From an uncultured Ruficoccus sp. (GTDB taxonomy: Bacteria; Verrucomicrobiota; Verrucomicrobiia; Opitutales; Cerasicoccaceae), in contig OZ223497.1 in the NCBI GenBank assembly GCA_965140785.1, positions 96,001 through 160,000 on the forward strand: a stretch of 64,000 nt of DNA, given 5' to 3'. The position numbers and the translations under genes are program-made. Below are positions 1 to 64,000 of this stretch, one piece after another (position 1 is the first letter of the stretch; the number at the start of each line of letters is the position of its first letter). The notes beneath the pieces were generated by a model, which searched no databases, was not told the DNA's origin, and saw only the letters and a program-made list of their open reading frames with translations.

Positions 1-204
1 CTTCGTCTGATTTTTCTCTGAGTGCGGAAGGGATTCGTCAGTTGGAGCAAAGTCTGTCCTATTACTTCAAAAAGAAGGACTGGGGCCACGGCTGCCGGAT
101 CAATCATCGTCCACAGATGAATGAGCATTGGTTCTTAGTCAGTCACGGCGAGCGCTACAAGCGACATGGGAGGAGGGTCGGATGGGTACAATTGGCTTCC
201 GGCC
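1..204 (+). pseudogene. Frameshifted, truncated second copy of the hypothetical gene at 35859-36569 (5' part lies outside the window)
   Basis: Near-identical to 36295-36505; 7-bp deletion at the GCGACA-G-GCGACA repeat; similarity stops at 204. Confidence 0.85.
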
Positions 205-367
205 AGGACTACGCATACATGAGGCTCGAAAGCGTCTTCTTAGCGGGAAAGCCAGCGTCAAATCCGTGGCCCTGGATTTGGGCTATAGAAATCCGGGAGA
301 TTTTACCCGCGCCTATCACCGTTTTCATGGCCGGGCACCCAGTGAGGACATGCAGAGCAGCGGATGA
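205..367 (+). pseudogene. C-terminal HTH fragment of an AraC-family regulator
   Basis: LRIHEARKRLLSGKASVKSVALDLGYRNPGDFTRAYHRFHGRAPSE matches the AraC second-HTH pattern; no N-terminal part. Confidence 0.75.
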
Positions 368-508
368 CTTTCGATTCATGAAAATCATGCCCGTACATCA
401 ACATCTACAGTCAGACGGGAACTAACACGGACTCCGCCCAAAAAAGCTTAAGGGAAAAATGAGCGGGGGAAAGAAAAGGTGGAGCTCATGGGGAAACCCC
501 GGCCGCTA

Positions 509-1834
509 TCAAAAATCGATCCAGTTTGAATGAGCCTCCAGTAATTGCTCAGCCATGGAAATAACACCAGGTGTGGTTAAATGCGCGCACACTGGATCTT
601 CTCGTAATGCCTGGATGGCTTTTTTTCGGTCCTGCTCGAAGCAGGCATCGACGGTGAGCTTGTAGACATAGGAATAGGGGATGACAAAAGGTACAACCTG
701 ATCGGGCAGGCTCCCAAAATGAACGGGGCTGAAACCATCCTGGCTTACACGAACAGCCGTTTCCACGATACTACCCAGTGGCAAGTTACTGACCTGCCCG
801 CGATTGGGAACGTTTCCGACGTCGATAAAGGTCTTACCGAGATAATGGGCTTCGATGATGTCCGCAGCGGTTTCCTGCGAACGTTGCGAATAGCTCTCCG
901 GTATTTCTCCCTTGACCATCTCCTCGGTTTCCCGGCGGAACTGAGCGTGCTTGTCACGGCGTTCGGCAGTTGATGTACGCTGGATCTTGTAAGATTCCAT
1001 GCGCTCGCGATCCGTGATGTACCAAGGGAAGAATTCACAGGTGTGGCGATCCCCCAAGTAAGGAATCAGACCAGTGAGTCGAAAAAGCTCAGTGGCAACT
1101 TCACGGAAGCCTTCATTCTCCTCTTTTGGGGGGATCGCCGCTTGGTAAAGCTCAGTCAGGCTTTTGTCGGAGTTGCGCAATTCGTCGAGCACATCGTGCC
1201 CATTCACCCTTATCTGATCGCACCAGAAAAAGTGATTGATGCCTCCATAGTTAATACTGATGCCGGTTTCGTCTTCCAGACCATAACGCTTTTTAAGAAA
1301 CTCAATGTTCTCAAATAACCCATGGCATAATCCGACTACAGGGTTGTCCAGCATCCGACACAGCACATCGGTCAGCGTGCACATCGGATTGGTGTAGTTG
1401 AGGACTACCGCCTTCGGTGCGAGGCGACGAATGGTTTCGCCAATGTGCACAAAGGGCTTGTAGTTGCGTATCGCGCGCGCCCAGCCGCCGGGGCCTGACG
1501 TATCGCCCACCGTGTGAAAGATGCCAAACTTTTCCGGTATGCTGATGTCGAAATCCATGGCATCGAAACCACCGGTGGAAATCGTGATCAGAATGTAGTC
1601 CGAGCCCTCAAGGGATTCGATCTGACCGGAGACCTCGAATTCGCACCCCACTTTGAAGGATTGCCCGAGCTTTCTGAGAAAAGCGGCATTCAATTCAGCC
1701 GCCTCGCGATCAAGATCGAGCAACGTGAAACTTGCTTCGCTCAGGGCGGGCACAAGCATCATGTCCTTAACGAGTTTATTTGTCCAAGTGGGGCTTCCGC
1801 CGCCAATGACCGTGATTTTAGCTTTTTGGGGCAT
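509..1834 (-). CDS. Family 4 glycoside hydrolase (NAD+/Mn2+-dependent, MelA-like)
   Basis: KITVIGGGS, DTSGPGG, NYTNP, GLCHG, GINHFFW motifs; ATG at 1834 (alternative TTG at 1849). Confidence 0.9.
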   Translation of the reverse strand: MPQKAKITVIGGGSPTWTNKLVKDMMLVPALSEASFTLLDLDREAAELNAAFLRKLGQSFKVGCEFEVSGQIESLEGSDYILITISTGGFDAMDFDISIPEKFGIFHTVGDTSGPGGWARAIRNYKPFVHIGETIRRLAPKAVVLNYTNPMCTLTDVLCRMLDNPVVGLCHGLFENIEFLKKRYGLEDETGISINYGGINHFFWCDQIRVNGHDVLDELRNSDKSLTELYQAAIPPKEENEGFREVATELFRLTGLIPYLGDRHTCEFFPWYITDRERMESYKIQRTSTAERRDKHAQFRRETEEMVKGEIPESYSQRSQETAADIIEAHYLGKTFIDVGNVPNRGQVSNLPLGSIVETAVRVSQDGFSPVHFGSLPDQVVPFVIPYSYVYKLTVDACFEQDRKKAIQALREDPVCAHLTTPGVISMAEQLLEAHSNWIDF

Positions 1835-1966
1835 GGGTACAGTCGTCAATTTACTCAGGTTGAGCCAGCATGCTGGTGATGCGGTCTGTTGTTGCTCGCA
1901 ATAATAACATGATTATTTACTAATATCTTGCGCATTTATGCCAATATTGTCCAATATAGTAGGATT

Positions 1967-2839
1967 ATGTCCGGCCATTCACATGTACGTCAGTCTTCCT
2001 TGGGTTTCAGGGTCTGGCGCTGGCCCCTTGAACACAGACAGCAGAGGCATAAGCCGCACACTCACTCAGACATTGAAATTAATTGCCTCCTGCAAGGGCG
2101 TATCCGCTATGTGATGGGAGGGCATCTCTGTGATATCGAAGCGGGCGAGTTGGGGATATTCTGGGCGGGTATCCCGCATCAGATAGTTGAGTGGCACGAA
2201 CCTTTGGAGGGTATTTGGCTGACGCTGCCGTTGGATTGGCTGTTGCGCTGGCAAATCCCCGGCAACTTCGCGGAAAACCTGCTCGCGGGGCAGCTCGTTT
2301 GCCACCGTACGCACGGCAAGGAGGATGGTTTGCTCGAACAATTCCAAATCAAGCGCTGGCTGCGCGAGTTCAATGCGAAGCAGTCCGGAGCGCTTGAAAT
2401 ACTGCATCTGGAGGTTGAGGCTCTTATCCGGCGCCTAGCTCGCAGTTTTCAAGATGCTCCCCGCCAAAAGTCTGTGCCTGTAGATGACCGACGCTTACAG
2501 AAGTTTACTCACATCACCGACTTTTTGGCCGCCCATTATCTTGAAGATATTTCAATCGATGATGTCGCCCTTGCGGTACGGATGCATCCAAAATACATGA
2601 TGCAGTTTTTCAAAAAAACGGCAGGCATGACTGTTTTTAGCTATTTGCAGCGACTGAGACTAGCCCATGCCCAGCGTTTACTGCTCACGACGGACATCAA
2701 AGTCATTGACGCGGCCTATGAGGCGGGCTTTCAGTCCCTCAGTTCGTTTTACCATGCCTATAAACAATATTACCATGGAGCCAAGCCCACGCAATTACGT
2801 GGAAGAATGCCAGCCATTGCCGGAGGTAAGCTAACTTGA
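1967..2839 (+). CDS. AraC-family regulator, cupin plus HTH (MelR-like), divergent from GH4
   Basis: PHTHSDIEIN cupin, FWAGIPHQ, C-terminal AYEAGFQSLSSFY; ATG at 1967. Confidence 0.9.
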   Translation: MSGHSHVRQSSLGFRVWRWPLEHRQQRHKPHTHSDIEINCLLQGRIRYVMGGHLCDIEAGELGIFWAGIPHQIVEWHEPLEGIWLTLPLDWLLRWQIPGNFAENLLAGQLVCHRTHGKEDGLLEQFQIKRWLREFNAKQSGALEILHLEVEALIRRLARSFQDAPRQKSVPVDDRRLQKFTHITDFLAAHYLEDISIDDVALAVRMHPKYMMQFFKKTAGMTVFSYLQRLRLAHAQRLLLTTDIKVIDAAYEAGFQSLSSFYHAYKQYYHGAKPTQLRGRMPAIAGGKLT

Positions 2840-3119
2840 GCGGGGTTTATAGCAAAACGGTTGAAAAAGTGAAACGTCCTAAGGTTGTTACCGACGAGCC
2901 CGGAATCTTGAGCGTAGACGACATGGTTCGCCTTTTCCGAATGAACCAAAAAATTGATCCGGAGATATGCGGCCTGCTGGCCCTCGGAGCCTTCGCGGGG
3001 ATGCGGACCTCAGCCATCGCCAAGATGGACTACGAGGAAATCGACTTCGCCCAGCGCGGTATTCTGATCCCGGCCAGCAAAACGAAAAAGCGCCGCCGCC
3101 AGTGGATTGAGGGGTTGCC
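2836..3119 (+). pseudogene. Tyrosine recombinase/integrase fragment
   Basis: LALGAFAGMRTSAI (box I Arg) and IPASKTKKRRR (catalytic Lys region); no HxxR/Tyr; cut off by the element starting at ~3120. Confidence 0.75.
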
Positions 3120-3230
3120 GTGGAGTATGCGATTTCTGAGTTTCTTATTCCTTGGCAGCAACTTATGGTTTTTTGAAAAAGTTGTCTTGAAACCGCAAGT
3201 TTTACTTCTGCTAGCATGATGGCTGGCTGG

Positions 3231-3253
3231 GGGAAGCTGCGAAGCGCTGACCT
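3231..3253 (+). repeat. 23-nt mini-hairpin insert GGGAAGCTGCGAAGCGCTGACCT
   Basis: Absent from the homologous site in copy B (GGC TGG|ATG AAC, ~36623); present at 48963-48985. Confidence 0.85.
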
Positions 3254-3296
3254 ATGAACCGTCATCAGCAGCAAGTCATTGAATACTTGGTCGAGG

Positions 3297-3338
3297 TACC
3301 GAACTGAGGCGCAGCCTCGGCGACAAAGCGAAGCGCCC
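3297..3338 (+). repeat. 42-nt double mini-hairpin insert, hybrid of 36667-36708 and 37519-37555
   Basis: TACCGAACTGAGGCGCAGCCTCGGCGACAAAGCGAAGCGCCC. Confidence 0.85.
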
Positions 3339-3559
3339 ATGCCTGAACAAGATGATTTTCTTCAGCGAGGCAGCCTTACGGAAAGTCATCAGCGAATACG
3401 TGCTGCATTACCATCATGAGCGACCGCATCAGGGCCGCGATAACCAAATCATCGAGCCGGACGTAGAAACCTTTCGCAATCAAGGCCCGATCCGAAAAAT
3501 CGCACACCTCGGTGGTCTCCTGAATCACTATGGCTGAGTCCCACCTTTTGGCCCAGTAG

Positions 3560-4540
3560 CTATGATAGTTTTCCGGTCGGGTTATTGTGTTGGTTGGTTT
3601 GTTTTTTGAGGTTCTGGCGCAGAGAGGCCGTAGGCCGAACGGAGCCGGAACCTGTGTTTGGTTGTTTGGCAAACTGGGCGGGCGTGAGCAAGCCCAGAGA
3701 GCGGTGAGGTCTTTCGTGATTATGCAGATGCCTGTAGTCATCGAAGATGACGCGTGATTCACTGAGGGTGTAGATGAGTTCGCGATTGAGGCATGTCTTC
3801 GCTGCGCTCGAGTGTCGCCGTGCCTGAGGGCACAGGCTCGGTACGCGCCTAAACTTCTCGTTAAAACTCTCGACGAAACCGTTCTGCCAGGGGCATCCCG
3901 GGTCGATGTAGAGCGTTTTTATCTGGTTATCGGACAGCCAACGCTGGATACACTTAGCAATGAACTCAGGGCCGTTATCGGAGCGGATAAACTCCGGGGC
4001 CTCATGTTTGGCGATGGCCCCCTGGAGCAGCGTGAGTACGTCTTCGGCTTTGATCGCCCGGTCCGAATGGATGCAGTGGCACTCGCGTGTGTACTCGTCG
4101 ATGAGGTTGAACACGCGCAGCTTGCCGCCACGCTGGGTGTAATCGCTCACAAAGTCCCAGCTCCAGACATGGTTGCGACGGAGCGCCTCGGTCGGGAGCC
4201 CCGTGGACAAGCCCTGGCGACGCCTGCGAGGTTTGGGCGCGGGCACTTGCAGATGCTCCTCGCGACGCACCCGCTGCACGAGCTTCTTGCCCACGGCCCA
4301 GCCCTCATTACGCAGCTTTTGCGTGATCTTGCGGTATCCAAAAAACGGATACTTCCGGGACATCTTCACGATCTCGGATTCGAGCAAACGTTGTTTCTCG
4401 GGCAGGGGCTTGGGGCGATACCGGTAGGTCGAGCGAGCAATGCCCAGCCATCGGCAGACCTGTCTCCCGGAGCACCGGAGCGCAGACACCACCTTCGCGG
4501 CGGTGCTGCGCTGGCGATCCGGGCTCAGGCGTTTTTTTCC
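3560..4540 (-). CDS. IS3 transposase OrfB (DDE), with a 16-aa net in-frame insert
   Basis: GYRKI, WSWDF, RSDNGPEF, PWQNGFVESFN, HNHERPHRSLG; VPSLCPQARRHSSAAKT stands where E is expected in FRR-E-CLN; start approximate (frameshift fusion). Confidence 0.88.
   Translation of the reverse strand, partial: GKKRLSPDRQRSTAAKVVSALRCSGRQVCRWLGIARSTYRYRPKPLPEKQRLLESEIVKMSRKYPFFGYRKITQKLRNEGWAVGKKLVQRVRREEHLQVPAPKPRRRRQGLSTGLPTEALRRNHVWSWDFVSDYTQRGGKLRVFNLIDEYTRECHCIHSDRAIKAEDVLTLLQGAIAKHEAPEFIRSDNGPEFIAKCIQRWLSDNQIKTLYIDPGCPWQNGFVESFNEKFRRVPSLCPQARRHSSAAKTCLNRELIYTLSESRVIFDDYRHLHNHERPHRSLGLLTPAQFAKQPNTGSGSVRPTASLRQNLKKQTNQHNNPTGKLS
3795..3843 (-). repeat. 49-nt double mini-hairpin insert in IS3 orfB
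   Basis: Minus strand CGC G[TACCGAGCCTGTGCCCTCAGGCACGGCGACACTCGAGCGCAGCGAAGAC]A TGC. Confidence 0.85.
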
Positions 4541-4797
4541 AACGCGATCTCCAGAGCTTTGATCTGGAGCAACTGGTCCGCGACTATCTTTTTGAGCTGA
4601 TCGGCTTCCTTTTCCAGCTCCTTGAGCCGTTGCGCCTCCTTCACGCTCAACCCGCCATACTGCTTCTTCCAGCGGTGGTACGTCGGCGCACTGATGCCAT
4701 ACTCGCGGCAAATATCATCCGCGCGCATGCCTTCGCTCGCGCGAAGGATGCGGATGATCTCTTCGGTCTCCCTTTTTTCATATGATTTTACGGTCAT
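4525..4797 (-). CDS. IS3 transposase OrfA (HTH plus leucine zipper)
   Basis: DICREYGISAPTYHRWKKQYGG, RLKELEKE; ends at GGAAAAAAACGCCTGA, a -1 frameshift motif (4532-4538); start uncertain. Confidence 0.88.
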   Translation of the reverse strand: MTVKSYEKRETEEIIRILRASEGMRADDICREYGISAPTYHRWKKQYGGLSVKEAQRLKELEKEADQLKKIVADQLLQIKALEIALEKNA

Positions 4798-5204
4798 TCC
4801 TGACCGAAAAATCTATCAACAGCAATGGGCCAGTTTCAGGGGGCCCTGCCAGCTTCGTCTTCGGCGTGAAAGCCGTCTCTACCGGAGCGAGACTATTCTA
4901 GCTCGAAGTCGATTGCCGGTTTTGAACAGTACCTTGACGTTCATTTGAGTTCTGATCAGAGGATAATAATATTTGTGGAAAATCAGCTGTTTTATTGAAA
5001 AATATTTTCGATTTACATCTGCGTTTTCAGCGCGGTGTGTGTTAAAATCGATTCAATCGAATACTTTCTGCCAATAGCTTTCGTTCGTTGTTACTCCATA
5101 GATTATGCTGTTTCGCCAATGATCCGTTCGTGCATTTATAACACGGATTTCAATCAACACTAACCCTATGGTTCATAGATATTTAACTTACGATACCGCT
5201 TGTT

Positions 5205-5987
5205 ATGAAAAAAACGTTTTTAAATCAGCCCCAGCCAGTCCTTACCGCTATGTTCGCTGGTCAAACTTCGCATGAGCTCATTACTACTGCCAGACATGCT
5301 GAATATGAGGGGGCAAACGGACTGGGTATCAGCTTGGAGGATTTAAGGCCTGAGTTTAGAAATGTGGACTCGCTACGTGAGATTATTGAGGCCGTGAATC
5401 TACCGTGCATGTTTTTCTTCTATCGCCAGGATCGTCATCAAAACCTTGACGATGAGGCACGTCAGAAGGTTCTACTGGCATCGGCTTTGGCAGGGGCGTC
5501 AGTCATAGATGTGATGGGGGATCTCTATGACCCATCTCCGATGGAGATAACTTACAAACCCGAGGCAATCGACAAGCAGAAGCATCTTATTGATGAAATC
5601 CATGCCCGTGGGGCTCATGCCATTATCTCATCACATATGTCTTGCTCGCGGACAACAGATCAAGTGGTCGAGCATATGCTGTCGCTCGAAGCACGCGGGG
5701 CTGATATTGTGAAGATCGTGACCACGGTTGATTCTGATGAGGAGCTCGCTGAGGCTTTCCGCACGACGATGGTGCTTCGGCGCGAGCTAAAGACACCTTA
5801 CGTCCACCTATGCAATGGGAGCTATAGCCGCCCGCATCGCTGTATGTGCCCACTTCTTGGAGTCTCGATCTGCTTCGCGGTGCCGCAGTATGATTCGCGT
5901 TATATTAGTATGGGGCAGCCTACTGTGCGTGCCATGCGGACCATTCTTGATAACGTGCATTGGAATATTAACGAGATGTGCGACTGA
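5205..5987 (+). CDS. Type I 3-dehydroquinate dehydratase-like (AroD-like) protein
   Basis: IISSH and GADIVKIV motifs (catalytic His and Schiff-base Lys positions); TIM-barrel size. Confidence 0.7.
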   Translation: MKKTFLNQPQPVLTAMFAGQTSHELITTARHAEYEGANGLGISLEDLRPEFRNVDSLREIIEAVNLPCMFFFYRQDRHQNLDDEARQKVLLASALAGASVIDVMGDLYDPSPMEITYKPEAIDKQKHLIDEIHARGAHAIISSHMSCSRTTDQVVEHMLSLEARGADIVKIVTTVDSDEELAEAFRTTMVLRRELKTPYVHLCNGSYSRPHRCMCPLLGVSICFAVPQYDSRYISMGQPTVRAMRTILDNVHWNINEMCD

Positions 5988-6017
5988 TCTTGCATCGGAC
6001 AGATAATCTGACTTTGA

Positions 6018-6728
6018 CTAAAGAATAGTCTTTTTCTGCCTGAGTTCATGCCATTGCTCGGGGTCGTGGCCGAAGACAATATAAACACCTTGTTTGCTAA
6101 GAGCGTCGATTCTTTCCAGTGATTGTATGGCGGCTGAGGGTAACACGGTGGCGGGAGAGAGGCTGTGGCTTTCGAGTGTGAAACGGGTATAAGCTGCGTC
6201 TGCCGCCAGGAATATCCGCTTACCCCTGTCGCTTCGGAGTAACAGAGATTGGTGGCCGGGCGTGTGTCCTGGTGTGGAGAGCAACTGGATGCCATCTATG
6301 AGATCGTAGTCGCCATTCAGGTATGTCCACTGGAGCGGGTACTTGTTCTCTAAAGCGACACGCTCTTTTTCCGACACTTCACTACGCTGAAGATAACAGG
6401 GCACGTTTTCAAATGCCTCAAGACCTCCGGCGTGGTCGGTATGTAGGTGAGACAATATGATATGCGTGATGTCGCCGGTTCGTAGTCCCAGTTTTGCTAA
6501 CTGGCTGACCACATAATCGTCCATAGCCATCTGAGTGATATACTCACCCGTGCGGGGGGCGTTGATTGCCCGATTCGTGCTGCCAACATCAAAAAGTATT
6601 CGATGGTCTTCCTGTTCAATCAGAAAGAAGGGGACAGGAACTTCGTAAGGTTCATCGCCAGCGGCAATACCTTCTATGAGGCTGCGTCGTGTGCGTATAG
6701 TTCCGCACTGAAGTAAATGCAGTTTCAC
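6018..6728 (-). CDS. MBL-fold hydrolase, N-acyl-homoserine-lactonase family
   Basis: SHLHTDHAGG, TPGHTPGHQS, AADA, FGHD. Confidence 0.88.
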   Translation of the reverse strand: MKLHLLQCGTIRTRRSLIEGIAAGDEPYEVPVPFFLIEQEDHRILFDVGSTNRAINAPRTGEYITQMAMDDYVVSQLAKLGLRTGDITHIILSHLHTDHAGGLEAFENVPCYLQRSEVSEKERVALENKYPLQWTYLNGDYDLIDGIQLLSTPGHTPGHQSLLLRSDRGKRIFLAADAAYTRFTLESHSLSPATVLPSAAIQSLERIDALSKQGVYIVFGHDPEQWHELRQKKTIL

Positions 6729-7684
6729 GGCTCAAGGGTCAGTACTACTTTGCCAAGGTTCTCCTGGCGTTCAAGTATGGCGTGGGCCGCCTCTGCTTCA
6801 GGCATAGGCAAGGCTTGGTGAACAAGAACCTTAATTTTTCCTGAGGAGAAGGATGGCCACAAGCTCGCTTCGAGCCCCTTGAGTATCTGGGCTTTGGTTT
6901 CACTGGATCGGCTGCGCAGGGTGCTGCCGATCAGTTTTACCCCGCGCTTGAAAAAATCGAGCATGTTCAATTCGCTGGTGGCCGCCCCCAAGGTTGCAAT
7001 GACAATCCAGCGCCCCCCGCGAGCCATTGTCTCCAGGCATGGGCCAAGGTTTGGACCTGCCACGCAGTCCATGGCCACATCGACCGGATGCTCGGCCAAC
7101 TCTGTGGCGATATTCTGTTTTTTGCGGTTAATGACAACATCAGCACCGATCTGCCTCACAAAGCGTTCTTTGCTTTCTGAACCGACAGTGGTCACGACTT
7201 TCGCTCCCAAAGTCTTGGCCAACTGGATCGCCGCCATGCCCAATCCGCTTGCGCCTGCCTGGATGAAGACTGTATCTCCGTTTGTCATGCCGCCCTCGAT
7301 ACACAGGTTGAGATAAGAGGTGGCGAAAGCCTCAGGTATGGCTGCGGCTTCTATCATGCTAAGCCCCGCCGGGACTGGAAGCGCCATATCCTCGGGGACG
7401 GCCACTTTTTCCGCGTAACCTCCTCCGCCGAGTAGTGCACAGACTTTGTCTCCTCGTTTCCAGCGGGAGCTTTCCGGTGCTTCGATCACGGTTCCAGCTA
7501 CCTCCAGCCCTGGCCATTCGGGCCAACCGGGTGGGGGAGGGTAATTCCCCTCGCGCTGCATGAGGTCGGCTCGGTTCAGAGCGGCGGCGTGCACCTTGAC
7601 TAAAATCTCGTTATCGCGTGCGATGGGATCGGGTACCTGGGTCCATATCAGGCGCTTGTTTTCGTCGATGATGACAGCATTCAT
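6725..7684 (-). CDS. NAD(P)H-quinone oxidoreductase (MDR, PIG3-like)
   Basis: ALNRADLMQREGNYPPPPG, GLEVAG, AGASGLG, GSTLRSR; ATG at 7684. Confidence 0.9.
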   Translation of the reverse strand: MNAVIIDENKRLIWTQVPDPIARDNEILVKVHAAALNRADLMQREGNYPPPPGWPEWPGLEVAGTVIEAPESSRWKRGDKVCALLGGGGYAEKVAVPEDMALPVPAGLSMIEAAAIPEAFATSYLNLCIEGGMTNGDTVFIQAGASGLGMAAIQLAKTLGAKVVTTVGSESKERFVRQIGADVVINRKKQNIATELAEHPVDVAMDCVAGPNLGPCLETMARGGRWIVIATLGAATSELNMLDFFKRGVKLIGSTLRSRSSETKAQILKGLEASLWPSFSSGKIKVLVHQALPMPEAEAAHAILERQENLGKVVLTLEP

Positions 7685-7725
7685 GTTTTTGCTTTCAGTA
7701 AGTGTTGAGTGGGTAAATGATCGAT

Positions 7726-8469
7726 TCAACCGAGTCCGCCGCAACTGCGACCACCATCAATGAGATAATTCGTCCCGGTAATGAAAGCGGCGTCTTCAGA
7801 GCTGAGGTAGAGGATGAGCCGGGTGACTTCTTCTGGCTCTGCGGCACGACCTAATGGCGTTTTCATCTTTGCCATAGCTGCGCGGGTCAGTACTGGGCCG
7901 GGTGAGACACAGCAGGCGCGTATGCCATGTGGGGCTCCGTAAAGGGCAAGAGATTTTGTCAGAGCGATCATGCCACTCTTGGAAGCACTATAAACGATAT
8001 CGCTAGATGTTCCAGTGACGCCGTCTACCGAACCCATATTAATGATGATGCCGTTTTTTTGCTTCATCATTTCGGGCAGAACTGCCCGACAGAAATAGAT
8101 TGGTCCCTTGAAATTGACATCCGCACCCCAGTCTATGGCTGAAATGTCCATTTGATCAAAACCTCCACTGCAACCGAATACCCGCAAGGGGCTGCCTCCG
8201 GCGCTGTTGAGAAGGATATCGATGTGTCCGAACTGGTCTCGTGCGCACTCAACGGCGTTTTGCACCTGTTCGTAGTCGCGTACATCGACAGCGATTCCTA
8301 ACGCTTCAGCGCCCTTTGCGCGAATTGCGTCTGCGGCCTTCTCGACAGAATCGCCGTTTACGTCTGTTAGGATGACTTTCGCCCCCTCGTTCGCGTATTG
8401 TTGGGCACTGAGTAGCCCCATGCCCGAGGCCGCTCCTGTGATTATCGCTACCTTATTACTGAATCTCAT
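7726..8469 (-). CDS. SDR-family oxidoreductase
   Basis: TGAASGMG, YSASK, ITGTNYLIDGG. Confidence 0.92.
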   Translation of the reverse strand: MRFSNKVAIITGAASGMGLLSAQQYANEGAKVILTDVNGDSVEKAADAIRAKGAEALGIAVDVRDYEQVQNAVECARDQFGHIDILLNSAGGSPLRVFGCSGGFDQMDISAIDWGADVNFKGPIYFCRAVLPEMMKQKNGIIINMGSVDGVTGTSSDIVYSASKSGMIALTKSLALYGAPHGIRACCVSPGPVLTRAAMAKMKTPLGRAAEPEEVTRLILYLSSEDAAFITGTNYLIDGGRSCGGLG

Positions 8470-8730
8470 CTGTAAAAATGTGTTGGGGGTTTGGTTTGGT
8501 GAGGACGACTGTAAGTCTCAAGTATAGAGACTTTTGTGTTCTTTTTGCGTGTTGCTATGTCTGTGAGTAATGTAAATCAATAGGCAATTGATGGTCAATA
8601 TGATTGATTTCATTCAGCGAATGTAATTTTCTTGGACTATGCAGGCTTTTGAAAAGGAGGGAGAAACTCTTGGCGGTGTACTGAAAACTTTCAGGCATAT
8701 TTGAAAAAACATCTTTTTACAACTGGGGCC

Positions 8731-9702
8731 ATGGCTAAGATAAACGAAATTGCAGAAATCGCGGGAGTGTCAGCAGCGACAGTCTCGCGTGTATTCAATC
8801 ACCATCCGAACATCCGCCTTGAGGTTCGCAAGCGTGTGTTCTCTGTGGCACGAGAGTACGGGTATCATCCACGCTTAACAGTGAAGCAGAAAAACGTGGT
8901 GGTGATTACGCCATACGATTCGGTGCTCCCGGTTCAGAGTTGTGTGGATATGATTCTGATGGCTCTAGTGCAGGAAATGTCGGAGCGGGGCTTTCGGTTG
9001 GAGATTCTTCCCGGGAATAATCGTGAGCGCCTTGATACGATTCAATTTTGCGCCGCCGTAGCGATTGGAACTGATCCCGATGAGTTTCGTGGCTGGTCGG
9101 AGCGTTTTGCCATGCCGCTGATTATTATGGATAGGGAGGGGGATGAAAGAAATTCCGACGTGTATTATGTTCGCTCGGACGAGAGTCAAGGGATGCGCCT
9201 TGCTCTTGAGCATTTATATCAATGCGGCTGCCGTAAGGTCGGGAGCATTATACATGGTTCACCTAATACAGGGAACGCAACACGGCGAAGGGACGGCATT
9301 GTTAGAGCGTTGGCTGAACTGGGGTTGCCGGGGGATGCGTCTCTGGTCTGTTTTTCCGGGCCCGGAAGTGACAAGTACATGGAATTGATTGGTAAGCTAC
9401 TCAAGCAGGGGATTGACGCACTTTTTTGCCCGGGTGGTAATGCCGGAATTGTTTCGCTTTACGCCTTTTCACTCTTCAACCGCCGAGTGCCTGAGGATAT
9501 TTCATTGATTGCTTCAGAGCAGTCGAAAATTTCTCAATATACGGTTCCTCCCTTAACAACGATTGTCCCCGATTATAAGCGGATGGCCGCAGCAACTGCG
9601 GATTTAATTGAAGCTCGAGTCGAGGGGGGGAATTTTCCGGCTGACACCATATTTCCTTATCACCTGATCTCAAGAGATAGTGTTGTAAGCCATGGGCTTT
9701 AA
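8731..9702 (+). CDS. LacI-family regulator
   Basis: INEIAEIAGVSAATVSRVFN; VPEDISLI; PPLTTI. Confidence 0.9.
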   Translation: MAKINEIAEIAGVSAATVSRVFNHHPNIRLEVRKRVFSVAREYGYHPRLTVKQKNVVVITPYDSVLPVQSCVDMILMALVQEMSERGFRLEILPGNNRERLDTIQFCAAVAIGTDPDEFRGWSERFAMPLIIMDREGDERNSDVYYVRSDESQGMRLALEHLYQCGCRKVGSIIHGSPNTGNATRRRDGIVRALAELGLPGDASLVCFSGPGSDKYMELIGKLLKQGIDALFCPGGNAGIVSLYAFSLFNRRVPEDISLIASEQSKISQYTVPPLTTIVPDYKRMAAATADLIEARVEGGNFPADTIFPYHLISRDSVVSHGL

Positions 9703-9875
9703 ACGACTTTCATCATTCAGAAATTAGGAGGTAGTACCCTTTTCTTATGAGGTTATTTTAATGGGTGCATGGGTAAGCACAGGGATGTATTTGTGCCTTC
9801 GGAAGTTCTTCTTAATCATTGGTGCACAATACAGCCCGTATTGATCCCGTAACATACCTCAATCCACACAATCCC

Positions 9876-10805
9876 ATGAAAAAATCAGTTGCGTCAAAAA
9901 TATGCAGAAAGACTAACGCCAGAATGATGTGCGCTTCTGGTTTGCTGGAAAGTGTTATTCGAAAGGCCGTTCTGCTGGGCTCGGTGCCTGTTTTATTGAT
10001 GGCATCGCTAAGCGCTCACGCCCAGACAGCAGTGCTTGAGTACTTGTTTGATGAAACGGCAACGATCTACAATCGAACTGCTGAGAACACCGGCAGCACC
10101 TCGGGCAATGACCTGATCATGCGCAACTCCAGCGGCAGTTATACGGACCTGCATGGAGCTGCTGGAAGCGGAGTGTCCGGGGCCCTCGGGGACCTTTCAT
10201 TTAACAACACTGGAGCGACCGGTATGGGCTCGGGTTACGCGGGAGGCTACGCTTCTGGCAGCGTAACGGTCGGGGAATTAACTGCGTTCACCCTGACTGG
10301 GTGGTTTAAGACGGACGGATCTATTATCGGCAACGGTGCCACTCTCATTGAGGGGGGAGGGATTAAACTCTCCGGTATCTCAAGTGATGGTCGGCTTTCT
10401 TTGAACGTGAATGGCGCGAGTGTAGTCAGCAACGCGCGTTACAATGCCCAGTCCGAGTGGGTTTTCTTTGCTATCAGCTATGATAGCAGTGTGTCCACAG
10501 ACAACGTGTATCTGTATGTTGGTGACGACAGTACATCCTCGTCTCTGGCGCGTTTTCAAACGGCGACCGTAGACGGAGGTTCCGTGACGATTAGTAATTC
10601 AACGTTCATAATAGGAGGCCACTATCAGGCCAATCCGTTTGATGGTGAGATGGACGATTTTCGTGTGTTTAATTCTGTCTTATCTCAGTCGGAGTTAGAA
10701 ACAGTGCGTCAGGGCGATATTTTTATTCCAGAGTCAGGGGCTACGTCAGTGGCGTTGGGAGCGCTTGCTATTTCTCTTGTCTGGGCGTATAAACGGAGGC
10801 GGTAA
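9876..10805 (+). CDS. LamG/concanavalin-like surface protein with a PEP-CTERM-type anchor (IPESG)
   Basis: Signal peptide ending AHA|Q; FTLTGWFK, WVFFAISYD, FDGEMDDFRVFN; IPESG, TM helix, KRRR. Confidence 0.85.
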   Translation: MKKSVASKICRKTNARMMCASGLLESVIRKAVLLGSVPVLLMASLSAHAQTAVLEYLFDETATIYNRTAENTGSTSGNDLIMRNSSGSYTDLHGAAGSGVSGALGDLSFNNTGATGMGSGYAGGYASGSVTVGELTAFTLTGWFKTDGSIIGNGATLIEGGGIKLSGISSDGRLSLNVNGASVVSNARYNAQSEWVFFAISYDSSVSTDNVYLYVGDDSTSSSLARFQTATVDGGSVTISNSTFIIGGHYQANPFDGEMDDFRVFNSVLSQSELETVRQGDIFIPESGATSVALGALAISLVWAYKRRR

Positions 10806-10920
10806 TCGTCTTTCCATTGTGGGATATTTTTCATTCATTTGCACATAGTTTCATCAACTGCGATTGCTCGTTTATCTCGATCGGGCACGAGGTATTAATT
10901 GCCAAATAAGATTACGATAC

Positions 10921-12048
10921 ATGAATAACAGACCTATCATCTGCACATACTATTTTCCGAATTGGCATGTGGATGCCCGAAATGAAGAAATTCACGGGAA
11001 GGGCTGGACGGAATGGCGAGTTGTGCAGCATGCCACGCCACGGTTTCCCGGCCATGAACAGCCAAGAGTCCCCCTGTGGGGATACACCGATGAGGCCGAT
11101 CCGACAGTCATGGAACAGAAGATTCAGGCTGCAACGGATAACGGAATCGATGCATTTGTATTTGACTGGTATTATTACGTAGATGGGGCTTTCCGTGAAC
11201 GCTGTCTTCAGGAAGGTTTTCTGCCGGCTGCCAATTGTCACGATATTAAGTTTGCCCTGATGTGGGCTAACCACGACCACGGGTACGCTCATCCAGGCAA
11301 TTATTATCGGCCAGTCGAGTCGATGTGGTCAGGAGATATCAGTCCGGAAACATTCTATAAGTGTACGGAGTATCTTATTCAGTCTTACTTCAGTCAGCCC
11401 AACTATCTCAGGGTAAATGATGCCCTTTATTTTTCGATACACAACCTGAAGAACCTGGTGAAATCGTTGGGAGGTATTTACGCCACAGGGCTGTTTTTCA
11501 AGGATCTTCGCCACCGTGTTGAAAAGGCCAATTTGGGCAAAATACACCTTGATGGCATGCTGTACTCGGCGGGTGATCGGGATAATATTCCTGAAATCAA
11601 TGATTTCGTAGAAAAGGTCGGATTAGACAGTCTTTCTAATTACTCCAACCTTCGCGGTGAGGGCTTTCCTTCCTTTGAATACGATGAGATGACTCGTCTG
11701 GTAGGGCCTGAAATGGAGCGGATCAGCCAGGATCTCTGTATTCCCTATAATCCCGTCATTACAACCGGTTTTGATAACAGCCCAAGGACCGTTCAGTCGG
11801 ATATGTTTGAAAGAAGAGGATACCCTTTCAATGAGGTGGCGATTAACAATGGTCCCCAAAATTGGGAAGCATGTCTGAATGTTGCGAAGAAGTTTATCGA
11901 TTCCGGCAAATTCACAGGAGATATCCTGCATTTGTCATGTTGGAACGAATGGACAGAAGGGGCATACCTTGAGCCTGACACCCAATACGGCTATGCGAAG
12001 CTTGAAGCCGTGAAAAAAGTTTTTGGGAAAAGCCTAGTATCCGACTAG
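10921..12048 (+). CDS. GH99-like/WbsX-family glycoside hydrolase
   Basis: YYFPNWH, GWTEW, PLWGY, FALMWANH, WNEWTEGAYLEPD. Confidence 0.85.
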   Translation: MNNRPIICTYYFPNWHVDARNEEIHGKGWTEWRVVQHATPRFPGHEQPRVPLWGYTDEADPTVMEQKIQAATDNGIDAFVFDWYYYVDGAFRERCLQEGFLPAANCHDIKFALMWANHDHGYAHPGNYYRPVESMWSGDISPETFYKCTEYLIQSYFSQPNYLRVNDALYFSIHNLKNLVKSLGGIYATGLFFKDLRHRVEKANLGKIHLDGMLYSAGDRDNIPEINDFVEKVGLDSLSNYSNLRGEGFPSFEYDEMTRLVGPEMERISQDLCIPYNPVITTGFDNSPRTVQSDMFERRGYPFNEVAINNGPQNWEACLNVAKKFIDSGKFTGDILHLSCWNEWTEGAYLEPDTQYGYAKLEAVKKVFGKSLVSD

Positions 12049-12220
12049 ATACCTTTTTTATGTGTCCTTTATTTTACTTTATTGAAACGGACCATACATG
12101 AGAACTTAGCCCCATATCGAGTATATGCGTGCATAGGTATGATCGCTCCTTTGTGAGTTTGCCCGTTCTGGCATGATCCTGATCCTTGTTTGTCCTATCA
12201 TCTATCCAACCCGTTGCCCC

Positions 12221-12421
12221 ATGAAAAATACAGTTGCCCCGTATATGTGCACTTGGTTGAAAGCTGCCACGGTATGGTTAGTTTTTTACCGTTGGCTTTG
12301 TCTGTTCGCTGTGTGTGTTGAGCACAGGTTGTCATTCAAGGGGCGCACGCGCAGACAGCTGAGCTTAAGTTTCCCAACCGATGGCCGACTCGCTTGGAGT
12401 GTGAACGGCACTCAAATGTGA
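12221..12421 (+). pseudogene. Decayed, internally deleted third copy of the LamG/PEP-CTERM gene
   Basis: Three short blocks resemble 9873-9893, 10011-10041 and 10385-10414. Confidence 0.55.
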
Positions 12422-12543
12422 TTAGACTTATGTGTGCTAAAAAGCCGTTAAATGTCAATGGTGATGGTAGTATTCATATATGTCTGTGATCTGTTGATTT
12501 CATGAAATTATTTTTGTTTTAAATCATAAGATTGATTATAGAA

Positions 12544-15399
12544 ATGACTAATTCTAATATTAAATATTTAAAATATGGCAGTACGCCTATCTCGACTTAC
12601 CCGGGTGATGCTGATTTTAATGCCATTGAAAGGGGATATTTCGAACACGACGGGAATGTGGGGATTGCCACCCCGTCTTCCATCGTCTCATTCGACCAGA
12701 AAACCGGCTCCATTTGCCATCTTATAGACAGAAAAACCGGAGCGGATTTTATTTCTTCGCGCGCAGAACTTCCCATCTTTGAGTTCATGCTGGGTTTTGT
12801 GGAAAGCGATAAGGCTTGTGCCCATACAGTTTCTGCGCAACCCGTTTTTCTCGAAGATAACCAGATTAATATCGCCCAGTTTGTCGACACCTTCAACCCG
12901 AAGAGCTATGCAGTCATCTTCAACGAGTTTCACTCCTCCGAGAGTGGAATGGTTCGTCTTGGAGTTGCAGCAGACTGGTGGCTTGAGCTGTATATAAATG
13001 GCGAATGCGTGTACGCCAGCAAAGAAAGAGCCGGAAACGAGACCAACAATTTCTCGCCGGATAATCACGTCATAGAATTCCCGGTAAAGGAAGGGACCAA
13101 CATACTTGCCGCTAAAGTAATCAGCGGTTCGGGAGGATGGCGTTTTGTCTGCGGGAACCCCCTAAAAACCCAACCTGGAGAAACGGTACGCGAATGCGCC
13201 GATCTGCTTAACAAGCAGTGGTTGCTTTTTGTCGACACCTTAAAAGACGTGGACATGTCAGTGATTCCTCAGCAACTGCCGGGGATAAGTCCTCCCGAAC
13301 GCATCAAAGCGGATCAGTTCACGGATGTACGGACAGAACGCAAGGCTCTCGGGAATGTTATTCTCTCCTTTTCCAAGCATCCGGTATACCCATTGAGTGT
13401 GTCGGTCGAAATATCGAGCGACCCGCATGGGCTTATCCACATGCGAATAGCGATAGCAAATCGCTCAGAAGGTGTTGTCAGCAATATCCAGTTTCTCAAG
13501 CTTCAAGTGCCCAGAGAACTGGGAGGAGACAACGGCGCCGGGGGGTACCTGGTTGCTCCGTCTGCATCCGGAGGATTCCTTGTGTCTTCTCCGTGGGACA
13601 AGACTATTGTGGTGACCGGCCTGTACCCAATCACGATGAACACACAGTTTGTCGCGTTGTATAACGATCAGGCGGGTTTGTTCGTCGCAACTTTCGATAG
13701 CGAAGGTAATTACAAGAAGATGTCCGTCTCTATGGAGAAAGGAAACGATCTGAGAGTGGGGGTCGAACATCTGCAGCCCGAAGTCCCGGGAGTAGATGTA
13801 TCACTAACCTATGATACGGTTATCGGGACCTATAACGGGGATTGGCGTGACGCTGCGGATTTGTATAAACAATGGGCGGTGCAGCAGCCCTGGTGCGCAA
13901 GAACTATATCTGAGCGTGAAGACCTGCCATCATACTTTACCGAAGGGGCTGCTCTGCTGGCTGTGCCATTTCTCCACGAAATGCCACAGTACAAGCTTTT
14001 TCCATTTGAGATGATTGAACGGCTTCCGGAAATTGCCGATCGCTATCGCCAGCAGACAGGACTTCCGCACATAGGATTTGCTCCGTTTGGCTGGGAAAAC
14101 AGGGGATGCTGGGCGGGGATCAACTATTTTCCGGCCAGGCCGTCAAATGAAGTGTGGAGGAAAATAAATCGTGAGTTGAAGTCTGGCGGAAACTTTACGT
14201 TCATGATGCCCTCTGGCTATAAGTGGGTTGTAAAACGTCAGGAAATCGAGCGCATGGGGCCGGCCTTTGATGACACGTCTGATTTTGAGGCCCGTCAGGA
14301 AATGCTAGTTCGCAACGCGGACGGGACTCCCTGGCTACTGGATGTCTACGACGATACCACTCACCACAGCGGCGTAACCGCCATGCTGTGCCAGAGCAGC
14401 AAAGAGGCCCAAAAGACCATGTACCGGATATTTATGGACATTGTCGAGCTGGGCTCCGACCTGATCCAGTTCGACCAAATGCACGGAGGATGCCAGCAGA
14501 TACCCTGCTACAGCAAAACCCATGGCCATCTGCCCGGCTATAACAAACAGTATTTCCACGATTTCAGTAAGCTCTGTGAAAAGATCCGCCAGGATGCCAA
14601 AGAGATTTGCCCTGAGTTCGGGATGAGTACCGAATCCTGCGGCGAGCTAGCCATTCCCTACATGGGAACAATGTGGGGTCGCCAATGCTCGGAGGTTGGA
14701 GAAACACAGATCGGTGCTGAGAGTCTTGCTGTATTCTCATACATCTACCACGAGTATATGCCCGTCCTCGGTGACGGATTTTCGCTGGGGCAGGGGATGC
14801 GCGCCACCCTGGGCTCGGCCGAGCTGCGCTGCTTCAGGCTTGCCAAGGTATTGACCCGAGGGTTGATCCCCACCGTTTACATGGAGCAGGTGCCTCTCGA
14901 TCCCAAAAATGAGTGGCAGGAAAAGGTTTCCCGGGCTTTCTTTTCCTTTTGCAAGCCTTTTGCCCGGTTCCAGGAATATCTCATTCGGGGCATTACCCGC
15001 CGTCCGCCTGCCATTGAATGCGCGGAGCAGGAAGTCTGGCACTATATGGCAGATCCGTATGGCCAAGAGCAATTGTCCGATGGACGAAGGGCAACCAAAG
15101 TGACAATCCAGCGTCCCACCGTCATTGCCGGAACCTTTGAGGCGGAGGACGGATCGTTTGGAACGGTCATCGTCAATGCCACTCCACACTTACAACAGGC
15201 CAAGCTCATGCATGCAGGGAAAGCGTTCCAGTCTTCCCTTTACCGGGTTGACCGTGCGCTTGAGTGTGAGATTGATCGTGACGAGGCAGAAATATCACTC
15301 CAGTTAGAGCCGTTTGGGGTGAGGATGCTCATTAGTCGGACCTGTGCTAACGGTGACCCCGGGAGTGCATTTCGCACGAGCGATCATCTTTCTAGTTAA
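12544..15399 (+). CDS. Large putative glycoside-hydrolase-like protein (beta-sandwich insert plus TIM-barrel-like core; DUF6259-like)
   Basis: ~950-aa ORF; ADWWLELYING...VISGSGGW beta-sandwich; GDWRDAADLYKQWA, QFDQ, STE; family assignment tentative. Confidence 0.6.
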   Translation: MTNSNIKYLKYGSTPISTYPGDADFNAIERGYFEHDGNVGIATPSSIVSFDQKTGSICHLIDRKTGADFISSRAELPIFEFMLGFVESDKACAHTVSAQPVFLEDNQINIAQFVDTFNPKSYAVIFNEFHSSESGMVRLGVAADWWLELYINGECVYASKERAGNETNNFSPDNHVIEFPVKEGTNILAAKVISGSGGWRFVCGNPLKTQPGETVRECADLLNKQWLLFVDTLKDVDMSVIPQQLPGISPPERIKADQFTDVRTERKALGNVILSFSKHPVYPLSVSVEISSDPHGLIHMRIAIANRSEGVVSNIQFLKLQVPRELGGDNGAGGYLVAPSASGGFLVSSPWDKTIVVTGLYPITMNTQFVALYNDQAGLFVATFDSEGNYKKMSVSMEKGNDLRVGVEHLQPEVPGVDVSLTYDTVIGTYNGDWRDAADLYKQWAVQQPWCARTISEREDLPSYFTEGAALLAVPFLHEMPQYKLFPFEMIERLPEIADRYRQQTGLPHIGFAPFGWENRGCWAGINYFPARPSNEVWRKINRELKSGGNFTFMMPSGYKWVVKRQEIERMGPAFDDTSDFEARQEMLVRNADGTPWLLDVYDDTTHHSGVTAMLCQSSKEAQKTMYRIFMDIVELGSDLIQFDQMHGGCQQIPCYSKTHGHLPGYNKQYFHDFSKLCEKIRQDAKEICPEFGMSTESCGELAIPYMGTMWGRQCSEVGETQIGAESLAVFSYIYHEYMPVLGDGFSLGQGMRATLGSAELRCFRLAKVLTRGLIPTVYMEQVPLDPKNEWQEKVSRAFFSFCKPFARFQEYLIRGITRRPPAIECAEQEVWHYMADPYGQEQLSDGRRATKVTIQRPTVIAGTFEAEDGSFGTVIVNATPHLQQAKLMHAGKAFQSSLYRVDRALECEIDRDEAEISLQLEPFGVRMLISRTCANGDPGSAFRTSDHLSS

Positions 15400-15556
15400 A
15401 GTAGTCATCCATCTCATGATTTTTTCGCGATTCACCCCATGTGCTGACGGAGGCTAACAAGCTCGCTCGGTAGCACGACAATCTCCATTGGAAGCCATGC
15501 CTTGCATATGCGTTTGCTGGGAGTTCACCTAAGATGCTTGAACGACATAAAGTAAA

Positions 15557-18004
15557 ATGAATAATTATATTAATACTAAACTCGAAGTTAAATTCACGTC
15601 ATGCCTACAGTTTCTGCCCTTTCTATTCATCTTTTTACTGTCGTTTTCGCTGGGGCATGCTGAGGAGACTATGCCAATGCCATATGAGGGCACCTTGCTG
15701 CCTCAGGCAGACTCTCCAGAGTATGTAAGACAGGGGCTTGAAGCTATTGCCAGGAATGGTCAATTTCCCATGCCGACCCGGACTTGGGAAAAAGTCGGAC
15801 TTCCTGAAGGGGTCGAGAAACAGGTTTGGGACGCTTGGGCACCCGGAGCACCCCGGAAATGGAAGAATGTTTCACCAGGATATACTAACGTTGTTTACGA
15901 TGCCAAGGTATGTGACGGGGTGGTCAGCCTGCTGCTCGATGGTGGCGGATTAGTCCAGTCCGCGGACGGAGGAAAGTTCTGGGAGCCGGTTTCGCATCAT
16001 TTGACCTACTCGCCGACAGGTTTTTATTCCTTTGATATTAATCCAGCCGATCCGGATATTATTGCAGTCAGCGGATCGGTCATCAACCGATCCCTTAATG
16101 GCGGGCGCAGTTGGGAAACGGTTTGGGATAATACGGTTCCAGCCATGATTCCCACGCCGACGACTGTCAATTTCGAGAGCAAAAAAGAAAAGCGCGCATT
16201 ATACCGCAACAGCATGGCGTTTGGTCGTATCCGATTTAATGCGGACGGTTCGCGTGTTTTTACAGCACCGGGCGGTTTGGGGCACAACTTGAGGCCTCGT
16301 AAGTACATCGAGAATGAGATGCGTCTTAATCTGGACAATAGAAAGTATATTTATGTCGGCGATGGAAGCGTATCCGATTTCAAGGCGATTGATCTTGGCA
16401 CCTTTGCCGGAGTGAGGAGCATCAGCCCTCATTTATCCAACCCAGACCTGGTTTACGTCTCGTTTTCAGATGGAAGTATTTTCGTATGCCGCAACGCGTG
16501 CAGCGAAAATCCGGAATTTACGAACCTTGAGTTGCCTCAGTCGATGCAGGGGCTGCAAGCGGTGTCCGTGGATATTTCCCCAGATGATGAAAACACCCTG
16601 TTATTGGTCATGGTCGATCAGGGGGAAGATCCGTTCGCCCGAGACAAGCTTTATGTCGCTACGGTATCGGGGGACGCGCTCAGCTGCCGGGAGTTGAATG
16701 CCGGGAACGAACGCTTTACCTCGGCGAAATACAATCCCCTTAATGGACTGGAAGCGTTCTTCGGTAAGTTCGGCAGTGGCAAGTCCTACGTCATTTCAAC
16801 GGATGGTCTTCAGTCCTTTGAAGTGCGGCGGTTTCCCGAAGAGCTTTTTCCCTCTGAGCACGTCACCGGCTACAAATACATCAGTTGGTTTGCTTTCGAC
16901 ACAAAGAGCACATTGGCGATCGCCTATTCCTTTACAGGGGCATGGTTGACCCGGGATGGTTTCAACACAGTTGAAGAGCTGGTGATGAAGCATGATCAGG
17001 AAAATCGATTTTTTGGAAACAAGGGAGTCGGTTTTGCCGAGTGCGCTAAGTCTGCATGTATCCGTGGCATGTACACCTATATCGCGACGAATGACCATGG
17101 TGCCTGGAGAAGCAAAGGTGATGACACGAGCATGTGGGAAAAAATATCGGACAATCCGGGGATGCCCAAGTCAGACCATAATAATAACCGTCTGGCCTTT
17201 CCTATGGCCGTCTCTGACGACGAGGAATTTGTTTACCTCGTCTATCGCACCCGCAATTATTCCAATGAAGACCACAAGCTGATGCAATCCACAGACTGGG
17301 GCGACAGCTGGCAGGATATTACCCCTCGCCTGGGGGTGGGAGATGTTGTTGAAAATGGTATCGAGGATATATTTTTCGATCCGGAAAACTCCGCCAACCA
17401 ATGGATACTCTCGGGTGACGAACTCTTCTACTCTGGAGACGGAGGGCAGACATTCTCCATGTTCAAGTCCCCGGCCCGGAAGGCTAATTTTGCCTATGAC
17501 AGTCCCCACGGGATACTCTATGCAAGCAACCGAGATATCCTTATGGAAAGTCGGGATATGGGTGAAAACTGGACGCCGCTCCCTTATCGCTTCAGTAACC
17601 GGATTTACGCTCTCTCGCTCGTGAATGAGAGCGATCTGGTAATCGCCGATGATGGCCGGTTGATTGTGATCCCATTCGATGCAATCGGTAAAGGCGAAAT
17701 AGATCAGGAAATGATACGCCTGACTATTGGTGAAAACCCTTCCGAAGCTGCCTACGGCCTGCGCACGTTCAAGCCGATCGTATGTCATGAGGGGAAAATC
17801 CTTACTTTCACCTCTGACGGGGTGAACCGGAGCAACGCAATGAAATCCCTTGGTGCGCTTCTGTCCGATGATCAGGGAAAAACTTTTAAGTGGATCACTT
17901 ATGACATGCCCAATTCATCTGATGTTTACGGCTGCGACATGAGCGATGAAAAAATCATCTTCGGCAATCGGGGAATCTTTGAGCTGGATATTTCCGGCCA
18001 ATGA
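15557..18004 (+). CDS. Secreted BNR/Asp-box repeat beta-propeller protein
   Basis: Signal peptide; repeats SADGGKFW, SLNGGRSW, STDGLQSF, STDWGDSW, SGDGGQTF, SRDMGENW, SDDQGKTF. Confidence 0.82.
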   Translation: MNNYINTKLEVKFTSCLQFLPFLFIFLLSFSLGHAEETMPMPYEGTLLPQADSPEYVRQGLEAIARNGQFPMPTRTWEKVGLPEGVEKQVWDAWAPGAPRKWKNVSPGYTNVVYDAKVCDGVVSLLLDGGGLVQSADGGKFWEPVSHHLTYSPTGFYSFDINPADPDIIAVSGSVINRSLNGGRSWETVWDNTVPAMIPTPTTVNFESKKEKRALYRNSMAFGRIRFNADGSRVFTAPGGLGHNLRPRKYIENEMRLNLDNRKYIYVGDGSVSDFKAIDLGTFAGVRSISPHLSNPDLVYVSFSDGSIFVCRNACSENPEFTNLELPQSMQGLQAVSVDISPDDENTLLLVMVDQGEDPFARDKLYVATVSGDALSCRELNAGNERFTSAKYNPLNGLEAFFGKFGSGKSYVISTDGLQSFEVRRFPEELFPSEHVTGYKYISWFAFDTKSTLAIAYSFTGAWLTRDGFNTVEELVMKHDQENRFFGNKGVGFAECAKSACIRGMYTYIATNDHGAWRSKGDDTSMWEKISDNPGMPKSDHNNNRLAFPMAVSDDEEFVYLVYRTRNYSNEDHKLMQSTDWGDSWQDITPRLGVGDVVENGIEDIFFDPENSANQWILSGDELFYSGDGGQTFSMFKSPARKANFAYDSPHGILYASNRDILMESRDMGENWTPLPYRFSNRIYALSLVNESDLVIADDGRLIVIPFDAIGKGEIDQEMIRLTIGENPSEAAYGLRTFKPIVCHEGKILTFTSDGVNRSNAMKSLGALLSDDQGKTFKWITYDMPNSSDVYGCDMSDEKIIFGNRGIFELDISGQ

Positions 18005-18032
18005 TTTGCCGAATTATAGAGTTAGTGATGCT

Positions 18033-18974
18033 GTGAGAAACGCTGTTATACATAGAGTCATAATCCTTCTGGCGGCAGTCTGCTTCGGGGGACCCTTAAT
18101 GCGCGCAAAAGAGGAGATTTTAAATACAGAATCGTTGGTCTCTTTTTTTCCGGGTTTGTACAAGCGGACACCGCTGGATTGCCCGGAGCGAATGGCTGTC
18201 AATCGTATCAGAGATAAATACTGGCATCGGGAGGATTTTAAAATCTTGAGAGGCGAAATCAAGGCCTCCGATCAGGAGTTCCAAAACGCGATGCAAGAAC
18301 TAACCAAGTTAAGGGAATTAATTCGGCAAGGCCAGACTTGGCCAATCAGGCAGCGTGAGAAATGCTGCATTCCCTATGCTGCCTCACCACCTCTGGTCAA
18401 TGGTGACGATGACGGGCAGGCGTGGGATAATGCTCTTGTTTTTTCCGGTGAATATCCTTTGGGAAGCTTGGATAAGGTCCACTCCGAGATTGTTTTTCGC
18501 CTGCTTTGGGATGAGCAATTTCTATATGTCAGCGTAACTGTTCACGACCTGGATATTAACAGTATATCAGCCGATGAAAATTCTAAGCTAGGACCATGGG
18601 ATGCCGATTGCGTGGAGATATTTATCATGCCGAGCATGCGTATGAAGAGTTACTGGGAGATCGTGGTGAACCCAAACAACGAGGTCTATGACGGATTACA
18701 CTCCAGTAATAAACTAGGTGGATTTTCGAGCCACCCGGAAGAAGACCTTGAGGGTCTGAGGCATACCGTAAAAAGAACGGGATCAGGATATGTCGTACAA
18801 GTAGCCATTCCTTTTAATGAGCTTCCTAATTATATGTTGGGGAATAAGCCGGAAAAGGGACAAATCTTGTATTTTACGGTACTAAGAGTCGATAATGGTA
18901 ATCGTAGTGCGCTACGCCCTCTGCTTTATGACGGGCACAATATTTTCGGATATCAAGAAGCAACGTTAAATTAA
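18033..18974 (+). CDS. CBM9/DOMON-like sugar-binding domain protein
   Basis: LLWDEQFLYV, WDADCVEIFI, YWEIVVNP, VAIPF; GTG at 18033 gives a signal peptide (ORF open from 17946). Confidence 0.75.
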   Translation: MRNAVIHRVIILLAAVCFGGPLMRAKEEILNTESLVSFFPGLYKRTPLDCPERMAVNRIRDKYWHREDFKILRGEIKASDQEFQNAMQELTKLRELIRQGQTWPIRQREKCCIPYAASPPLVNGDDDGQAWDNALVFSGEYPLGSLDKVHSEIVFRLLWDEQFLYVSVTVHDLDINSISADENSKLGPWDADCVEIFIMPSMRMKSYWEIVVNPNNEVYDGLHSSNKLGGFSSHPEEDLEGLRHTVKRTGSGYVVQVAIPFNELPNYMLGNKPEKGQILYFTVLRVDNGNRSALRPLLYDGHNIFGYQEATLN

Positions 18975-18983
18975 AAAGTATAA

Positions 18984-20522
18984 ATGCATTTTTATAAAAA
19001 TAAGAAACCAAATATTATCTATATCCTGGGTGATGATCACAGGGCAGATTTTCTTGGCATTGCCGGCCACCCGGTCTTGAGAACTCCGAATCTGGATAAG
19101 CTGGCAGGGGATGGAGTCTATTTTACGAACGCTTTCTGTACCAGTCCAATATGTACGCCTAGCCGATGCTCTCATTACCTGGGACAATGGGAGAGAAAAC
19201 ATGGTGTTAATTTTAATAGTGACTCAAGCGTCTCGCCTAGGGCTTGGCAAAAAAGCTTTCCATCTCTGCTCAGAGAATCTGGATATTTTACCGGATGGGT
19301 GGGGAAAAACCACGTTCCGGTCGGGGACGGGGGATACAAGAGCGGTTTTCTAGAACAAGAATTTGATTATTGGTATGGTAATCACGGGCATAGCGGGTTC
19401 TATCCGAAGGAGTGTCCTGGAGTTACAATATACAGCAATTCCAGGTATCATACCCAGGTTGAAGTGTTTGAGGAGGGAGTTATGAATTTTCTCGATCCCA
19501 AACCCGATTTTATCGGAAGTTGCGATTTTCCGCTTCCGACTAGACCCCGGGACCGGCCTTTTTGCCTTTGCTTGACTTTTAATTTGCCACATGATTTCGG
19601 CGTTGAATCGATGCAGTTACGCCCAGAGGACGATGAGATATACAAATCTCTCTACCGTGACCAGTTCAACGGCATGCCATTACCTATAACCTATGAAGAC
19701 TATACAAGCAGAAAGCCTCGGGTGCCCAAAAAAATCTATAGTGGTGAATACCTAGGTATATATGATTATGTCAAACGACCGGTTCTTCTAAGAGAGCGGT
19801 TGGTGCGCTATTGCCAAGCAATTACTGGCATGGATCGAATGATTGGCCATATGCGTGAAAAACTTGATGAGATGGGTTTGTCGGAAAATACCATTATCGT
19901 GTTCTCCACAGATCACGGAATTCACCACGGCGAGCATGGACTCGGAGGAAAATGCTTTCTTTATGAGGAAGATATTCGTATCCCTTTGATCATATTCGAT
20001 CCCCGTGTCAGGACTAAAAGAATTCGAGATGAATTTGCGTTAGTCCCAGACTTAGCTCCAACTATATTGGAGTTGGCGGGGCTGGAGATTCCGGACACTA
20101 TGCAGGGCACAAGCCTTGTTCCACTTCTTGAGGGAAGGGGTGTCGGATGGCGGGAAGAGTTTTTTACTGAACAGTTGATGGACATCCAAAATTACCCGCG
20201 AAGCGAGAGCATCCGCACAAAAGACTGGAAATATATCCGCTATTTTAAACGAGCTGAAGATCCAGAACAAAAAGACAAACCATACCGTGGCACTATTGAT
20301 AATTATATTGAATGCCTAAGTTCTTCTTTAAGGAGTGAAAAACCTGTTTATGAGGAATTATTCGATCTTTCAAATGATTCCCAGGAAATATGTAATCTTG
20401 CAGAAGATCCCCGATATAATGATATCCTTGCTTCGCTACGAAGAAAAATAATAAGGAGAGGATTGCAATTATTGCCCAAAGGCGACCTTCCAAGCACTTG
20501 CCCTAATATACGACTGCGATAA
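18984..20522 (+). CDS. Formylglycine-dependent sulfatase
   Basis: KPNIIYILGDD, CTPSR, GKNH, STDHG, YEEDIRIP. Confidence 0.93.
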   Translation: MHFYKNKKPNIIYILGDDHRADFLGIAGHPVLRTPNLDKLAGDGVYFTNAFCTSPICTPSRCSHYLGQWERKHGVNFNSDSSVSPRAWQKSFPSLLRESGYFTGWVGKNHVPVGDGGYKSGFLEQEFDYWYGNHGHSGFYPKECPGVTIYSNSRYHTQVEVFEEGVMNFLDPKPDFIGSCDFPLPTRPRDRPFCLCLTFNLPHDFGVESMQLRPEDDEIYKSLYRDQFNGMPLPITYEDYTSRKPRVPKKIYSGEYLGIYDYVKRPVLLRERLVRYCQAITGMDRMIGHMREKLDEMGLSENTIIVFSTDHGIHHGEHGLGGKCFLYEEDIRIPLIIFDPRVRTKRIRDEFALVPDLAPTILELAGLEIPDTMQGTSLVPLLEGRGVGWREEFFTEQLMDIQNYPRSESIRTKDWKYIRYFKRAEDPEQKDKPYRGTIDNYIECLSSSLRSEKPVYEELFDLSNDSQEICNLAEDPRYNDILASLRRKIIRRGLQLLPKGDLPSTCPNIRLR

Positions 20523-20885
20523 AGCGCCTCGGTCGGGAGCCCCGTGGACAAGCCCTGACGGCGTCGGCGCGGTTTAGCTGCGGGTACTCACAGGTGATCC
20601 TCGAGGCGTACGCGCTGCACGCGAGCTTCTTGATCACGGCCAGCCCTCATCACGCCGCTTTTACGTGATCTTGCGGTAGCCGTAAACGGATACTTCCTGG
20701 ACATCTTCACGGTCTCCGACTCCAGCAAACGTTACTTCTCAGGCAAGGGCTTAGGGCGATACCGGTAGGTCGAGCGATGCATACGCAGCCACCGGCATAC
20801 CTGTCTCCCGGAGCACCTAAGCGCAGCGATGATCTTCGTGGTGGCGCTCCGCTGGCGATCTGGGCTCAGGCGTTTTTTTTAACGC
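20523..20885 (-). mobile_element. Degenerate IS3 remnant related to 4182-4545
   Basis: Colinear similarity including the slippery run; several indels and stops. Confidence 0.85.
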
Positions 20886-20963
20886 AAACTGGGCCACTTG
20901 CAAAGCTAGTCTGGGTCTTTAGAAAGGACTCAGAGTATGAAAGGCAAGCGATACAGTGCCGAA
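20886..20963 (+). mobile_element. Left-end stub of another IS3-like element
   Basis: AAACTGGGCCA IR-like motif followed by ATG AAA GGC AAG CGA TAC AGT GCC GAA (MKGKRYSAE, typical orfA start). Confidence 0.5.
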
Positions 20964-21043
20964 AATAAACCGCATATTACGGGCAGTCAATGTGGGCAAA
21001 TCTATTGTTGATGTCTGCCAAGACCAATCAGTCCGGTCGGTTT

Positions 21044-22084
21044 TCAATGGTGCTTGTGCTTAAGTGGGATGGCCATGTTCCAGGTGTTGATCGCTTGCCT
21101 GAACCCTCCGGGGCCATCGGCGGTTGCCGCGAACAGACACAGAGGGAGGCCATCGGTGTCGAAGAGTATTTGCGGCCGCTCGACACTGCCAAGTTCAATT
21201 GTTTCACCATCGGTATAGGTAATGGTCCTGGAGTAGGCCTTGGGAGGACTCGCCAATGTCCAGTTCAGCCCGTCCGAAGACAGAAAGTGTGCCCCGGCGT
21301 TTACTTCACTGGTCAGTCCCCCCTTAATGTCCTTGGCGAGCATCTCATAGTGGTCATTGTTCCACCAGACGAAGGGGTCCTCCACGTGATTATCGCCCGA
21401 CACACGTAAGACGGGATCGTCCGAGAACCGTCGATAGGGACCCAGAGGGTGGTCCGCTCCGGCCAGGCCCAGGCGCAAGCCATTTGGCGTGTTCGAGCGA
21501 TAAAACATCAGCACCCGTCCGTCCGGATGGATGCACGGGGCCGGATTGGTGACAACCGTGCCGTCCCATTTGCCAGGCCGGGGTTCTAGTATTGGATGGT
21601 TTAGGACCGTCCAAGGGCCTTCCAGCGATTGCGCGGTGGCCAGGCCAATTCTGATGTTCGAATAGCTCTCCTGGCACTGGGCCGTCTGCGAGGGGTCGAT
21701 CTGACCGCCGGGAATTTCCCCGCTATAGGTTGAGCCTATGTAATAAAGAAAATAGGTGTCCCCATATTTATGGATGGTCGGGTTGTGAGCCATGCGCCCA
21801 TCCCACGCATCGGAAGAGCTACAGGGCAGGACGGTTTCTGCATATTGATAGGGACCTTCCGGGGTATCGGCGACGGCACGGACGATTTCCGAGGTTACTA
21901 TGTACCCGGCGAACATCGGGAGCGCCTTGGGCCAGCGGGAGGCAAACATGTGATATTTTCCGGACTGATCGGCGATGACTGAGCCACACCAAACCCAGTA
22001 GTTTTCCATGCGAAACCCGCCATGGCGGGGCACGGGCTGTATGCGCTCAAAGAAGGAAGGTGGTTGCTGTAGCTGCTTTGTCAT
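21044..22084 (-). CDS. Five-bladed beta-propeller glycoside hydrolase (GH43-like)
   Basis: WVWCGSVI, YHMFASRW, AHNPTI, TNPAP, EDPFVW, ERPQI; start may extend to 22159. Confidence 0.82.
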   Translation of the reverse strand: MTKQLQQPPSFFERIQPVPRHGGFRMENYWVWCGSVIADQSGKYHMFASRWPKALPMFAGYIVTSEIVRAVADTPEGPYQYAETVLPCSSSDAWDGRMAHNPTIHKYGDTYFLYYIGSTYSGEIPGGQIDPSQTAQCQESYSNIRIGLATAQSLEGPWTVLNHPILEPRPGKWDGTVVTNPAPCIHPDGRVLMFYRSNTPNGLRLGLAGADHPLGPYRRFSDDPVLRVSGDNHVEDPFVWWNNDHYEMLAKDIKGGLTSEVNAGAHFLSSDGLNWTLASPPKAYSRTITYTDGETIELGSVERPQILFDTDGLPLCLFAATADGPGGFRQAINTWNMAIPLKHKHH

Positions 22085-22308
22085 GATGGTAGGTCCAGAG
22101 TCGATATCTTTGGAGTGCCTCATCTTTAAGCGAGTCGGGATGAGTGCTTGCTGATGCATAGACTTGGCGTGTTTTCACGGATCGCCTCCCTGTCAGCGCA
22201 GGCCGTCATTGATGGGTGAAGCTTACTCGCCTTCCTGCCGGCTCGCCTCATGGCCACTTCGATTAAGCGGTCATGAGCGTATCGGGTCGTAGCCGGAAGA
22301 GGAGGCCT

Positions 22309-23001
22309 TTAATTCACCGGCACTGACTCGACATGCCAGTCAAAGAAAAGTGTGTTGCGGAAGTCTCCGTGAACCACACCCGCGACCCCGGCATCCATAT
22401 CCCGCACGGCCCACAGCGTGCTGGCATCGACCAGGCTGTTGAGCGTGCTCAATCGCAGGGGGCTGTCGGTCACGGACATGTCACCGACTTTCCCCCACGG
22501 AGATAGTCTCAATGTTCCCGATCTCAGATTTGAAATTGCCCATTGACAGACATAGGAGGACGAGGTCGCGGTCCAGTCCGATTCGGGGACGATACGCTCG
22601 AAAGCCGGGCAGACGCAGATCCGGCAAATCTCGCGGTCAGAATAGGCGGGGGCCTCATCCCTCATCCCCAGATATTGGCCGACATAGTACAACATGAACT
22701 TATCCTGCCCGGTCCTGAAGTAGTAGATGCCGAATGTTGAGTATGCCGGCCCCGGAAGCATGCCCGAGTGGTCATTGGTGTACAGGGATATGGCTGTTCC
22801 GATTTGCCTCAGGTTCGACGCGCACGTCACTTTTTCCGAGCTGCTTCTTATCCGGCCAATAACCGACACAACAATCGCCGCCAGAATCGCAATCACTGCG
22901 ATGCTCGCCAACAGTTCGATTAAACTGAACGCGCAAGGGGATGCCCCGGACCTACGCCGATGGATGCCCGTTGAAGACTGGACTGATATCACCTCATGCA
23001 T
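22309..23001 (-). CDS. Prepilin-type N-terminal cleavage/methylation protein with an H-X9-DW motif
   Basis: A|FSLIELLASIAVIAILAAI; CASNLRQIG; HGDFRNTLFFDWHV. Confidence 0.9.
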   Translation of the reverse strand: MHEVISVQSSTGIHRRRSGASPCAFSLIELLASIAVIAILAAIVVSVIGRIRSSSEKVTCASNLRQIGTAISLYTNDHSGMLPGPAYSTFGIYYFRTGQDKFMLYYVGQYLGMRDEAPAYSDREICRICVCPAFERIVPESDWTATSSSYVCQWAISNLRSGTLRLSPWGKVGDMSVTDSPLRLSTLNSLVDASTLWAVRDMDAGVAGVVHGDFRNTLFFDWHVESVPVN

Positions 23002-23109
23002 AGCGGATTCGTCAAGCTCTTCTCATTGATATTGCCGTTTTCTCGTGTAACCCAAACCTTGGCATTAAACGAAAAAATATTTCTTTCAACGCCCTAAATG
23101 CGATGCCGC

Positions 23110-24045
23110 TTACCGCCTTCTCCTGCGTGCCCATGCCATGACCATGATGGCCACCCCCAAGGTCACCGACGTGGCGCCGGACTCTGGGATGGCGATGTCC
23201 GCCTCCCGAACGGCTTCCAACTGTGGGGCAGACAGGGCCGAGTCGTAGAGACGGATGTTATCCAGATCGCCGTCAAAGGGAGATAGATAATAGTGCCCAC
23301 CGATTAAGAAGGTCGAAGCACTGATCGTGACGGTGCCTGCATTGAGGGTGGTCGTTTGGACAAGCGTCAGGGAGGAGGAGTCGCTGGCATCGCCGACGTA
23401 CAAGGAGACATTGTTCGTGGACAAGGTGCTGTCGTATGTAACGGCGAAGTACACCCATTCGGATATGGCCGTGTAGCTGGCCAGGCTGATAATGCTGGTG
23501 CCGTTGACCGCCAACGACAGGCGCCCGCCAGCGGTGGTGAAGCCCTTGAGTTTTATCCCGCCGCCCTCGACGAGAATGGAATCGTTGCCAATGATGACCC
23601 CATCGGTCTTAAACCACCCGCTAATAGTAAAGGCTGTCAATGTCCCGAGGGTCACTGTTCCGGAGGCATAGCCGCCGGTGTTGCTCGAGCTCCCCATCCC
23701 GGAGGATGCGCTGTTGTCAAAAGAAAGATCCTCGGTCGTTCCAGATACTCCGCTGCCGGCACTGCCGTGCAGATCGGCACGGTTACCGTCCGAGTTGTAC
23801 ATGGTCAAGTCGTTGCCGGAGGAGCTGCCGGTGTTCTCCGCGGTCCAGTTATTGGTCGATGCGGTTTCGTCGAACAGATATTCGAGCACTGCGGTCTGGG
23901 CGTGCAGGCCCGGAGCGCTTACCAGTGCAACGCAGGCCAACGCGGCCAGAACTGCGCTGCGTGGAACGTTCCCGGAGTGGCTTAAAAACCTTATGATAAG
24001 GGCGATAGCTTTTTTGCGTATATTCGAGATAACTGAGTCCTTCAT
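23110..24045 (-). CDS. LamG-like PEP-CTERM-type protein, paralog of 9876-10805
   Basis: HAQTAVLEYLFDETA shared with the paralog; IPESGATSV, TM helix, RRRR; ATG at 24045. Confidence 0.87.
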   Translation of the reverse strand: MKDSVISNIRKKAIALIIRFLSHSGNVPRSAVLAALACVALVSAPGLHAQTAVLEYLFDETASTNNWTAENTGSSSGNDLTMYNSDGNRADLHGSAGSGVSGTTEDLSFDNSASSGMGSSSNTGGYASGTVTLGTLTAFTISGWFKTDGVIIGNDSILVEGGGIKLKGFTTAGGRLSLAVNGTSIISLASYTAISEWVYFAVTYDSTLSTNNVSLYVGDASDSSSLTLVQTTTLNAGTVTISASTFLIGGHYYLSPFDGDLDNIRLYDSALSAPQLEAVREADIAIPESGATSVTLGVAIMVMAWARRRRR

Positions 24046-24685
24046 TGTATGCTGGGGTTTGAGGTAAGTGACGTGGCTCAATGCACGGGGAGTCTCATGT
24101 GTACTTATCATTATGGACAGCCCGAATATGTACAAACACATCGATGTGCTTGCCCATGCACAGCGCCGGTTAATGTCTAATGGGAGACTATTCCGATTAA
24201 CCTGCACAAATGAGATCGTGCATCAATGAGGAGACAGGCAAGCCACCTGGGAAATGGATGGTCTGGAAGCCCGACCTTGCTGCGAGTAACGCCACTAGCC
24301 TAGATGCATGTCACAACTATTTATTAAATAAATGCTTATAGCTTTAATTCACGAAATTTCGGGCGCGAAGAACTTCCGCGCATCCTGCTAACGAGATCGC
24401 TTTGCTCAAAAGCAAAAAATGTTATCGTCTCGCTCACGCCAGGTTTATCAACGTGGGCTGGAGCGAAAAAGTTGATGCTATCGCTGTGGTTCTGAAAATC
24501 TCAAAAAAAAGCATAATGAGCATGCAATATTAGGATGCTATGCCTATTCATTTTTCGTAATGTAATCACATAGTATCAATCAGAAGCAGTGCCCTGCGGA
24601 GGATAACTCCTTCGCAGACCCGTCCCATCTTTTGTTCCTGCGGTCCGGCCCGGATGGCAGGTCAGGTCAGTACCGAATTTACCAT

Positions 24686-25413
24686 TCAGTGCGGGCTCAC
24701 TGTAGCGATTTCTAGTTCACACAGCCGGAGGATTCCATCCTCGCAGCGGTTAAAGAGGATGTATTTTCCGCCGCGTGAAAATACCGGATGGGTATGGGAT
24801 TTTATTTCAACATCCGGGACTTCGGTTCTATCGATGACGGGATATTTCGTGAACGGGATGAGCGGGGGCATCGCCTGGATGAGCATGCTGAACAGATAGA
24901 TGGTCTGGTTCCTTTTATCGCAGGTATCCAGAACGATGAACTTGCCGTCTGGAGAGGGGGACTGGTGGCTTCCTCCGCTTATGGGCTGGTCGGAGAGGAC
25001 CTTGAGGCTATGGGAGGTGGTGTCATATCCGGCTGACAGCCCGCCTTCGTCCAGCGCGTAGTTGCTGAGCGCTCCGAAATCCGTGCCCAGGGGCTGACGC
25101 ATGAAACGATGCTTTTGCTGTCGGGGCACCACATAATGTGGCAACCTAACCTCCCGACAAAATCAATGTTGCTGCCGTCAATAACTGAAATGAAATAATC
25201 GTGCACGAGTGTCCCGTGACGGGAAACCAGAAACAGAATGACCTTTTTCTGGTTGGGACTAATCTCCGCGCTAAAGCGCAGCAGGATACCCGAGTCCTTG
25301 ATGTCGTTACCTCTGGGGTGCGCGGCCAGGAGCGTTTGTATGTTTGTGATTTCAGAGCGCTCGCTCCCGTCGATGCGGTTGAGGTAGACTCCCATCTTAT
25401 GCTGCTCCTGCAA
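24686..25413 (-). pseudogene. Fragmented TolB-like/oligogalacturonate-lyase-like beta-propeller
   Basis: HIMWCPDSK, HQSPSPDGKFIV, HTHPVFSRGGKYILFN split over two frames; 5' end disrupted. Confidence 0.65.
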
Positions 25414-25601
25414 GGGGAAATCTTCATTTCTCTCGATGAAGGAACGATCTCGCCGCCCACTGTAATTGCACAGGATGCCCTGAGGCTGGATCGTCTGGGT
25501 TGTTTTTTTCCAATGACATAGACGGCTACGACATTCTCTTTTTCTGAGCGAGCGGATGTAAATGCTTGCTCATGCATTGGAGATGATTATCCTATCATCC
25601 A

Positions 25602-26636
25602 TTGATGTCCTCTCCCACGAACAGGCCCCCCTCGATGGACGATGTCGCGCGTGTTGCCGGTGTGCACCAGACGACGGTTTCGCGGTGTTTACGCAATGAC
25701 CCGAGAATCCGAGAATCCGTACGCAACCGGGTCAAGCAGGTGGCGAAGGAATTGGGATACCGCCCCAACGCTATGCTGTCCGCTCTGGGGGCCATGAGGC
25801 GTAGCCGGGCGAGCGTTTCTTACCAAACTCCTTTGGCCTACATTAACTACGAGCGTGATAAGTCGCCGATGCAGACTGAGCACCTGGATGGAGCCCGCCA
25901 AGCTGCGGAAAAGCTCGGCTATAAGCTGGAGGTATTTACGCTCAACGACGACCTGCATGACGACCGACTGAGTAACATTCTTGTGGCCAGAAACATACTC
26001 GGGGTTATTATTGGGCCGTTGCCCTACGCTCATGGAAAGTTTACCCTACAATGGGAGAAGTTTGCTTCCGTGAGTATCAGCTATGCTTTCGCGGAGCCGT
26101 TGCTGGACCGCGTGGTAACGGACAGTTTTAAGGCTATGACCTTTGCTGTCCACGAATGCTTGAACCGTGGGTATAAGCGCTTGGGCGTTCTTCTCAACAC
26201 GGTCAACGATGAGAGAAACGAGAACTTGCTGTCCGCTGCTTATGCCTTGGCGCGGGAGAAACGTTCCACGTTGGCCAACCTGCGGGCGATGATTATCCCA
26301 GCATGGGATGAAGCACGCATTGGACGCTGGATCACGAGAAGTCGTCCCGACGTCATCATCTCGTCGAACTCCCTGCTTCCGGATATATCGCAATGGCTAA
26401 AATCTCGAAAGATTCGCGTGCCCGATGATATTGGGTTGGTGAATCTAAATGCCAAAGAGTGGACTGATTACAGCGGTATCAGCGAATGCACCCCGGAGCT
26501 TGGAGCCTCTGCCGTCAAGTTGCTGGTGCAAAAGCTCTATCACAATGAATTCGGGATTCCCAAGTCGCGCGTGACCCTGGTGAACGACTGCTACTGGTAT
26601 GAAGGCAAGACTCTGCGTCCTCCCGCGTCTGCTTGA
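25602..26636 (+). CDS. LacI-family regulator
   Basis: SMDDVARVAGVHQTTVSRCL; LGYRPNAMLSAL; VPDDIG. Confidence 0.9.
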   Translation: MMSSPTNRPPSMDDVARVAGVHQTTVSRCLRNDPRIRESVRNRVKQVAKELGYRPNAMLSALGAMRRSRASVSYQTPLAYINYERDKSPMQTEHLDGARQAAEKLGYKLEVFTLNDDLHDDRLSNILVARNILGVIIGPLPYAHGKFTLQWEKFASVSISYAFAEPLLDRVVTDSFKAMTFAVHECLNRGYKRLGVLLNTVNDERNENLLSAAYALAREKRSTLANLRAMIIPAWDEARIGRWITRSRPDVIISSNSLLPDISQWLKSRKIRVPDDIGLVNLNAKEWTDYSGISECTPELGASAVKLLVQKLYHNEFGIPKSRVTLVNDCYWYEGKTLRPPASA

Positions 26637-26662
26637 GCGAACCGAGTGGAGAAGTGACACGC

Positions 26663-29461
26663 TTAGTCCAAGCGGTCGAATGCCTGGCGAACAACGGCCC
26701 TTTCGTCCTTTTCATAGATCGCAATATTGATGGGGGACTTCAACCCCATCGCTCGAAAGGTACGTTCGACGACCAATGCCAGTTGCCAGTAATGGTCCTC
26801 GCGGGTGTCCACACTCGGTGGCTCCTGCGGGAGCGGGAGCTGCGGTTGCCTGAGGAGAGAGCGGTAGATGGAGCGAGAAGGGCTCAGATAAGCTTCCTCG
26901 GGAGCAATCTCCAGCAGATGCGTCAGGGCTTCGGCAATTTTATCGTGGGGTGCATCTTCGACTTTAGCCACCAGACGTTCCAGCGTGAGAGCGAGTGCAC
27001 AGCGAAGGTCGAAAGGAGCTGTCGAGTCGAACGCGACTTCAAACAGTGAAGGAAGGCATTGTTCCGTCCCGCATATTCTGAGCAGGTTGATGGCGAGAAA
27101 CCAGTTGGGCACATCGATCCACTGGTTAAACGCACCCCGGGCGACATGGGGCGTTTCTTGTCCACGCTCTCGTGTTTGCAAGGCATGGATAAGTCGTGGC
27201 TCGGCACGTTCGTCTCCCCACATGGCCACGACGGTGGCCGCCAGCCAGGAGACGGGAGCCAGATCTGACGCCAGGCGCTTCAGCACTTCGGTTTCGTATC
27301 GAGTACGATCCTGATAAAGTGTCCAAAGGAAGCCGGATGCCAGGCCCTTGTCCAATTGTTCGAGCGGGGATTCCTGCCATTTGTCAGTTGATTTCGCAGC
27401 ACTCAGCGCGTTCGTCTCGGCCAGTTTATCTCGCCATATCTCTGGCGTGAGATCCTTGAGCGGGCGTTTGTCGCGGGTGCTGGCAATTGAGGCATAAGCG
27501 GCGGCCTCCGCCATGCGCTGGACATCCCGCTGCACTCTTACCGCATAGGCGGCATCGGTGCTGGCTCCGAGTGCTCGACAAGCCAGGCAGAGGTTGTCCA
27601 GATCGGGTAAAAGCAACGCTCCAAACGGAAGTCCGGCGTGCCCGATTCCGCGGAAGTGCTTACAAGCCCAAAGCCAGAACAGTACCTCATCGCTCTCAAA
27701 GGCAAAATCGATACTATGGGTGTCGAGTGGCGAGCGGACTTGCCCGATACTGTCGGGACAGTCCGTATGCCGGATCAAGTCATCCAGTCCCAACCTTTTG
27801 AGCGTGATAAAGTTTCTCGACTGACGAATTCCCAATGTCGGCGCCATTTGCAGGATGTGTTCATCATCAGTGGAGATTTCATTGCGGTAGAGGGTGATCG
27901 CGGTGAGGCGCGCACGGGTCAGATCTTCTGGATCAGTCGGGTCTGCCCAACCCACATCGAAGTTATTACCTCCCACCTCGCGTTTGTTTTCCTTTAGGGC
28001 GAGCTTCCAGCACGCCTGCGAATAGCTCAGGCATAGCCCATCGCCCGGTCGCCCTTGTTCAAAGCGCGCACCAGCCAGCGCGGCGAGGTCTCCATCCCCG
28101 GTCGAGTCTATGACCGCGGCTGGCTTGATCCTAAGCAGTCTGGTCGCAGTTGCGGCCATGACTTCAGTTACGCGTCCATGCTCGGTGGTCACATCATAGG
28201 CCAACGTTTCGTTCAAAAAGTTGCTGGTCTCGTTTTTATACAATAAGGCAAAGGCGAGCTTCTTTGCCTGGACTGATCCATTGTAGCTATCGATTCGCTG
28301 ACATGGGTCGAGTCGTTTGACGTACTGTTGCTTCTCGGCGTCCAGTTCTTCAAAAAATCCTCCCGGCTGGCCATGGAAGTAGGTAGAAATGAAGCCGTCG
28401 GTTGATATGCCTCCGCTCGTAGGTGACGTGTCGATTGCGACAACCTGGGCTCCCTCGCGTTGGGCGGTCAGCGCGGCCATTGCCCCACCGGTTCCCGTTC
28501 CGGCCACCAGAATTTCGCAACTGATTTCGGTGATGGGTAACGATATTGTCTGCTCAACGCCGTCATCTTGAGCGGCTTGTGTGGCGGACAGGGAGCCAAC
28601 GGCCTCTAGGCCCAAGCTGAAGCGATCTGCCAGAGCCCTAATCATACGCCCGGTAAGCGCTGGGCTAGCTGATACGAGATTACCCATAATCGCAGGTCCA
28701 TGAGGGAAGTCCTCAGTGGCATCAAACTCAGCGATGGGGCTTGAAAGTAATATGATAGAGGCCTCTTTATTCTCCCCTTCAAGCGAGTCGCGAAAAGCCA
28801 GAGAACTGTTAGCTAACTCCGAAATCGCCATTGGCGAGTCGGATCGAAAGCAAACCGTGTATTCGTTTTCCCAAGGTCTCTTTTCGATGTCAACCGACTG
28901 AGGTAAGGATGTCAGATCGGATTTCTCGATGTCCTTGAGTCCCATGACGAGCGTACGATTCGCATAGCATGACGGTGTGCGCATCGGAAGCCTCGGCTCT
29001 GGTGAGAGGCGAAATAAGGCCGCTTCGTCCGACGCATCAATCCATCGCTTGGCACGAATCTGTCGTCGCCCGCTTTTTGTGCCAACGACAACGGAGCGGA
29101 GAGTATTCCCACGCCAGCTTCCTTCTATGGGGTACGCCTGCAAGAGTGTCCGTATGTTATCGCGCTTTTCACGTAGCGTTGCGCACGCGAGTATTTCCGC
29201 TCCGGCGCAGTCGATCAATCCAGGTTTGCTCCAGCCATTCCGGGAGAGATGATCGAACCATTCTGTCCATTCGGTGGATTCGAGATGGCCGGCTTCGGTG
29301 GCCAACCCACGGCCAGACTCCCACAGCACTTCAAAGCGTCGGTGGAAAAGTAGCACGCTCAGGCCTTGATCCGAGGCCTTAAGCGCGGCGGCAAAGGCGG
29401 CATAACCGCTACCATAGATGGCAAGGTCGAAGGTATGGTTAAAGATAGATGTATAGCTCAT
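26663..29461 (-). CDS. FAD-dependent oxidoreductase with duplicated FAD domains and a HEAT-like C-terminus
   Basis: IYGSGYAA...WIDAS and VAGTGTGG...IDSTGDGDLAALAGA; LGIRQSR; ATG at 29461. Confidence 0.82.
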   Translation of the reverse strand: MSYTSIFNHTFDLAIYGSGYAAFAAALKASDQGLSVLLFHRRFEVLWESGRGLATEAGHLESTEWTEWFDHLSRNGWSKPGLIDCAGAEILACATLREKRDNIRTLLQAYPIEGSWRGNTLRSVVVGTKSGRRQIRAKRWIDASDEAALFRLSPEPRLPMRTPSCYANRTLVMGLKDIEKSDLTSLPQSVDIEKRPWENEYTVCFRSDSPMAISELANSSLAFRDSLEGENKEASIILLSSPIAEFDATEDFPHGPAIMGNLVSASPALTGRMIRALADRFSLGLEAVGSLSATQAAQDDGVEQTISLPITEISCEILVAGTGTGGAMAALTAQREGAQVVAIDTSPTSGGISTDGFISTYFHGQPGGFFEELDAEKQQYVKRLDPCQRIDSYNGSVQAKKLAFALLYKNETSNFLNETLAYDVTTEHGRVTEVMAATATRLLRIKPAAVIDSTGDGDLAALAGARFEQGRPGDGLCLSYSQACWKLALKENKREVGGNNFDVGWADPTDPEDLTRARLTAITLYRNEISTDDEHILQMAPTLGIRQSRNFITLKRLGLDDLIRHTDCPDSIGQVRSPLDTHSIDFAFESDEVLFWLWACKHFRGIGHAGLPFGALLLPDLDNLCLACRALGASTDAAYAVRVQRDVQRMAEAAAYASIASTRDKRPLKDLTPEIWRDKLAETNALSAAKSTDKWQESPLEQLDKGLASGFLWTLYQDRTRYETEVLKRLASDLAPVSWLAATVVAMWGDERAEPRLIHALQTRERGQETPHVARGAFNQWIDVPNWFLAINLLRICGTEQCLPSLFEVAFDSTAPFDLRCALALTLERLVAKVEDAPHDKIAEALTHLLEIAPEEAYLSPSRSIYRSLLRQPQLPLPQEPPSVDTREDHYWQLALVVERTFRAMGLKSPINIAIYEKDERAVVRQAFDRLD

Positions 29462-29480
29462 GGGAAAATCAATTTTGGTA

Positions 29481-31784
29481 TCATTGTTCAGGTTGCTTAT
29501 CTTCGGACTGTTTCCGCGACTCAAAGGCTGCTTTGTCCATCAGGGAGACTTCGCCTTCGACACGCCCATCATCGAGCGGATTATCTACACGCGCCTTGAG
29601 ATCGAGGAAAAGTCTGCGGGCATCGATAACACCGCCGATCATGAACCAGACCGTTGTGACGACACCAACGATGAGTCCGGCAATGATGATGGTTATGAGA
29701 AAATACGTACTCCACCATTCTTTTGGCCAGGGGCTGATCAAATTCCAGATGAGAACTATCACGAAGCAGCCGATAAACTTGTAGACGATCATGTAGTAAA
29801 AAATGGACCATGCGATAATGCGGTCGCCCTTTGTGTGGTCCGGCGTGATGCCGATCAGCTTTTTGATCAGGTTGCGCCAGGTCCAGGGGACGGCAATGTG
29901 CTTCTCTCCATCGATGCTGTATTGACCGCGGTGCAGGAGGCGTTCGAGGTTATAAGGAGTTTTATTGGTCAGCATCGACACGCTCACGTAGGCCGAGATA
30001 CCCAGGAGTATTGCGATGAAGGACAGCTCATAGGAGTTGATCGGGAACTTTACCGCGCTCATTTCCCACTCAATGTAGGGATTGAAGGGGCTGGAGGCCC
30101 GGGTGAGGAAATTCGCCGCTGTATCGACCCATCCATGACGGTCCAGGAAGGGATAGACGGTGTTTGCCCAGTTGCGCTGCAAAAAGAGCCCAAGAATCGA
30201 AAATCCACTGCCAAATAGCAGCGAGGCATAGGCTCCGGCCGTTGTACCGAAGCGTGAATACAGCCCGCCGATCATGATCGGCCCTGCTCCTCCCAGCCAT
30301 ATCGCCGTCATGATCGTGGTGAACATGTTGATATAATCCAGGTTGACGAACAGGATGGACACGCACCAGAAGAAGACGGCGACACCAACTGTGACGAGGC
30401 GCAGGAGCAGCAGATGGCGCTTGGGACTGAGGGTGGTCTTCAGGTTGGGTAAGATAATATCCTGAACGATGATCGAGGAGGAGTTGAACAGCCGTGAATC
30501 ATCGGTCGAAAGCATCAGCATCAAGACGAGCAGGCAGAACAGACCAAGCAGACCGATGGGAAACACCTGTTTGAGTGTCACGGGCATCATCATCTGAAAA
30601 TAAAGGGTGCGGTAGCGCTGGAATTGGTAATTCGCCTCCGGCGTATCTCCAAGTGTGTCACGAACCGTATCGAAGTAGACCGTGTCGAGATTGCTTTGCT
30701 GGGACAGGGGCGGGTCCTGGCCAATAATGTGGTGCTGTTCGGGAATCGCCGCAATGCGCTCATTAAGCTCGTCGCGCTTAGCCGGGTTCGTGACGATTTT
30801 CTCCGTGATTCTTTCGGAGAGCTCGGTACGCACCTCGCGTGCCTGCCCGGCGTAATTTATATGCGTCATGGTTGTGATGACCATGATCGCGATAGCGAGG
30901 GCCATAAACGCGGAAAGCCCGGCGCGCCATGAGCCCAGCAACCCAGCCATTTTCTGTTCGTGGGGCGTGCGTGCCGACGTGGTGTCGTTGCCAATCCAGC
31001 TTGCGCGGTTAAGGATACTGCTGAAAACCTGTACGGATAATGCGAAAATGTTGAAGTCGCGCAGTTGTTCGATGTCGAAAGGGTTTATGAAGCTTTGCCC
31101 GTCCACGCGGTCCATCATCGTGGGGGAAATCTCGTTCCCCCAAGAGATGTTCAGGATGAGATAACCTGTAATAATAACAAAAACGGGATAGCTGATCAGC
31201 CCCTGAAAGCAGTCGGTCATCAGCAGGGAAACGCGCCCCCCCGGCCATATCACCATCAGCGCCATGCACAGCACAAGTGTCACCACGATCCCATAACAGG
31301 GCAAGGGAACGCCGAAAACCATGACTTCGTGCGGCAATCCCAGGTAGTAAATGAAGAAATTGGCCGCGATGGCCGGGCCAATCGCATTCGTCAGCATTTC
31401 TGAAACGGTCCGTAACGATGCTCCTACGATACGGAATCGGCGGCTATATCGCATCTCTAGAAATTGTCCGATCGATAGCGACTTGGTTTCACGGAAGCGA
31501 TACGTGCAGTAGCCGGTTAAGCCCATGAAGATACTTACCGGCATGATCAGGTAGTGCCAAAAGAAGATGCCATAGCCGGTTTGGTATTTCATCTCCGTCA
31601 GGGCGACCAGCGTGATGACGCCCATGGTCGTTGTCATGTCCCCGACGGAAAGCACATAACGTCCGGCTACACGGCCAGCAGCGAGGAAATCAACAACACC
31701 ATGAACGAATTTTCGAGAATAGAACGATAGGCCCAAAATCGAGACGGTTGGGACAATTACGATGAGCCAGTCTATGAAATGCAT
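29481..31784 (-). CDS. Sodium:solute symporter (SSS family)
   Basis: MHFIDW, DFLAAGR, QFLEMRYS, LSTDDS; many TM segments. Confidence 0.9.
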   Translation of the reverse strand: MHFIDWLIVIVPTVSILGLSFYSRKFVHGVVDFLAAGRVAGRYVLSVGDMTTTMGVITLVALTEMKYQTGYGIFFWHYLIMPVSIFMGLTGYCTYRFRETKSLSIGQFLEMRYSRRFRIVGASLRTVSEMLTNAIGPAIAANFFIYYLGLPHEVMVFGVPLPCYGIVVTLVLCMALMVIWPGGRVSLLMTDCFQGLISYPVFVIITGYLILNISWGNEISPTMMDRVDGQSFINPFDIEQLRDFNIFALSVQVFSSILNRASWIGNDTTSARTPHEQKMAGLLGSWRAGLSAFMALAIAIMVITTMTHINYAGQAREVRTELSERITEKIVTNPAKRDELNERIAAIPEQHHIIGQDPPLSQQSNLDTVYFDTVRDTLGDTPEANYQFQRYRTLYFQMMMPVTLKQVFPIGLLGLFCLLVLMLMLSTDDSRLFNSSSIIVQDIILPNLKTTLSPKRHLLLLRLVTVGVAVFFWCVSILFVNLDYINMFTTIMTAIWLGGAGPIMIGGLYSRFGTTAGAYASLLFGSGFSILGLFLQRNWANTVYPFLDRHGWVDTAANFLTRASSPFNPYIEWEMSAVKFPINSYELSFIAILLGISAYVSVSMLTNKTPYNLERLLHRGQYSIDGEKHIAVPWTWRNLIKKLIGITPDHTKGDRIIAWSIFYYMIVYKFIGCFVIVLIWNLISPWPKEWWSTYFLITIIIAGLIVGVVTTVWFMIGGVIDARRLFLDLKARVDNPLDDGRVEGEVSLMDKAAFESRKQSEDKQPEQ

Positions 31785-31845
31785 GGAAATGGGGTTGGTA
31801 GGTATTGGGGGCCATTGGGCTTACCCCTGCTATTTATGCAAGAAC

Positions 31846-31880
31846 TGTTTTCCAGAATGGATGTATTGTTCTGGAAAACA
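31846..31880. promoter_or_regulatory. Perfect 12-bp inverted repeat, candidate operator between the divergent SSS and GntR genes
   Basis: TGTTTTCCAGAA-N11-TTCTGGAAAACA. Confidence 0.6.
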
Positions 31881-32047
31881 ACTAGTGACGCATGCTTACC
31901 CATGCACTGGACTATTGGCGGCCTTTCGGGATGCGACTGCTGATCAGTCGATTGAGTATGTCTGGTGGGCTTTCCTGCGAGGGGTCGTCAGAGAAAGAGG
32001 ATTGTCATCCGAATAATTGGCTATCAATATGTGGGGCAATCGTTGGG

Positions 32048-33133
32048 ATGAAGAAACAGGACAGAATTTACGAGGAGTTGCAGCATCGGATTGTGACGGG
32101 ACACTGGCGGGTAGGGGAGCGCATTTCTACCGAGATGGAGCTATCCGAGGAGTTCCAGTGCAGCCGGACGACGATCAGCAAGGCCCTTGCCCAACTCGCT
32201 CACGAAGGCTTGGTGGAGCGCCGGGCGCGAGCCGGAACGCGGGTGCTGCGTAGTTCTACCGATACTATCCTGCCGACACTGGAGCTGAATGCCCGTGCTT
32301 TTATCTATCCGACCGACGGGCACGAAGGCATTTTTAGAACTACGTCCGGTTTTCAGCGGGCAGCAGGAGAGGCGGGGGCGCGTTCGCTCATGCTTTCAAC
32401 AGGGCCCGATTTCCGCAAAGAGGCAGAGATTCTCGGGCGACTGGCAGAGTTTAATATTCGGGGTGCCGTGCTGTTTCCAGTGATTCTCAATCCCGATGAC
32501 TACGCCTACTTCACGCAGATGATCTTGGGCTGTCACTATCCGATCGTGCTGGTGGAGACGAGTCTGCCTGGACTGCGCCGTCCGGCGGTCATGCCCGACG
32601 GGTTTCATGCGGGCTATACAATGACTAAGCATCTAATCTCTAAGGGTATTGATCGGATTGGTTTTCTGTCTAACTTCGCCTGGGCCTCGCATGCACGAGA
32701 TAAATATCTGGGCTATCGGCAAGCACTGACAGAGGCAGGAATCGCTATCGATGATCAGATTGTTCATCAGGATCAGAGGATGACACCACGGTTTGATGAC
32801 CCATTGGAAGAGCCTACCCGCATTGCGACAGAGTACCTAGCGGGTAACCCTGGGGTTCGAGCAGTCGTTTGTTCGAGTGACTATCTTGCCATGGGGTTGT
32901 CTACTGCTGCGCTTGAGCGGGGGATGAATATCCCTGATGATTTGGCCATCACGGGTATTGACGGCTATGCGCTGAGGGCATCGGGGAACGTATCGCTGAC
33001 GACTTATCGCATCCCTTATGAGAAAATTGGTCTGCGGGCTTTTGAAGTGCTTCAGCAGTTGATTGAAGGAGGTTCTTCCGTGCCGCAGGAGGTCCTCGTT
33101 CAGGGGGAGCTAGTGGTCGGGCAGAGCGCTTGA
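32048..33133 (+). CDS. GntR wHTH plus LacI-type sensor regulator (AraR-like)
   Basis: STEMELSEEFQCSRTTISKAL...GTRV; IPDDLAITGID. Confidence 0.9.
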   Translation: MKKQDRIYEELQHRIVTGHWRVGERISTEMELSEEFQCSRTTISKALAQLAHEGLVERRARAGTRVLRSSTDTILPTLELNARAFIYPTDGHEGIFRTTSGFQRAAGEAGARSLMLSTGPDFRKEAEILGRLAEFNIRGAVLFPVILNPDDYAYFTQMILGCHYPIVLVETSLPGLRRPAVMPDGFHAGYTMTKHLISKGIDRIGFLSNFAWASHARDKYLGYRQALTEAGIAIDDQIVHQDQRMTPRFDDPLEEPTRIATEYLAGNPGVRAVVCSSDYLAMGLSTAALERGMNIPDDLAITGIDGYALRASGNVSLTTYRIPYEKIGLRAFEVLQQLIEGGSSVPQEVLVQGELVVGQSA

Positions 33134-33232
33134 TCAATATTTTAGTCGGCCATTACGGATTCTATAGAAACACGTAATTAACCGCTTGATTAATTGGCCA
33201 TCAATAAGTAAATGAATGCCATAATGCGTTGC

Positions 33233-33558
33233 ATGGCCTCGATAACACAATCGTCATCGGTACTTGAACTAAACTCCCGCTTACTGGGCTGCTGGCTGGG
33301 TAAATCAATCGGTAGTACGCTTGGTCTGCCTGCTGAAGGCCGCATGGACCGGCTGCACTACTCCTTCTACGAGCCGGTGCCGACTACCCGGCCCGTCAAA
33401 CGGTTAAACTGCCCGCAGGTACGTACGAGGTGCGTCTGGTGTTAAATAAAAAAGATCCCGAGCAGGATGCGACGGTATATCTGGCCTATCCGAATTTGCA
33501 CATCGCCCCGTGGACATCTGAAGAACTGCCGAAGTTGGCGCAACTCCCAGAAGCCTGA
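33233..33558 (+). pseudogene. ADP-ribosylglycohydrolase-family gene with a large internal deletion
   Basis: GCWLGKSIGSTLGLPAEG N-terminus joined out of frame (~33370-33390) to TVKLPAGTYEVRLVL...LPEA*. Confidence 0.6.
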
Positions 33559-33598
33559 ACGGTTTCCATTAACCGCTTGTATTCAAAAAATCATTACT

Positions 33599-34687
33599 AT
33601 GTCTGATAAACTAAAAATCGGTATCCTCGGCTGTGGAAACATGGCGCAAATGGCGCACATTCCGGCCTTCAAATCGCTGGCCAACGCCGATGTCGTTGCC
33701 CTGTGTGATTTTCGTTTAAACGTTGCTCAAGCCCTCTGTGCTCGTTGGGATGTCCCCAACGCCTGCGGCAATCTTGAGGAAATGCTGGCGTTGGATATCG
33801 ACGCTGTCGCGGTTCTGACGCCTGCGCCTAGCCATTTGCGCGACATCCGACTTTCACTGGAAGCGGGCAAGCATGTGTTTACCGAAAAGCCCGCCGCCAT
33901 GTGTGTCGAGTCGGTGCGTGAGCTTCAGCAGGTGGCCCAGTCGGCAGGAAAAACCGTCAGGGTCGGCTACATGAAACGTCACGAGCAAAACATCTGCGAA
34001 TTGCTGAAGCTTCAATCCGCAGGTGACTGGGGAAAGCTGCTTTTTGTGCGCACGCATTCGTTCATCGGTAGTCACTGGGATGCCGCTGTGGGGAGTCTGG
34101 TTCGCCCGATTACCTCAGGGGAAATCCCGCCTTTCGATGCCTCAATGCTCGATCCCGGACCGGCTTGGCTGGATGCACCGCGCGACCAAGCTTTCTACAG
34201 CTTCGACAACCCATACTTTGGCCTGCTCGATACCGGCTCACACTCGGTCAATCTGCTGCGCTGCCTGACGGGAATAACGCCGAGTGTAAAAAGCGTGCGC
34301 AACAGCGGGCCGGTGCGTCTGGTGGATTTCGACTTTGGCGGGGTGCCAGGTGTGTTGGAGTTTTGCGTGAACTTCGCCATGGAGCGTTGGGACGAAGTGA
34401 CCGAGCTTTACTTTGAAAAGGCCAGTGTAACGATCAAAACGCCGCCACCGCTGGACCGGCAGACCTCCGCGCAGGTCGAGATCTACACCGAGGCCGACGG
34501 TCGCCACGAAAACCTTGTGTTGGAGAACAATCGCCGCTGGGCCTTCCAGCGACAGGCAGAGTCCTTTGTTCAGCAGGCGCTTGCCGGTGAAACTGGAACC
34601 GATCTGGAAGAGGCCGAGCAGGATGTTGCGCTGATTGAGCAAATCTACCGCCTGGAAACCGGGGCAGTCGTTCTCGCTGAATCCTGA
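33599..34687 (+). CDS. Gfo/Idh/MocA oxidoreductase
   Basis: IGILGCG, HVFTEKP, VGYMKR, DTGSH. Confidence 0.9.
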   Translation: MSDKLKIGILGCGNMAQMAHIPAFKSLANADVVALCDFRLNVAQALCARWDVPNACGNLEEMLALDIDAVAVLTPAPSHLRDIRLSLEAGKHVFTEKPAAMCVESVRELQQVAQSAGKTVRVGYMKRHEQNICELLKLQSAGDWGKLLFVRTHSFIGSHWDAAVGSLVRPITSGEIPPFDASMLDPGPAWLDAPRDQAFYSFDNPYFGLLDTGSHSVNLLRCLTGITPSVKSVRNSGPVRLVDFDFGGVPGVLEFCVNFAMERWDEVTELYFEKASVTIKTPPPLDRQTSAQVEIYTEADGRHENLVLENNRRWAFQRQAESFVQQALAGETGTDLEEAEQDVALIEQIYRLETGAVVLAES

Positions 34688-34733
34688 GTCTGTATCCATC
34701 GTTCAATACAATTATTTATTCAACGAACACTCC

Positions 34734-35735
34734 ATGAAAATCGCCCATCATCTCGGACAGTCCAAAGTTGTCATTGAAGAAGTCTCCAAACCCGTGCCCA
34801 AAGCCGGTGAGGTCTTAGTCAAGAACGTCGTCTCCGCTCTTTGCGGGAGCGAGATGAACGACTACCGCAAGGACGGGATACCCGGTGGCAACAATGGCCA
34901 CGAGGCTGCCGGTGTCGTGGCTGAACTTGGCGAGGGTGTCACCTCATTGGAGGTCGGCCAGCGCGTCGGCGTCAGTGCGATCTCCGGTTGCGGAAAGTGC
35001 GACTACTGCAAAAAGGGTCAGTACACCTGGTGCGACAATTTTAGCTTCTATGGCAACATGCATGCAGAGTATTTCGTCATCGCCGCGCATGCCTGCCACA
35101 TCATCCCGGACGGCATTCCCTGGGAAGTCGGTGTGCTTATTACCGGTGACGGGTTAGGCGTGCCTTATCATACCTCCCGCAAGATCGCCTCGCCCGAAGT
35201 CGAGACGGTGGCGGTCTTCGGGCTCGGACCGATCGGCTTGGGAAATGTCCTTGTGCAAAGCCATCTGGGCCGCCGCGTCATCGGGATCGACCTCTCGCCC
35301 GACCGCCGCGCACTCGCCGTGGACATGGGGGCGAGCGATGTCATCGCCGCCGATCAGGTCAAGGATATGCGTGAAGCCGTGGCGGAACTGACCGGCGGCA
35401 TGGGGGCGGATGTGTGCATTGAGGCGGCGGGTATTCCCGTGACCGCGCGCCAGTGTTTTGCTTGTACGCGTAAGGGCGGTATCGTTGTCTTTAACGGCGA
35501 ACAGCCGAAGCTCGAACTCTCCCCGAGCGAAGATTTTATCCGCCGCGATATTACCGCCATCGGCTCGTGGTTCTATCATTTCTGCGAGTATCCGGCCATG
35601 CGCAAGGCCTACGAAAACGGCCTGCGCGTGGACAAACTCGTCACTCACCAATATCCCTTTGATCAAGTTTCCGACGCCTACCTGGCCATGGCCAACGGCA
35701 AATCCGGGAAGGTTCTCCTAAAATATGGGCAGTGA
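34734..35735 (+). CDS. Zn-dependent alcohol/polyol dehydrogenase
   Basis: LCGSE, GHEAAG, CGKCDYC...C, GLGPIG. Confidence 0.92.
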   Translation: MKIAHHLGQSKVVIEEVSKPVPKAGEVLVKNVVSALCGSEMNDYRKDGIPGGNNGHEAAGVVAELGEGVTSLEVGQRVGVSAISGCGKCDYCKKGQYTWCDNFSFYGNMHAEYFVIAAHACHIIPDGIPWEVGVLITGDGLGVPYHTSRKIASPEVETVAVFGLGPIGLGNVLVQSHLGRRVIGIDLSPDRRALAVDMGASDVIAADQVKDMREAVAELTGGMGADVCIEAAGIPVTARQCFACTRKGGIVVFNGEQPKLELSPSEDFIRRDITAIGSWFYHFCEYPAMRKAYENGLRVDKLVTHQYPFDQVSDAYLAMANGKSGKVLLKYGQ

Positions 35736-35858
35736 GCGGATCGACGGACGAGCCGTCGTCGGCCATCATTTTATGGATGTTTGACGATAGGCATGCATAG
35801 CGTGGGTTTTGTGATGAACCGATGAGTCTTATGGCTTGTCTGTACTGTATATTGTTCT

Positions 35859-36569
35859 ATGTCCGTTTTTCATCATCGCCGATTTTCTCGGCCTGAGGTT
35901 TTGGCTTCGATCCGACCTGAATTGCTGCGGCGTTTTCTTACGCCCTATCAATCGTATTTTCACGGAGGTGGATTCGATATGAAGTGTCTGAATCATCGGG
36001 CCGGGCCAGTTGAGTTGACGCATCTGTCGGACGTACTGATGACGACAGAGTCGGGCATTCCTCCAGAGGTAGCGAATGCCCTCTACGCTGTCCACGAAGT
36101 GGCAGTAGAAGAGAACACGGAGCTTCTGGAAATGCTCGCGTCCTCGGAGGAGGTGCCTCTTGAGCCGGATTCGACGTTGCTGGAGCTTGCGCTCAGCCTG
36201 TGGATGAGCGCTCCGAAGGCGCTCAAATGGGTTCACCAGCATCAGTCCTGTGAGCGCAAGCGCTCTTTCGAGTATTTCAGTACGGCGGGAGATGCTTCGT
36301 CTGATTTTTCTCTGAGTGCGGAAGGGATTCGTCAGTTGGAGCAAAGTCTGTCCTATTACTTCAAAAAGAAGGATTGGGGCCATGGCTGTCGTATCAGTCA
36401 TCGTTCGCAGCCAAACGAGCACTGGTTCTTAGTCAGCCATGGTGAGCGCTATAAGCGACAGGCGACATGGGAAGAGGGTCGGATGGGTACAATTGGCTTC
36501 CGGCCTGAGCGGTATGACCTCATCATCTACGATGCCCTGACGTGCGGTGCATGTACCATTAATTTTTAG
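35859..36569 (+). CDS. Hypothetical protein, probably 3'-truncated by the adjacent element
   Basis: 236-aa ORF; second copy at 1-204 differs partly by synonymous changes; runs into the rve element. Confidence 0.65.
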   Translation: MSVFHHRRFSRPEVLASIRPELLRRFLTPYQSYFHGGGFDMKCLNHRAGPVELTHLSDVLMTTESGIPPEVANALYAVHEVAVEENTELLEMLASSEEVPLEPDSTLLELALSLWMSAPKALKWVHQHQSCERKRSFEYFSTAGDASSDFSLSAEGIRQLEQSLSYYFKKKDWGHGCRISHRSQPNEHWFLVSHGERYKRQATWEEGRMGTIGFRPERYDLIIYDALTCGACTINF

Positions 36570-36666
36570 AGAGAAGATTTGAAACAACAAGCTTACCTAT
36601 TACTGACCATGATGGCTGGCTGGATGAACCGTCAGCAGCAGCAAGTCATCGACTATTTGGTCGAGG

Positions 36667-36708
36667 TACCGAACTGAGGCGTAGCCTCGGTGACAAAGCG
36701 TAGCGCCC
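36667..36708 (+). repeat. 42-nt double mini-hairpin insert
   Basis: GAG G[TACCGAACTGAGGCGTAGCCTCGGTGACAAAGCGTAGCGCCC]A AAC; empty allele GAG GAA AAT at 49022-49030. Confidence 0.9.
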
Positions 36709-37456
36709 AAACCGCATTCTCCGTGAGCAACTCGACATCCATGCCAAAGGCAAGCGCATCCGTTTCAATGCGACCCAGCGCAGACGCTTGGCCGAGAAAG
36801 GCCGTTGCTTGGGACGCAAGTTGCTGATGAATATCGCGACGCTGGTGACGCCGGAGACGATCTATCGTTGGCATCGCCAATTCGTCGCAATGGCTTATGG
36901 TCCGAAGGGTAGGGATCATTCCGTTGTCCATGCTCGGCGGGCCGAGCGCAATGCGCTCATCATCAAGCTTGCAGTTGAGAACTCAGGCTGGGGATACACG
37001 CGCATTCAGGGCGTGATGCAGAATCTCGGTTATCCCAAGCTGAGCACTTCGACCATCGGGGAGGTGCTGCGAGAGGCAGGTATTCGCCCGTCGCCGGAGC
37101 GTAGCAGTCGTCTGGACTGGAAGACGTTTATCCGTGTTCATGCCGATCAACTTGCGGCTACGGATTTCTTCATGGTGCCGGTATGGACGTTGCGTGGCCT
37201 GGCCATGTATCGGGTGCATTTCGTGATCGACCTGCTGACACGCAAGGTGGAGATCACGCACATCGGTTGCCAATACTCGGGCGAATTGATGCTTCAAATT
37301 GCCCGGAACCTGACGGATGCGTTCGAGGGATTCCTGACCGGCAAGAAATACCTGCTGCACGATCGGGATACTCTCTTTACAAATGTGTTCCGCGAGTTGT
37401 TGCGCAGTAGTGGCACTATCCCTTTCAGGCTTCCTGTGTGCATGCCGATGATGAAC

Positions 37457-37493
37457 GGCGGGCGCCTACGCCAGCCCGCCCGGCTACGCCGGG
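37457..37493 (-). repeat. Double hairpin (25-nt net insert) over the third DDE acidic residue
   Basis: GGCGGGC..GCCCGCC and CCCGGC-TAC-GCCGGG; shifts the frame before FVKSIK. Confidence 0.7.
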
Positions 37494-37518
37494 TGCTTCG
37501 TTAAGTCGATCAAGCGTG

Positions 37519-37555
37519 TACCGAACCTGCGAAGCGGCGACAAAGCGAAGCGCCC
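37519..37555 (+). repeat. 37-nt double mini-hairpin insert
   Basis: CGT G[TACCGAACCTGCGAAGCGGCGACAAAGCGAAGCGCCC]A TGC. Confidence 0.88.
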
Positions 37556-38129
37556 ATGCCTGAACAAGATGATTTTCTTCAGCGAGGATGCTCTGCGGAA
37601 AGCCATCAGCGAATACGTGCTGCATTACCATCATGAGCGACCGCATCAGGGCCGCGATAACAAAATCATCGAGCCGGATGTAGAAACCTTTCGCAATCAG
37701 GGCCCGATCCGAAAAATCGCACACCTCGGAGGGCTCCTGAATCACTACTATCGCGACCCATTACCCAAAATTGAAGAAGAGGAGGGTCGGGCCGCATGAG
37801 CTTTTCCGGTAGTTACTTTTCTTCAAAAAATGCCCGAATTCGATGCTCGGGTGACTCCTTCCCCATCGACTCATATGCCCTGAATCGGCAAAATTATGGG
37901 CGTATGATTTCGTCCTCCAACCTGCAAACGAAAGGATTCTTGGCACGCGCAAGTGACTGAGCGATGCGCGTCCATGCGACTGCGTGCAACGCTACTGATT
38001 TAATTACGCCTTAACTCGAAAATGAATGAAGTTGCTGTATGCTGGTAATCAGCGACTTACGATAGGCCGTCCGCGTCCCGCCACCTCCAGGAGACAACGG
38101 ATTGCCGTTTTGAAAACGTTTGCCGCCTA

Positions 38130-38804
38130 TTACGCTTTGCGACGCTTGAAGCCAAGGATGCCCGCCAACGGGATCGCAATCAGAAGCAGCGTACTGCTGT
38201 CCGGCTCTGGAATACTCTGCGCCACGAAGTTAACAGGTGCTCCAGTTCCGGCACTCCAGGCGGCGGTGGTTCCATTGTCATTCCATTGCACCAGCGTGGT
38301 TCCGTTAGAGGATTCGGCCTGATAGAAGTTCGTCAGTGCATTAGAGACGAATGAGATGACGATGGAATAGGTCTCGTTGTCGGTGAGCGTGTAGGGCGTG
38401 GTCAGATCGAAAGTCATATAACTTTCGCTATCGTAGGTGGTGCCCGTGGCACCCGTTTCGCTGTGGAGAGAGGTGATTGGGAGCTTGGTTTCAGCGTCCG
38501 CGCTGTAGATATCGAGGCTCAATTCGGTTCCTGACGCCAGTGCAGAGGAGGCGACAAAAAACGTGATTTTATCAAGGGCCACCGTTTCGCCAGCGGTGAA
38601 AGTGATGCCGACCTGGCGAACATTGTTTGTGTAGTTGCGCAACTGAATGTTGTACTCCTCGCTGCTCACCACGGTGTTCTCGAGAAAGACATCTTCGGAG
38701 GGCAGCGTGTCAGTGTAGCTGATGTTGAGCGCATTCAGAGTGGAGGCAGCGCCCAATAGGGTCAGTGCGGTCAGAGGAACGAGATATTTGTTGGCTGTTT
38801 TCAT
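38130..38804 (-). CDS. PEP-CTERM surface protein
   Basis: Signal peptide; Thr/Ser-rich beta domain; IPEPDS, TM helix, KRRKA. Confidence 0.9.
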   Translation of the reverse strand: MKTANKYLVPLTALTLLGAASTLNALNISYTDTLPSEDVFLENTVVSSEEYNIQLRNYTNNVRQVGITFTAGETVALDKITFFVASSALASGTELSLDIYSADAETKLPITSLHSETGATGTTYDSESYMTFDLTTPYTLTDNETYSIVISFVSNALTNFYQAESSNGTTLVQWNDNGTTAAWSAGTGAPVNFVAQSIPEPDSSTLLLIAIPLAGILGFKRRKA

Positions 38805-38928
38805 ATCCGTATGTATTGCTTTGGAGTATTAGTTGGCCTGAGCCAGATTAGTTAATGGCCAAATTTCCACAGATGGTCGTTTGGCTTTGAGCGATAAAGA
38901 TTACCGAAAACTGGATTATTGCGACATG

Positions 38929-38940
38929 TTACACGTGTAG
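38929..38940. promoter_or_regulatory. ACACGTGT-type palindrome upstream of the PEP-CTERM gene (second copy at 39042-39052)
   Basis: TTACACGTGTAG. Confidence 0.6.
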
Positions 38941-39086
38941 TTTCTTTTGTCAACAGCATAAAGACATGGGTTTTGAGGATATTTATTTTAAACCACAAGA
39001 TACTGTTTTTAAGTATCTTAATAAACCGATGCGATAAAGGATTCACGTGTAATAAAATAGCGTTTTCTCGATACGAACGTCATTAT

Positions 39087-42000
39087 TCATTGGGTGTCTA
39101 TGACATCGAAATTGATCGGCTCCATTGGCTCCAGCCGAATCTCGTCGAGCGTCGGTTCCACGCGCGGGAAGATGTCTCGGACAGCAAGGGCTTGGCCCTT
39201 GGCGTCCACTAAGTGGAAGGCGACGGGGCTCTGTCCCAGGTTGATTGCGTAGCCGATTGTTCGACCGTTCACGTTGACGAAGCGGGCTTCTACATGGTTC
39301 GGTGCCGAGCCATTGGCGGTGCGCAGCGAGTAGGGCGCTTCGATGCCAGCCTGGAGCAGCGCGTCGGGAAGGGATTGGTTCAGACTGGCAAGGGTGCCAT
39401 CATCGATCCTGATGGCGGATTCCAGGGTGAGGGGCGGCAGGAGTTTATCCGCTTCGTCGCGTGCCAGGCTGTCGCTGCCGATCAGGATGAGGCGGACGCC
39501 GCGCTGTTCGAGTTGTGCGAGGGCATCCGGCAGTTGCGCTGAAACATGGATTGTTCGCGGAATGATCAGGGCCTGAAGATCGTTTGGAATGTTACCGGCG
39601 AGCAGGTCGCTTTCCGCAAGAAAACCGATGGACTGGTTTTGAAAGTACAGTGCCTGGTAGGCATTTTCGAGAACACGCTGGGAGCTGGTTCCGTCGTAAA
39701 TGCGCGCGGTCTGTGAGTAGAGGATGCGCGCGGGGCGGGGTGCTTCGTAAAAATGCCGGACCCGGTCCATCACGCTGTTGATGCGGATGCTTTCACGCCC
39801 GTATATACTCATGACCAGAGGCATAGTGTCCTGAGCATGCTTGAACCATTGCGCGCCTTCCCCGGCCTGCCAGAACCAGATCGATTTGTCCCGGCTGAGT
39901 GTCCACAGGTTGGCGGCGTTGAGTCCGTGCCAGGCGGCGAGCCAGAGGCTGGCACGCATATGCTCCGGGGTCGAGGGAGTGGCGTGATATTCGTTGTCTA
40001 GGATCGGCTGTTGCGGTGCGAGGCTTTTACACAGGTCAAAGGACATGGACTGGTTGCGCCACCCCAGGGCATAGGGGCCATCGGGTTCGTCCGAGACCTC
40101 GTTGTCGCCCCCGTGAGCGTCGGTCATCTGATTGATGAGAAAGCGGTCGTAGCCGTTGTCGATGCGGAATTTGGGCAACCAGCTGTGGCCGTTCATAACC
40201 TTGATGGAGGTGCGGATCTGATGGTCAGGGGCGGCGCTTTTTGCGATGTCGCCGGTCCGGGACCAGAAATCGAAGAAGCGCTGGTTGTTGAAAGTGAGCC
40301 AGTCATAGCGGCAGACAGGATGCGTGGGAAAAAGCGCGGGAAAGTTTTCGGTAGCGGCGAAGTCCGGATAATCGGTTCCCCAGGCGGCGTTGAGTGCGGC
40401 GATATTGTGGTAGCGTTTCTTCATCGCTTCGAGGAAGTTCTGCCGGGTGCGTGCGCTGATGGTTTCGATGGTGGGCTCGTTGGAGAGGTCCCAGACAACG
40501 ATATCGTCTATCAGCTTCGGGTATTTTCGCGCGAACATCTCGAAATAACAGGCGGTGGCCTTGGCCATGAACTCACGGACTTTTGGATGGTCCGGGTCGT
40601 AGTCCAGGAAATGGTTTCCCTTGAGCTTGGCATCGGGAAAGCTCTGCCCGAACCAAAGGGGGAGCTGGTTGTTGAGGACGAGGATGGAGGTGGCGATATT
40701 GTGCGCAGAGTTATTTCGCAGGGCATTCACGTCGAGGATAAGATCGACGGACGGGTCGATCGTGAGTTCGGGATCGCCGGGGACGAAATATCGGGTCGTT
40801 ACGCCGGAGATCACCTCGTAGTTGATGCCGAGGTTGTTCTTGGTCTCGCCGGTAAAATACTGGATTTTGCTTGAATAGACCTGGCCGGACAGGAAGACCG
40901 CTGAGCCGTTGGACGTGAGCGTTCCCTGATCGTAAACGATGTCAGTCACAGGTTTAACAGGAAGCAGGTGGTAGTTCCCGCTGCGGATTTCACTGAGGGC
41001 CTCGTCGAGCACGCGATCGACATCCTGGAGTTCGCGCAGGGCTAGGGTGAAGCGTTTTTCAGCCTGATCCTCCTTGATGTAGCGGTTGATAAACAGGTCC
41101 GAGACCTGCCAGGAAACGACCAGTTCCAGTGGTCGCTCAGGCCCTTCGCCTAAGGTGTCGATTGCTTTTTTTAACTGGGTCAGTTTGGTCCGGACCTGCT
41201 CGGTGAGCGGGTCGATTCGGGCCATTAGCGAAGCTGCGGAGTAGTGGTTGATCGTGACGATTTTTTCGCTGACTGTGCCGTCGATCAATTCGACGCGAGC
41301 AGCTAGCAGGTTGCCGCCATCCTGAAAATGATAAGCCGGGATGGTGAAGGCCAGTTCGGTTTCGCCGGGAGTGAAGGTGATTTCGCGCTTGTCGATCACT
41401 TGGCCGTTTAGGGTCACCGAAATACTCGCCTCGGTTTCCAGATAGCCCGTGCCGAAAATGGCGAACTGGTAGTCCTCGTGGCCGTAGAGGTCAGCGTCCG
41501 ATCCGACCACGCCCGCCGCGAAACCGGTGTCCTCCTTGTCCAAAAAAAGTATTCCGAAATCGGCCGGGTTTTTTCGGTCACCAATGCCGGGCGTCCACTG
41601 GATGAACGAGCGTTTCTCTCCGTCGCTGTCATTGACAAGCAGGTTGAACCCGAAGGCGTTCAAGTCCTCGTAGGCGACGGAGGTGATAGCTCTCCAGGGG
41701 ATTGCCAGCTCGTAGGTCGTGATTTGCGTCTCCGGGTCATGGCGCACCTCATACGAGGTGTCCCCGATGGGTGTCGGGTGGTCGGGCGGTTGGAAAAACG
41801 GATAGAGCAGTACGCCCTTCGGAGTGGCGGCTAGGCCGAACTCATAATCGTCGTGCGGGTTGAGCTGGTTCACGGAGCGGTCCCATTGCGTGTCGAAGGC
41901 GACTTGAAGGCTGTCAGCCTTCCAGAGGTTTTCGTCGTGGTAAGGTTGATACGGGGCCGGGTCAGTGACCTTTGTTTCGCAGTAAAAAGCCTCATCGTCG

Positions 42001-42710
42001 AAGGAGAGTCGAGCGACGGCCTCAAGTGGAGGGCTCCCTATTCTTATCAGGCCGTCCGGGGCGAACACGCTGTCCCGGCGGGGGACTAGCAGCGTCCGGG
42101 CAAAGGTGTTCGAATGGTGCTGGGTAACCGTAATCGGGGCTGCGCGCACGACGATGTCTTTGAGACTGACGATGCCGTCTGCATGGCCAAAAACAAACAC
42201 CAGGGTATAGTAATGAACATCCGGGGGGACGGTGATATTAACCTGCTGGTGTGTCCACTGTTGGGACTCAAAGTAGGTGCGGTAACTCGCCGGTTCTATC
42301 CGTTCCGAATACCGGGTCACTCCAGGTTGCTCGGAGAACCAGCCAGAGGTATTGAAGTGCGCAGCTTCGCCGTCAATGGGGCTGAGCGAGTTGATCTTCA
42401 CCTGGTAGCTTACTTCGAGTTTCTGTCCCTGCAGGTTCTCGACGGGAAGGTCAGCGATTCTGATCCCGGCCCATGGGGTAGATTTCTCATGTTTGTCCAG
42501 GGTGATCACCAGTGGCTCGTCATCGCCAAAACTGAGCCGCGTGCCTTTTCCGTAGGTCTGGATTGCCCGGACATCGGCGGTCAGGTCAAAGAGGGGCGCT
42601 GGGGTTGCCAGGGCGGCCAGAGAGATGATGCGAAAAAAGACTAGGGCGAGGGCAATTCGAAGGATTGTTTTGCATACGGGGGCAGGGGGGGCTTCGGCGG
42701 GATTATGCAC
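39087..42710 (-). CDS. Secreted multidomain GH42-like glycosidase (CBM-like, CBM9, catalytic and trimerisation-like domains)
   Basis: Signal peptide; LWKADSLQVAFD, YELAIPW, GFNLLVNDSDG; WDLSNEP; IAALNAAWGT; DNEYH. Confidence 0.8.
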   Translation of the reverse strand: MHNPAEAPPAPVCKTILRIALALVFFRIISLAALATPAPLFDLTADVRAIQTYGKGTRLSFGDDEPLVITLDKHEKSTPWAGIRIADLPVENLQGQKLEVSYQVKINSLSPIDGEAAHFNTSGWFSEQPGVTRYSERIEPASYRTYFESQQWTHQQVNITVPPDVHYYTLVFVFGHADGIVSLKDIVVRAAPITVTQHHSNTFARTLLVPRRDSVFAPDGLIRIGSPPLEAVARLSFDDEAFYCETKVTDPAPYQPYHDENLWKADSLQVAFDTQWDRSVNQLNPHDDYEFGLAATPKGVLLYPFFQPPDHPTPIGDTSYEVRHDPETQITTYELAIPWRAITSVAYEDLNAFGFNLLVNDSDGEKRSFIQWTPGIGDRKNPADFGILFLDKEDTGFAAGVVGSDADLYGHEDYQFAIFGTGYLETEASISVTLNGQVIDKREITFTPGETELAFTIPAYHFQDGGNLLAARVELIDGTVSEKIVTINHYSAASLMARIDPLTEQVRTKLTQLKKAIDTLGEGPERPLELVVSWQVSDLFINRYIKEDQAEKRFTLALRELQDVDRVLDEALSEIRSGNYHLLPVKPVTDIVYDQGTLTSNGSAVFLSGQVYSSKIQYFTGETKNNLGINYEVISGVTTRYFVPGDPELTIDPSVDLILDVNALRNNSAHNIATSILVLNNQLPLWFGQSFPDAKLKGNHFLDYDPDHPKVREFMAKATACYFEMFARKYPKLIDDIVVWDLSNEPTIETISARTRQNFLEAMKKRYHNIAALNAAWGTDYPDFAATENFPALFPTHPVCRYDWLTFNNQRFFDFWSRTGDIAKSAAPDHQIRTSIKVMNGHSWLPKFRIDNGYDRFLINQMTDAHGGDNEVSDEPDGPYALGWRNQSMSFDLCKSLAPQQPILDNEYHATPSTPEHMRASLWLAAWHGLNAANLWTLSRDKSIWFWQAGEGAQWFKHAQDTMPLVMSIYGRESIRINSVMDRVRHFYEAPRPARILYSQTARIYDGTSSQRVLENAYQALYFQNQSIGFLAESDLLAGNIPNDLQALIIPRTIHVSAQLPDALAQLEQRGVRLILIGSDSLARDEADKLLPPLTLESAIRIDDGTLASLNQSLPDALLQAGIEAPYSLRTANGSAPNHVEARFVNVNGRTIGYAINLGQSPVAFHLVDAKGQALAVRDIFPRVEPTLDEIRLEPMEPINFDVIDTQ

Positions 42711-42749
42711 TTAAGGGATTGCTGGAATGAGTGATGCCGCGTAAACATG

Positions 42750-42762
42750 CTACACATGTAAC
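42750..42762. promoter_or_regulatory. Operator-like palindrome upstream of the GH42-like gene
   Basis: CTACACATGTAAC. Confidence 0.55.
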
Positions 42763-43080
42763 ATGAGTGTCAATCCCATTCTCGGACTTTTGCTTTTGAC
42801 GTGAATGCAGGGGAGGCGAGTAACTTTGATTTTTTGTTCGTCGATTTAGGGAGATCACGCTTGGCTCACGCATCTATGTCCGCCTCTAGCGAGGATTTAT
42901 GCTCGATAATAATCGTTTATTGGTCGTTGATTGAATACGTCGTCCGTGTGTTTTGCTAGGGGTTGAAAATCCAAAAATCGCTTTACCCTGCTGAGATTCG
43001 TGAGTGGAAAAGCAAGGCTTTTGTTTATTAGCATGTAGCATAATCGGGTTTTGAATGCGGCATGGATTTCTTGAAATGGA

Positions 43081-43090
43081 ACACGTGTAA
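43081..43090. promoter_or_regulatory. Operator-like palindrome upstream of the pilin-like gene
   Basis: ACACGTGTAA. Confidence 0.55.
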
Positions 43091-43137
43091 TAATTCGGGT
43101 TGACTTCTCCTTGTGAGTCATCCAAACTTTGACCTGT

Positions 43138-43848
43138 ATGATACCCCAACGCAAACGTCAGGCGTTTACGCTGATAGAGCTTCTCACAGCTGTTGCGGTG
43201 ATTGCCATCCTGGCCTCCGTACTTTTTTCTGCGATCATGAGCGCGCTTAAGCGAAGTCGAGAGACGCAATGCGCGTCCCGGTTGAGCAACATCGGTCAGG
43301 GCGTCATGCTGTACGCGCAGGATCACAACATGTATTTGCCCGGCCCTCTCAGCAGTGTGGCTTTCGGCGGATGGTACTCCACGCCGCGCGAGAAAGACTA
43401 CACCTACGGAAATTTGCTGGGGAGCTTTGTCGCTCCTTATATGGAAATGAATCTGCCGCCGGAGGAGGAAGGGTTCCAGTCCCGTTTTTCCGAAAACTTC
43501 GTCTGCCCGACCTGGCTGGATGAGGTCGGTGAGGCGGCGAGCGATCCATCGAATTGGATGAACACCTGTTACGTGGTACAAAAGCGGATTATCGTGGACG
43601 GTCAGCGGGTCGGGATCCTAAAGCCGTGGGGCAACCCGGTGGGAACACCTTGGGATGAGAGTTCGCCGTTGAAACTGTCGAACTTGCAGGATACCGCCAA
43701 CTACTGGATGATCACGGAGCTGGACACGGCCGGGAATCTCGGTGCGACCGCTTCGGTGGCCCAGCCGGTTCACGAGACTTTTCGCAACACGTTATTTTTT
43801 GACGGCCATGTAGAGGCTGTGCCTACGAGCCAGTCCATGTATCCCTGA
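43138..43848 (+). CDS. Prepilin-type N-terminal cleavage/methylation protein with an H-X9-DG motif
   Basis: A|FTLIELLTAVAVIAILAS; CASRLSNIG; HETFRNTLFFDGHV. Confidence 0.9.
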   Translation: MIPQRKRQAFTLIELLTAVAVIAILASVLFSAIMSALKRSRETQCASRLSNIGQGVMLYAQDHNMYLPGPLSSVAFGGWYSTPREKDYTYGNLLGSFVAPYMEMNLPPEEEGFQSRFSENFVCPTWLDEVGEAASDPSNWMNTCYVVQKRIIVDGQRVGILKPWGNPVGTPWDESSPLKLSNLQDTANYWMITELDTAGNLGATASVAQPVHETFRNTLFFDGHVEAVPTSQSMYP

Positions 43849-43854
43849 TCGCCC

Positions 43855-45054
43855 ATGATCCGCTTCGACTCATCTTCCGTACGAGCCAAGAGCCAGTGGC
43901 TGCCTCTGCTGTGTTATGTATCCGATTTGCACCGGCGCAGCACACGCCCGCCCGAGTGGCGTTTACCCGGACCGTGGGAAGAAATCGGGCCGGGCTATCG
44001 CCCCATCGGCTTCGGGCACTGGGATATTGTGCACGCAGCCTTGGATGCGTTGGTAGAAGCCCCCGGCCACGCCAGGCAACAGATTCGTAATCTGCTGGCC
44101 CTTCAGCTTGATGACGGTCTGATCCCCAGTCCGATCTATTTCCGCCCCGGGGAGGAGCCATGGGTGAACACGAAGCATAGTCATCCGGCACTGTGGACAA
44201 TTGCCGTGGATGACTGGGTGGCCCTGACCGGAGACGCTTCCTTTGTTGAAGAGTGCTTCGAGCCGCTGGTCCGCCTCATTGACTGGTTCGAGAACCATCG
44301 ACGCACAGCTAATGGCGGTTTCTTTTACGAGGACATTTGCTCGAACCACTGGGAGAGCGGTATTGATGAAGGCGTCCGTTTTGATGATCGTCTCGCGCGG
44401 CCGGCTGCCTGTGTGGACGCCACCGCTCACCTATACAACCTGTACCGCACGGCTACGGACTGGGCACGACTCACGGCTCGTGACCCTGCTCGGTGGCAGG
44501 AGGAGGCCGACCAGTTGCGTGCATTTATCCAGACGCGACTGTACGATTCGTCGCGAGGTTTTTTTTACGATGCCTGGCGGGTGAGCCAGAGCCGGGCGCC
44601 CGGCGCGTTCGAAGGTTTCTGGCCAGTGGTCGTTGGGGCGGCAACGCCTGAGCAGGCGGCCCGGGTGGTCGAGGAGCACTTGATGAACCCTCGGCGTTTT
44701 TTCACACCGCATCCGATCAGCACGTTGGCGCGAGAGGACCCCCGCTTTGAATTGCGCATGTGGCGTGGTCCGGTCTGGAACAGTATGACCTACTGGGCTG
44801 CTCGCGGGTGTTTACGCTATGGGCATCGTGAGTCGGCATGCCGGATTCTGGAGCACGCTCTGGATCAATCGGCGCGTGTTTTCGCGGAGACGGGCACGAT
44901 CTGGGAATTCTATCATCCCGATGGCGGTGATCCTCGTCAGCTCACGCGCAAACCCGGTACGGACCGGGCGATTCCCTGCCGCGACTATCTCGGGCATAAT
45001 CCGCTTATCGCCATGGCCGAGCTTTGGGAGCGCTGCGTGGCCGGAGCCGGATGA
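43855..45054 (+). CDS. (alpha/alpha)6 glycoside hydrolase, GH63/trehalase-like
   Basis: GHWD, WESGIDE, GFFYD, MWRGPVW, IWEFYHP. Confidence 0.85.
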   Translation: MIRFDSSSVRAKSQWLPLLCYVSDLHRRSTRPPEWRLPGPWEEIGPGYRPIGFGHWDIVHAALDALVEAPGHARQQIRNLLALQLDDGLIPSPIYFRPGEEPWVNTKHSHPALWTIAVDDWVALTGDASFVEECFEPLVRLIDWFENHRRTANGGFFYEDICSNHWESGIDEGVRFDDRLARPAACVDATAHLYNLYRTATDWARLTARDPARWQEEADQLRAFIQTRLYDSSRGFFYDAWRVSQSRAPGAFEGFWPVVVGAATPEQAARVVEEHLMNPRRFFTPHPISTLAREDPRFELRMWRGPVWNSMTYWAARGCLRYGHRESACRILEHALDQSARVFAETGTIWEFYHPDGGDPRQLTRKPGTDRAIPCRDYLGHNPLIAMAELWERCVAGAG

Positions 45055-45074
45055 GAAATGCCACCAGTCCGGGG

Positions 45075-46148
45075 TCAGTCTCGTGATCGTGGGGCTGGAC
45101 CCGAGGATTCGCGGCTAATGAATTGTGGCGTGATCCATTGGGTGCTGGTCGGCGCGGGGACGGCGGGGCTTGGCGTGGTCGCGGGGACGGCGGGGCTTGG
45201 CGTGGTCGCGGGGTGGATGCGTTGTTGCAGTAATTTCAGGGCGGTTTTGATCGTGGTGGCAACTTGCTGGTCGATGGTGGTCAGGCGCGGACGGATCTGT
45301 TCGCTCAGTTCCAGATTATCGAAGCCCACCACCGAGATATCTTCCGGGACAGAAAGACCGCGGTCACGCAGTTGGAACACGGCGCCGGCGCCAACCATGT
45401 CGTTCATAGCGACGAGTGCAGTGGGGCGAGGGCGCGCATCGAGCGCGAGGTCTGCGCAGATACGGCCCTCAAACATGCCACCGCCATTACGGATGCCTGT
45501 GGTTGTGGTAAAGATCATTGCGTCGCGCTCAATGTCCAAGCCACGTTTGGCTAGAGCAGTTTTGACATAATCGCGCCGCCAAGCAGACATTTCTAGAAAG
45601 CCGAAGTGACGGTGGCCGAGATCCCAGAGATGCGCGATGAGCATCTCGACTGCCAGGCCACGGTCGAGCTGGACATTGAGCACATTGACCGGTTGGGGTG
45701 CGTCCACGACGACGCAGGGCATGGGATGTTTTTCGAGCAGTTCGAGGGATTGTTCGGAGACCAAGTCGATAAAGAACATGCCATCGACCCGAAAGGAATG
45801 AAATTGCCCGATGATCTGCTTTTCCAGTTCCTGGCTGTGGTCGCTGAATTCGACCAGGACACGGTATCCCTCATTGCGCAGGAGCCGTTGAAACGTGGCC
45901 AATTTGCGGGCCATGATCAAGTTGTCGATATGAGTGATACAAATGCCGATCGTCCCCGTGTTGGCTCCCTTCAGCGCGCGGGCGAACAGGTTGGGGGAGA
46001 AGCCGACTTCCTTCATCGCCTGAAGAACACGCAGGCGGGTTTTCTCGTTCACCCCTTCGTGGTCGTTGAGCACGCGGGAAACCGTCGCCCTGGATAGCCC
46101 CAGGTGCTTCGCCAGCGATGAGGTCGAATGAATGGATGAAACAGTCAT
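45075..46148 (-). CDS. LacI-family regulator
   Basis: LAKHLGLSRATVSRVLN; VPEDISVVGFDN; PRLTTIDQ; ATG at 46148. Confidence 0.9.
   Translation of the reverse strand: MTVSSIHSTSSLAKHLGLSRATVSRVLNDHEGVNEKTRLRVLQAMKEVGFSPNLFARALKGANTGTIGICITHIDNLIMARKLATFQRLLRNEGYRVLVEFSDHSQELEKQIIGQFHSFRVDGMFFIDLVSEQSLELLEKHPMPCVVVDAPQPVNVLNVQLDRGLAVEMLIAHLWDLGHRHFGFLEMSAWRRDYVKTALAKRGLDIERDAMIFTTTTGIRNGGGMFEGRICADLALDARPRPTALVAMNDMVGAGAVFQLRDRGLSVPEDISVVGFDNLELSEQIRPRLTTIDQQVATTIKTALKLLQQRIHPATTPSPAVPATTPSPAVPAPTSTQWITPQFISRESSGPAPRSRD
45154..45213. repeat. 27-bp in-frame tandem repeat (2.2 copies)
   Basis: GCGGGGACGGCGGGGCTTGGCGTGGTC x2, encoding PATTPSPAV x2. Confidence 0.9.
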
Positions 46149-46368
46149 ATCGTTGCGTGGTGGTATGGTTTGCCTTCTAAAAGTCTCGTTGGGGGCGCGC
46201 AATGACGATTTGTCATACCGCATCCGATTATTACAGCCATTCGCTGTGCCAAGCAAGAAACGTAGCGGCCCCGCCAAGTATCCATAACGTGCGCATTAAT
46301 ACCCCGCTGTGAAAAATTGAGCAACAGGTGGTATCGGGAGGGCATAGAAAGATTTGTATAAAAAATTT

Positions 46369-46448
46369 CTACATGTGTCGAAGCTATATATTTGATATTT
46401 ATATTGACCTGTAAAAGGTGCAATGTAAATAAAAGCTACACGTGTGAC
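46369..46448. promoter_or_regulatory. Two operator-like palindromes between the divergent LacI and SSS genes
   Basis: CTACATGTGTCG (46369-46380); CTACACGTGTGAC (46436-46448). Confidence 0.6.
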
Positions 46449-46534
46449 AAATTTGGATTTCCATCTCTAGGGATGGATTGAGCGTGTGACACGAGGCAAA
46501 TGCCTGACTTTTAACTACCCGACCATTTTCCCTG

Positions 46535-48835
46535 ATGCATTGGATTGATTGGCTCATTACGATCTTACCGGTTTCGCTGGTTATATTTCTCGCCGTTTAC
46601 AGCAAGCGTTACGTCCGTGGTGTCGTGGATTTCTTGGCCGCCGGCCGCGTGGCCGGGCGCTATGTGCTGTCGGTGGGCGACCTGTCATCGAGCCTGAGTG
46701 TGATTACGCTGGTGGCCTTGGTGGAGTCCAAATATCAGGTCGGGTACGCGCTGACGTTCTGGGAATATCTTACGGTTCCGGTCAGCCTCATCATGGGCTT
46801 GACCGGTTTTTGCGTTTACCGTTTCCGCGAAACGCGGTCGCTCTCGATCGGGCAGTTTCTGGAAATGCGCTACAGCAAATCGCTGCGCATTGTCGCGGCC
46901 TCATTGCGCACGCTGTCCGAGATGGTCTCCAATGCGATCGGACCGGCAGTGGCGGCCAATTTCTTCATATACTTTCTGGGAATGTCTCACAAAGTAGAGA
47001 TATTTGGGGTGGTCTTGCCGACCTTCGGCCTGATTGTGGCCTTGTCGCTCTGCCTGTGTATGGTCGTTATTTGGTCGGGAGGCCGCATTTCCCTGCTCAT
47101 TTCGGACGCCTTTCAGGGCCTGATGAGCTACCCGATTTTTGTGATCATCGCCGGATACATCTTACTCAACTACGGCTGGTCTGACACCATCGCGCCGGTT
47201 ATGATGGACCGGGTCGAGGGGGAAAGCTTCATCAATCCCTTCGACATCGAAAAACTGCGCGATTTCAACATTTTCGCCCTCCTGGTGACGATTATGGGGA
47301 ACATCCTCAACAAGGCCAGTTGGATCGGCAATGACACCACCGGCAGTGGGCGCACGCCGCACGAACAGAAAATGGCAGGCATTCTGGGGGGGTGGCGTTC
47401 GCTCTATTCGAGTCTGATGCTTCTGCTGATTGCCATCATGGTCATCGCATTTATGACGCACCCGAAGTTCGCTCGAGACAGTCACGATATCCGTCTTGAA
47501 CTGTCGCAGGAGGTGGCAGAGGAGGCCATCAACGATTCGGCTCTGAGGGGGCAACTTGCGGCGGGGATGGACGCAATCCCGGTTGCCGAGCATCAAATAG
47601 GTGTAGATGCCCCCTTGTCTCGCGACAGCAATATCGACACCCCCTACATGGAGACTGCCAGGAAAACGCTGGGCGGTACGCCCGAAGGAAACCTTCAGTT
47701 TCAGAAATTCCGCACTCTCTATCATCAAATGATGCTGCCAGTGACACTGCGGAATATTCTGCCGGTGGGGATGATGGGGTTGTTCTGCCTGCTGATGATT
47801 ATGCTGCTGATCTCGACCGACGACTCGCGCATCTTCAACGCCTCCTCGACGATCGTGCAGGATATCATTCTGCCATTCAGGAAAAAACCGTTTACCCCCC
47901 GGCGGCATATTCTGGTTCTGCGTTTATCTTCGCTGGGGGTTTGCCTGTTTTTCTTTGTCGTCTCGATATTCTTTGTGCAAATCGACTACATCATCATGTT
48001 CACGGTCATTATGACCTCGCTGTGGCTGGGCGGCGCGGGTCCGATCATGGTGTTTGGTCTCTACAGCCGCTTTGGCAATACCGTAGGCGCTTTCGGCTCG
48101 CTGATTTTCGGGTCCGGTTTCGCCATATTGGGGCTTTTCTTTCAGCGCAAATGGGCGGAAATGATCTATCCTTGGTTGGTCTCCCATGGTTGGGAGTTGC
48201 CGGTCGGGAATTTTCTGGAAAGCGTTTCGCGTCCGTTCAACCCTTATATCGTCTGGAAAATGGACGCGGTGAAATTTCCCATCAACTCATATGAGCTGTA
48301 TTTCATGGCCATGGTGAGCGGGATTTTTGCCTATGTGATTGGTTCGGCTTTGACGCAACGCAAGCCCTTCAACCTCGACCGACTCCTGCACCGTGGCAAA
48401 TACGACATCGCCCACGAATACAAGGAGCCCTTCCGGTGGAGCGTCCGTAACGCTTTTAGGAAAATCATCGGCATTACCCCGGAGTACACCTTGGGCGACC
48501 GCATCATTGCGTGGTCGGTCTTTAGTTACGCGATGATCTACAAGTTCGGGTTCTGCTTCATCGGCGTACTGATCTGGAACGTGATTTCGCCTTGGCCGTT
48601 GCAGTGGTGGAGCACATACTTCTTTATCACGAGCTTGTGCGTCACGGCTGTCCTTGGAATCGTTTCCACCTTCTGGTTCCTGATTGGAGGCATCATCGAT
48701 ATTCGCAGGCTCTTTATAGACCTTGCCGCCCGCATCGACAATCCGCTCGACAACGGTATGGTGGAGGATCACGTCTCCCTCGCCGATAGGGCAGCTTTCA
48801 GGGCGAGGGAGGACCCCACTGAGGATCAAGAGTAA
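46535..48835 (+). CDS. Sodium:solute symporter, paralog of 29481-31784
   Basis: Colinear, with long identical blocks (GVVDFLAAGRVAGRYVLSVGD, RTPHEQKMAG). Confidence 0.9.
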   Translation: MHWIDWLITILPVSLVIFLAVYSKRYVRGVVDFLAAGRVAGRYVLSVGDLSSSLSVITLVALVESKYQVGYALTFWEYLTVPVSLIMGLTGFCVYRFRETRSLSIGQFLEMRYSKSLRIVAASLRTLSEMVSNAIGPAVAANFFIYFLGMSHKVEIFGVVLPTFGLIVALSLCLCMVVIWSGGRISLLISDAFQGLMSYPIFVIIAGYILLNYGWSDTIAPVMMDRVEGESFINPFDIEKLRDFNIFALLVTIMGNILNKASWIGNDTTGSGRTPHEQKMAGILGGWRSLYSSLMLLLIAIMVIAFMTHPKFARDSHDIRLELSQEVAEEAINDSALRGQLAAGMDAIPVAEHQIGVDAPLSRDSNIDTPYMETARKTLGGTPEGNLQFQKFRTLYHQMMLPVTLRNILPVGMMGLFCLLMIMLLISTDDSRIFNASSTIVQDIILPFRKKPFTPRRHILVLRLSSLGVCLFFFVVSIFFVQIDYIIMFTVIMTSLWLGGAGPIMVFGLYSRFGNTVGAFGSLIFGSGFAILGLFFQRKWAEMIYPWLVSHGWELPVGNFLESVSRPFNPYIVWKMDAVKFPINSYELYFMAMVSGIFAYVIGSALTQRKPFNLDRLLHRGKYDIAHEYKEPFRWSVRNAFRKIIGITPEYTLGDRIIAWSVFSYAMIYKFGFCFIGVLIWNVISPWPLQWWSTYFFITSLCVTAVLGIVSTFWFLIGGIIDIRRLFIDLAARIDNPLDNGMVEDHVSLADRAAFRAREDPTEDQE

Positions 48836-48844
48836 CGCCTTGGC

Positions 48845-49184
48845 TGGAGGTGTGGAGTATGCGATTTCAGGTTTTCTTGCCCCTTGGCAGCGACTTATGG
48901 TTTTTTGAAAAAGTCGTCTTGAACCCGTAAACTTTACTTTTGTTGAGCTTGATGGCCGGTGGGGGAAGCTGCGAAGTGCTGACCCATGAGCCGCCAGCAG
49001 CAAGTCATCGAATATTTGGTTGAGGAAAATCGTGTTCTTCGTGAGCAACTCGACATCCACGCCAAAGGTAAATGCGTCAATGCGACTGCGTGCTACTCAA
49101 TGACCTTAACTGGCAAATGAGTGAAGTTGCTGGGTGCTGGTAATAAGCGACTTATGAATGCGAGTCCGCGTCCCGCCACCTCCA
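48845..49184 (+). mobile_element. 340-bp non-autonomous deletion derivative (copy C) of the rve element
   Basis: TGGAGGTG...CACCTCCA terminal inverted repeat; 5' transposase remnant fused to the 3' tail. Confidence 0.75.
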
Positions 49185-49444
49185 CGGTGACGGGCAAGTT
49201 CACCTCTTTGGCTATGGGCGTTTTCGGTGGCGCGATCTTCACCCTTCTGAGTTGTGTAGAGCACTGACGGTATGAGCTGCGGATTTATCTACGGGTATAT
49301 TAGGCGGCAACTGACGCAACAGTTATCGTAGAGGGGGGGTTGCTGGCTCAATCTGGGAGAGCCTACTGTTGCAGGATAACCTCAAAAGGAAACGGCTACC
49401 ATTTCTGCTTTAAGCAATGATGGCGCTTCCTGCCGGTACGAACG

Positions 49445-50452
49445 ATGTGTTTTAAAATATGCCTTATCGGGTGCGGCGATTTTGCCGGTCAAGTCCATGG
49501 CTCTGCCCACCTCAGCTACGCCCACAGCCATCCGCGGACGGAGCTTACTGCCTGTTGTGATATCGACGCCGGAAGGGCAAAGAAATTTGCGGCGCGGTTT
49601 GGGTACGCTCGCCACTATTCGGATATGGAGGCGATGATGGATCGGGAAAAGCCGGATGCGGTGGTCGTACTGGTCATGCCACAGGTTACGGCGAAGGTTG
49701 TAGCCGCAGTTCTGTCGCGAGGATTGCCTGTTTTTTTGGAAAAGCCCCCGGGCATGAATCTTAAGGAGATCGACGAGCTGATCGCAATCTCAGCGGCGCA
49801 TATGGCGCCGACGCAGGTTGGATTTAATCGGCGTTATATGCCGCTGATGCAGCGTGCGCGGCAGATCCTTGAGGTAGATTTTGCACCGATACAGCAGGTT
49901 AATTACAACATGATCCGCTATGAGCGCAATGACCCCGATTTTTCCATAACTGCGATTCATGCCATAGATGCCGCAATGTTTTTGGCCGGCAGCCCGTATC
50001 GCCGGATGAGGTTGGATTACGAGGCGCTTGAGGGGTTTGACGTGAGCCGTTGGAACGTCTCGCTACGCGGGGAGTGCGAGTCCGGCGCGTTCGTCAATAT
50101 CCACATCCAGCCAATGGCCGGTTATTTGTCAGAATCCTTTAGCGTACACGGAGTCGGCGTCTCCCTGCTCGGGGAGGTGCTGGGGCCCGGGCTTACGGCG
50201 AATGTTGGGCGACTGGAACATTGGGTGGCCGACAAGCGCATAGGGGAGTATTCCGACACGGGACTCACGAAATCTGTGCGAAGAGGTGTTGACGGGGAGT
50301 TTTCCGCCTTTTGCGATGCCATCCGTTCGGGGAATACACCGACACCTTCGCTGGAGCAGTGTCGACGGCAAGTTTGCCTGATGGAGGCTCTTCGTAACCG
50401 TGAGACCGGAGTGATTGATTTTTCCACGTTGATGCTAAGTACGCCCGGTTGA
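49445..50452 (+). CDS. Gfo/Idh/MocA oxidoreductase
   Basis: LIGCG, FLEKPP, VGFNRRY. Confidence 0.9.
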   Translation: MCFKICLIGCGDFAGQVHGSAHLSYAHSHPRTELTACCDIDAGRAKKFAARFGYARHYSDMEAMMDREKPDAVVVLVMPQVTAKVVAAVLSRGLPVFLEKPPGMNLKEIDELIAISAAHMAPTQVGFNRRYMPLMQRARQILEVDFAPIQQVNYNMIRYERNDPDFSITAIHAIDAAMFLAGSPYRRMRLDYEALEGFDVSRWNVSLRGECESGAFVNIHIQPMAGYLSESFSVHGVGVSLLGEVLGPGLTANVGRLEHWVADKRIGEYSDTGLTKSVRRGVDGEFSAFCDAIRSGNTPTPSLEQCRRQVCLMEALRNRETGVIDFSTLMLSTPG

Positions 50453-50557
50453 TGAAGTCGGCCCTTGTCGGCCTGTTCTCACGAATTTTCTTTACCGGGT
50501 TCTCACTGGTACCTGTTTGAACATTGACTCCTGTTCGTTTCACGAAAACAGTTGCGT

Positions 50558-51592
50558 ATGGAAGAGCGCAGGGTCACGATCCGCGATATCGCCCGTGAGT
50601 GTGGCGTCCATTTTACTACGGTTTCGCGGGCCTTGTCCCGCCACCCGAGTATTCCAGATGCGACCTGCGAGCGCATTCAGAGCAAGGCGACGGAAATGGG
50701 CTATATACCCGATCCGATGCTGTCTGCGATCAGTGCGTACCGCACGAGCATACGCCAGCGAAGTTTTCAGGGAAATATCGCCTGGGTGACCAATTATCCC
50801 GAGGAAAAAGGCTGGGCCCGGCATGAGATATTCAGACTGCATTTCAAAGGTGCCAGACGGCGGGCCGATGAGCTTGGGTATCGCTTGGAGGAGTTCTGGC
50901 TGGGTGACCCATCAATGAGAAGCACGCGGGCGGCTCAGATCCTTCAGACACGAAACATTCGGGGGCTGCTCTTGTGCGCGCAGCCGACCGCGGGGGTGAA
51001 ACTGGACTTTGACTGGTCCCGTTTTTCCTGTGTGACCTTTGGTTATACCTTAGCGTATCCGGCTCTACATACGGTGGCCGGGCATACTTTTCATGCGATG
51101 GTGAAAGTGATCGAACGTGTGCGGAGCCTGGGCTACAAGCGCTTGGGCTTCGCGATATCGTCCGCTGGCGACGAGCGTATTTTCAATATCTGGTCCGGGG
51201 CTTTTTTGACCCAGCAGCAGCATTGGCCCCGGAGTGAACGTGTCCGCATGTATTCACCCAATCAATTAAATGAGAAAGGTTTTCTGGCATGGGTCCAAAA
51301 ATATAAGCCCGATGTTATTCTTGCGCAGGAGCAAGGTTTGATCGGCGTTTTGGAAAAGGCCGGGTTTCTGGTGCCGCAGGACATCGGCTTTGCCACACCT
51401 TCTTTAATTACGGACCCGCGGAAGCCCAGCGGGATCGATGAGAACCCGCAACAGATGGGGGCAGCGGCCGTCAACATGCTGGTTGGCATGCTCCAGCGAA
51501 ACGAAATGGACATACCTGAAAATGCATATTGCCTGCTGGTGAAAGGGACCTGGTGCCCCGGTTCAACTTTGCGGAATAAAGCCCAGGACTAG
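50558..51592 (+). CDS. LacI-family regulator
   Basis: VTIRDIARECGVHFTTVSRAL; GYIPDPMLSAI. Confidence 0.9.
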   Translation: MEERRVTIRDIARECGVHFTTVSRALSRHPSIPDATCERIQSKATEMGYIPDPMLSAISAYRTSIRQRSFQGNIAWVTNYPEEKGWARHEIFRLHFKGARRRADELGYRLEEFWLGDPSMRSTRAAQILQTRNIRGLLLCAQPTAGVKLDFDWSRFSCVTFGYTLAYPALHTVAGHTFHAMVKVIERVRSLGYKRLGFAISSAGDERIFNIWSGAFLTQQQHWPRSERVRMYSPNQLNEKGFLAWVQKYKPDVILAQEQGLIGVLEKAGFLVPQDIGFATPSLITDPRKPSGIDENPQQMGAAAVNMLVGMLQRNEMDIPENAYCLLVKGTWCPGSTLRNKAQD

Positions 51593-51748
51593 AGCGGGAA
51601 ATGCGGACATGTCTTCCGCCTCGTGCTCGCTGAACAGCGACGGCGAATCTCATCAAGACGGAGAATGCTACAGTTATCGCGATGAATCCCTTGCCGGGAA
51701 ATGGCTGATCGTGATGATTGGAACCATCATGATGAGTCAATCTTCGGA

Positions 51749-52578
51749 AATGACGATCCGCGAGCTGCCCGGTCGCTGCTGTTTTTCCACACTGGGGTGC
51801 CCCCGAATCCTCTTTGGACGAAGCTCTCGTCTTAGCCGAAAATTGGGGCTTCGAGGGCGTTGAGCTGCGCGCCCTGGATGGCTCGATCGATTTAGTGGAA
51901 GCCCTGAGCCGGAGATATGGTGAGCCGCGAGAGTTGGCCGAGGCCATGCAGGGGAGGGCGATTCGCATTGCTGCGCTGGATGCTTCGCTGCATGTGCGTA
52001 ATCCGAAGCCGGAAGACCGCGAGGAACTACTGGCATTGGCTGGCTGGGCGGATGCATTGGGTGTTGAGCGTCTGCGTGTCTTTGATGGCGGACGGAACGA
52101 AACCACGCTGAGCACGGAAGCGCGCGATGATATGTTGAGCACGCTCGATTGGTGGCAACGGGAGCGTCAGAAGCTCGGGTTTCGTTGCGACCTGATGATC
52201 GAGACTCATTGGATATTAACGAATCCCGAGTACTGTCTTGAGCTGGTCAGGGCGGCATCCATGCCCGTGGCTATCCTGTGGGACAGTTTTCATACGTGGG
52301 CGCATGCTCCCGTCTCGCTGGAAGATACTTGGGCAATGCTGAATCCGTATATTTGCCATATTCATTTTCGGGATGGTTACCGGGATGAAAGTAAACCGGA
52401 AGGGGCGACCTATACCCTCCCGGGGCAAGGGGACTATCCGCTCGAAGCGCTTTTCACCCTTTTGAAGAAGGGCGGCTACGCCAACTGGTTTTCGCTGGAG
52501 TGGGAGTGGCTGTGGCACCCAGAGCTACCGTCACTGGAGGAGGCACTCGTTACGGGCCGTCAGCGCGGGCTGTGGTGA
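51749..52578 (+). CDS. Sugar phosphate isomerase/epimerase (TIM barrel), apparent frameshift at 51800-51804
   Basis: FSTLGCP in one frame; GVELR, IETH, LWD..H, HFRD, SLEWE in the next; start uncertain. Confidence 0.8.
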
Positions 52579-52582
52579 GCCA

Positions 52583-53342
52583 TTAGGATGACGCTGCACG
52601 GGCGGCGTCGCAGACGGCCGCTGCGTAGGCTGGCTCGAAGTCCGCGGGTGCGATATTCGTCGTGGGCGCGAAGATGCCGACCCGCCGCAATCACTTCGCG
52701 GTCCTCGTTGAAAACAGGCGCGGCCATGCCCAGTAAGCCCGGCCCGTACTCCTCCTTGTTCAAGGCATAACCACGCTCACGGATCACCGCCAATTCCTTA
52801 CGCAGGGCCTTGCTGCCTGTGATCGTTTTGTCCGTGTAGGTTTTCAGTCTGCGCTTGAGCGCCTGCTCCCCGCCTTCACCCCAGGAGAGAAAGACCTTGC
52901 CGGGGGCGGTGGCGTGCAGGTCATAGCTGACCCCGATCTCGCCCGTCACGGAGATAGGCTTTGTCCCCTTGACCACATGGATCATGAGCGCCTTGTTCTC
53001 ATGGGGCACGCACAGATAGGTCGATTCCCCCGTTTTCCGGTTCAGTTCCTTGAGGGCAGGGAGCGCCTGATCCAGCAGCGTAGTACGGTTACGGCTCCCG
53101 GCGAAAAACTGAAACGGTGCCAGCGTCAATTCGTACACCGGACTGGCCGCGTGCTGATCAACCCAGCCCAAGTCGGTCAGCGTCTCAAGGATGCGCAGGC
53201 ACATGTTTTTGGAAACATCAGCGCGTCGGGCGATCTCGCTCACCCCTAGGGGCTCGCTACTGTCCTTGATCACGCCGAGGACAGCGATGCTCTTACGCAA
53301 TGCCGTCACGTTGTATTCCTGCACGCTCTTCTTCGTCGCCAT
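52583..53342 (-). CDS. IclR-family regulator, apparent frameshift at ~52682
   Basis: GVSEIARRADVSKN, HATAPGK, RERGYA, MAAPVF; removing one base restores VGIFAP...ASS*. Confidence 0.85.
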
Positions 53343-53491
53343 GCCGTATTCATCCCACCGGCTTCCGTTTTATTCAATACATTTTGACGCGAAAAGGAAT
53401 GCTTAGGTAAGTGATTGTTGTTTTATATTTATATATTTGTTTGACATGTAAAACAATTGGGGCCAATAAACGCCCAACAAAACGAAACCCG

Positions 53492-54554
53492 ATGAGCACC
53501 CTAACCCCCGAAAAACTTAAGCTCCTGCGCCAGGGCTGCGTCATCCCCGCAGTCCCCCTGGCCCTGGATAATCAACGGAAATTTGACGCCGCCTCCCAGC
53601 AAAGACTGATGCGCTACTATGTGGATGCTGGGGCGGGCGGCGTGGCCGTGGGCATGCACTTTACGCAGTTCGAGATCCGCAACCCCGGCATAGACCTTTT
53701 CGAGCCCGTGCTGGCCGCCTGTGCCGAAGCCGCCGATCAGCAGGCTGCCAAGGACCGGACGCCCGATCCTGAAAATCGCGGGCATCAACGGCGGTACCGC
53801 GTCCGCCGTCAAGCAGGCCGAGATCGCCGCCGGGCTCGGGTACGACTTTGCCATCCCCTCCATGATGGCCCTCAAAGGAGCGCTCGACGAGGACATGCTT
53901 TACCACATGCGCAAGATCGCCGAGGTCATGCCGCTGTTTGGCTTTTACCTGCTCACGGGTGTGGGCGGCATCCACCTGCCGTACCGCTTCTGGCGCGGGT
54001 GATGGAGCTGGACAACATTTACGGCATCAAGATCGCGCCGTTCAACCGGTACTTCACGCTGGACGTCACCCGGGCGCTGGCCGAGTCGGGGCGCATGGAC
54101 GACATCACGCTCTACACCGGTAACGACGACAGCATCATCTACGACTTGGTCACCCCGCACCGTTACAAGGTCGGTGACGAGTTGCGCACCGTCCGCATCG
54201 TCGGCGGCCTTCTCGGACAGTGGGGATGCTGGACGAAGAAAGCGGTCGAGTTGCTGGAGACCTGTCAGGCCGTCGCCGCCGGCAAGCAGCCGATCACGCC
54301 CGAGCTGCTGACGCTTTCCGCCGAGATCACCGACGCCAACGCCGCGCTCTTCGACCCCGGTAACGGCTTCGCGGGTAGCATCCCCGGTGTCAACGAGGTG
54401 CTGCGCCGCCAGGGACTGATGCAGAACGCCCTCACCCTGAAGCCCAACGAGGTGTTGTCCCCGGGGCAGACCACTGAGATCGACCGCGTCCTGACCGCCT
54501 ACCCACAACCTGCAGGACGACGACTTTATCCGCGCCAACCTCAAGAACTGGTAG
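53492..54554 (+). CDS. DHDPS/NAL-family aldolase-like protein, three apparent frameshifts
   Basis: VIPAVPLAL, GVAVGMHFTQF, FGFYL, IKIAPFNRY, LYTGNDD; indels at ~53752, ~53996 and ~54507. Confidence 0.8.
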
Positions 54555-54560
54555 TCTTTT

Positions 54561-55616
54561 ATGAATACAACGATGGATGTTTTGGACCCCACGGCTTTGC
54601 CGGAATACATAACCACCGAGGAGCAGCTCGAAGACCTGCTCTCGACCCCCGACCAGGGCCTGATCGACGACTTCGCGAAGCTCGAAGGCGACATCATGGT
54701 GCTCGGCGTCGGCGGTAAAGTCGGCCCCACGCTTGCCCGCATGGCCAAGCGTGCCGCCCCGCATAAACGTGTCATCGGCGTGGCCCGCTTCTCCGACCCG
54801 GAGGTCAAGCAACGCCTCGAGAGCTGGGGCGTGGAAACGCACTCCGCCAATCTCCTCGACCTCGATTCGGTCAAAGCTCTGCCCAAGGTAAAGAACATTG
54901 TCTTTATGGCGGGGAAGAAGTTCGGCACCGTCGGCGACGAGCCCTACACCTGGGCCATGAACGCCGTGGCTCCGGCCCTGCTCGGCGAAACCCTGCACGA
55001 GAACCGCTTCGTCGCCTTTTCGACCCTGTGCGTTTATCCCTTTTCCAATCTCAACGGCCCCGGCAGCCAGCCCGACAAGGACCGGCCCACACCGCTGGGC
55101 GAGTACGCCAACTCCTGCGTCGCCCGCGAGCGCGTGTTCCAGTACTACTCGGAGCGCAGCAACAGCCCCGGCCGCTTAGCCCGGCTCAACTACGCCATCG
55201 ACCTGCGCTACGGCGCGATCCACGACATCGGTCTGTGGGTTTATAATCGCCAGCCCATCGACATCCGCACGGCGGTCGCCAACTGCATCTGGCAGGGTGA
55301 GTCCACCAGTCACATTTTGCGCTGCCTGTGTCATGGCACGATCCCGGCGACGGCCATTAACATCGGTAAGGAACGACCGGCCGTCGTCCGGGAGGTCGCC
55401 AACAAGTTCGGCGAAATCTTCGGCATCGAGCCCATCTTCGAGGGCGAGGAAACGGACACCGCCTGGTACAACGACACCTCCGAGGCCATCGGCCTGTTTG
55501 GCCCCACCCAGATCGACATCGACACCATGATCCGCTGGAACGCCTGGTGGCTGCAAAACGGCGGCGTCCTTCACAACAAGCCCACGCACTACGAAGAACG
55601 TGCGGGCTCATTTTAA
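54561..55616 (+). CDS. NAD-dependent epimerase/dehydratase
   Basis: LGVGGKVGP, MAGKKFG, GEYANSC, RLNYAIDLRYG. Confidence 0.85.
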   Translation: MNTTMDVLDPTALPEYITTEEQLEDLLSTPDQGLIDDFAKLEGDIMVLGVGGKVGPTLARMAKRAAPHKRVIGVARFSDPEVKQRLESWGVETHSANLLDLDSVKALPKVKNIVFMAGKKFGTVGDEPYTWAMNAVAPALLGETLHENRFVAFSTLCVYPFSNLNGPGSQPDKDRPTPLGEYANSCVARERVFQYYSERSNSPGRLARLNYAIDLRYGAIHDIGLWVYNRQPIDIRTAVANCIWQGESTSHILRCLCHGTIPATAINIGKERPAVVREVANKFGEIFGIEPIFEGEETDTAWYNDTSEAIGLFGPTQIDIDTMIRWNAWWLQNGGVLHNKPTHYEERAGSF

Positions 55617-55635
55617 TCCTGACTCAAAACACCGC

Positions 55636-57133
55636 ATGTCCTCACCCGACACTTTCCACCGAGATACTCACCCTTCAAAACCTGATCGGCGGCCAGCTCG
55701 TCGAGAGCACCGGCAGCGACTTCAGCGCGGTCAACAACCCCTCGCACGGGGTTCAGATCGCGCGGACACCGCACTCGACGGCGTCCGATGTCGATCAGGC
55801 TGTGGCCGCCGCCAAGGAAGCGTTCCCGGTCTGGAAAGCGACGTCGGTTCTTAAGCGTGCCTCCGTCATGTTCCGCTATAAGGAACTGCTGGAGCAGCAT
55901 TTCAACGAGCTGGTCACGCTCGTCACCCGTGAAAACGGTAAGACCATCCCCGAGTCGCAGGGGGACGTCCGCCGCGGGATCGAGGTCGTCGAGCTGGCCA
56001 GTGGTATTGCCAACCTTCTCAAGGGGGGACGCCTGCCCAATATCGCGGGCAGTATCGACGGCGAAACCAGCCGCGAGGCCATCGGTGTCTGCGCCGGGAT
56101 CACGCCGTTCAACTTCCCCGCCATGGTGCCGATGTGGATGTTCCCGGTCGCCATCGCCTGCGGCAACACCTTCGTTCTCAAACCCAGCGAAAAGACCCCG
56201 CTGACCGCCATGCGTCTGGCCGAGCTGGCCAGCGAAGCCGGGCTGCCGGACGGTGTGCTCAATGTGGTCAACGGCGCGCAGGAAGCCGTCGAGCGCCTCT
56301 GTACCCACCCGGACATCGCGGCGGTGAGTTTCGTCGGCTCGACCAAGGTAGCTGAGATTGTTTACCGCACAGCCAGCCATGCCGGCAAGCGTGTGCAGTC
56401 TGCTGGGGGCGCGAAAAACGCCATGGTCGTCATGCCTGACGCCGACCTCGACTCCACCGTTCGCGCGATCATCGGGGCGGCCTACGGCTGCGCCGGGCAG
56501 CGCTGCATGGCGGGCTCGACCGTCCTGGCGGTGGGTCCTATCGCCGCCGAGTTGGTTGCCCGCCTCAAGACCGCCATTGACGCCATTACGCTTCAACCCA
56601 CTGACGAGCATACCGATGCCGGGATGGGCGCTGTGATCGACGCAGCCGCCCGCGAACGCCTACTCAAGACCATTGATCAGATCGAGGCCGATGGCCTTGC
56701 CCTGGTGGCCGACGGGCGCAAAAATCTCCCCGCGGACGGTTACTTCGTCGGCCCGACACTTGTCGATGGCGTCACCGTCGAGCAGGACATTGCCCAAACC
56801 GAGCTTTTCGGACCGGTTCTGACCTTGGGCCGGGTACACTCGCTGCCGGAGGCCATCGACTGGGCCAACAGCACCGGCTACGGCAACGGCGCGGTCATCT
56901 TCACCAAGGACGGCGGCTCCGCCCGCTATTTCAAGGAGCATGTCCAGTGCGGCATGATCGGTGTCAACGTCGGCGTCCCCGCGCCCATGGCAGCTTTTTC
57001 CTTCTCCGGCTGGAACCGCTCCTTCTTCGGAGACCTGCACGTGCAGGGCGAAGAAGGCATGTACTTCTACACCCGCCAGCAGGTCAGCTTCACGCGTTGG
57101 GACGACGAGTACGTACGTACCCAGGGCTGGTAA
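55636..57133 (+). CDS. mmsA: CoA-acylating (methyl)malonate-semialdehyde dehydrogenase, apparent frameshift just after the ATG
   Basis: ITPFNFPAMVPMW, KPSEK, FVGST, GCAGQRCMA, ELFGP, GVNVGVPAP; extra C at 55645-55647. Confidence 0.88.
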
Positions 57134-57153
57134 CCCTTACCCCCGGTTCCCCC

Positions 57154-58321
57154 ATGTCCCAGATCCATCGTTTCGACTCGGCCAGCGCCATCCTCCACGG
57201 GGGTGGCGCTCGCCATCAAGTAGGCTCCTTGGCCAAAGAACTCGGAGGCTGCCGCGCTCTCATCGTGACCGATCCCGGCGTTATCGCGCTCGGCTTTGCC
57301 AATGAGGTCGCCGACTCGCTCAAACAAGCGGGCGTGGCCTCGGCCATTTTTTCCGAGGTTCAGGCCGACCCGACCAGGCAGAACGTGATGGATGGCTTTG
57401 ATGCCCTGAAGGAACATGGCTGCGACCTGGTCGTCGCGCTCGGGGGCGGCTCCCCCCATCGACACCGCCAAGGTCATTTCCATCCTTCCGAGCAACGATA
57501 CGGATATCGCGAACTTCGCGGGGCTGCATAAAATCGCCAACAGCGGATTGCCACTCATTGCCATCCCGACCACGGCTGGCACGGGAAGCGAGTTGACCAA
57601 GGTCGCCGTCATCACCGACACCGAGCGGGACGTCAAGATGATGATGCTCAGCGCACCGCTCCAGCCGCGAGCCGCGATCCAGGACTTTGAACTGACTCTG
57701 ACCATGCCCCCGGCCCTGACGGCCGCCGTCGGCGTGGACACCTTTACCCACGGGCTGGAGGCGTACGTCTCCCGCAAGGCCAATGCCATGAGTGATCCGC
57801 TGGCTCTGTCCTGTGTCGGCCTGGTTGGCAAATACCTGCGCCGCGCCTACACCGATCCCGCCGACCGTGAAGCCCGCGAGGCCATGATGGTTGCCTCCGG
57901 ACAGGGTGGTATAGCTTTTTCCAACAGCAGCGTCTGCCTTGTTCACGGCATGAGCCGTCCCATCGGCGCAGTCTTCCATGTGCCGCACGGCCTCTCCAAT
58001 GCCATGCTCTTGCCCGCAGTGACACGCTTTTCCACCTCGGGGGCTCCGGGGCGCTATGCCGAGGTCGCCCGCGTACTTGGGATAGCCGAGCGCGACCAGG
58101 ATGACGGCTATGCCTGCGATGCGCTCTGCGACTGGCTTGAAGCCTTGAACAACGACTTAAAGATCATGCGCCTGTCCGAATGGCGCGACGCCTCCGCCGA
58201 AAAATTTCATCAGCTCAAGGCCAAGATGGCACAGGACGCCCTCGATTCGGGCTCACCCGCCAACAATCCAAAGGTCCCCACAGCGGAGGAAATCGAAGAC
58301 CTTTACGAAAAAGTCTGGTAA
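57154..58321 (+). CDS. Iron-containing alcohol dehydrogenase, apparent frameshift at 57452-57457
   Basis: ALGGGSP|IDTAK, IPTTAGTGSE, DTFTHGLE, VHGMS, PHGLSN. Confidence 0.88.
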
Positions 58322-58361
58322 AGCCCCGGGCCACCGGCACAGGTTTTATGGCGAAACAAGC

Positions 58362-59255
58362 ATGAATAAGAATTACGTTTCCCTGTCCATCGTTCCGGCA
58401 TCCGACTTTCACCTTGATGGTGGCGCTATGTTCGGCATTGTGCCGAAGCCCCTTTGGGAGAAGACGCATTCCACGGATGCGCTGAACCGTATCAGGCTGA
58501 CCACGACGAGCCTGCTCTGGCGTCGGCAGGAGCGGTGGGTGCTGATCGATCCCGGAATCGGATCTGCCTGGGATGAGACTTTCCTGGGCCGCTATGGAGT
58601 CCGTGTGAAAGACGGTGAGTTTCTCCAGGCGCTCGAGTGGGAGGGGCTGTCATGTGATGCCATTACCGATGTATTTCTGACGCATCTGCACTTCGATCAT
58701 GTGGGCGGCTGCTTTTATCGGGATGAAGCGGGCGAGCTCAGGCTGCGTTTCCCGAACGCGGTGCATCATGTTTCCCGGCGTCAATGGAAATGGGCGAACG
58801 AACCGAGCGCCAAAGATCAAGCCAGCTACATCAAAGACCATCTGGACCTGCTGGCCTCATCGCAATGCATGCAGTTGCATGAAGGGGAATGGTCGCTGCT
58901 GCCCGGATTCGATGCTTTCGAGGTGGATGGTCATACCCGTGGCCAGCAGCTTTGCCGCATCCGTATGGGAGGTCGGACTTGGGTGTATGGCGGAGACTTG
59001 TTCGCGCTGGCCGATCACTTGAGGCTCGCCTGGGTGATGGCCTATGACATTGAACCGCTGAAGACGCTGACGGCAAAAGAAACGGTGCTGAAGGAGCATC
59101 TGTCCGCAGGTGAATGGCTCATCCTTGGACACGATGTCAACGTTGTGGCAGGGCAGATCAAGCACACGGGGCGACATCCCGAACTTGTCAACCGGATTAC
59201 ATCGACAGCTAGTCCTCAGTTGCTGGAATCCGGGGTCATTGAAGACGCTTTTTAG
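58362..59255 (+). CDS. MBL-fold metallo-hydrolase (YtnP-like)
   Basis: LDGGAMFGIVPKPLW, THLHFDHVGG, GHTRGQQ, WVMAYD. Confidence 0.88.
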   Translation: MNKNYVSLSIVPASDFHLDGGAMFGIVPKPLWEKTHSTDALNRIRLTTTSLLWRRQERWVLIDPGIGSAWDETFLGRYGVRVKDGEFLQALEWEGLSCDAITDVFLTHLHFDHVGGCFYRDEAGELRLRFPNAVHHVSRRQWKWANEPSAKDQASYIKDHLDLLASSQCMQLHEGEWSLLPGFDAFEVDGHTRGQQLCRIRMGGRTWVYGGDLFALADHLRLAWVMAYDIEPLKTLTAKETVLKEHLSAGEWLILGHDVNVVAGQIKHTGRHPELVNRITSTASPQLLESGVIEDAF

Positions 59256-59339
59256 ACTCAGGCCCGGGGCGTTGCGCAACAGTTATCGCCAAGCTTCAAT
59301 TGCAGTTTCTCCCTCATCGGCCAAGATGAGATCCATACA

Positions 59340-59975
59340 ATGCCCCGTTACCCCAAAGGCTTCAGCTTAATAGAATTACTGACTGTGATCGCCGTTATCG
59401 CTGTTTTGTCCGGCTTGGTGCTAGTTGGCCTGAGTAAGATACGACAGCGTAGTGACCGCATCGCGACAGCGGCGAGTTTACGTTCGGTCGGGGTCGCGAT
59501 ACAGTGTTACGTCAGCGAGCAGAGGGGGGAATTGCCGGGGCCTCTTTATTATTCCCAAGGGCCACGCTATAAGAAGAACGTGCTCGGATCTCTGGGCTAC
59601 TACCTCTGGAGCTATCTTGGGAGTCCGGCTCCCACCTCGTCCTGGCAAGTCTGCGAAGCCATTACGAATCCGGGCTATCTCCGGAGCCGTCCCTCGGAAA
59701 CCAGCCCGGTGTATCTCGTCCAGCGAAGCGTACGGCTGCCCGGACAGTCGGGGGTGTCGCCCTTCGGCTATCCCGACCGGGATGACCCGTTGAGGATGAG
59801 TACGTTGACGGAGTTTGATCTGCGCGAGGAGTGGGCTCTGCAGGATCTGGATCAGCAAAGTCCTGACGTGGCTACTTGGGATAAAAGTAATTTCGTCAGT
59901 GAGCCGATCCATGGTGACGTGCGCATGACGCTTTTCTTCGACTGGCATGTCGAGGCCGTTCCTATCGAGAACTGA
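59340..59975 (+). CDS. Prepilin-type N-terminal cleavage/methylation protein with an H-X9-DW motif
   Basis: KG|FSLIELLTVIAVIAVL; HGDVRMTLFFDWHV. Confidence 0.9.
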   Translation: MPRYPKGFSLIELLTVIAVIAVLSGLVLVGLSKIRQRSDRIATAASLRSVGVAIQCYVSEQRGELPGPLYYSQGPRYKKNVLGSLGYYLWSYLGSPAPTSSWQVCEAITNPGYLRSRPSETSPVYLVQRSVRLPGQSGVSPFGYPDRDDPLRMSTLTEFDLREEWALQDLDQQSPDVATWDKSNFVSEPIHGDVRMTLFFDWHVEAVPIEN

Positions 59976-60044
59976 GTTGTCTTTGAATTGGATGGCTCGT
60001 GAATCCCACCGCCCGACGGACTCTTCTGAATACCCTTTTATTCG

Positions 60045-62690
60045 ATGATAAATAGACGCAGTTATCTCCTGAAAGCTTCCCTGTTCGCTTCATGCATGGT
60101 GGGCGCATTTGCCCAAAGCATGAACTACCCCATGAAGCATGTACGATACACGCCCGCCGACGCTGAGGAAGGCGGGGAGGTGCTGGCGATCAGCCAGCCG
60201 GTAACGAATGTCGCGACAGGGCGCTGGAACACGGTTATCGTTCGATCACCGGAGGACATCGCTTACCGACCGGAGCTGGTCCTCCGGGGCGAGGCGGAGG
60301 TGAGTGCGAATACGCGTCCGACTCACCTGGGCCTCCTGCTGGTCTGCGAGGGCGGGGAAGAGGGGTTCGCTCGGGTTCCAGTCGAGGCCGATGGGACCGT
60401 GACTTTCGAGGTGCCCGCGTCCGCATTCGTTCCTGGATCGAACTCGGCAAACGGCGCACCGCTTTCGTCTGCAAGTTCCATCGACGAGATCCGTATCTAC
60501 GCGAGTTTCTCTACTCCGGTGACATCCACCTTCACACTAAATTCTTTTACCATGAAGTACGATAACGATTGGAGTCCCCTCGAAGCGTCCAAGCGCAGGC
60601 ATGCGCACTTGTTGGAGGGGGATATGGAAATCCCGTCACTTTGGGCGGATGTGCATCCGCGTCTCTATGCCAGTGCTGCGGAGCTGGATGAGACCGCCGG
60701 GCGTTATCAGACGGACCCCGCCTTTTTCAGTGCGGTTTTACCGGCAGTTGACGGGCCGGAGATGACCGGGGAGGTCGTCCCCTTCGACGAAGGCGTGAGC
60801 GCACAGCGTAACGCCATCGCTTTGGCCAAGCTAGCTGTCGCCTATCGCGTGACCGGCGATGAGGCATATCTTGCGCGTATCCGTGAATGGATACCGACCA
60901 TGCAGAGCTACGAACCACCTGCCATGGGCTCGATCGGTGACTCCGTCGGGCTGACGGCGGGGCATATTCTCCTGGGGTGCTCCATTGCCTACGATGTCCT
61001 GGCCGGGCAGGGGGATCCTGAATTGGAGCAGGTATTGCTGGATGTGATTCTGAAGCAGGGTCAGCGGACGTTTGAGGATATCGTCTCTTTGCCGAGTTTT
61101 CCCTATGAGCAGAATCACTTGATCATTCCGGTGTGTGGCCTGTCTGTGGCCTCGATGACAGTGGCCGACAGCTATCCTGAGACGGAAGAGTGGGGTGTGC
61201 TGACTGGGAACATGATGGACCGTACGCTCGACGCCATTGCTCATGACGGCTGGTTCTTTGAGGGCATGTGGTACTGGAACTACACCATGCAGTTCCCCGT
61301 CGCCTATGCGGTGGCCAGGGAGCGGATATTGGGGGATTCTGTTCTCGACGCGCCGTGTTTTGAGAAAGCGCCCGCTTATCTCGCGCATATGACGCTCCCG
61401 GATGCGAGTTTTGTCTTCGACTTTGCCGACTGGGGGCCGCGAGTGGAACCGGATGGGGTCGGCTTTCAGAAGGGTTATGACTGGCCCTGGCATACGCTGC
61501 CTACCCGCGTGAAGAAATTTATCCCCTTGCTCTTATTGAAAGAAGCCCCGGACAACACGTTCCTGCGCGACTATATCGCCTGGACCTCTTCCGGTAAAGG
61601 GAGCATGACGGGGATTCATACCATCGACGCCGTTTTCGAGATGCTTTCGCCGTCGCCGGCTTACGGTGACAAGACACATATGGACCCGACGTATCCGGAT
61701 TATCCGCCCTACCATTATTTTCCGGACATGGAGGTCGTGCACTGGCGCAATAATTGGGAAGATGCCGCTGCGACCGCGCTGGCATTTAAGTCGGGTCCTC
61801 CGGCTGGCCATCACTTCGGCGAGCTGCTGGCGGAAAACCCGGATTGGAAGCCCAGCCTGGGGCATGCCCATCCCGATGCCGGTTCGTTCATTCTGTTCGG
61901 ACAGGGAGTTTTTCTCGCTAATGATGCCGGTTATACCGGAGCCAAGGAAACGGCCAACCACAACTCTATCCTTGTCGATGGTGTTGGGCAGCACAAGGGC
62001 GGGACACCCTGGCGGACATTCGAGGGCAAGCCTTACGCGGAGTATGACCAGATCCGCATGGAGAATGTCTGGATGGAGCCGAGAGTCGTCGCGGCGACCG
62101 CTGTGTACGAAGCGGCTTACGATGATGCCATGGAGCTTGAGCAGATGCGCCGTCATCTCATCCTGATCGACGGACGCTTTCTGGTTATTCTGGACGAGTT
62201 GTCCTCCGCCCTGCCGCACGAGTACGAGTGGCGCTGGCATTCCGACCAACCGGCGCAAGCCTATGAGGACGATCGCTACGTTATGACCAATGGGACGGGT
62301 CGGCTGGTCATTAAATCGCTGAACGAGGTCGCGCAGGCACAGGTGGCTCCGACTGTTGTTGAAACCAGCCTTTTCGACGCAAATCTGAGCCGACTCCAGC
62401 AGCGTGGGTATCACCTCTCGCTGACATCACCGAGGCAGCAGGATTTCGAGTTTTTGACCGTGGCCTGTATTCAAGCATCCTCGGAACAGCCGGAAGCCTT
62501 TCAGGTCCTCGAGCATACCGATCGAATGGTTAAGATGACCGACGGTGACAAGGTGTGCACGGTCTGGTTTGCGGGTGTGGAGGGACGGACTGATGCCTTT
62601 GCCTATCAGCTGTGCGATAGCACGGGGCAGGTGGAGGCTTCCGGCTCTTCGGGACAGATGGTTCCGGCTACGGGTTCGACTTCTGATTAG
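60045..62690 (+). CDS. Secreted heparinase II/III-like polysaccharide lyase
   Basis: Signal peptide; HPRL, QNH, DGWFFEGMWYWNY, DFAD, GHAHPDAGSF, NHNSILVDG. Confidence 0.82.
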   Translation: MINRRSYLLKASLFASCMVGAFAQSMNYPMKHVRYTPADAEEGGEVLAISQPVTNVATGRWNTVIVRSPEDIAYRPELVLRGEAEVSANTRPTHLGLLLVCEGGEEGFARVPVEADGTVTFEVPASAFVPGSNSANGAPLSSASSIDEIRIYASFSTPVTSTFTLNSFTMKYDNDWSPLEASKRRHAHLLEGDMEIPSLWADVHPRLYASAAELDETAGRYQTDPAFFSAVLPAVDGPEMTGEVVPFDEGVSAQRNAIALAKLAVAYRVTGDEAYLARIREWIPTMQSYEPPAMGSIGDSVGLTAGHILLGCSIAYDVLAGQGDPELEQVLLDVILKQGQRTFEDIVSLPSFPYEQNHLIIPVCGLSVASMTVADSYPETEEWGVLTGNMMDRTLDAIAHDGWFFEGMWYWNYTMQFPVAYAVARERILGDSVLDAPCFEKAPAYLAHMTLPDASFVFDFADWGPRVEPDGVGFQKGYDWPWHTLPTRVKKFIPLLLLKEAPDNTFLRDYIAWTSSGKGSMTGIHTIDAVFEMLSPSPAYGDKTHMDPTYPDYPPYHYFPDMEVVHWRNNWEDAAATALAFKSGPPAGHHFGELLAENPDWKPSLGHAHPDAGSFILFGQGVFLANDAGYTGAKETANHNSILVDGVGQHKGGTPWRTFEGKPYAEYDQIRMENVWMEPRVVAATAVYEAAYDDAMELEQMRRHLILIDGRFLVILDELSSALPHEYEWRWHSDQPAQAYEDDRYVMTNGTGRLVIKSLNEVAQAQVAPTVVETSLFDANLSRLQQRGYHLSLTSPRQQDFEFLTVACIQASSEQPEAFQVLEHTDRMVKMTDGDKVCTVWFAGVEGRTDAFAYQLCDSTGQVEASGSSGQMVPATGSTSD

Positions 62691-62887
62691 GCGTTGTTGG
62701 CACGGTCTGAGCCGTCGGTGAGAAATACCTAGGGCATTTATCCCGGGCCGTGATGCTTTGCTCCATTGGGTCTAACGCTAACGATCGACGGGGCAGGCCA
62801 TCCTCCCGGGCGGTGTTCTATCGCGCACAGCCTTGCATATTTGGCAGGAAGGGTTCGGGCCTTGTATAGTCGAGGCATGTGCGACTG

Positions 62888-62937
62888 GCACCGCTTCGGT
62901 GCGGCGAATCTCTTCGGTGCGGCGAAACTCTTCGGTG
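62888..62937. repeat. 18-bp tandem repeat (2.4 copies) with an overlapping hairpin
   Basis: CTTCGGTGCGGCGAA(T/A)CT x2 plus CTTCGGTG; GCACCG-CTT-CGGTGC. Confidence 0.8.
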
Positions 62938-63195
62938 ACGCCTATGCCTGCGCCCGAATGTGTACCGCTCTCCCTGGTGCATCGGGTATGCAAGGCCGTC
63001 CGAGAGCTTGCGGTGTGAGGCTATTCGTGTTGGAGGTAGTCTCGGCGATGATGCCTCACGGGCAAAGACTTTGAGGCGAATCCGACTGTAACTGGGACGG
63101 CAGGGCTGTAGGGGCTGGCTGAATGGCTTTTCTCTCTGCCCTGGGAGGTTAAGCTCTCCCTGGCATTCGTTATTAAGCCAGGTATGACCACGAGC

Positions 63196-64000
63196 TCAGG
63201 CAACTGCCGCTTGAGCGCGGAGGCCCTTCGCCTTATGGTACAAGAGGCCGCCGACAAACAGCATGAGCGCAGCGCAGAAGGCGATGGCAAGGCGACCCGC
63301 GAGAGGATTTGGAACGAGCAGGACGCTGCCAATGACGGCTCCATAGAGCAGGCACAGATAGCCGATCAGGCGAGCTTGCTGCTCGGTATTGTCGCCACCG
63401 ATTTCTTTCTCAAAATCCACCGGAGTTTTCAGCCGCCGGGTGAACTCATCCAACTGGGCCGTGTATGCCTGGTTGCTTGCACGCTTCCGGTAGAAGAACG
63501 TGGTGGCCAGAAAGTAGAAGCTGGTCAGGGGGATGGTTATGATGTTGGTAAAGGTGAACTTGTTGGAGACCAGATACGCGTAGGTGCTCTCGCTGATCCA
63601 TGGCGTCAGGACGGCTTTAGCGGTTTCTGTCGGCAGAACATCGTAGATGAGCACGGTCGTCAAAATACCGAAGATGACCGAGCTCCATCCTGACCAAGCC
63701 GGGGTGCGCCTGATCAGGATGCCCATGAAGAGCACGACAGTCAGTGGGGCCTGGACGTAGGCGTTGAGGTAGAGGTAGGCGTCAAACAGCGATACACGCC
63801 CGCGGCACACAAGGAGGATGGCCAGCAGCATCATGACGACACCGGAAAGCACGGTGCAGAATTGGCCGGCGCGGAGCAGTTCATGCTCACTTGCATTCGG
63901 CCTGAAAAGGGGTTGGTAGAAATTTTTCACCAAAAAGCCGGCGTTGATATTCAGGCCGGCATCCACGGACGAAAGCGTGGCGGCAAACAGTGCGGCGACC
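63196..64000 (-). CDS. Sodium:solute symporter, C-terminal part (runs off the window)
   Basis: FAATLSSVDAGLN, several TM helices. Confidence 0.82.
   Translation of the reverse strand, partial: VAALFAATLSSVDAGLNINAGFLVKNFYQPLFRPNASEHELLRAGQFCTVLSGVVMMLLAILLVCRGRVSLFDAYLYLNAYVQAPLTVVLFMGILIRRTPAWSGWSSVIFGILTTVLIYDVLPTETAKAVLTPWISESTYAYLVSNKFTFTNIITIPLTSFYFLATTFFYRKRASNQAYTAQLDEFTRRLKTPVDFEKEIGGDNTEQQARLIGYLCLLYGAVIGSVLLVPNPLAGRLAIAFCAALMLFVGGLLYHKAKGLRAQAAVA

Follow-up and report, generated by a model that had tools for sequence, protein, structure and literature searches.

Very small inserts, probably mobile, in the transposase genes of Opitutales insertion sequences

Rickettsia palindromic elements are around 100-150 bp long and lie in frame within housekeeping genes. 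Elements of the IS200/IS605 type, PATEs and REP/RAYT systems insert seamlessly 3' of a conserved tetra- or pentanucleotide. The mitochondrial 'byps' are translational bypassing inserts, and group II introns and IStrons, which usually encode a protein, are hundreds to thousands of nucleotides long with ribozyme folds. The nesting of insertion sequences (ISs) within other ISs is frequent. Two published descriptions are also relevant here: that of the intragenic REPs, palindromic repeats tagged by GTAG or CGTC and found notably in Opitutus terrae (Di Nocera et al. 2013, PMC3733652), and that of mobile relatives of the 50-nt bypass gap in phage T4 gene 60 (bioRxiv 10.1101/2022.08.31.505936). The former also mentions the Rickettsia elements, and of the 70 rows that it tabulates for intragenic REPs of O. 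terrae, none contains 'transposase' or 'integrase'.

Here we describe inserts of 27-52 nt, termed X, within the transposase genes of an uncultured Ruficoccus sp., starting from a 51-nt copy in the window (the whole 64,000-nt stretch of DNA analysed). In a search of the full-text literature, no account of inserts of this kind within transposase genes came up; PMC3733652 is the nearest. Like X, the O. terrae intragenic REPs are short (20-40 nt) and hairpin-bearing, have a conserved tag at one end, occur in Verrucomicrobia of the same order and lie within coding regions, adding a few residues; they are thought to be non-autonomous mobile DNA (PMC3733652). However, X has a GTAC or TACCGAG head instead of the GTAG (GTRG) beside a palindrome that marks REPs and REPINs, and a second module composed of GACA, a GCGNAGC minihairpin and a tail. 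It replaces one base at a defined triplet, almost always in the sense orientation, and in the window's genome is confined to transposase genes. Whereas REPs are mostly extragenic and high in copy number, with copies flanking a RAYT (Y1) gene, the recognisable copies of X in that genome are all within IS genes.

The other systems are similar in part. Rickettsia palindromic elements are likewise selfish palindromic DNA in protein-coding genes, in frame and tolerated, but X is smaller, often stop-bearing or frame-breaking, and found in genes of mobile elements. With the IS200/IS605 type X shares the absence of target duplications and terminal inverted repeats, its asymmetry, small hairpins near both ends and a strand- and orientation-specific insertion beside a short target; it departs from these elements and from PATEs in replacing a base and in lacking a conserved 4-5-nt target at its 5' flank, and we know of no functional minimal IS608 derivative that is not far longer. 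DDE-mobilised MITEs have terminal inverted repeats and target-site duplications, unlike X. The bypass inserts of T4 gene 60 and the byps are, as is X, non-coding, mobile, sense-oriented segments of 27-55 nt within open reading frames, and some X copies resemble them in having a stop immediately behind a codon found again further downstream; take-off and landing codons match in only some copies of X. Group II introns and IStrons are also selfish and sense-oriented and preferentially use other mobile DNA as a refuge, but at 27-52 nt X has neither a ribozyme fold nor an encoded protein. It corresponds to no self-splicing (group I or II) intron or curated RNA family: a scan of window positions 3000-5000 against Rfam returned three matches, weak by E-value and at chance level, none of them to an intron.

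The inserts of the window and their host elements

The features on which the analysis rests are as follows.

3550..4832, minus strand: IS3-family insertion sequence, about 1283 bp long, bounded by TG...CA and by imperfect terminal inverted repeats, sitting in the 3' end of an rve-element remnant
4525..4797, minus strand: IS3 orfA, intact, 90 aa (Pfam HTH_Tnp_1, E 2.8e-13)
3560..4544, minus strand: IS3 orfB (Pfam rve, E 7e-19), with an in-frame X insert as its sole interruption
3794..3844, minus strand: X insert of subtype C, 51 nt with the shared flanking G and A counted, net +48 in frame, taking the place of the GAA codon of FRR-E-CLN in orfB
36609..37799, plus strand: full-length rve-family transposase gene copy I1, with three small inserts but otherwise free of stops and indels when compared with the intact paralogue U1
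36666..36709, plus strand: X insert of subtype A, 44 nt, net +41, at LVE-E-NR, where insert-free paralogues read GAG GAG AAC
37456..37480, plus strand: GC-rich hairpin insert not of the X type (GGCGGGC...GCCCGCC), just 5' of the catalytic Glu codon (NG[..]YAEC); 25 nt in I1, causing a frameshift, and 24 nt in I2 and I3
37518..37556, plus strand: X insert of subtype B, 39 nt, net +36, frame open, at IKR-E-CLN; the site in the second transposase family
3296..3339, plus strand: hybrid X (A-type 5' half, B-type 3' half), the scar of an internal deletion in the rve-element copy at 3254-3540
49025..49027, plus strand: empty subtype-A target GAA in an insert-free, truncated rve-element remnant (48995-49078)

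The element at 3550..4832 has the organisation of the IS3 family: an orfA with a helix-turn-helix and an orfB with an rve DDE domain (Pfam matches on the two ORFs are HTH_Tnp_1, HTH_21, rve and rve_3), overlapping at a run of A, between TG...CA ends that read TGGCCCAG... and ...CTGGGCCA in the sequence. The orfB frame is open from 3560 to 4711. On the minus strand the insert lies in the middle of ...AAGTTTAGGCGC / GTACCGAGCCTGTGCCCTCAGGCACGGCGACACTCGAGCGCAGCGAAGACA / TGCCTCAAT..., and the protein across it is FRR(VPSLCPQARRHSSAAKT)CLN. The first-pass annotation had placed this insert at 3795..3843; the insert is real, and its extent is corrected to 3794-3844. The insert-free state was established from loci of 13 relatives put to blastn, the junction being readable in eight. 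The four closest (L259, L284, L260 and L263, all of other genera) have TTC CG[C/G] CG[C/T] GAA TGC CT[C/A], encoding FRRECL, which matches the GAA-containing target that had been reconstructed beforehand; identity of orfB to insert-free orthologues is 86-88%.

At the second site, the rve gene reads ATCAAGCGT / GTACCGAACCTGCGAAGCGGCGACAAAGCGAAGCGCCCA / TGCCTGAAC. The target had been reconstructed with GAA here too, but insert-free paralogues in the genome have AAGCGT GAG TGC CTG. That the IS3 and rve inserts are both in frame was borne out, as was a stop near 36667: the subtype A insert at 36666-36709 reads GTA CCG AAC TGA in frame.

Anatomy, target and distribution of the inserts

X comprises a head, T[AT]CCGAG, followed in turn by a variable hairpin or a GCGNAGC minihairpin, (C)GACA, a second GCGNAGC(G) and a final C. 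The heads are GTACCGA[AG], TTCCGAGG, CTACCGAG and TTCACGAG, with GTAG absent and 5 nt between head and stem. The ends (TACCGAG... and ...GCGCCC or ...GAAGAC) are not inverted repeats of one another. In subtypes A and C the stem is 7 bp long and differs in a compensatory manner, CTGAGGC/GCCTCGG in A versus CTGTGCC/GGCACGG in C, the latter being the hairpin of the DNA fold of the copy at 3794-3844; the length of subtype C drifts between 50, 51 and 52 nt, and subtype B is 39 nt long. Folding energies are no better than those of shuffled sequences for this copy (z -0.53) or for subtype A (z -1.58), and subtypes B and D fold poorly, the full set of z-scores for DNA folding with nearest-neighbour parameters being -0.53, -1.58, +1.25 and +0.80.

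At every polymorphic site, each X stands in place of one base of an N-A-A/R triplet, such that G-A-A becomes G-X-A. The base lost is, almost without exception, the central A of a GAA or GAG codon on the sense strand, usually with T next. The 5' flank is variable, no target-site duplication was found at any junction compared, and no consistent bulge-helix-bulge or hairpin-loop target was seen by eye in the aligned empty sites. Exact empty sites exist for eight of the 12 inserts queried, paralogues having precisely one codon in place of the gap. Identical subtypes are seen at different sites: subtype C is found in at least four different IS3 families and one orfA, and subtype A in the rve element and an IS3 orfB. 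A bias in reading frame was considered as well, 15-16 of the first 16 sites being in-frame codons; these group into about eight motif types, and about 60% of GART triplets are in frame, hence the bias is not significant and the argument was dropped.

The window's genome has around 27 copies of X, all inside IS3 or rve transposase genes. With nhmmer there are 21 matches at E<0.01 and three weaker D-type ones, all 24 in transposase genes as judged by their flanks, and the X pattern has 21 matches compared with none for a reversed-pattern control, which matches four times over 401 genomes. A looser regular expression gave 37 matches versus nine in the reversed genome, the recognisable additional copies again lying in IS3 genes; the first loose expression, with 216 mostly spurious matches, had been discarded. 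The 9-mer head alone shows no enrichment (23 matches versus 19.6 expected with one mismatch allowed; genome-wide, 44 versus about 67 expected), so only the full pattern is specific.

Three of the 16 genomes of the family and 16 of the 401 from the order Opitutales contain the pattern (21 matches in G000, 50 in G073 and 40 in G095), and related copies are present in Pelagicoccus, Puniceicoccaceae and Opitutaceae records and at 14 metagenome loci. Orientation is strongly biased, with about 19 site-by-IS-family combinations in sense versus one in antisense, whereas GAR triplets in the X-bearing transposase genes run at roughly 57:43 sense to antisense, a rough ratio in which some spurious frames are counted. 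The antisense copy breaks its frame and is multi-copy. Elsewhere in the Opitutales, X stands precisely where T-loop position A58 would be in duplicated 3' fragments of tRNAs (L015, L066 and L235), and replaces the GAA of a D-loop at L081.

State of the carriers and readings of the inserts

Near-identical IS copies may have X or lack it. In one IS3 family of genomes G073, G095 and G046, five X sites occur in nine combinations among 27 sampled copies, nine more copies add further combinations, and backbones just dS 0.035 apart carry different sets. None of the 27 copies is free of X; among the nine, the seven scorable at four or five sites each have at least one, the other two being scorable at two and four sites. 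In a scoring of 40 candidates per genome in G073 and G095, G073 has 32 near-identical IS3 copies in which the sole lesions are two in-frame X inserts with one TGA each. A 15-copy subfamily in G095 additionally has an ordinary TAG nonsense codon; therefore broken copies amplify, presumably in trans. Recombination between pairs of X has deleted IS interiors in four cases (window 3296-3339, C26 178766, C10 469904 and C39 139355).

The rve copies are similarly well preserved. Those bearing inserts have dN/dS of 0.079-0.149 at dS 0.43-0.48, and I1, at dS of about 0.4 from any relative, has no lesion other than its inserts. A hand count on the alignment of I1 and I2 gives eight synonymous and two non-synonymous changes in the 26 codons directly 3' of the stop-bearing X, whereas the inserts themselves differ at only around 3 of 109 nt. 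The maximum likelihood tree is star-like, with most supports at 11-59%; monophyly of the insert bearers is rejected, U2 grouping with I2 at 85%. Because of this tree, dN/dS is not taken as proof that X was there throughout the divergence, and an appearance of purifying selection could arise through recombination with intact copies. As far as the sequences go, intact and multiplying insert bearers would fit an X that is tolerated or removed better than a simple knock-out.

Such carriers raise the alternative, which we regard as rather unlikely, that X is an intervening or recoding element compatible with expression, dealt with through transcript removal, a ribosome hop, read-through or as a built-in attenuator, so that the carrier ISs stay autonomous. 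The otherwise intact rve copies with their low dN/dS, the near identity of the I1 and I2 inserts beside diverged synonymous sites, the 32 copies in G073 and the lack of X-free copies among the 27 sampled and the seven best scorable further ones all point this way, and an RNA-level process predicts near-exclusive sense orientation. Bypass-like arrangements are visible by eye, AAC TGA ... AAC in subtype A at the rve site and AGC TGA ... AGC inside X1, and A, B and X3 have the head CCG in the upstream frame and the tail CCA in the downstream one. However, no one rule fits every subtype: X2, X3, X(a) and subtype A at its IS3 site are without matching take-off and landing codons, the length of subtype C varies, and exact removal of X would leave GA, which is no codon. 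The TAG-bearing G095 subfamily, the star-like tree with its scope for recombination, the multi-copy antisense X and the lack of an intron or ribozyme match in Rfam also count against it. A narrower form, that X is a bacterial counterpart of the mini intervening sequences of eukaryotes and organelles, sense-oriented in transposase ORFs and neutralised at expression by precise transcript removal, ribosomal hopping or programmed read-through, leaving the IS autonomous with its transposase output throttled, is improbable.

It is quite improbable that the inserts are footprints or MITE-like internal deletions of a longer element, nested in IS genes and later excised or deleted to leave its two ends. 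The two-module structure, with conserved head and tail around a middle of variable length, would suit such an origin, as would the general habit of ISs nesting in one another, but no longer parent was seen. The sole head without a tail, at C10 448191, is a remnant, truncated, and no tail-like sequence lies within 4 kb of it. Terminal inverted repeats and target-site duplications are absent, and exact subtypes recur at different sites, which speaks for the short form being mobile in its own right.

A route by which reverse transcriptase, at an A that is blocked or cleaved, switches template to a small RNA resembling a tRNA, the cDNA then recombining into the genome, is very improbable. It would account for the position of X at A58 and at the D-loop GAA of tRNA sequences, for its sense orientation and for a tail that reads as a GCG-NAG-CGC microhelix followed by CCA; in the window's genome the head equals positions 37-45 of tRNA-His and one tail positions 64-73 of tRNA-Val. 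These tRNA matches are only 9-10 nt long and were noticed post hoc, however, and though the window's genome has one reverse transcriptase gene, RVT_1 was not found in any of five other X-rich genomes, three of them in 1-7 contigs.

This leaves the relation between the two in-frame inserts. In BLASTP the two proteins align with a 16-residue gap that falls exactly at KSIKR----ECLDK versus EKFRRVPSL...AAKTCLNR, confirming the suggestion that both inserts occupy the same position; each site lies nine residues past the catalytic Glu (ES/ECF...). The genes are otherwise dissimilar, as had also been proposed: the two transposases are 23% identical over 234 residues, and no nucleotide likeness was seen outside the target. 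That one ancestral accident was inherited by, or gene-converted between, the two elements is scarcely credible, for although both sites have the 11-nt wording CGY GAR TGCCT in common, the inserts differ in subtype (C versus B) and length, the proteins are this divergent, and insert-free close relatives are known for both elements. Independence, as the first-pass annotation had it, is thus upheld. Given the many sites and subtypes, the one-base replacement, the empty sites and the recurrence of subtypes, the inserts at FRR-E-CLN and IKR-E-CLN are therefore two independent landings on CGY GAR TGC CT, the wording of the R-E-C-L motif in both genes.

A larger set of targets gives the same picture. 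R/D-E-CL is also struck in at least three more IS3 families of the genome and in an IS3 from another family of the order, repeated strikes at ECL arising from the motif's GAR TGY CT wording; other Glu, Gln and Lys codons are struck at DNG[SP]-E-F, LID-E-YTR, TR-E-CL, KR-E-LG, PW-Q-NG and W-K-YNN. The description of these events as sequence-directed is accordingly held weakly: a short common target does exist, but this consensus is too short to account for all copies in the genome being in transposase genes.

Proposed mobility and its consequences

X is probably a family of very small, non-coding, non-autonomous mobile inserts, REP- or MITE-like and preying on IS genes, of which the 51-nt stretch is one copy; on the best reading, such a mini element is new. 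In that case X would act as a hyperparasite on insertion sequences, entering one IS copy through a single-strand or nick-based reaction, with the orientation bias suggesting the sense (non-template) strand as the point of entry. It would subsequently spread with the transposing IS, and through homologous recombination or gene conversion between one IS copy and another. Its arrival may lengthen the reading frame, as in the IS3 here, where 16 aa are added in the helix after the catalytic Glu, or break it, as with other subtypes, and the copies may supply the short repeats that delete IS interiors.

To our knowledge, no transposition chemistry involves the replacement of one base without duplication. 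A link to RAYT or IS200 enzymes was sought and rejected: there are two Y1_Tnp genes in the window's genome and Y1_Tnp genes in all six X-bearing genomes checked, but neither X nor X-like ends were found in the flanks of six such loci, of which two are in this genome and four in other genomes rich in X. As Y1_Tnp also matches six of 14 control genomes, its presence does not discriminate carriers of X.

For genome annotation it matters that a transposase gene intact but for X is broken up into pseudo-fragments. With both the target (GAA or GAG, usually with T after it) and the orientation defined, a reporter could test the reaction directly; should X-bearing transposase genes prove to be expressed, they would add a new instance, in bacteria, of intervening sequences or of recoding. 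If the reading of X as a mobile mini element is true, its insertion, by one-base replacement without duplication or inverted repeats, would appear to match no known chemistry, and at 27-52 nt it would be among the smallest mobile DNAs described. The insertion sequences of the Opitutales would then have parasites of their own, which recurrently strike conserved motifs of DDE transposases, seed deletions within the ISs and may constitute a natural brake on IS expansion.

Equivalent insertions in two transposase families

The X family comprises small inserts of 27-52 nt, with subtypes A to D among them. A subtype C copy is found within an IS3-family element that itself sits in the 3' end of an internally deleted rve-element remnant (window 3540-3552), forming a nested IS. 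On the minus strand the insert reads GTACCGAGC-CTGTGCC-CTCA-GGCACGG-CGACA-CTCGAGCGCAGCGAAGACA, and the encoded protein reads ...NGFVESFNEKFRR[VPSLCPQARRHSSAAKT]CLNRE... across it; the frame is open and stop-free, and the insert is the sole irregularity of its element. The features concerned, with the residue between hyphens in site names being the codon replaced by the insert, are as follows.

Features of the IS3 element and of the rve-family transposase genes (window coordinates unless a contig is named)
about 3550-4832, minus strand: IS3-family element (Pfam HTH_Tnp_1, HTH_21, rve, rve_3)
4525-4797, minus strand: IS3 orfA
3794-3844, minus strand: X insert of subtype C, inside orfB
36609-37799: I1, a copy of the rve-family transposase gene (Pfam rve_3, rve, rve_2) with three small inserts
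36666-36709: X subtype A, 44 nt, net +41, with GTA CCG AAC TGA, at LVE-E-NR of I1
37518-37556: X subtype B, 39 nt, net +36, open frame, at IKR-E-CLN of I1
37456-37480: 25-nt GC hairpin unrelated to X, in I1 directly before the catalytic Glu
contig C26 80698-81873: U1, intact insert-free paralogue, 362 codons
contig C4 131383-132558: U2, intact insert-free paralogue, 362 codons

The orfB sequence was searched against 401 genomes of the order, and 13 relatives' loci were taken to blastn, the junction being readable in eight. The four closest of these (79-91% protein identity, all in other genera) lack the 48 extra bases, with the junction TTC CGS CGY GAA TGC CTM, the target that the first-pass annotation had reconstructed for the IS3 insert. 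That annotation placed the rve insert at the same position of a dissimilar transposase, and read the two as independent, sequence-directed events. By BLASTP, U1 and IS3 orfB are 23% identical, and a 16-residue gap falls exactly at KSIKR/ECLDK, facing the IS3 insert; hence in both cases the insert takes the place of the Glu that lies nine positions beyond the catalytic one. The codon is GAG at both X sites in U1 and U2. The in-frame gains of 48 and 36 nt and the GTA CCG AAC TGA of the insert at 36666-36709 were likewise found as described. The observation is real and its reading supported, though weakly as regards sequence direction.

Two other segments vary among the rve copies. The GC hairpin, GGCGGGC...GCCCGCC, precedes the catalytic Glu (NG[GRYASPPG]YAEC); it is seen at window 37456-37480, C26 ~164770 and C4 ~168290, being 25 nt and frameshifting in I1 but 24 nt and in frame in I2 and I3, the other insert-bearing copies, and is missing from U1 and U2. 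The copies also differ in whether a 21-23-nt GGGAAGCTGCGAAGCGCTGACC-like segment, which contains a GCGAAGC minihairpin, directly precedes the ATG AAC CGT start region (window 3228-3250 and 48960-48982; C26 ~163950; C4 ~167470; C48 110828); this difference could reflect either a deletion or another mini-insert.

Structure, junctions and orientation of X elements

Searching the 4.36-Mb genome with an HMM of 18 seed sequences gave 21 matches at E<0.01 and, more weakly, three copies of the fourth subtype, D; the translated flanks place all 24 within transposase genes. A looser expression (37 matches, against 9 in the reversed genome) added a few copies, again in IS3 genes, including an X4-like element at PW-Q-N and a 36-nt F type.

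Sites of X elements in this genome
rve: LVE-E-NR and IKR-E-CL
IS3 orfB: R/D-E-CL(N/K), in at least four different IS3 families
IS3 orfB: TR-E-C(L/H)C
IS3 orfB: W-K-YNN
IS3 orfB: PW-Q-N
IS3 orfA: KR-E-LG and KE-N-A

Elements start with a head, T[AT]CCGAG, followed by a hairpin or a GCGNAGC minihairpin; after the hairpin come (C)GACA, a second GCGNAGC(G) and a tail with a final C. The hairpin stem has compensatory changes between subtypes; computed DNA fold energies were no better than those of shuffled sequences, and only the visible stems are claimed. The head GTACCGAGG equals positions 37-45 of tRNA-His(GTG) in the genome's tRNA set, with GTACCGAAG at the corresponding position of tRNA-Arg(CCG), and the tail GCAGCGCCCA equals positions 64-73 of tRNA-Val(TAC), matches that may be coincidental or may hint at where X came from. 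The organism probably uses selenocysteine, as it has a tRNA-Sec(TCA) gene; this matters here only since several subtypes have an in-frame TGA.

For eight of 12 queried copies, paralogues have exactly one codon instead of the insert. At every polymorphic site, the filled allele is the empty allele with one base swapped for X: usually G-A-A becomes G-[T...C]-A, at PW-Q-N C-A-A becomes C-[T...C]-A, and in the antisense F type c-G-AA becomes c-[T...C]-AA. The base 3' of the target triplet is usually T, and neither a duplication nor an inverted terminal repeat was seen at the junctions compared. The empty allele is often GAG where the filled one retains G...A, so either X hits GAA alleles only or two bases are replaced. 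We know of no transposition chemistry that yields such a one-base replacement.

Counted by site-by-IS-family combination, about 19 insertions are sense and one, the F type, antisense, against a rough count, some non-genuine frames included, of only ~57:43 sense:antisense for GAR triplets in these genes. This bias is real, holding even when homologous motifs are merged into about eight types, whilst an in-frame codon preference is not significant after merging sites. The F insert (36 nt, X-like, TACCGAGCGCGAAGCGCGACA...AAAAC) is found at WD-F-VS of a multi-copy IS3 family (C25 52099, C25 73975, C49 1534 and C48 54866), replacing the G of an antisense GAA. Small inserts of these kinds seem to build up in old IS copies. 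One old IS3 copy (C48 103000-104100, minus strand) has an internal deletion and holds at least six of them, namely X (subtypes C, A and D), an E-type within orfA, the antisense 35-nt F-type and, at the frameshift window, a 22-nt hairpin.

Spread of X and its consequences for IS copies

Three of 16 genomes of the family match the X pattern (21, 1 and 1 matches; none with a reversed-pattern control), as do 16 of 401 in the order (control matches four in all), with expansions in two other Opitutales genomes, G073 (50 matches) and G095 (40). Relatives occur in named records (Opitutales MAGs, Pelagicoccus, Puniceicoccaceae and strain DG1235) and at 14 metagenome loci. Outside transposase genes they lie in intergenic DNA or in duplicated tRNA fragments, replacing T-loop A58 (L015, L066, L235) or the D-loop GAA (L081). 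Seven loci from Opitutales and metagenomes (L015, L066, L081, L115, L235, L240, L241) have X-like elements within short tandem duplications of tRNA 3' ends (Ser, Gln) that adjoin the real tRNA gene, with T-loop A58 replaced. An inverted T-loop copy precedes them, e.g. GGATTCGAACC-GAA-GGTTCG, which looks like snap-back synthesis.

An IS3 family of G073, G095 and a third genome, G046, has X at five sites: a (orfA EKE-N-T), b (LID-E-YTR), c (DNGS-E-F), d (PW-Q-NG) and e (LRD-E-CLN). The 27 full-length copies sampled show nine combinations of these sites, and every copy has at least one X. Nine extra copies picked for an empty site b gave more combinations; seven were scorable at four or five sites, none of them X-free, and the others at only two and four. 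Two of the nine have X at site a only, with orfB intact. Different X elements are found on backbones just dS 0.035 apart, indicating that recombination among copies reshuffles the inserts, and the combinations need no recurrent de novo insertion.

For G073, 32 full-length matches of ~1299 nt with almost the same score were listed. Eight of them were sequenced; they share 99.8-100% identity, and their sole lesions are X at site a and X1, both in frame with one TGA each. In G095, a 15-copy subfamily combines X1 and an X3 that shifts the frame with an ordinary TAG stop at codon 25 of orfB; hence broken copies amplify, presumably in trans, and copy number is not taken as proof that X is harmless. 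The TAG is common to 10 of 28 aligned rows (the 27 sampled copies and a query duplicating one of them), across several subfamilies and all three genomes, so either broken copies propagate or copies recombine.

Between I1, I2 and I3, dS is 0.43-0.48 and dN/dS 0.079-0.149, and I1 is free of stops and indels apart from its inserts. The inserts of I1 and I2 differ at about 3 of 109 nt, while adjacent synonymous sites differ. The low dN/dS and near-identical inserts are compatible both with constraint on genes that carry X and with a recent, recombination-driven spread of X; as the maximum likelihood tree is star-like, and pairs insert-free U2 with insert-bearing I2 (85% support), we do not choose between them. 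In four internally deleted IS copies a single or hybrid X marks the deletion junction, and X pairs thus serve as recombination substrates that destroy IS interiors.

Internally deleted IS copies
window 3254-3540: X at 3296-3339
C26 178766
C10 469904
C39 139355

Possible routes of insertion and relation to known repeats

X elements are mobile, site-polymorphic, orientation-biased and one-base-replacing, and in this genome are found only in IS genes. They would enter the sense strand through a nick-based or single-strand reaction, and afterwards spread with the IS and through gene conversion among IS copies. Y1/HUH transposases were found in all X carriers checked, but are common anyway, and X was not found in the flanks of their genes that were examined. 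A classical IS200-like tnpA of 158 aa (L248, G073:C2:934319-937663) lies between repeated GCACCCAACGGGTGCA...CCAGAGGTGCAGCGAAGCGAAATCTCTGG units, a REP-like family that also has a GCGAAGC minihairpin and is not X. Synthesis by a reverse transcriptase is unlikely, as RVT_1 is missing from all five other X-rich genomes.

The nearest published elements are intragenic REPs with a GTAG tag, of which Opitutus terrae has the highest number; the table of these has 70 O. terrae rows, none of which a term search placed in a transposase (PMC3733652). X differs from REPs in that it lacks their tag, their association with RAYT genes and their extragenic habit. Each of the other kinds compared (RPEs, PATEs, MITEs, bypass elements and introns) resembles X in some traits and departs from it in others. 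No account of inserts of this kind within transposase genes turned up in the literature searched, preprint supplements excepted. X probably belongs with the small mobile palindromic repeats, with an unusual size, junction chemistry and host range, namely transposase genes. Its natural habitat would be multi-copy sequences, such as ISs and tRNA-like repeats, where it may multiply only when copied with its host sequence.

Follow-up and report, generated by a model that had tools for sequence, protein, structure and literature searches.

To our knowledge, mobile DNA far shorter than 100 nt is poorly understood, with few families described and most of these lacking a known enzyme. REP, BIME and REPIN repeats, which are moved by RAYT transposases (Y1 HUH), consist of short, GC-rich hairpins with unpaired boxes beside the stem, are non-autonomous, combine their hairpin units into mosaics and have neither terminal inverted repeats (TIR) nor target-site duplications (TSD). 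PATEs of the IS200/IS605 type likewise lack TIR and TSD, carry subterminal hairpins within asymmetric ends of fixed orientation, insert seamlessly 3' of a conserved target of 4-5 nt and excise precisely. Small structured inserts in protein-coding genes, some of them in frame, are represented by the Rickettsia palindromic elements (approximately 100-150 bp) and the byps of yeast mitochondria, which need matching take-off and landing codons. We know of no IS200/IS605, REP/RAYT, DDE or recombinase element that replaces two bases of its target. The small dispersed repeats (SDR) of Nostoc, which Elhai et al. are said to have described in 2008, are reportedly hairpin repeats, 21-27 nt long and mostly intergenic, that show signs of recent insertion. 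These SDRs are cited in PMC3116915. REPs tagged with CGTC or TGTC, which include RPE-4 and RPE-6 of Rickettsia and dRS3 of Neisseria, are described by Di Nocera et al. 2013 (PMC3733652) as carrying the tag outside an 8-9-bp stem that starts with A-T and closes on a 4-5-nt loop, as often having an unpaired CCA tail, and as being sometimes intragenic and without a dedicated transposase.

Here, we analyzed a window of 64,000 nt (C26:96001-160000) from the genome of an uncultured Ruficoccus sp. (4.36 Mb in 50 contigs, 59% G+C, assembly completeness 91%), of which 5.3% is repeated DNA. The initial annotation of this window had reported four related hairpin inserts in transposase genes, and all four are present at the places it gave and share one architecture (Table 1). 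They belong to a family for which we propose the name TACC element, a non-autonomous element of about 38-51 nt that is a real, unusual member of the very small, REP- or SDR-like mobile repeats. The hosts include ISA, encoding a 372-aa rve/rve_3 transposase that is IS481-like according to the Pfam match of an insert-free paralog, and ISB, which is assigned to the IS3 family because it encodes an HTH_Tnp_1 orfA and an HTH_21-rve-rve_3 orfB. In a limited literature search, no published description was found of GCGAAGC hairpins or hairpin repeats inside transposase genes like these.

Table 1. Coordinates of ISA, TACC elements and other mini-inserts in the 64,000-nt window
Feature	Position	Strand	Basis or remark
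ISA transposase gene with three mini-inserts, otherwise intact	36624..37799	+	Pfam match of insert-free paralog; frame reconstruction
TACC element I-43, ISA site A (L-V-E/E/N)	36667..36709	+	Replaces AG of GAG
25-nt insert of another mini-insert family (hairpin stem GGCGGGC..GCCCGCC), after an Asn codon and before Gly-Tyr codons	37456..37480	+	
TACC element I-38, ISA site B (K-R/E/C-L)	37519..37556	+	Replaces AG of GAG
Internally deleted ISA derivative	3160..3540	+	Site A left flank joined to site B right flank via one hybrid insert
23-nt GCGAAGC-containing mini-insert just 5' of ISA start codon	3231..3253	+	Third mini-insert family
TACC element I-43 hybrid at deletion joint of ISA derivative	3297..3339	+	
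TACC element subtype II (50 nt), R-R/E/C-L-N site, IS3-family orfB relic	3794..3843	-	
Empty ISA site A (GAG GAA AAT), decayed ISA fragment	49022..49030	+	

When AG is substituted for both TACC inserts of the window ISA copy and its 25-nt insert is taken out, an uninterrupted frame of 368 aa results, so the three mini-inserts are the sole lesions of this copy. The insert at site A adds a net 41 nt and puts a TGA in frame, while that at site B adds a net 36 nt and keeps the frame free of stops; the subtype II insert in the orfB relic also preserves the frame without a stop. Other ISA copies carry further lesions, with one frameshift in C26:163870 and many in C4:167400. Elsewhere in the window, a 224-aa ORF on the minus strand (38130-38804) ends in what, judged by eye, resembles a PEP-CTERM sorting signal (..IPEPDSSTLLLIAIPLAGILGFKRRKA).

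The ends of the TACC element are fixed (5'-TACCGA(R)C ... (C/A)CA-3') and enclose a first hairpin located between TACCGA and G(G/C)YGACA and, in most subtypes, a second mini-hairpin, GCGNAGC. Subtype I is 38 or 43 nt long, subtype II 49-51 nt, subtype III 38 nt and subtype IV 37 nt. A hairpin directly follows TACCGA in the minimum-energy fold of 11 of the 13 variants folded, and at least eight different stems occupy this one position, which indicates covariation and bears out the earlier remark that the inner stem varies yet stays paired. The nearest-neighbor stability of these hairpins is ordinary when compared with dinucleotide shuffles (z -2.3 to +1.0, with a parameter set that has no special term for GNA triloops), and a thermodynamic excess was accordingly rejected under these parameters.

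The initial annotation had pictured two bracketed units inserted as G[unit]A[unit]A, whose removal would restore a GAA codon with no base lost. This model had to be replaced. Both insert-free ISA copies (two of five aligned) read GAG at sites A and B, where filled copies read G followed by TACC...CA, and GAG is likewise found at the three corresponding sites of the insert-free, high-copy ISB. In addition, contigs from public sequencing runs that align to the window skip one single block with ends TA..CA and have AG in its place, as seen for run X1 at site A and for metagenome X3 at site B. One contiguous element therefore replaces two bases. The comparison covers assembled contigs of public runs against the window and is blind to rare excision or new insertions.

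Seven distinct sites are occupied, namely ISA A and B, ISB 1, 2, 3 and 4, and the site of subtype IV. The replaced purines are AG at five of these (ISA A and B; ISB 1, 2 and 3), AA at ISB site 4 and GA at the subtype IV site. The splitting of a Glu codon, proposed earlier as the rule, does not hold, as what is replaced is two bases: at ISB site 4 the subtype III element takes the place of AA across a TGG/AAA boundary, out of codon phase, and subtype IV lies antisense to its transposase gene. Among the 27 copies of the family, 23 are oriented in sense and four in antisense. The 43-nt form brings an in-frame TGA and a frameshift, and the 38- and 50-nt forms lengthen the reading frame by 12 or 16 codons without a stop. 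No inverted ends and no target duplication were found at TACC elements, which show the loss of 2 nt instead. The left flanks end in ..GCGTG, ..CGAGG, ..GCGGG, ..CGATG, ..GGTGG and ..GAGAC and have no conserved tetranucleotide in common. Six empty sites folded as single-stranded DNA had no shared secondary structure at the target, the replaced bases being inconsistently placed. These comparisons show precise, repeated insertion at a few fixed places, with two purines replaced each time (G/AG/ at five of seven sites).

Apart from the link to RAYT, the features given above for REP, BIME and REPIN repeats are shared by the TACC element, which differs from REPs and REPINs in having no GTAG tag at an end of the palindrome, in forming no doublets and in its intragenic instead of intergenic location. 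Where GTAG is present at all, it is part of a loop (GCGTAGC) and varies to GAAG or GCAG. In contrast to REP-RAYT systems, in which the RAYT gene is bordered by the repeats themselves and co-occurs with them across genomes, the RAYT-like genes found here have different repeats on their flanks, and the TACC element replaces two target bases. Similarities to CGTC/TGTC-tagged REPs include a TGTC that precedes hairpin 1 on the lower strand, the CCA end of subtype I, and the 8-bp stem and 4-nt loop of subtype II; TACC stems begin with G-C, however, the tail next to hairpin 1 reads TCGGTA, and a second mini-hairpin unit of the GNA type and a strong site preference further distinguish the TACC element. 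Like the Nostoc SDRs, it belongs to the mobile hairpin repeats far shorter than 100 nt that occur nested within other mobile DNA and to which no enzyme has been assigned. The ends, hairpins and lack of TIR and TSD agree with those of PATEs, from which the TACC element is set apart by the absence of a conserved tetranucleotide in its left flank, the loss of two bases and a several-fold smaller size. It also differs from DDE-mobilized MITEs, as it lacks terminal inverted repeats and target-site duplications. Furthermore, it resembles Rickettsia palindromic elements and byps as a small structured insert in protein-coding genes, in some cases in frame, but the former are larger, and the codons that precede TACC inserts (GAG, CGT, CGC, GAC and CGG) have no in-phase 3' match across sites of the kind expected for translational bypass.

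The family was searched with IUPAC patterns, and the identical pattern read backwards served as the control. The full two-unit pattern has 19 matches in this genome and none when reversed, so the inserts are not due to chance. A more generic expression returned 22 matches, 20 of them real and two (C1:13395 and C10:235366) attributable to chance. Scanning the whole of the repeated DNA for indels brought to light seven further copies, of which three belong to subtype III and four to subtype IV. In total, the 4.36-Mb genome contains 27 copies, and 27 of 27 lie within IS481-like or IS3-family transposase sequence, in agreement with the earlier observation that metabolic genes are free of such inserts. 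One copy (C4:169534) sits in a single-copy IS3 orfB relic. Subtype I-43 is found at non-homologous sites of different IS families (ISA site A and ISB site 2), and conserved rve motifs (R/D-E-C-L) are insertion sites in three IS lineages. Most copies reside in old, decayed IS copies, and young ISB copies are empty.

The best target word, CGNGAGTGCCT, remains unfilled at 21 places, nine of which lie outside repeats, and target sites are free in 11 active ISB copies that are nearly identical to one another, as well as in two intact copies of ISA. The element is therefore either no longer active, or slow, or requires more than CGNGAGTGCCT. Several IS derivatives have lost their interior and retain a single insert at the joint. 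In ISA, these are the window derivative listed in Table 1 and the insert at C26:178767 (derivative copy C26:178724-179042); in ISB, the derivatives at C10:469905 and C39:139356 have site 1 joined to site 3 via one subtype II element with the loss of approximately 820 bp, and a solo subtype II element occupies ISB site 1 at C48:103843. Recombination between two same-orientation inserts within one IS, seen here through its products, explains these derivatives; acting on two direct TACC elements, it would delete the interior and give rise to short MITE-like IS derivatives.

We consider the TACC element to be a tiny non-autonomous mobile DNA that has repeatedly inserted in a site-specific manner, a reading to which we assign a probability of roughly 0.6. 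The inserts are far more alike than the sequences around them. Identity is 96.3% at site A (621 of 645 positions, summed over pairs) against 80% and 79% in the 100-nt flanks, 96.8% against 83% and 77% at site B, 95.3% against 65% and 72% at ISB site 2, and 89.6% against 67% and 62% for subtype II. Four site A inserts are identical at 43 of 43 positions. Pairwise dS among filled ISA copies ranges from 0.25 to 0.53, compared with 0.37-0.42 to the empty copy C26:80590, so the filled copies are not a young clade, and as omega is 0.06-0.2 for most ISA pairs, the ISA copies diverged under purifying selection. Selection acting on an old insert would equally account for the conservation of the inserts, with their changes concentrated in loop positions. 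ISA copies combine the four mini-inserts of this IS in a mosaic fashion, with up to four in one gene.

An unlikely alternative is that the element is not currently mobile, and that a few ancient insertions were spread by IS transposition and short-tract recombination between paralogs, the hairpins being kept by biased repair or selection. The predominance of old, decayed hosts, the empty state of young ISB copies and the presence of the element in only four of 401 genomes of the order would be expected in this case. However, the mismatch density in the 30 nt beside the insert is the same for filled-filled as for filled-empty pairs, and homologous conversion together with the flanks therefore did not spread the inserts; homologous gene conversion as a spreading route was ruled out on this ground. 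The occurrence of I-43 at non-homologous sites of ISA and ISB also speaks against it, as does an empty allele of a filled sub-lineage in another sample: site A is empty in contigs of run X2 and of metagenome X5 that belong to a sub-lineage with the right flank ..GGGAACAACTGAAGC, of which the present genome has a filled representative at C4:236765. Metagenome X5 also carries a filled ISB site 2. Shared positions in deeply diverged IS copies, flanks that were not co-converted and empty alleles thus support the site-directed micro-element suggested by the initial annotation.

Outside this genome, the restriction to transposase genes claimed earlier breaks down. Four of the 401 genomes of the order that were scanned contain module matches (19 in the present genome, one in the same-genus G003, 52 in G035 and one in G171), while the backwards control gave a single match in one genome. 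A phylum-level scan of 401 genomes returned only two further single matches (G370 and G667), which are chance-like, the backwards control giving three single matches. The match in G003 belongs to a relic of ISA that has decayed. G035 carries the module in the interior of a MITE of approximately 365-450 bp with TTAGCCCGGACTTCTCA inverted ends and a variable number of small hairpin modules; this MITE has 45 matches (L139, L141-L148 and L152-L181), and every match that spans the module region contains the module. A Pelagicoccus MAG carries a copy in an intergenic region. In metagenomes, a tight pattern identified 11 stretches, six of them apparently related, and three of these six adjoin group II intron RNA matches; one sits in a 211-kb contig. 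A loose-pattern contig scan yielded at least 119 stretches, and among the matches listed only L031 looked related by eye.

In two of the metagenome stretches (L190 and L198), the module lies within the T-loop of a repeated tRNA 3' end, approximately 190 nt downstream of a long-arm tRNA gene. A CGAACC-GAA-GGTTCG hairpin precedes the TACC module that interrupts the T-loop in both, and the arrangement looks like a remnant of a small tRNA-targeting integrative element. Because of the MITE, intron, tRNA-end and intergenic contexts, the module is tied to mobile or dispensable DNA and not to transposase genes as such.

These contexts also bear on the idea that the inserts are removable, intron- or IES-like elements that are taken out of mRNA or DNA or bypassed, leaving functional, conditionally expressed transposases and keeping ORF and insert under selection. 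We regard this as quite unlikely. It would account for a window ISA copy that has no lesions apart from its three mini-inserts, for the low omega between insert-bearing copies (0.06-0.13), for inserts conserved except at loop positions and for the in-frame, stop-free 38- and 50-nt forms. Contiguous removal leaves the frame two bases short, however, and Glu therefore cannot be restored. Furthermore, subtype IV is antisense and subtype III out of codon phase, other filled ISA copies have further frameshifts or truncations, the module occurs in non-coding DNA (the MITE and the intergenic region), and the sharing of an identical 43-nt insert by four copies with dS above 0.4 speaks for its recent arrival. 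TACC elements also have no Rfam match, which together with the two missing bases distinguishes them from self-splicing and BHB-type introns, and the intron-like reading is disfavored.

Several specific routes of removal were considered and rejected. By eye, neither GT..AG-type splicing nor +1/-1 frameshifting nor ribosome hopping restores the native residue across sites, and a hammerhead or other ribozyme was discarded, with no Rfam match at E<=10 besides one chance snoRNA match. There is a very small chance that transposase genes are conditionally gated by removable inserts, in a bacterial parallel to the IESs of ciliates or to unconventional splicing of mRNA. If so, a hairpin-specific enzyme would excise them from DNA or RNA and leave a near-native codon, and insert-bearing IS would stay under purifying selection and transpose only with the gate opened.

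It is very unlikely that the inserts are the work of host defense, i.e., of a dedicated system that recognizes transposase genes or transposition intermediates and writes a disabling hairpin cassette into them. The confinement of all copies to IS sequence in a genome with so little repeated DNA would be a natural outcome of such a system, but it is equally expected if selection removes insertions elsewhere. The presence of up to four mini-inserts per gene, their status as sole lesions of the window copy and the targeting of conserved rve motifs in three IS lineages are likewise compatible with defense. Against this stand the active ISB and intact ISA copies, which are untouched, the module of G035, which is stably retained in the interior of an amplifying MITE, and the other contexts, which are not transposase genes; in addition, no candidate machinery was found in the present genome.

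Returning to a site-specific mobile element, asymmetric ends and conserved single-stranded boxes beside the hairpin suggest that an HUH-like, structure-specific enzyme that cuts and joins single-stranded DNA, acting in trans, would insert the TACC element. The constant loss of two target bases would be a poor fit to known HUH transposons. Alternatively, insertion might proceed by offset nicks and copying of a template, which would be compatible with this constant loss. A retro-copied, SINE-like origin, in which reverse transcription would copy a small structured RNA into offset nicks, could explain the two bases lost at seven of seven sites, recalls R2-type target-primed insertion, which removes 2 bp, and would suit the three of 11 metagenome matches that adjoin group II intron RNA matches, but it is extremely unlikely given that the only reverse transcriptase in the 91%-complete assembly is retron-like with an unrelated hairpin of its own and that neither a poly-A stretch nor any other 3' priming signature is present on the element.

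No mobilizing enzyme was found among the Y1 HUH, reverse transcriptase and GIY-YIG candidates examined in this genome. A co-occurring HUH/RAYT nuclease or reverse transcriptase, raised as a possibility in the initial annotation, is thus not borne out. The genome contains two Y1_Tnp genes of the RAYT-like HUH type, 308 aa in length and 99% identical (C10:480129-481055 and C43:224708-225634; L149 and L150). They are bordered by inverted GGGGTCA..TGACCCC repeats and not by TACC modules, and no TACC module was found beside Y1 genes in five loci. Y1 homologs are absent from G035 with its 52 module matches and present in G002, which has none, and G171 has 20 matches to the Y1_Tnp protein. The Y1 genes were therefore rejected as mobilizers on account of their different flanking repeats and the lack of co-occurrence with the module.

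The sole reverse transcriptase gene is of the retron type (331 aa, YADD; C39:273644-274639, corresponding to L151 1270-2265) and is located within an island of low GC. Immediately upstream of it is a long perfect hairpin, preceded by a 245-aa ORF, and the region is probably a retron defense locus; as its hairpin is unrelated to the TACC element, this enzyme was rejected too. The only GIY-YIG match in the genome lies within a 515-aa frame, is not linked to the module and was likewise discarded. No full-length parent element was found in the search, two AT-rich places with the unit-2 motif that were considered as a parent proved to be chance matches, and the MITE of G035 is absent from the present genome.

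Other mini-inserts were observed alongside the TACC family. A second family of 24-25 nt with a GGCGG(G/A)C..GCCCGCC stem comprises the 25-nt insert of the window ISA copy and inserts at C26:164767, C4:146381 and C4:168291; related inserts are found at C25:52370, C25:74246 and C49:1236. It sits between an Asn codon and GGCTACG (N/G-Y) in ISA and at the homologous place in another IS3-family gene, as a pure insertion whose junction possibly bears a CGG repeat. In ISA, the insert has GCGTAGCGCCC on the opposite strand, as does TACC unit 2. The 25-nt insert is missing from a contig of metagenome run X3 and from a B-site-bearing copy on C49, despite flanks that are approximately 96% identical to those of C4:146443.

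A third family of 23 nt (GGGAAGCTGCGAAGCGCTGACCT) directly precedes the ISA start. In addition to the window copy in Table 1, it occurs at approximately 48962-48985 of the window and at C4:167437, C26:163912, C26:178703, C48:110791 and C50:87996, and its presence varies independently of that of the site A insert. Furthermore, an indel of 15-17 nt with GCTACGC (e.g., AGCCCGCTACGCTCCC) separates copies of another dispersed repeat at C10:749575, C13:97583, C14:14760, C25:193010, C26:188413, C39:6130 and C48:328662.

The TACC family provides clean evidence on very small mobile DNA in the form of exact ends, a constant two-purine rule, repeated targeting, empty and filled alleles, and visible consequences for the host genes. 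Inserts of this kind make intact-looking transposase genes appear as several fragments, which affects annotation. The family provides a tractable system in which to search for the enzyme that mobilizes such mini-elements, and it makes it possible to test whether insertion sequences are silenced with the help of parasites of parasites.
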